Source: a virus
Taxonomy: Duplodnaviria; Heunggongvirae; Uroviricota; Caudoviricetes
Direction: 5' to 3' (one strand)
IMG/VR virus record: IMGVR_UViG_2909303794_000003
DNA: 10,545 nucleotides
In this document: positions 1 through 10,545 of the stretch, piece after piece
How positions within the stretch are numbered: position 1 is the first letter of the stretch
Layout: every line of letters begins with the position of its first letter
The notes under the pieces: model-generated
Databases searched by the model: none
What the model saw: the letters and a program-made list of their open reading frames with translations, nothing else
What the model was told of the DNA's origin: nothing
Program-made: the position numbers and the translations under genes

Positions 1-378
1 ATGACCGTATCAAAACGTGGCCGTGTGCCAAAAACAATCAAAGAAGCCGTACAAGAGCAGTTCAGTCGCATGGGGGAAAGCTACTATGCGAACATCAAGT
101 GGGCGAAATCAGTTAATGCCCATTACTTCAAGGTCATTCGGGAATCGGATCAGCCAGAACCGATTTTCTACACCTTCTCAGTAATTGATGAAGAGATACA
201 TTATACATATTTTGACGTGAACACCTTTGAAGCAACTCAGCTATCGTTAGCTTGCTCAGAGGATGCGTTCTTTCAATTCATGTTTAGGTGTGATCTACCG
301 TTAGACTTCGATGCATTTACCGAAATTATGCGTTTGATCTCATTGCATGGATTAGATGTCACTGCCTTTTATAAATAA
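1..378 (+). CDS. hypothetical phage protein, 125 aa
   Basis: ATG at 1, stop TAA at 376-378, uninterrupted ORF co-directional with its neighbours. Basic N-terminus (SKRGRVPK, loosely AT-hook-like). No family recognised by eye. Upstream signals lie outside the window. Confidence 0.6.
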   Translation: MTVSKRGRVPKTIKEAVQEQFSRMGESYYANIKWAKSVNAHYFKVIRESDQPEPIFYTFSVIDEEIHYTYFDVNTFEATQLSLACSEDAFFQFMFRCDLPLDFDAFTEIMRLISLHGLDVTAFYK

Positions 379-391
379 GACATTATATCAA

Positions 392-437
392 CTCCTATTT
401 TTGTTAGTCGTGATAAATAAGACTGTAAAAATAGGAG
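392..437 (+). promoter_or_regulatory. RNA hairpin sequestering the Shine-Dalgarno of the 446-625 ORF
   Basis: Perfect 11-bp inverted repeat CTCCTATTTTT (392-402) / AAAAATAGGAG (427-437) with a 24-nt loop. The right arm contains most of the AGGAGGG SD (433-439), which lies 6 nt before ATG 446. The left arm begins 14 nt after the upstream stop codon. No T-tract follows, so it does not look like a terminator. Confidence 0.4.
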
Positions 438-445
438 GGTTGATT

Positions 446-625
446 ATGACTTGGCTCAGTAATGTACTCATTGAAGTACTCGCAACTATAATTTATATGT
501 TTGTGCTATTTCCATGTTGGATAGTACTGCATCTTTGTTTTATGGTTTTGGTAGTATTACTGCTACCATTTAAGATTCCAGCTATAAATAGATATGTAAT
601 GACAAAGATGAAACGCCAAAAATAA
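446..625 (+). CDS. small hydrophobic membrane protein, 59 aa (two predicted TM helices, basic C-terminal tail KMKRQK)
   Basis: Internal ATG at 446 of track ORF 356..625, preceded by a strong SD AGGAGGG. The 356 start would overlap the upstream gene and has no SD. Sequence is MTWLSNVLIEVLATIIYMFVLFPCWIVLHLCFMVLVVLLLPFKIPAINRYVMTKMKRQK. A terminator lies downstream. Confidence 0.55.
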   Translation: MTWLSNVLIEVLATIIYMFVLFPCWIVLHLCFMVLVVLLLPFKIPAINRYVMTKMKRQK

Positions 626-662
626 ATATGGTATAATATCACTATAATTCCTCCAATAATTT

Positions 663-687
663 GCCCCAATTATTTGGGGTGCTTTTT
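663..687 (+). terminator. rho-independent terminator candidate
   Basis: Stem CCCCAA (664-669) pairs with TTGGGG (674-679), loop TTAT, followed by TGCTTTTT (680-687). It lies 38 nt after the stop of the 446-625 ORF. Confidence 0.55.
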
Positions 688-729
688 GTGTGGAAGAAAA
701 TCAGAAAAGTTTAACAAAAGGATATTGTT

Positions 730-882
730 ATGAAAGAAAAGAAAACGATTAGTGTTGGAGTGAGATTAAATCCTACACAAGAAGAAATACTAAAATCACT
801 TATAGAATGTGGTAAGGCTACTACGATTAGTTCAGCCATTCAGTATCTGATACATCAGTATGCGATTTTAGGTAGCAAGTAA
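730..882 (+). CDS. ribbon-helix-helix (CopG/Arc/MetJ-like) DNA-binding protein, 50 aa; absent from the supplied ORF track
   Basis: ATG 730 preceded by AAGGA (717-721); stop TAA at 880-882. Translation by hand: MKEKKTISVGVRLNPTQEEILKSLIECGKATTISSAIQYLIHQYAILGSK. The layout is an N-terminal beta-strand (TISVGVRL), helix A (PTQEEILKSLIE), a turn (CGKA) and helix B (TTISSAIQYLIHQY), which is the classic RHH pattern. Confidence 0.55.
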   Translation: MKEKKTISVGVRLNPTQEEILKSLIECGKATTISSAIQYLIHQYAILGSK

Positions 883-888
883 GGGTTT

Positions 889-938
889 GGTACTTTCACT
901 TTAGAAAAGTACTGGCAGTACTTCAGGATGAAGTACTT
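889..938. repeat. operator-like cluster of AGTACT-core palindromes
   Basis: GGTACT at 889-894. A 17-bp palindrome AAGTACTG-g-CAGTACTT at 907-923. A self-complementary 8-mer AAGTACTT at 931-938. This gives four RGTACT cores in 50 bp, between the RHH gene stop and the next start codon (956). Confidence 0.45.
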
Positions 939-955
939 ATTTTCAAGGAAGAAAT

Positions 956-991
956 ATGAAGAAGGAAAAAAGAAATGACCTAAAAGGTCAG
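956..991 (+). pseudogene. 5' stub of a phage ORF truncated by IS2
   Basis: SD-like AAGGAAG (945-951), then ATG 956. Twelve codons (MKKEKRNDLKGQ) run directly into the IS2 end, whose first triplet TAG is in frame. Confidence 0.3.
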
Positions 992-1033
992 TAGACTGGC
1001 CCCCTGAATCTCCAGACAACCAATATCACTTAA
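992..1033 (+). repeat. IS2 left terminal inverted repeat (IRL)
   Basis: TAGACTGGCCCCCTGAATCTCCAGACAACCAATATCACTTAA. It is an imperfect match to the reverse complement of 2282-2322, sharing the blocks GCCCC, TCCAGACA and TATCACTTAA. Confidence 0.9.
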
Positions 1034-1082
1034 ATAAGTGATAGTCTTAATACTAGTTTTTAGACTAGTCATTGGAGAGCAG

Positions 1083-1448
1083 ATGATTGATGTCTTAGGA
1101 CCGGAGAAACGCAGACGGCGTACTACACAGGAAAAGATCGCTATTGTTCAGCAGAGCTTTGAACCGGGAATGACGGTCTCCCTTGTTGCCCGGCAACACG
1201 GTGTGGCAGCCAGCCAGTTATTTCTCTGGCGCAAGCAATACCAGGAGGGAAGTCTTACTGCTGTGGCCGCAGGAGAGCAGGTCGTTCCTGCCTCTGAACT
1301 TGCTGCTGCCATGAAGCAGATTAAAGAACTCCAGCGCCTGCTCGGCAAAAAAACGATGGAAAATGAACTCCTTAAAGAAGCCGTTGAATACGGGCGTGCA
1401 AAAAAGTGGATAGCGCACGCGCCCTTATTGCCCGGGGATGGGGAGTAA
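1083..1448 (+). CDS. insC: IS2 OrfA (InsC), HTH DNA-binding / regulatory protein, 121 aa
   Basis: ATG 1083 ([53 protein letters not shown]...), stop TAA at 1446-1448. The sequence is recognised as IS2 InsC. The GTG at 1038 given in the track is an upstream extension into IRL. Confidence 0.95.
1400..1406 (+). promoter_or_regulatory. IS2 programmed -1 ribosomal frameshift motif A6G
   Basis: AAAAAAG at 1400-1406 lies near the end of insC, where the insD frame (-1 relative to insC) opens. It produces the OrfAB (InsCD) transposase in IS2 and the IS3 family. Confidence 0.7.
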
Positions 1449-2311
1449 GCTTAGTCAGCCGTTGTCTCCGGGTGTCGCGTGCGCAGTTGCACGTAATTCT
1501 CAGACGAACCGATGACTGGAAAGATGGTCGCCGCAGCCGTCACTCAGATGATACGGATGTGCTTCTCCGTATACACCATGTTATCGGAGAGCTGCCCACG
1601 TATGGTTATCGTCGGGTATGGGCGCTGCTTCGCAGACAGGCCGAACTTGATGGTATGCCTGCGATCAATGCCAAACGTGTTTACCGGATCATGCGCCAGA
1701 ATGCGCTGTTGCTTGAGCGAAAAACCGCTGTACCGCTATCGAAACGGGCACATACTGGCAAAGTGGCCGTGAAAGAAAGCAATCAACGATGGTGCTCTGA
1801 CGGGTTCGAGTTCCGCTGTGATAACGGAGAAAAACTGCGAGTCACGTTCGCGCTGGACTGCTGTGACCGTGAGGCACTGCACTGGGCAGTCACTACGGGC
1901 GGCTTCGACAGTGAAACAGTACAGGACGTCATGCTGGGAGCGGTGGAACGCCGCTTCGGCAACGAGCTTCCGGCGTCTCCAGTAGAGTGGCTGACGGATA
2001 ATGGTTCATGCTACCGGGCTAATGAAACACGGCAGTTTGCCCGGATATTGGGGCTTGAACCGAAGAACACGGCGGTGCGGAGTCCGGAGAGTAACGGCAT
2101 AGCAGAGAGCTTCGTGAAAACGATAAAGCGTGACTACATCAGTATCATGCCTAAACCAGACGGGTTAACGGCAGCAAAGAACCTTGCAGAGGCGTTCGAG
2201 CATTATAACGAATGGCATCCGCATAGTGCACTGGGTTATCGCTCGCCACGGGAATATCTACGGCAGCGGGCCAGTAATGGGTTAAGTGATAACAGGTGTC
2301 TGGAAATATAG
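1406..2311 (+). CDS. insD: IS2 OrfB (InsD), DDE transposase catalytic domain, 301 aa
   Basis: GTG 1406 to TAG 2309-2311. The DDE triad context is intact ([32 protein letters not shown]). The sequence is recognised as IS2 InsD with scattered substitutions relative to the K-12 copy as I remember it. Confidence 0.95.
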
Positions 2312-2322
2312 GGGCAAATCCA
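2282..2322 (+). repeat. IS2 right terminal inverted repeat (IRR)
   Basis: TTAAGTGATAACAGGTGTCTGGAAATATAGGGGCAAATCCA, which is the reverse complement of TGGATTTGCCCCTATATTTCCAGACACCTGTTATCACTTAA. Confidence 0.9.
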
Positions 2323-2323
2323 A

Positions 2324-2628
2324 CTTGCTTTAGGGGGCTTCCTTAAAGATGCACAGATGAATATTACACTCGTTATCCTGAATCCCTATAACAGTACTGT
2401 ATTGTACTCCATGCTGATGTTCTCAGGATTTGTTGATTACATTCAGGCAGTAGCCGATCCAAATGAAAAAACGAATGAAATGACAGTTTACGTGAATAGC
2501 ATTTATAAGAAGCTGGACAGACAGCCACCACTAATTGCTGCCAATTCAGTATATCAATCTCTCTATAAAGGGGATGAATACTTTAGTTTATTAGGACAGG
2601 TGAATCAGGATCAAACGTGGAGATACAA

Positions 2629-2632
<4 letters not shown>
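2324..2632 (+). pseudogene. probable 3' remnant of a phage tail gene truncated by the IS2 event
   Basis: The reading frame is open from the IS2 junction (first full codon 2324) to TGA at 2630-2632. The ATG at 2357 has no convincing SD. The stop overlaps the next start (ATGA), which is typical of tail-operon coupling. No family recognised. Confidence 0.45.
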
Positions 2633-6220
<3,588 letters not shown>

Positions 6221-6221
<1 letters not shown>

Positions 6222-6520
6222 TGGCACAGGGTTTACAATGCTGGGATGCATCTGGACGATTAATTGTCGATATTGGTGATTACAACATGCGGTACATGGG
6301 ATCAGTCAATCTTAATGTATCGGCTGGTAGTACTACATCATGGAATGTAGCCTGGTCGGGTATGCGTCCAACGGGTTGGTTGGCAGTAATGCGAGTGAGT
6401 CAGTACTGGAATGAGTTTTACTGTATTCCGGGTACTAACGCTTTCACCGTTCAATATCTTCCAGTGAGTGGCGTTTATGCCCAAACATTAACATTCGATA
6501 TATACAAATATGACGTGTAA
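6221..6520 (+). CDS. hypothetical tail-associated protein, 99 aa (paralogue of the domains in 6529-7176)
   Basis: ATG 6221 overlaps the J-like stop (TAATG); the track's GTG 6215 is less likely. N-terminal motif GLQCWDASGRLIVD and later YCIPG are shared with the next gene. The composition is beta-rich. Confidence 0.7.
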
Positions 6521-6528
6521 GGATCACT

Positions 6529-7176
6529 ATGTCAGGTTTTCAGGTTTACAATTCAGCAGGTGCTCTTACGATAGATTCCGATAATAAATCGGTCGTAATG
6601 AGTTCCGTTAAAGCAATGGGCACACTCTCAGATACAGGGTATTACCTCATTAACAGTGCTTTTGGTAATGGAAGTACGTTGGGGTATCTGCCTCTAAATT
6701 TCTTCCCCAATACGGGACTACGCTGGTTCCAGCTACAGACAAATGGAAAGTACTGTTTTCCCGGCTCGGCAATGTTCGAGGCAGGTTCAGGGCGGTTCAT
6801 GCTCTCCAGTAATACCACGGCTCTTACATCGGGCTATCTCGATGTGTATAACAGTGCTGGAACATTGATCTGGTCTGCTGCCAGTGCGGGTACAATGCCA
6901 CGTATTCAGGGTTTCCTTACCGTGCCATCCTCTCATGATCTCGGTACTGCCTTGACGCTTACGACGAGTTTTGCCGATCCGTGGATATGCATTAGTCAGT
7001 GTCCGGGCAACATATCCGATGATGGCGGCACAGTTGGCTATTCCGGCATTCTCATTAAAAGGAATAGCAGTACTTCATTCTCTTTACAGTATGTGAATAA
7101 GAACCAGAAGGCATATCGACAGGCAATGGGGAACAGCGGATTTCAAATTGCTTTAGCAAGTTTCACTGGTTATTGA
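6529..7176 (+). CDS. hypothetical tail-associated protein, 215 aa, two tandem copies of the same ~100-aa domain
   Basis: AGGA lies 6 nt before ATG 6529. GFQVYNSAGALTID...YCFPG in the first half, and YLDVYNSAGTLIWS...QCPG in the second half. Confidence 0.75.
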   Translation: MSGFQVYNSAGALTIDSDNKSVVMSSVKAMGTLSDTGYYLINSAFGNGSTLGYLPLNFFPNTGLRWFQLQTNGKYCFPGSAMFEAGSGRFMLSSNTTALTSGYLDVYNSAGTLIWSAASAGTMPRIQGFLTVPSSHDLGTALTLTTSFADPWICISQCPGNISDDGGTVGYSGILIKRNSSTSFSLQYVNKNQKAYRQAMGNSGFQIALASFTGY

Positions 7177-7213
7177 TATAAATACTCATAATAACAATAA
7201 TAAGGCATAATGT

Positions 7214-7486
7214 ATGGATTTCGGTACTATTGTTGCTCTTGTTATCGCTGGCCTTGGTTTTCTTTATACGATATTCCGTGACAGTTCTTCTGATACTGAA
7301 GATTTACTCACGCGAGTTTCGCAAATTGAAGCAAAGATACAACTGCACAGTAGCAGTATAGACCGCCTCGAAACAGAGCAGGATGAAATGAAGAAGACAT
7401 TACGTAATCTCGAAGATCAAATTCATCAACTGGATTTGAAGATTGAGCGTATTCTGACAATTCTCGAAAAGACAAAAGGGGCATAA
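7214..7486 (+). CDS. membrane-anchored coiled-coil protein, 90 aa (one N-terminal TM); possibly lysis-related
   Basis: ATG 7214 with AAGG upstream. TM segment FGTIVALVIAGLGFLYTIF is followed by a heptad-like helix (LLTRVSQIEAKIQLHSSSIDRLETEQDEMKKTLRNLEDQIHQLDLKIERILTILEK). It is convergent with the lysozyme gene. Function is inferred only. Confidence 0.7.
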   Translation: MDFGTIVALVIAGLGFLYTIFRDSSSDTEDLLTRVSQIEAKIQLHSSSIDRLETEQDEMKKTLRNLEDQIHQLDLKIERILTILEKTKGA

Positions 7487-7495
7487 TGCCCCTTT
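7475..7495. terminator. bidirectional rho-independent terminator
   Basis: Stem AAAGGGGC (7475-7482) pairs with GCCCCTTT (7488-7495), loop ATAAT. T-rich sequence follows on the plus strand (GTTATTTTA) and TTTTGTC follows on the minus strand. It lies exactly between the convergent stops at 7486 (+) and 7497 (-). Confidence 0.75.
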
Positions 7496-7496
7496 G

Positions 7497-7940
7497 TTAT
7501 TTTAATTGATTATTCATATCTCTTACCCGGTTTGGCGTTTGCCTGTACCATAATGAATCAACGGACTCACGCCGCACACCATCACGATCTCCCGCCTTTG
7601 CTGCTGCCAGTAGTTTTCTGAATTTACTTACGCCATTCACCCCTAACTGAAAAATCATGATGATCAGATAGTCCTCAATATCGGCAGGAAGAGTACCCAA
7701 ACGTAATGTACTTAATCCTGTCCGGGCAACTGCAATATCTTTATCAAGTAAAGTCTCTGCCTCATTCGGGGATAATCCAGTACTGAAAATTTCCCCTGAT
7801 TTGATTAAATGTCCATACCCGACAGTGCTGAATCCCAATGAGTCAGAGTATGGGAAGAACTTTCCATTACGGAAGTACCCCAATTTTGTCTGATAGGCAA
7901 TCGTGCCTTTATATTCCTTAAGTCTGCTTTTTAAATCCAT
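7497..7940 (-). CDS. endolysin, T4-type lysozyme (glycoside hydrolase family 24), 147 aa
   Basis: The E-8x-D-5x-T type catalytic context (LKEYKG ... YSDSLGFSTVGYGH) and the C-terminal SLWYRQTPNRV resemble T4 lysozyme (WYNQTPNRA). There is no N-terminal TM or signal, so it is holin-dependent. Confidence 0.9.
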   Translation of the reverse strand: MDLKSRLKEYKGTIAYQTKLGYFRNGKFFPYSDSLGFSTVGYGHLIKSGEIFSTGLSPNEAETLLDKDIAVARTGLSTLRLGTLPADIEDYLIIMIFQLGVNGVSKFRKLLAAAKAGDRDGVRRESVDSLWYRQTPNRVRDMNNQLK

Positions 7941-7981
7941 TCACTAAATACCTATATAAATTACATATGGGTATTTAGTGA
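7941..7981. repeat. perfect 12-bp inverted repeat filling the divergent intergenic region
   Basis: TCACTAAATACC (7941-7952) and GGTATTTAGTGA (7970-7981), separated by 17 nt of AT-rich spacer (TATATAAATTACATATG). The left arm abuts the lysozyme start codon (7938-7940). The right arm overlaps the first base of ATG 7981. Confidence 0.7.
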
Positions 7982-8430
7982 TGAGAATTAATAACAACTG
8001 GACGATGTTCGAACCAGAACAATGGGATATCAAGGAAGTAAATGAAGGTCTGTACTGTTCATTTGTGTACTTAATTGAATTTCCCGAAACGGGGGAGTAC
8101 TACTTCGGGAAGAAGCAGATATATAAAGGTATCAAAGATATTTCAAACCTTAAGGGTACTTCAACGGAAAGCAACTGGCTGGATTATACGGGCAGCAGTA
8201 AAAGTGTAAATGCCATGATTGATTCAGGTATGGAGTACTCAAAAAGGATTCTGTACTGCTTTAAAACTGATGCTGAAGCCACTTTAATTGAAACTGCATT
8301 GATTAGCTATTACGGCTTACATCCCGACAATCTCAATAAAGCCATTCTGTGTAAATCCCGATTGCCAAAAAATCGAATTGAATTGTTCCGGGTGCTACAG
8401 AGTTTGATCGAAATGTTGGGCGTGAGGTAA
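7981..8430 (+). CDS. GIY-YIG nuclease-domain protein, Seg-like, 149 aa
   Basis: ATG 7981 (the track's GTG 7978 is one codon upstream). FVYLIEF...GEYYFGKK (the GIY/YIG pair), then W-x-DYTGSSKSVNAMIDSG...KRILYCF...AEATLIETALI...NLNK. This matches the Y-x-GSG...L..AI..G...IL...EA..E..I layout of phage Seg/GIY-YIG homing endonucleases. There is no obvious C-terminal DNA-binding module. Confidence 0.65.
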   Translation: MRINNNWTMFEPEQWDIKEVNEGLYCSFVYLIEFPETGEYYFGKKQIYKGIKDISNLKGTSTESNWLDYTGSSKSVNAMIDSGMEYSKRILYCFKTDAEATLIETALISYYGLHPDNLNKAILCKSRLPKNRIELFRVLQSLIEMLGVR

Positions 8431-8432
8431 AT

Positions 8433-9002
8433 ATGATTAGAGGCAGAATAACAGGGCTGAATAACGCAACAACCTATCTTAATACTACAGGTCAACGTCT
8501 TGGACGTGACTTTCAGAATGAAATAATCAAAAGGTCAAGGGCGTTATCAGCCAAAATGCAAATGGACTTAAACAATGCCGTCGATAAAGGAGCAGTACCT
8601 TTCACTCAGCGTTCCATTCTCTTTATGTACAAGAAAGTTGGTAATGGAGTTCGCAGTACTATTCTCGTGAAGGATCTACAAGCGAAGTACTTATATGACG
8701 TACTTGTTGAGGAAAAAGCCCTTGATAAGTTTGTACCAACGAGTAAGGCACGTCTTGATCGGTTCGGTAACATTGCAGGGTTGAAACGTAATCTATCAAA
8801 TGGGCGTTATAAGGTCATTAAAGGGAAGAATGGTAAAGAGCGATTGATTGATACCAGCCAGAAGAAGAAAGAAAAGCGAGTAATTGGATTACGTGAAAGT
8901 AAGAAACGTAAAATCATTTATGATTTCTATGCAGAAGCAGAGAAGGGGGCAAGACTTGTTCTCGCAGGGATACAGGGATCGTTTGTTATAAAAAAGGGAT
9001 AA
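8433..9002 (+). CDS. hypothetical protein, 189 aa, lysine-rich C-terminal half
   Basis: GAGG lies 5 nt before ATG 8433, and the gene is tightly packed with its neighbours. The N-terminus (MIRGRITGLNNATTYLNTTGQRL...) vaguely resembles HK97 gp10-type head-tail proteins, but I cannot support that call. Confidence 0.7.
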   Translation: MIRGRITGLNNATTYLNTTGQRLGRDFQNEIIKRSRALSAKMQMDLNNAVDKGAVPFTQRSILFMYKKVGNGVRSTILVKDLQAKYLYDVLVEEKALDKFVPTSKARLDRFGNIAGLKRNLSNGRYKVIKGKNGKERLIDTSQKKKEKRVIGLRESKKRKIIYDFYAEAEKGARLVLAGIQGSFVIKKG

Positions 9003-9003
9003 T

Positions 9004-9315
9004 ATGAATTTTGAAGAACACTATGGTGAACTTACGAGTGAGATAACGCTGAATGGTACTATACCAGATGGTAATAGTATGCCAATCAACAAGTGCTTTC
9101 TCGGAAAGAAGTTCCAGAAGCAATTGAAGAAAGCAGATATACAGATTGAGTGCTTTATGAATATCTGCTACGAGAAAAAACAAAGTTTTAAAGATGGTGA
9201 AGTACTCACATGGTCACTACAGGGTGATGAAATGGATGTGTACTTAATCGAAAGTAAAAGGTTATTTGTAAAGGGAAAGCACTTTTGGGGATATTGTGTG
9301 GGGATCATTGAATGA
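9004..9315 (+). CDS. hypothetical protein, 103 aa
   Basis: AAGGGA precedes ATG 9004, which lies 1 nt after the upstream stop. The stop overlaps the next start (ATGA). No family recognised. Confidence 0.65.
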   Translation: MNFEEHYGELTSEITLNGTIPDGNSMPINKCFLGKKFQKQLKKADIQIECFMNICYEKKQSFKDGEVLTWSLQGDEMDVYLIESKRLFVKGKHFWGYCVGIIE

Positions 9316-9602
9316 TTGGAATGATAATTGATTTAATCAAAACTGGATTGGGCTTCTTCCAGAAAAAAGAACAAAGCAAACAGGAACTGGACGCACAGAA
9401 CAGTCACGAGCAGAACGAGATCACACTTGAAGAAACACGTAAGGGCTTCACGTGGCGACAGGGTTTAGGCTGGGTACTAACGTTCATCATTCTATGGAAC
9501 TACGTCATTGTGCCAGTACTGGCATTGTGTGGTGTAGTACTTCCCATAGTTCCACTTGATGAAATATGGAAAGTACTGATCATCTTAATCGGTGGGAGTT
9601 GA
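9312..9602 (+). CDS. holin-like protein of the GTA-type 3-TM holin family, 96 aa
   Basis: N-terminal amphipathic and charged segment (KKEQSKQELDAQNSHEQNEITLEE), then FTWRQGLGWVLTFIILWNYVIVPVLALCGVVLPIVPLDEIWKVLIILIGG. The W-R-x-x-x-G-W plus hydrophobic helices pattern is as I recall it for the Pfam family named Holin of 3TMs, for gene-transfer release. Confidence 0.55.
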   Translation: MIGMIIDLIKTGLGFFQKKEQSKQELDAQNSHEQNEITLEETRKGFTWRQGLGWVLTFIILWNYVIVPVLALCGVVLPIVPLDEIWKVLIILIGGS

Positions 9603-10283
9603 TTTTGTCTCTCTAAACAATACTCGCCATGAAGTAAGCCATGTTGAAGGGAGGATTTGGGTAAGTGCGAAGGCTGGTATGAAACTCAAATTATGAAATT
9701 CCCAATTCTTCTTGCGTGCCATACCACTTACATCTTGACATATGTTAATCATTTTATCGCTAATGATAATAAAGTTGTAGTAATGTGTTATACATTGTTC
9801 AAGTTCTTTAGACTTGTCTGGATGTACTTCAATGTTCCAAACTCGTAATATATCTAATTGCGATTTCAATTTAATCAGATGATCTTTATAATCAGCATGC
9901 AAGTCATTTACCTTAGAGTTTTTGCTTTGGTACTCTTTATCGGTGATGTTAAGATCTTTATTTCCTAACATTTCATACATATCATTGATATAAGTATGTA
10001 ATATTTCCGCCTTTACTTTCGCTTCAATAAAGTAACTGATATAAACGTTTGCTTGTTCAAAACCTTTTTCATTAAGTTTTGAATCTAACCATCTATAAAC
10101 TTTAAAAACTGTGATGAGTGCTATTACTGCCATTATAGTATCCATGATTGCTGATGTAGTAGAGCTATCATATCCATGAAGTAATAGTAAATCGGTGTAA
10201 ATTGGTATTAATGCACCAATAGCAAGACATGCAATATGTGAAAATCTTATTTCATTTCTGATTTTTTTTAAAATCACTTTCAA
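9585..10283 (-). CDS. AT-rich two-TM membrane protein with ~165-aa helical C-terminal domain, 232 aa; candidate moron (exclusion/abortive-infection-like)
   Basis: The only long ORF in this stretch. It starts at TTG (10283) or GTG (10277, 9 nt from an AGGGA SD-like box), and the first internal Met is about 47 codons in. TM1 is FSHIACLAIGALIPIYTDLLLL and TM2 is AIMDTIMAVIALITVFKVY. Seven 60-nt lines counted inside it gave 27-32% G+C. No family recognised. Confidence 0.7.
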   Translation of the reverse strand: MKVILKKIRNEIRFSHIACLAIGALIPIYTDLLLLHGYDSSTTSAIMDTIMAVIALITVFKVYRWLDSKLNEKGFEQANVYISYFIEAKVKAEILHTYINDMYEMLGNKDLNITDKEYQSKNSKVNDLHADYKDHLIKLKSQLDILRVWNIEVHPDKSKELEQCITHYYNFIIISDKMINICQDVSGMARKKNWEFHNLSFIPAFALTQILPSTWLTSWRVLFRETKSTPTD

Positions 10284-10305
10284 AGCATCCCTATGAAATT
10301 ATTGG

Positions 10306-10330
10306 AAAGCCTGTATATAGCACAGGCTTT
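10306..10330 (-). terminator. terminator-like hairpin between the two minus-strand genes
   Basis: AAAGCCTGT (10306-10314) pairs with ACAGGCTTT (10322-10330) with a 7-nt loop. It starts 6 nt downstream (minus sense) of the stop of the 10336-10545 gene. The A/T tracts form part of the stem and the trailing U-tract on the minus strand is weak. Confidence 0.45.
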
Positions 10331-10335
10331 TATTG

Positions 10336-10545
10336 TTACCAATCCCAATCAATAGTAGTATCCAAATCACGCAAGTTAGTATGTTCTGTGCGAGTCGCTA
10401 CGAGAACAACATCACCAGTTTCTTTCGAAACAATATCAAAAACTTCAATTTCCGTTTGGCCCATTGTACCTTTCGTTCTAAAACTCTTTCTGACGTAAGT
10501 GTATTTTTCTTTTGGATAATTACTTTCAAATAATGCTTCATTCAT
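10336..10545 (-). CDS. hypothetical protein, 69 aa
   Basis: The ATG sits at the window edge (10545-10543), with stop TAA at 10338-10336. Sequence is MNEALFESNYPKEKYTYVRKSFRTKGTMGQTEIEVFDIVSKETGDVVLVATRTEHTNLRDLDTTIDWDW. G+C is about 39% (two lines counted), like the backbone. The upstream region is not visible, so the start is unverified. Confidence 0.55.
   Translation of the reverse strand: MNEALFESNYPKEKYTYVRKSFRTKGTMGQTEIEVFDIVSKETGDVVLVATRTEHTNLRDLDTTIDWDW

What the first reader, a model, noticed from the sequence alone, without database searches (positions are those of the whole stretch)
1..9602. Palindrome AGTACT (and its GTAC core) is strongly over-represented in the phage backbone
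By manual scan I count 32 AGTACT in the about 8.27 kb of backbone (1-991 plus 2323-9602), and none in IS2 or in 9603-10545, although under one copy is expected in each, so the hexamer zeros alone are uninformative. A base-composition expectation at about 42% G+C is roughly 2.6, so this is about 12-fold enrichment. The GTAC core occurs about 88 times in the backbone against about 31 expected. IS2 has 3 and the 943-nt minus-strand tail of the window has 3, both near expectation. The motif falls in all three codon phases: AGT ACT = ST at 3540, cAG TAC Tnn = QY at 2660, 2837 and 3352, and nnA GTA CTn = VL at 2928 and 3245. It also occurs in genes on both strands and in intergenic DNA, so one codon pair cannot explain it. 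Short palindromes are normally avoided in phage genomes because they are restriction targets. An enriched one suggests selection at the DNA level. It could be a binding or recognition site for a phage factor, a target of a phage DNA modification, or a strong strand-symmetric k-mer bias.
Basis: seen in the sequence. Interest (0 to 1): 0.65.

Follow-up and report, generated by a model that had tools for sequence, protein, structure and literature searches.

The report
GTAC palindrome enriched in a prophage family
A family of enterobacterial prophages that removes almost every other short palindrome from its DNA carries the palindrome GTAC (usually as AGTACT) 3- to 10-fold too often and conserves the sites even at silent codon positions, so some still-unidentified factor must read this word on the DNA.

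Summary
The counts are exact: 32 AGTACT and 88 GTAC in the 8.27-kb backbone, against 2.6 and 30 expected. The excess survives synonymous-codon shuffling (29 vs 6.0±2.2) and Markov orders 1-3. It vanishes only at order 4, where the model is trained on the motif's own 5-mers.

The window is a defective prophage next to mipA in E. coli. IS2 marks a deletion of roughly 20 kb. More than 50 relatives of about 30-36 kb share the trait: GTAC 2.85×, AGTACT 9.7×. The excess is equal in coding and non-coding DNA and absent from host flanks, IS elements and cargo genes. Sites are conserved in position (63% vs 38% for an average 4-mer) and at third codon positions (75% vs 60%).

The same genomes have no GCGC and purge about 28 six-base palindromes, including GGTACC and CGTACG. 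GTAC is the conserved core. One lineage has purged AGTACT but kept GTAC.

A conserved N6-adenine methyltransferase is an unlikely reader, because RB49 and RB43 carry homologues yet have zero AGTACT. An early HNH-like/AP2 DNA-binding protein, truncated here by IS2, is a candidate only.

The parts
1..991 (.). Left backbone segment: early region of the prophage, next to the serine-recombinase end in relatives. It carries 5 AGTACT (475, 523, 908, 917, 932) and 8 GTAC.
   Evidence: Counts. Window 413-991 is 76% identical to L010 1150-1755, which lies just downstream of the recombinase gene. It is 100% identical to L008 and L009, and the 50-aa ORF is identical in L061.
730..882 (+). 50-aa ORF (MKEKKTISVGVRLNPTQEEILKSL...). 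By eye it looks like a ribbon-helix-helix protein, but this is unconfirmed. It is conserved in the family directly upstream of the GTAC cluster.
   Evidence: ORF. Homologues at 60-100% identity in L061-L066. No Pfam, PHROG or PDB support for any fold.
890..937 (.). Densest site cluster in the window: GTAC at 890, then AGTACT at 908, 917 and 932 (spacing 9 and 15 bp). It is intergenic, just upstream of the ribosome-binding site and ATG (956) of the HNH-like/AP2 gene. GTACTTT...AAAGTAC also forms an inverted repeat.
   Evidence: Sequence shown. Conserved in L010 and L061-L063. In L065 only the two AGTACT copies nearest the gene remain. Partly conserved in L064. Absent in L066, which also lacks the AP2 gene.
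956..991 (+). First 12 codons (MKKEKRNDLKGQ) of the family's 166-aa early HNH-like/AP2-domain protein, cut off by IS2. This protein is the candidate reader of the motif and is inactivated in this copy.
992..2322 (+). IS2 (1331 bp, IS3 family). It has no AGTACT, 3 GTAC, and no target-site duplication. It marks a deletion junction of roughly 20-22 kb inside the prophage.
   Evidence: 99% identical to IS2 copies in 4897 of 5426 E. coli genomes. The flanks GTCAG and ACTTG differ. The left flank is early region and the right flank corresponds to L001 5795, inside a tail gene.
2323..9602 (.). Right backbone segment: tail-tip, lysis and accessory genes. It carries 27 AGTACT (2393, 2660, 2837, 2928, 3245, 3352, 3540, 3734, 4680, 4963, 5271, 5386, 5728, 6060, 6329, 6402, 6749, 7069, 7779, 8096, 8234, 8655, 8686, 9201, 9515, 9536, 9572) and 80 GTAC. 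GCGC and CTAG are both zero in the backbone as a whole (1-991 plus 2323-9602).
   Evidence: Counts. 99.9% identical to L001 5795-14017. Gene content: DUF6950, J-like tail tip (1067 aa), phrog_4524, lysozyme, GIY-YIG SegE-like protein.
9585..10545 (-). Cargo block: two minus-strand genes of unknown function (232 aa, and 69 aa running to the window end), GC 32-33%. AGTACT is 0 and GTAC is at expectation (3). It is not part of the enriched core.
   Evidence: In L010 the same slot is occupied by a different gene. No PHROG or PADLOC match.

Best explanation
SHOWN. The window is a defective member of an undescribed family of temperate siphophages of Enterobacterales. Members are about 30-36 kb, with a large serine recombinase at the left end and, in E. 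coli, mipA at the right end. The whole core genome of this family is under a weak but pervasive DNA-level force that creates and keeps the palindrome GTAC. There is an additional, independent preference for A at -1 and T at +1, so AGTACT is the commonest form. The force is about e^1.05 per GTAC and about e^0.6 per flank. It acts equally on coding and non-coding DNA, is symmetric on the two strands, and spares recently acquired cargo, IS elements and the host chromosome. It operates in genomes that otherwise eliminate GCGC completely and nearly every GC-containing 6-bp palindrome.

INFERRED. The sites are recognition sites for a phage-encoded, two-fold-symmetric reader, most simply a sequence-specific DNA-binding protein. 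Its benefit grows with the number of sites, for example by marking, coating or loading onto phage DNA as opposed to host DNA. AGTACT is about 25 times denser in the phage than in the host flank. Each site therefore matters a little, which fits the modest per-site strength and the geometric spacing.

The only concrete candidate found is the early 166-aa HNH-like/AP2-domain protein. Its gene sits immediately downstream of the densest AGTACT cluster and is truncated by IS2 in this window. That assignment is a guess, with about 20% probability on its own.
For: Reality and specificity.

Family-wide trait, bounded by the prophage ends: L001, L006, L007 and L010; 49 IMG/VR loci; pooled 165 kb gives GTAC 1624 vs 570 and AGTACT 533 vs 55.

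GTAC is the primary unit. GTA outside GTAC is at 1.07x and TA outside at 0.91x. After masking GTAC±2, CAGT is 1.10x and AGTA 0.95x.

DNA-level rather than translational: coding 2.87x/9.66x vs non-coding 2.75x/9.99x; sites in all three codon phases; strand symmetry 891 vs 909.

Constraint on individual sites: positional conservation 63% vs a mean of 38%, rank 3 of 251 tetramers; third codon positions 0.751 vs 0.596, true for every base; flank ±1 at 0.80/0.74 vs 0.65/0.67.

Not host-derived: E. coli flank has GTAC at 0.59x.

Contrast with other coliphages: RB49 and RB43 have 0 AGTACT against 15-16 expected.

AP2 candidate. The upstream cluster co-occurs with the gene in L010 and L061-L065 and is absent together with it in L066.
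Against: No reader has been shown to bind the motif.

L066 lacks the AP2-like gene in the 10.9 kb fetched, yet still has GTAC at 1.9x and AGTACT at 3.8x. Distant homologues of the AP2 protein in unrelated phages (L068, L069) are not accompanied by any GTAC excess (0.53x, 0.65x).

Equal enrichment in coding and non-coding DNA, together with a small per-site effect, is also what a phage-intrinsic biased mutation or repair process would give. Conservation at silent sites does not distinguish selection from biased repair.

The relatives compared are phylogenetically related, so the conservation statistics are pseudo-replicated. The effect directions are consistent, but the p-values are not exact.
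Confidence: 0.4

Rival explanations
1. Phage-intrinsic biased mutation or repair. A phage-encoded enzyme, analogous to Vsr in very-short-patch repair, converts near-cognate sequences to GTAC. The excess would then be a neutral equilibrium rather than a set of functional sites.
For: The enrichment factor is uniform in coding and non-coding DNA. The per-site strength is weak. Spacing is geometric. Cargo genes have not yet acquired the excess. CTAG varies by lineage from 0 to normal, which shows that repair-type signatures do shape these genomes. The early region encodes several nucleases of unknown role: a weak Mrr_cat-like protein, an HNH protein and the HNH-like/AP2 protein.
Against: Transition neighbours of GTAC are not depleted: ATAC/GTAT are at 0.94x and GCAC/GTGC at 1.12x. 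No Vsr-like or C5-methyltransferase gene was found in the annotated parts. No known repair system produces a GTAC bias. The graded, independent A/T flank preference looks like a protein recognition profile, though a repair enzyme would also have one.
Confidence: 0.2
2. GTAC is the target of a phage DNA modification. The candidate enzyme is the conserved 236-aa N6-adenine methyltransferase encoded 46 bp beyond the right end of the window, and more sites would give more modified bases.
For: The methyltransferase is conserved at the right end of family members. It has an invariant NPPF motif. The model is confident (pLDDT 88.5). The fold is an N6-adenine amino-methyltransferase close to HsdM, MmeI and M.TaqI. 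PADLOC DNA-methyltransferase models match at 5e-11. GTAC contains an adenine.
Against: Homologues at 49-56% identity over the full length are common in T-even phages. Two of them, RB49 and RB43, have zero AGTACT (15-16 expected) and GTAC at 0.57x and 0.80x. L054 has an intact methyltransferase yet has purged AGTACT (4 vs 16 expected from flank frequencies, p=4e-4). GGTACC (0 vs 42) and CGTACG (1 vs 16) are purged family-wide, so the GTAC core does not behave as protected. The inference that adenine methylation in GTAC would block KpnI-type enzymes rests on my own knowledge. The fold is equally close to RNA m6A enzymes (METTL5, Erm, KsgA), and there is no target-recognition domain. Modification would explain tolerance of the sites, not their enrichment.
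Confidence: 0.12
3. RNA-level or translational cause. The motif would be selected in mRNA, for example as self-complementary AGUACU or through codon-pair preference.
For: Nearly all genes are on one strand. A palindrome reads the same in transcripts of either strand, so strand data cannot exclude RNA.
Against: Enrichment is identical in non-coding DNA. Sites fall in all three codon phases. The excess survives synonymous and codon-order shuffles. The flank preference is symmetric (891 vs 909), which an RNA-binding or translational signal has no reason to be.
Confidence: 0.05
4. Compositional artefact, or a trait inherited from the host. The excess would follow from base, di- or trinucleotide composition, from avoidance of other words, or from the E. 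coli background.
For: An order-4 Markov model reproduces the AGTACT count (29.7 vs 32), and an order-2 model gives 66.8 of the 88 GTAC.
Against: Those models are trained on counts dominated by the motif itself. Outside GTAC, the sub-words are at expectation. Orders 1-3 and the codon nulls fail to explain the excess. The host flank is depleted. The trait stops at the prophage boundaries and inside IS elements.
Confidence: 0.02

Closest known systems
Stoperators of Cluster A mycobacteriophages (L5 gp71 repressor sites). Comparison from my own knowledge (Brown et al. 1997, EMBO J).
   Same: Both are phage-lineage-specific DNA words scattered through the whole genome of a temperate phage in numbers far above chance. 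In L5 they are read by a phage-encoded DNA-binding protein.
   Different: Stoperators are 13-bp asymmetric sites, about 25-35 per genome. They are mostly intergenic and oriented with transcription. Here the word is a 4-6-bp palindrome, present about 100 times (AGTACT) to 300 times (GTAC) per genome, equally dense in coding and non-coding DNA, and no reader is known.
Over-represented genomic signature oligomers read by a dedicated machine: Chi (RecBCD), USS/DUS (DNA uptake), KOPS (FtsK). Comparison from my own knowledge.
   Same: Strong over-representation relative to composition. Each copy has a weak effect and the benefit is cumulative. The word distinguishes 'self' DNA from other DNA.
   Different: Those words are 7-12 nt, asymmetric, strand- or orientation-biased, and chromosomal. 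This one is a short palindrome confined to a phage lineage, in genomes that otherwise purge palindromes.
Restriction-site (palindrome) avoidance in phages (e.g. PMC6286503, found but not read).
   Same: The same genomes show textbook avoidance. GCGC is 0 vs 212. Seventeen 6-bp palindromes have zero counts and about 28 are at or below 0.24x. RB49 and RB43 behave the same way.
   Different: GTAC and AGTACT go the opposite way (2.85x and 9.7x). AGTACT is purged only in one sub-lineage, L054.
Dam/GATC-type dispersed methylation sites, and Dcm/Vsr-driven oligomer skews in E. coli. Comparison from my own knowledge.
   Same: A 4-bp palindrome at roughly 1 per 100-250 bp, with a conserved amino-methyltransferase encoded by the element. 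Repair-type k-mer signatures are visible, since CTAG varies with lineage.
   Different: There is no evidence that the methyltransferase targets GTAC, and there is indirect evidence against it. Neighbours are not depleted as they are with VSP repair.
AP2-domain DNA-binding modules of phage and cyanobacterial HNH homing endonucleases, and apicomplexan AP2-G, which binds a GTAC core. Comparison from my own knowledge (Magnani et al. 2004; Campbell et al. 2010).
   Same: The family's early 166-aa protein has an HNH_3-like segment plus an AP2 domain. AP2 domains can read 4-6-bp words, including GTAC.
   Different: At 166 aa it is far smaller than homing endonucleases. It is conserved at a fixed genomic position rather than mobile. 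Its specificity is unknown, and distant homologues do not co-occur with a GTAC excess.

Membership tests
Restriction-site / palindrome avoidance | The word is under-represented relative to composition-based and codon-aware expectations | tested here: not met
   AGTACT is at 12x in the window and 9.7x in the family; GTAC is at 2.9x. The feature is met for GCGC and about 28 other palindromes in the same genomes.
Stoperator-like dispersed repressor sites (mycobacteriophage L5 type) | Tens of copies of a long (about 13 bp) asymmetric site, mainly intergenic and oriented with transcription | tested here: not met
   The word is a 4-6-bp palindrome with roughly 100-300 copies per genome. Non-coding and coding densities are equal (2.75x vs 2.87x).
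Stoperator-like dispersed repressor sites (mycobacteriophage L5 type) | Sites are bound by the phage's repressor | not testable with these tools
   No repressor could be identified in the early region. Binding requires an experiment.
Methylation target of a phage-encoded orphan DNA methyltransferase (Dam/GATC-like) | The element encodes a DNA methyltransferase | tested here: met
   A 236-aa protein with an NPPF motif and an N6-adenine amino-methyltransferase fold. PADLOC DNA-methyltransferase models match at 5e-11. The gene starts 46 bp beyond the window end. An RNA substrate is not excluded.
Methylation target of a phage-encoded orphan DNA methyltransferase (Dam/GATC-like) | The methyltransferase's specificity is the enriched word | tested here: inconclusive
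   This cannot be read from sequence. The indirect evidence is negative. RB49 and RB43 carry homologues but have 0 AGTACT and depleted GTAC. L054 has the gene but has purged AGTACT. GGTACC and CGTACG are purged.
VSP-type repair-driven oligomer skew (Dcm/Vsr-like) | Depletion of the one-transition neighbours that are converted into the favoured word | tested here: not met
   ATAC/GTAT are at 0.94x and GCAC/GTGC at 1.12x in 165 kb.
VSP-type repair-driven oligomer skew (Dcm/Vsr-like) | A mismatch endonuclease, usually with a C5-methyltransferase, is encoded by the element | tested here: inconclusive
   None was recognised in the proteins scanned. Several early proteins, including uncharacterised nucleases, have no assignable function.
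Chi / USS-DUS / KOPS-type signature oligomers | Strong over-representation against Markov and codon-aware nulls, specific to the replicon | tested here: met
Chi / USS-DUS / KOPS-type signature oligomers | Asymmetric word of 7-12 nt with strand or orientation bias and a known reading machine | tested here: not met
   The word is a palindrome of 4-6 bp, strand-symmetric (891 vs 909). No reader is known.
SlmA-binding-site (GTGAGTACTCAC) mimic | Sites match the 12-bp SBS outside the AGTACT centre | tested here: not met
   No site lies within 1 mismatch in 165 kb. The outer six positions average 4.7 mismatches, which is random. G at -2 is disfavoured (0.14). The SBS consensus comes from my own knowledge.
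AP2-domain DNA-binding protein (for the 166-aa early protein, window remnant 956-991) | AP2 fold: a three-stranded sheet packed on a helix, with the GV...Y.A...G.(Y/F).T.EEA..AY signature | tested here: met
AP2-domain DNA-binding protein (for the 166-aa early protein, window remnant 956-991) | Binds (A)GTAC(T) | not testable with these tools
   The evidence is circumstantial only: a GTAC cluster lies directly upstream of the gene. Counter-indications come from L066, L068 and L069.

The most novel reading that the evidence does not exclude
The family uses a short palindrome as a genome-wide 'self' code. A phage-encoded symmetric reader, possibly the HNH-like/AP2 protein, would recognise about 300 GTAC sites per 32-kb genome to coat, silence or protect phage DNA specifically. 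The phage pays for this by exposing itself to GTAC/AGTACT-cutting restriction enzymes, and one lineage has visibly retreated from AGTACT. This would be a new kind of cis-acting genome architecture in phages: positive selection for a restriction-type palindrome. The total absence of GCGC may be the mirror image, for example a phage nuclease that spares its own GCGC-free genome.
Probability: 0.25. Interest if true: 0.85.

Novelty: new variant of a known kind. Interest (0 to 1): 0.7.

Why it matters
Phage genomics treats short palindromes as liabilities that are selected against. Here a widespread but undescribed prophage family of Escherichia, Klebsiella, Citrobacter, Enterobacter, Salmonella and relatives follows that rule to an extreme for almost all palindromes, yet accumulates and conserves one of them.

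That combination gives a clean signal of positive selection, or directed conversion, on a 4-6-bp DNA word. The signal is measurable at silent sites and in non-coding DNA. It implies a sequence reader or a repair activity that has not been described.

The question is directly testable. The sites can be recoded, the few early proteins can be assayed for binding, and virion DNA can be checked for modification. The finding also gives a simple k-mer signature (GTAC high, GCGC zero) for recognising this prophage family and for dating cargo genes within it.

Tried and rejected
(1) Codon-pair or translation cause. Rejected by synonymous and codon-order shuffles, the three codon phases, and equal non-coding enrichment.

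(2) Composition or Markov artefact. Rejected: sub-words are at expectation outside the motif, and the order-4 agreement is circular.

(3) Host-inherited bias. Rejected: the host flank is depleted.

(4) Conversion of GCGC, GCAC and GTGC into GTAC by deamination. Rejected: GCAC and GTGC are not depleted (1.12x), and the missing GCGC (about 30 per 20 kb) cannot supply the GTAC excess (about 120 per 20 kb).

(5) Periodic or phased spacing. None found: gaps are geometric (CV 1.09), with only the 3-nt codon period.

(6) Half-site enrichment (CAGT/ACTG). Vanishes after masking GTAC±2.

(7) SlmA-binding-site mimic. Rejected.

(8) Methyltransferase as reader. Weakened by RB49, RB43 and L054.

(9) The 50-aa ORF as a ribbon-helix-helix operator protein. 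No homology support, and the downstream cluster is not conserved in distant members.

(10) Co-occurrence test for the AP2-like protein in unrelated phages. Negative.

(11) Cultured relatives. None exist. The nearest is a module of the DCP80 record (terL 35%, J 30%), which lacks the trait.

(12) Literature searches for GTAC or AGTACT over-representation, methylomes or binding sites in phages. Nothing relevant was found.

The first codon-shuffle script timed out.

Full report
OBSERVATION. There are 32 AGTACT (5 in 1-991, 27 in 2323-9602), none in IS2 (992-2322) and none in 9603-10545. GTAC occurs 88 times in the 8,271-nt backbone, 3 times in IS2 and 3 times in the tail. Zero-order expectations are 2.58 and 29.9, giving Poisson p of 5e-24 and 6e-18. 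AGTACT is the most over-represented of all hexamers (z=18), followed by its own extensions CAGTAC and GTACTG. GTAC is the top tetramer. In passing, CTAG (0 vs 29.9) and GCGC (0 vs 14.5) are absent from the backbone.

NULL MODELS. Sites lie in all three codon phases (9, 12 and 8-9) and in intergenic DNA. Shuffling synonymous codons among the 13 backbone genes gives 6.0±2.2 AGTACT against 29 observed in CDS (z=10.4), and 45.9±5.0 GTAC against 84 (z=7.6). Shuffling codon order gives 3.3 and 38.3. Markov expectations for AGTACT are 2.0, 7.1, 14.4 and 29.7 at orders 1 to 4. The order-4 agreement is circular, because 32 of 45 AGTAC and 32 of 58 GTACT are the motif itself. In the family data, GTA outside GTAC is at 1.07x and TA outside GTAC at 0.91x. 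After masking GTAC±2, CAGT (1.10x) and AGTA (0.95x) are ordinary. The GTAC-centred palindrome is therefore the primary signal.

WHAT THE DNA IS. Only IS2 matches the 5,426 complete E. coli genomes, and nothing in the backbone has a close (megablast) match in 50,697 phage records. Exact-protein look-up places window 2323-10545 (99.9% identity) in a prophage that abuts mipA-yeaE-yeaD-gapA of E. coli. The genes are a DUF6950 protein, a 1067-aa J-like tail tip, a lysozyme, a GIY-YIG SegE-like protein and small unknowns. Window 413-991 corresponds to the early region beside the large serine recombinase at the other end of a relative (L010, 76% identity). IS2 has no target duplication (GTCAG on one side, ACTTG on the other). 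So the window is a defective prophage in which an IS2-associated deletion of roughly 20-22 kb joins the early region to a tail gene. The size is inferred from relatives. Relatives are about 30-36 kb and common in Enterobacterales. The nearest cultured phage sequence is a module of the DCP80 record (terL 35%, J 30%).

THE TRAIT IS A PROPERTY OF THE PHAGE LINEAGE. In L001 the prophage has 42 AGTACT in about 15 kb and the adjoining host DNA has 1 in 5.5 kb. Pooled host flank has GTAC at 0.59x and AGTACT at 2 vs 5.8. A Phytobacter relative whose J protein is only 58% identical has the same excess, which stops at the prophage/host junction. In 49 IMG/VR loci GTAC is 1.8- to 3.7-fold enriched throughout. 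GCGC is zero in 38 of the 49 loci; the non-zero counts lie mostly in loci with raised G+C, which probably include host flank (not checked). IS elements and a group II intron inside relatives lack the trait. Ten diverged phage-only segments (165 kb) give GTAC 1624 vs 570 (2.85x) and AGTACT 533 vs 55 (9.7x). The DCP80 module does not share it (85 vs 81).

ANATOMY OF THE MOTIF. The base at -1 is A in 55% of sites (C 10%, G 16%, T 19%). At -2, C is mildly favoured (0.28) and G disfavoured (0.14). AGTACT (533) is close to the product of independent flank preferences (491), so each half-site contributes separately. The motif is strand-symmetric (AGTAC 891, GTACT 909). Spacing is geometric (mean 101 bp, CV 1.09), with no periodicity beyond the codon period. 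Flank preference varies among lineages, while the GTAC excess does not. In L054, GTAC is at 2.8x but AGTACT is 4 against 16 expected from its own flank frequencies (p=4e-4). So GTAC is the conserved unit, and AGTACT can be removed selectively.

EVIDENCE FOR CONSTRAINT ON THE SITES. In alignments of L011 with 23 relatives (72-90% identity), GTAC is retained at 63% of sites against a mean of 38% for all tetramers. It ranks 3rd of 251, behind only ATG-containing words. Third codon positions inside GTAC are 75.1% identical against 59.6% outside, and higher for each of the four bases. The ±1 flank positions are also constrained (0.80 and 0.74 vs 0.65 and 0.67), but the ±2 positions are not. Enrichment is the same in coding DNA (2.87x and 9.66x) and non-coding DNA (2.75x and 9.99x). 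The only genes at expectation are low-GC, opposite-strand cargo genes, including window 9585-10545. The minus-strand lysozyme gene is enriched, so orientation is not the cause. The implied force is modest per site: ln 2.85 = 1.05 for GTAC and about 0.6 per flank. This points to a cumulative, density-dependent benefit or to a directional conversion process.

CONTEXT: EXTREME PALINDROME AVOIDANCE. In the same 165 kb, GCGC is 0 vs 212. Seventeen 6-bp palindromes have zero counts, among them SmaI, SacII, XhoI, SacI, SphI, BamHI, KpnI and SalI sites. About 28 are at or below 0.24x. AGTACT is the single outlier in the other direction. Within the GTAC contexts, GGTACC is 0 (42 expected from flank frequencies) and CGTACG is 1 (16 expected). 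CTAG ranges from 0 to normal among lineages, so it looks host-driven, whereas the GTAC and GCGC traits are family-wide. The T-even phages RB49 and RB43 also purge palindromes, and both have 0 AGTACT (15.9 and 15.3 expected). So AGTACT is a liability for other coliphages.

CANDIDATE READERS. (a) A 236-aa methyltransferase gene starts 46 bp beyond the window end and is conserved at the right end of the family. It has an invariant NPPF motif and a confident model (pLDDT 88.5). Its N6-adenine amino-methyltransferase fold is about equally close to DNA enzymes (HsdM, MmeI, TaqI) and RNA enzymes (METTL5, Erm, KsgA), and it lacks a target-recognition domain. PADLOC DNA-methyltransferase models match at 5e-11. 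However, full-length homologues at 49-56% identity are common in T-even phages that lack any GTAC excess and have no AGTACT. L054 keeps the gene while purging AGTACT. The purge of GGTACC and CGTACG indicates that the GTAC core is not protected. The methyltransferase is therefore an unlikely reader.

(c) The 50-aa ORF at 730-882 looks like a ribbon-helix-helix protein by eye, but has no homology support.

INTERPRETATION. It is shown that the excess is real, DNA-level, lineage-specific and constrained at individual sites. It is inferred, with about 40% confidence, that the sites are read by a phage-encoded two-fold-symmetric factor whose benefit scales with site number, such as self-marking, coating or loading.

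A phage-intrinsic biased repair or mutation process is the main rival (about 20%). It would give the same uniform enrichment and apparent conservation. Against it, the transition neighbours are not depleted (0.94-1.12x) and no Vsr-like or C5-methyltransferase gene was found. Modification by the methyltransferase stands at about 12%. RNA-level or translational causes, and artefacts, are essentially excluded. A SlmA-site mimic was tested and rejected.

COMPARISON WITH KNOWN SYSTEMS, AND NOVELTY. The closest analogues are mycobacteriophage stoperators and signature oligomers such as Chi, USS/DUS and KOPS (comparison from my own knowledge). All of those are longer, asymmetric and oriented. I found no report of a short palindrome that is positively enriched and conserved in a phage family which otherwise purges palindromes (literature searches). 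I therefore rate it a new variant of a known kind (functional over-represented oligomers). It could be categorically new if a self-marking code is demonstrated.

Noticed in passing
window 1-991 and 2323-9602; family loci L011-L059: GCGC is completely absent: 0 vs 14.5 expected in the window backbone and 0 vs 212 in 165 kb of relatives. It is abundant in host flanks and IS elements. This zero tolerance for a 4-mer across many host genera suggests either a phage-encoded GCGC-specific nuclease that spares its own genome, or a universal host agent.
   Followed up: partly
family loci (pooled L011, L014, L017, L022, L030, L032, L036, L040, L049, L053): Seventeen 6-bp palindromes have zero counts and about 28 are at or below 0.24x. 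These include GGTACC and CGTACG, which contain the enriched GTAC core. The avoidance is as extreme as in the virulent phages RB49 and RB43, which is unusual for a temperate phage.
   Followed up: partly
window backbone; L011-L059: CTAG is 0 in the window (29.9 expected) and in several relatives, but near expectation in others (for example L030, 66 vs 68). It is a lineage- or host-dependent signature, unlike the family-wide GTAC and GCGC traits.
   Followed up: partly
window 992-2322 and its junctions at 991/992 and 2322/2323: IS2 has no 5-bp target duplication. It joins the early region to the middle of a 207-aa tail gene (remnant ORF 2357-2632). This implies an IS2-associated deletion of roughly 20-22 kb that removed the packaging, head and most tail genes, so the prophage is defective. 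Relatives are also riddled with mobile elements: IS66 in L003, and IS3, IS5, ISSen4 and a group II intron in L010.
   Followed up: yes
window 9585-10545 (minus strand): Two cargo genes of unknown function (232 aa and 69 aa, GC 32-33%) occupy a variable slot; L010 has a different gene there. They lack the GTAC excess and have no PHROG or PADLOC match. The k-mer signature can serve as a marker of recent acquisition.
   Followed up: partly
just beyond the window's right end (L001 14063-14773): A 236-aa NPPF amino-methyltransferase without a target-recognition domain is conserved in the family. It is shared at 49-56% identity over its full length with many non-hmC T-even phages (RB49, RB43, Klebsiella, Aeromonas and Sinorhizobium phages). 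Its substrate is unknown, and records annotate it variously as a DNA methyltransferase, PrmC or an rRNA methylase.
   Followed up: partly
window 7978-8430 (+): A 150-aa GIY-YIG SegE-like protein sits at a fixed position in the related loci examined (L001-L004, and the corresponding 149-aa ORF in L007). That is unusual for a homing-endonuclease-type gene, so it may have a phage function, for example as a nuclease.
   Followed up: no
L005 (Escherichia phage DCP80, PQ671644.1) 1-22500: This record is labelled Straboviridae (141 kb), but it begins with a siphophage-like module distantly related to this family (terL 35%, J 30%). That module has GATC 0 vs 81 expected and CTAG 11 vs 81. It shows a different, equally extreme palindrome profile, and the assembly may be chimeric.
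   Followed up: no
L071 8351-10171 (minus strand): One family member carries an OLD-family (AAA plus TOPRIM) nuclease gene in the early-region cargo slot. This suggests the prophages carry anti-phage defence cargo.
   Followed up: no
L070 10001-14696: In the L070/L071 lineage AGTACT is nearly absent from the packaging and head region (0-1 per kb) while GTAC stays high (10-13 per kb). In that lineage AGTACA is as common as AGTACT. So flank preference differs between lineages and between regions.
   Followed up: partly

Follow-up and report, generated by a model that had tools for sequence, protein, structure and literature searches.

We identified a 232-aa ORF in a 10,545-nt stretch of phage DNA (the window) as a real gene under selection and functional prophage cargo. 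It lies on the minus strand, opposite to the late operon, as an earlier note on this DNA had described. Its product belongs to an undescribed superfamily confined to Enterobacterales prophages, in which a two-transmembrane (2-TM) module is kept constant and the cytoplasmic bundle exchanged by recombination. Overall, the comparisons make the protein a reasonable candidate for host protection against other phages. Our best explanation, to which we assign a probability of roughly 45%, is a lysogen-expressed anti-phage membrane protein that would join a variable cytoplasmic sensor to a constant membrane effector (Table 1).

Table 1. Features at the right end of the window; positions count from its first nucleotide, and protein features are predicted.
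Feature	Position	Strand	Details
3TM holin-like gene, 96 aa, last of the late operon before the slot	9312..9602	+	GTA_holin_3TM, weak; RefSeq homologue '3TM-type holin'
232-aa CDS	9585..10283	-	start TTG 10283, or GTG 10277 for a 230-aa product; stop codon 9585-9587
Trp-rich C-terminal tail (LPSTWLTSWRVLF...)	9588..9656	-	strand 223-225 pairs with strand 151-153
Variable slot, segment without homology to prophage AREA_C483	9599..10545	.	extends 41 nt past the window end, to ~10586
Cytoplasmic four-helix bundle (residues 67-209)	9657..10085	-	helices to 106, 116-148, 155-182, 187-209; pLDDT 83-95
TM helix 2 (residues ~41-63)	10095..10163	-	invariant T42, S44, A45, M47, T49, M51, A55; D48 in >=90%
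Short periplasmic loop, GYDSSTT region (residues 37-40 and following)	10164..10175	-	invariant D39, S40
TM helix 1 (residues ~14-36)	10176..10244	-	invariant S15, H16, G23, Y29, D31, H36
Hairpin between the 69-aa and 232-aa genes	10305..10331	.	stem 10305-10314/10322-10331
69-aa soluble protein gene	10336..10545	-	inside the low-G+C replaced segment

The AF2 model of the 232-aa protein (pLDDT 78 overall, 83-95 in the bundle) predicts an inner-membrane protein with a two-helix anchor, a 7-residue periplasmic loop, and a cytoplasmic bundle closed by a C-terminal strand; TM helix 2 runs unbroken into bundle helix 1. By the positive-inside rule (N-terminal tail +5/-1, segment after TM helix 2 +4/-2), the predicted topology is N-in/C-in. 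Model and TM prediction both support the two N-terminal TM helices and following helical domain proposed in the earlier note. Conservation within the protein is highest in the TM helices and the tiny periplasmic loop, and the polar or charged residues H16, D31, H36, D39, and D48 of this module are invariant or nearly so. In the C-terminal tail, F223 is near-invariant across the superfamily. TM segments are confined to the first 80 aa in 65 of 70 family representatives, and the same architectural plan recurs in the class II relative P0056. The modeled four-helix bundle is a generic fold and says little about function.

One argument for an anti-phage role is the contrasting behavior of the two halves. 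Among Pectobacterium members, the N-termini share a median identity of 77% and the C-termini 23%, which equals the shuffled background. Between the family loci L008 and L026, dS is 0.22 in the TM part and 1.8 in the bundle (dN 0.72), and a 264-aa gene found as an alternative in the same genomic slot has only the N-terminal module in common with the family (hhalign 95.5%). A T7-like prophage carries two tandem superfamily paralogues, and a lambda-like prophage encodes a member adjoining DarT/DarG. More broadly, the neighbors of family members include DarTG, retron-type RT, and SLATT genes, with prophage-end positions also seen. The C-domain divergence, the domain swaps, and the tandem paralogues carry the signature of conflict systems rather than of housekeeping modulators.

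As we envisage it, the 232-aa protein would guard the lysogen against other phages: the variable bundle would sense a phage component, upon which the constant 2-TM module would oligomerize and perturb the inner membrane, leading to abortive infection. A close second would be superinfection exclusion, in which the protein directly stops phage DNA from entering at the inner membrane. A bolder version, somewhat unlikely, would see here a new superfamily of Enterobacterales prophages that confers polymorphic anti-phage immunity through a single gene. Its invariant 2-TM module with buried Asp/His would be a membrane-permeabilizing effector, and each of its interchangeable four-helix bundles would sense a phage trigger of its own; the prophage end would form a lineage-wide "immune locus", silenced by antisense late transcription once the prophage goes lytic.

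Against a defense role, the protein has no likeness to known defense or exclusion proteins in PADLOC, Pfam, PHROGs, NCBIfam, or the PDB. The ORF gave no meaningful match to Pfam, PHROGs, or NCBIfam and none at E <= 0.1 to the PADLOC-DB 2.0 defense-protein models, a check that the earlier note had proposed; the protein has no described homologue, and the earlier note had asserted none. When 70 divergent family members were compared with Pfam and PHROGs, only scattered singletons appeared, and a profile search against PDB sequences returned designed coiled coils only. Megablast and tblastn searches of phage and plasmid reference collections gave no match, and the prophage lineage itself is absent from deposited phages and phage reference collections. 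Family members occur in E. coli, Klebsiella, Enterobacter, Cronobacter, Pectobacterium, and Yersinia; among 5426 complete E. coli genomes, just 5 gave distant matches, and scans of GTDB genomes yielded no confirmed loci. In the literature, GiPD474 (an ATPase, PMC12724215) and the mEpimmI phages (PMC11893012) proved to be unrelated.

The TM module and loop could also have stayed invariant because they bind a conserved membrane protein of the host, instead of forming a pore. On such an account, the gene would encode a membrane protein of lysogenic conversion whose role is directed at the host and has no connection with phages; the 2-TM module could, for example, modulate a conserved inner-membrane transporter or sensor, with the bundle as a cytoplasmic adaptor. 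Strongest conservation in the TM helices and tiny loop is what a conserved host partner would lead one to expect, and the likeness of the bundle to sensor bundles points the same way. In many loci, moreover, the gene is co-oriented with, and begins 27 nt after, a pyridoxal phosphatase gene that replaces ybhA, and it is retained in prophage remnants. We nevertheless consider a host-directed role unlikely, as it fits poorly with background-level C-domains behind near-identical N-termini, with intragenic domain swaps and tandem paralogues, and with the frequency of defense genes as neighbors.

The genomic position of the gene can be read in more than one way. The slot lies at the right end in a lineage of temperate siphoviruses, and the gene is convergent with the late/lysis operon, its 3' end overlapping that of the holin-like gene by 18 nt. 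In the E. coli prophage AREA_C483, an unrelated 143-aa gene replaces 9599-10586, and other relatives carry 264-, 181-, or 94-aa genes, which makes the gene exchangeable and supports the accessory character that the earlier note had assigned to it. Scans of these alternative slot genes for known defense or Pfam domains gave no match. Most relatives of the lineage carry a family member at the same position, usually just after the 3TM holin gene, with identities of 30-59%, similar to those of the backbone proteins (30-66%). The gene is therefore positionally conserved, fast-diversifying cargo and not a one-off foreign insertion. In 10 IMG/VR prophages, the gene is found at the very end, and members persist in deletion remnants that lack structural and lysis genes.

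A near-core position by the holin gene fits a lysis-related or phage-specific function equally well. The protein could help to time lysis by its own phage, for instance as an antiholin or as a regulator of the 3TM holin encoded next to it. It sits directly beside the holin-like gene in nearly all of the prophage lineage, the two genes overlap in the window and in L018, and in the class II relative the family gene is co-directional with the holin gene and immediately 3' of it. Class II holins are small, N-in/C-in, 2-TM proteins, a description that the predicted topology resembles. The lysozyme gene of the window phage is likewise on the opposite strand, so strand alone is no bar to a lytic role. 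Several observations nonetheless make this reading quite improbable: purifying selection acts in remnants without holin or lysozyme, the members in the lambda-like and T7-like prophages lie away from lysis genes, and in some relatives the gene is replaced by one for a secreted (143-aa) or soluble (94-aa) protein. Neither the ORF nor any family member matched the holin/antiholin families of Pfam or PHROGs, in contrast to the adjacent 96-aa gene, for which such matches were obtained.

The remaining doubts concern the state of this particular allele. Upstream of TM helix 1, the ORF contains only TTG 10283 and GTG 10277 as possible starts and no ATG, consistent with the non-ATG start noted earlier. 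Gene callers differ on the product (232, 230, or 182 aa). A sister allele has ATG at a site where the window allele has AGG; the ancestral ATG is thus lost here, and expression may be poor as a result. To the left of position 2323, the window connects via an IS2-like element to early-region DNA, a junction that implies a large deletion. The window's prophage is thus IS-truncated, and current use of the gene is not proven by the window. These three features, namely the AGG, the discordant gene calls, and the IS2-like junction, could be taken to mean that the allele is in decay or hardly translated and survives as a relic with no present function. Such a reading is very improbable, given that the frame is open over all 232 codons, that comparison with L011, the allele with ATG, gives a dN/dS of 0.25, and that the identical protein occurs in more than 140 E. 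coli contigs. In the alignment, GTG 10277 also coincides with the ATG at which allele P0105 starts; six of ten family loci use GTG or TTG, with GTG in five loci besides the window. Across the gene family, dN/dS is ~0.2-0.25, remnant copies included (0.25 for L010 vs L016), and homologue length is conserved, with 13 close clusters of 224-235 aa.

Base composition had been the earlier note's first argument for a foreign origin. At window scale, as that note had proposed, the G+C deviation held up: the ORF has 31.5% G+C (GC3 27%), rather than the 29% given there, against 41.8% for the backbone (2341-9584), with z = -4.1 relative to 65 backbone windows of 700 nt, the lowest of which is 37.7%. Dinucleotide relative abundance shows no deviation (z = -0.1). 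Two GTAC sites were found, against 7.7 predicted from the density in the backbone (Poisson P = 0.017), so the reported loss of enrichment is real; the count also matches the expectation of 2.0 from base composition, and the ORF is therefore not depleted but merely without the backbone's excess (GTAC 80 vs 26.5 expected; AGTACT 27 vs 2.2 expected). Low G+C also occurs elsewhere in the window, at 201-1000 (31-34%). A G+C of ~31% is a trait of the family whatever the host, as in L008 and L012, where homologues at ~31% stand against backbones of 37-38%. With a family member at the same position in most lineage relatives, the term "foreign" was misleading.

The hairpin upstream of the gene is real (dG -13.2 kcal/mol on the plus strand and -12.6 kcal/mol on the minus strand; z ~ -3.3), and related loci keep it at the same position, one with a different stem sequence. 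A-tracts and T-tracts flank it on both sides, with the better T-run (TTTTATTGTT) on the plus strand. It reads better as a terminator for the late-operon (+) strand than as the insulator suggested earlier. The hairpin is located upstream and not downstream of the 232-aa gene, whose 3' end overlaps the holin gene without a terminator; in relatives, a bidirectional hairpin separates the convergent holin and family genes. No sigma-70 consensus promoter was found upstream of either the 232-aa or the 69-aa gene, and Rfam and tRNA scans were empty. A hand-read TTGGTA-N17-TGcTATATA site over the hairpin loop was dropped as a promoter because it is not conserved in L011 and L013. In ybhA-integrated prophages, the gap between the phosphatase gene and the family gene has no terminator; this phosphatase is prophage-borne and replaces that of the disrupted host ybhA. 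Low-level production of the protein in the lysogen is probable, as suggested by the weak TTG/GTG starts, by a location that follows either a leaky terminator or the ybhA-like phosphatase gene, and by the lack of a terminator against late transcripts, which would run antisense through the gene.

The neighboring 69-aa gene, for which a backbone-like G+C had been claimed, in fact has 34.8% G+C (GC3 25.7%). Among relatives, it is conserved better than any other gene of the region (71-75% identity), and its distribution is independent of the 232-aa gene. That the two genes form an obligate module, as toxin-antitoxin or regulator-effector, is largely refuted and scarcely tenable: they are adjacent and co-oriented in the window, L011, L013, and L018 and share the replaced low-G+C segment, but L008, L010, L012, L016, L017, and L026-29 have a member of the 232-aa family and no 69-aa gene, the 69-aa gene is paired with unrelated slot genes in L019-L025, and a conserved terminator hairpin lies between them. 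The partnership considered in the earlier note thus falls away.

If the anti-phage function is confirmed, the gene would add a new, easily cloned single-gene system to the prophage-encoded phage resistance of the six host groups named above. Its layout of constant effector and swapped sensor would then allow straightforward mapping of specificity by domain exchange, and the slot after the 3TM holin gene would be defined as a previously unannotated hotspot of diversity. Without any phage phenotype, the protein would be merely another conserved hypothetical prophage membrane protein.

Several known systems invite comparison. The phage moron is defined in PMC3594210 (Juhala/Hendrix; Cumby et al.); HK97 gp15 is a moron-encoded inner-membrane superinfection-exclusion protein. 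The definition also includes a promoter and terminator belonging to the moron and expression while the prophage is repressed. The 232-aa gene shares the presence in some and absence from other close phage genomes (AREA_C483 and the 264-, 181-, and 94-aa alternatives) and a G+C unlike that of its neighbors. Like gp15-type morons, it is an addition to, or a replacement in, a region of late genes, encodes a small inner-membrane product with patchy presence among relatives, and is predicted to act at the inner membrane of the lysogen. Unlike HK97 gp15, it has no YebO/gp15-type match in Pfam or NCBIfam, and its product is far larger and includes a cytoplasmic bundle of 140 aa. Whereas gp15-type morons are occasional insertions, this family occupies its slot almost throughout the prophage lineage.

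P22 SieA is a 162-164-aa protein located in the inner membrane, with three predicted TM segments, the motif FxRYPxEAxxFNK, a fixed position by tail/late genes, an uncertain start codon, and a conserved segment predicted to be cytoplasmic (PMC10883804). The 232-aa family likewise combines a fixed position with deep divergence. It differs in having two TM segments, a length of 232 aa, and a four-helix bundle, and its host phage type is unrelated; direct reading of the 232-aa sequence found the SieA motif absent, and the protein is not of the SieA type, whose members are about 160-200 aa long.

The resemblance to SLATT proteins raised in the earlier note extends to two TM helices with helical extensions and to conflict-system neighborhoods. 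It did not survive closer comparison: the SLATT Pfam models (SLATT_1-6 and related) matched neither the ORF nor any of the 70 family members, and hhalign of the family profile against the genuine SLATT_5 protein of L011 gave a probability of 0.15%. The locus has no SMODS, SLOG, or TIR partner, its neighbors being holin, 69-aa, phosphatase, and methyltransferase genes. The bundle shows fold similarity to the ligand-binding four-helix bundles of chemoreceptors and sensor kinases (Tar, Tsr, PcaY, and TorS) at 4-12% identity, and de novo bundles score equally. Unlike those periplasmic bundles, which lie between two TM helices, this one is predicted to be cytoplasmic and follows both. There is no 4HB_MCP or TarH Pfam match, which sets it apart from the chemoreceptor-type 4HB.

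Parallels in layout are fused abortive-infection proteins of the CapRel type, which join a constant effector to a hypervariable C-terminal sensor, and the 2-TM effectors of CBASS, Pycsar, and retrons. Unlike all of these, the 232-aa protein shows no homology to them and has neither a nucleotide-sensing or enzymatic domain nor a partner cyclase or RT gene. For the bundle, only its variability suggests a sensor role. Like these systems, the family appears to couple a constant module to an allele-swapped recognition module, is prophage-borne, comprises a single gene, and has the membrane as its likely target.

The 232-aa ORF, present as the earlier note had claimed, is a selected gene whose membrane-anchored product belongs to a prophage superfamily not described before. 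Profile searching across 1.8 billion representatives recovered 85 representative proteins with E-values up to 0.001, nearly all of 215-280 aa; 13 clusters at 51-90% identity comprise proteins of 224-235 residues throughout. Members with a named source are restricted to Enterobacterales (Escherichia, Klebsiella, Enterobacter, Cronobacter, Pectobacterium, Yersinia and Rahnella), and all are annotated as hypothetical. A decaying allele, one rival explanation, is opposed by pairwise dN/dS of 0.2-0.25 (dS being saturated in distant pairs) and the annotation of the identical product, from three different starts, in more than 140 E. coli contigs. The proposed non-ATG start holds, as no ATG was found upstream of the first transmembrane helix (TM1). 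The available starts are TTG 10283, with AGG three codons before it where sister alleles have ATG (MDALKV...), and GTG 10277, which in the alignment coincides with the initial ATG of a different allele; 6 of 10 loci begin with GTG or TTG.

Features of the window (nucleotide positions) and predicted elements of the 232-aa protein (residues)
Feature	Position	Details
IS2-like element	~1000-2340	orfA/orfB ~1038-2311
Tail-tip protein	3018-6221	PF09327
Lysozyme	7497-7940	- strand
SegE-type GIY-YIG protein	7978-8430	
Two unknown proteins		189 and 103 aa
3TM holin-like gene	9312-9602	96 aa
232-aa ORF	9585-10283	- strand
Hairpin between 69-aa and 232-aa genes	10305-10331	
69-aa soluble protein gene	10336-10545	- strand
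TM1	residues 14-36	AlphaFold
Short loop	residues 37-39	AlphaFold
TM2, continuing as single long helix	residues 40-106	AlphaFold
Three further helices	residues 116-148, 155-182, 187-209	AlphaFold
Trp-rich C-terminal tail	strand 223-225	pairs with 151-153 (loop after helix 2); AlphaFold

AlphaFold (pLDDT 78 overall, 83-95 in the cytoplasmic four-helix C-terminal bundle) agrees with the suggested architecture of two N-terminal TM helices and a helical domain. Charge distribution predicts a cytoplasmic N-tail (+5/-1) and post-TM2 segment (+4/-2), with the GYDSSTT loop as the sole periplasmic part. Invariant residues gather in or near the membrane (S15, H16, G23, Y29, D31, H36, D39, S40, T42, S44), the juxtamembrane KxNEKGF motif is likewise invariant, and D48 is kept in at least 90% of members. 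The overall plan recurs in P0056 (263 aa), a class II relative. Sequence comparison points to a constant N-terminal module joined to a hypervariable C-domain: among Pectobacterium members the median identity is 77% for residues 1-66 and 23% for the remainder, the level of shuffled sequences, and the related loci L008 and L026 give a dS of 0.22 for the TM part against a dS of 1.8 and dN of 0.72 for the bundle. The ORF had no match in Pfam, PHROGs, PADLOC or NCBIfam, 70 divergent members gave nothing consistent in Pfam or PHROGs, and a PDB sequence-profile search returned designed coiled coils only. The resemblance to SLATT proteins was not upheld, with no SLATT model match and an hhalign probability of 0.15% against a true SLATT_5 protein of a related locus.

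Comparison with relatives largely bore out the reading as an accessory gene, since the content of the slot (the variable segment after the holin gene) is replaced. Against the related prophage of E. coli AREA_C483, homology (74%) ends at window position 9598 and restarts (96.6%) at ~10586; the 988 bp between, holding the 232-aa gene, hairpin and 69-aa gene, are replaced there by 501 bp with a gene for a secreted protein of 143 aa. In further relatives the slot product is a protein of 264 aa or, truncated, 181 aa, or else a soluble one of 94 aa; the 264-aa alternative has the two-TM module too (hhalign 95.5%, E = 1.4e-8), but its gene lies on the other strand from those of the family members. 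The slot is variable, with a family member as its usual occupant, directly after the holin gene and on the opposite strand. This arrangement is seen in E. coli G3/10 and FDN-24, Cronobacter and Enterobacter prophages, on a metagenome contig, and in ten IMG/VR prophages, where the family member is the terminal gene. These proteins are 30-59% identical to the window protein, and backbone proteins 30-66%, the two showing no tracking.

Composition deviates locally, as had been claimed: ORF G+C is 31.5% (GC3 27%) against 41.8% in the backbone (2341-9584), giving z = -4.1 relative to 65 same-length backbone windows, the lowest at 37.7%. The backbone holds 80 GTAC sites (26.5 expected by composition, 62.5 by a second-order Markov model), 27 AGTACT (2.2 expected), 19 CAGTAC (1.6) and 17 GTACTG (1.65); it has no GCGC or CTAG at all and avoids GGCC and AGCT. 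GTAC-type sites occur in every one of the three codon frames, so the signal lies at the DNA level. Backbones of the related prophages L008 and L012 have ~10 GTAC per kb, the density of the window's backbone. Immediately beyond the window end there is an orphan type-II-like methyltransferase gene. The reported loss of GTAC is also seen, the ORF having 2, equal to compositional expectation, where backbone density predicts 7.7 (P = 0.017). Window 201-1000 is likewise low in G+C, and the 69-aa gene, at 34.8% (GC3 25.7%), is not backbone-like as had been stated. Low G+C is a family trait, at ~31% in hosts with flanking DNA of 39% to 56%. This trait, the usual presence in the slot and the backbone-like identity range argue against a foreign insertion; the family is long-resident, fast-diversifying cargo.

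The gene is also retained in prophage remnants, outliving its phage. Short islets keep it beside a prophage-borne ybhA-type phosphatase gene, and small CI-plus-recombinase remnants preserve it with all structural and lysis genes gone, next to retron-type RT/STM3845, SLATT_5 and DUF3800 genes; two remnant copies give dN/dS of 0.25. A lysis regulator, another rival, is opposed by this loss and favored by the place after the holin gene. Distant members occur in unrelated prophages: one adjoins DarT/DarG in a lambda-like Pectobacterium prophage, and at a T7-like prophage end in Yersinia enterocolitica (L031, 7185-8816) two tandem paralogues of 266 and 271 aa, 15 nt apart, differ in their C-domains.

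A two-gene module with the 69-aa gene is the weakest rival, as the two are no obligate pair: the 69-aa gene also accompanies slot genes of no relation, and 232-aa family members exist where it is missing. The 69-aa gene is a separate prophage-end gene (62-100% identity), also at 6001-6210 in loci L019-L025; its protein, which has no family match, is the most conserved of the prophage end, at 71-75% identity where backbone proteins show 30-66%. Wherever the two genes adjoin, a hairpin between them is kept, once with a wholly different stem. In the window either strand folds it stably (-13.2 and -12.6 kcal/mol, z ~ -3.3). Where the 69-aa gene precedes, only ~25 nt lie from hairpin to start codon, and no consensus promoter was found. 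The gene would be expressed in the lysogen, most simply by read-through of a weak terminator. Where the phosphatase gene lies upstream, a 27-nt gap with GGAG and no hairpin suggests co-transcription, and that gene would itself have to be expressed in the lysogen. In relatives lacking the holin-gene overlap, the two convergent genes are separated by a G+C-rich bidirectional hairpin, which is missing from the window allele. The better T-run of the 10305-10331 hairpin is that of the + strand; transcripts of the late genes probably cross the whole 232-aa gene antisense and end at this hairpin.

The window covers the right-hand portion of an E. coli prophage. Several E. coli drafts carry DNA identical to window 2323-end and continue through the 232-aa, 69-aa, orphan methyltransferase and DUF2188 genes to chromosomal mipA, so that the 232-aa gene is ~2 kb short of the end of the prophage. 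In the strain that the window comes from, the IS2-like element links low-G+C DNA with the truncated tail region (from 2323); the low-G+C DNA matches the early region of the AREA_C483 prophage, which in AREA_C483 is ~20 kb away. This junction implies that a large stretch was deleted and that the prophage is defective, having probably lost head, packaging and most tail genes. A DUF6216 gene on the opposite strand within the tail-gene block of an intact prophage (L002, 18868-19497) resembles a further moron-like insertion, in a region that the window lacks because of the deletion. The lysozyme gene is on the opposite strand mid late operon in every relative examined, unusual for an endolysin gene. 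Prophages of this lineage integrated in ybhA (L008, L017, L018, L026 and others) split the host gene into 73-aa and 188-aa fragments, and at their end they bring a full-length pyridoxal-phosphatase (ybhA-like) gene, which apparently makes up for the disruption. The locus L010, labelled Pseudomonas cerasi, is flanked by pgl, ybhA-like, modCBA, acrZ, modE, modF, galT and galK, an enterobacterial order suggesting that the label is probably wrong or the contig a contaminant.

The preferred reading is a putative anti-phage role, in which the bundle would act as sensor and the two-TM module as membrane effector; a host-directed conversion factor is a further rival. The gene agrees with phage moron criteria (PMC3594210) on two points, variable presence and G+C. 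As an alternative mechanism, the protein may block injection as P22 SieA does. SieA keeps to one place across its phage lineage, yet its types are ~25% identical (PMC10883804), and the 232-aa family is likewise positionally conserved. The gene thus represents a new family whose comparable kind is the prophage-encoded membrane exclusion or abortive-infection proteins, with a function that is putative.
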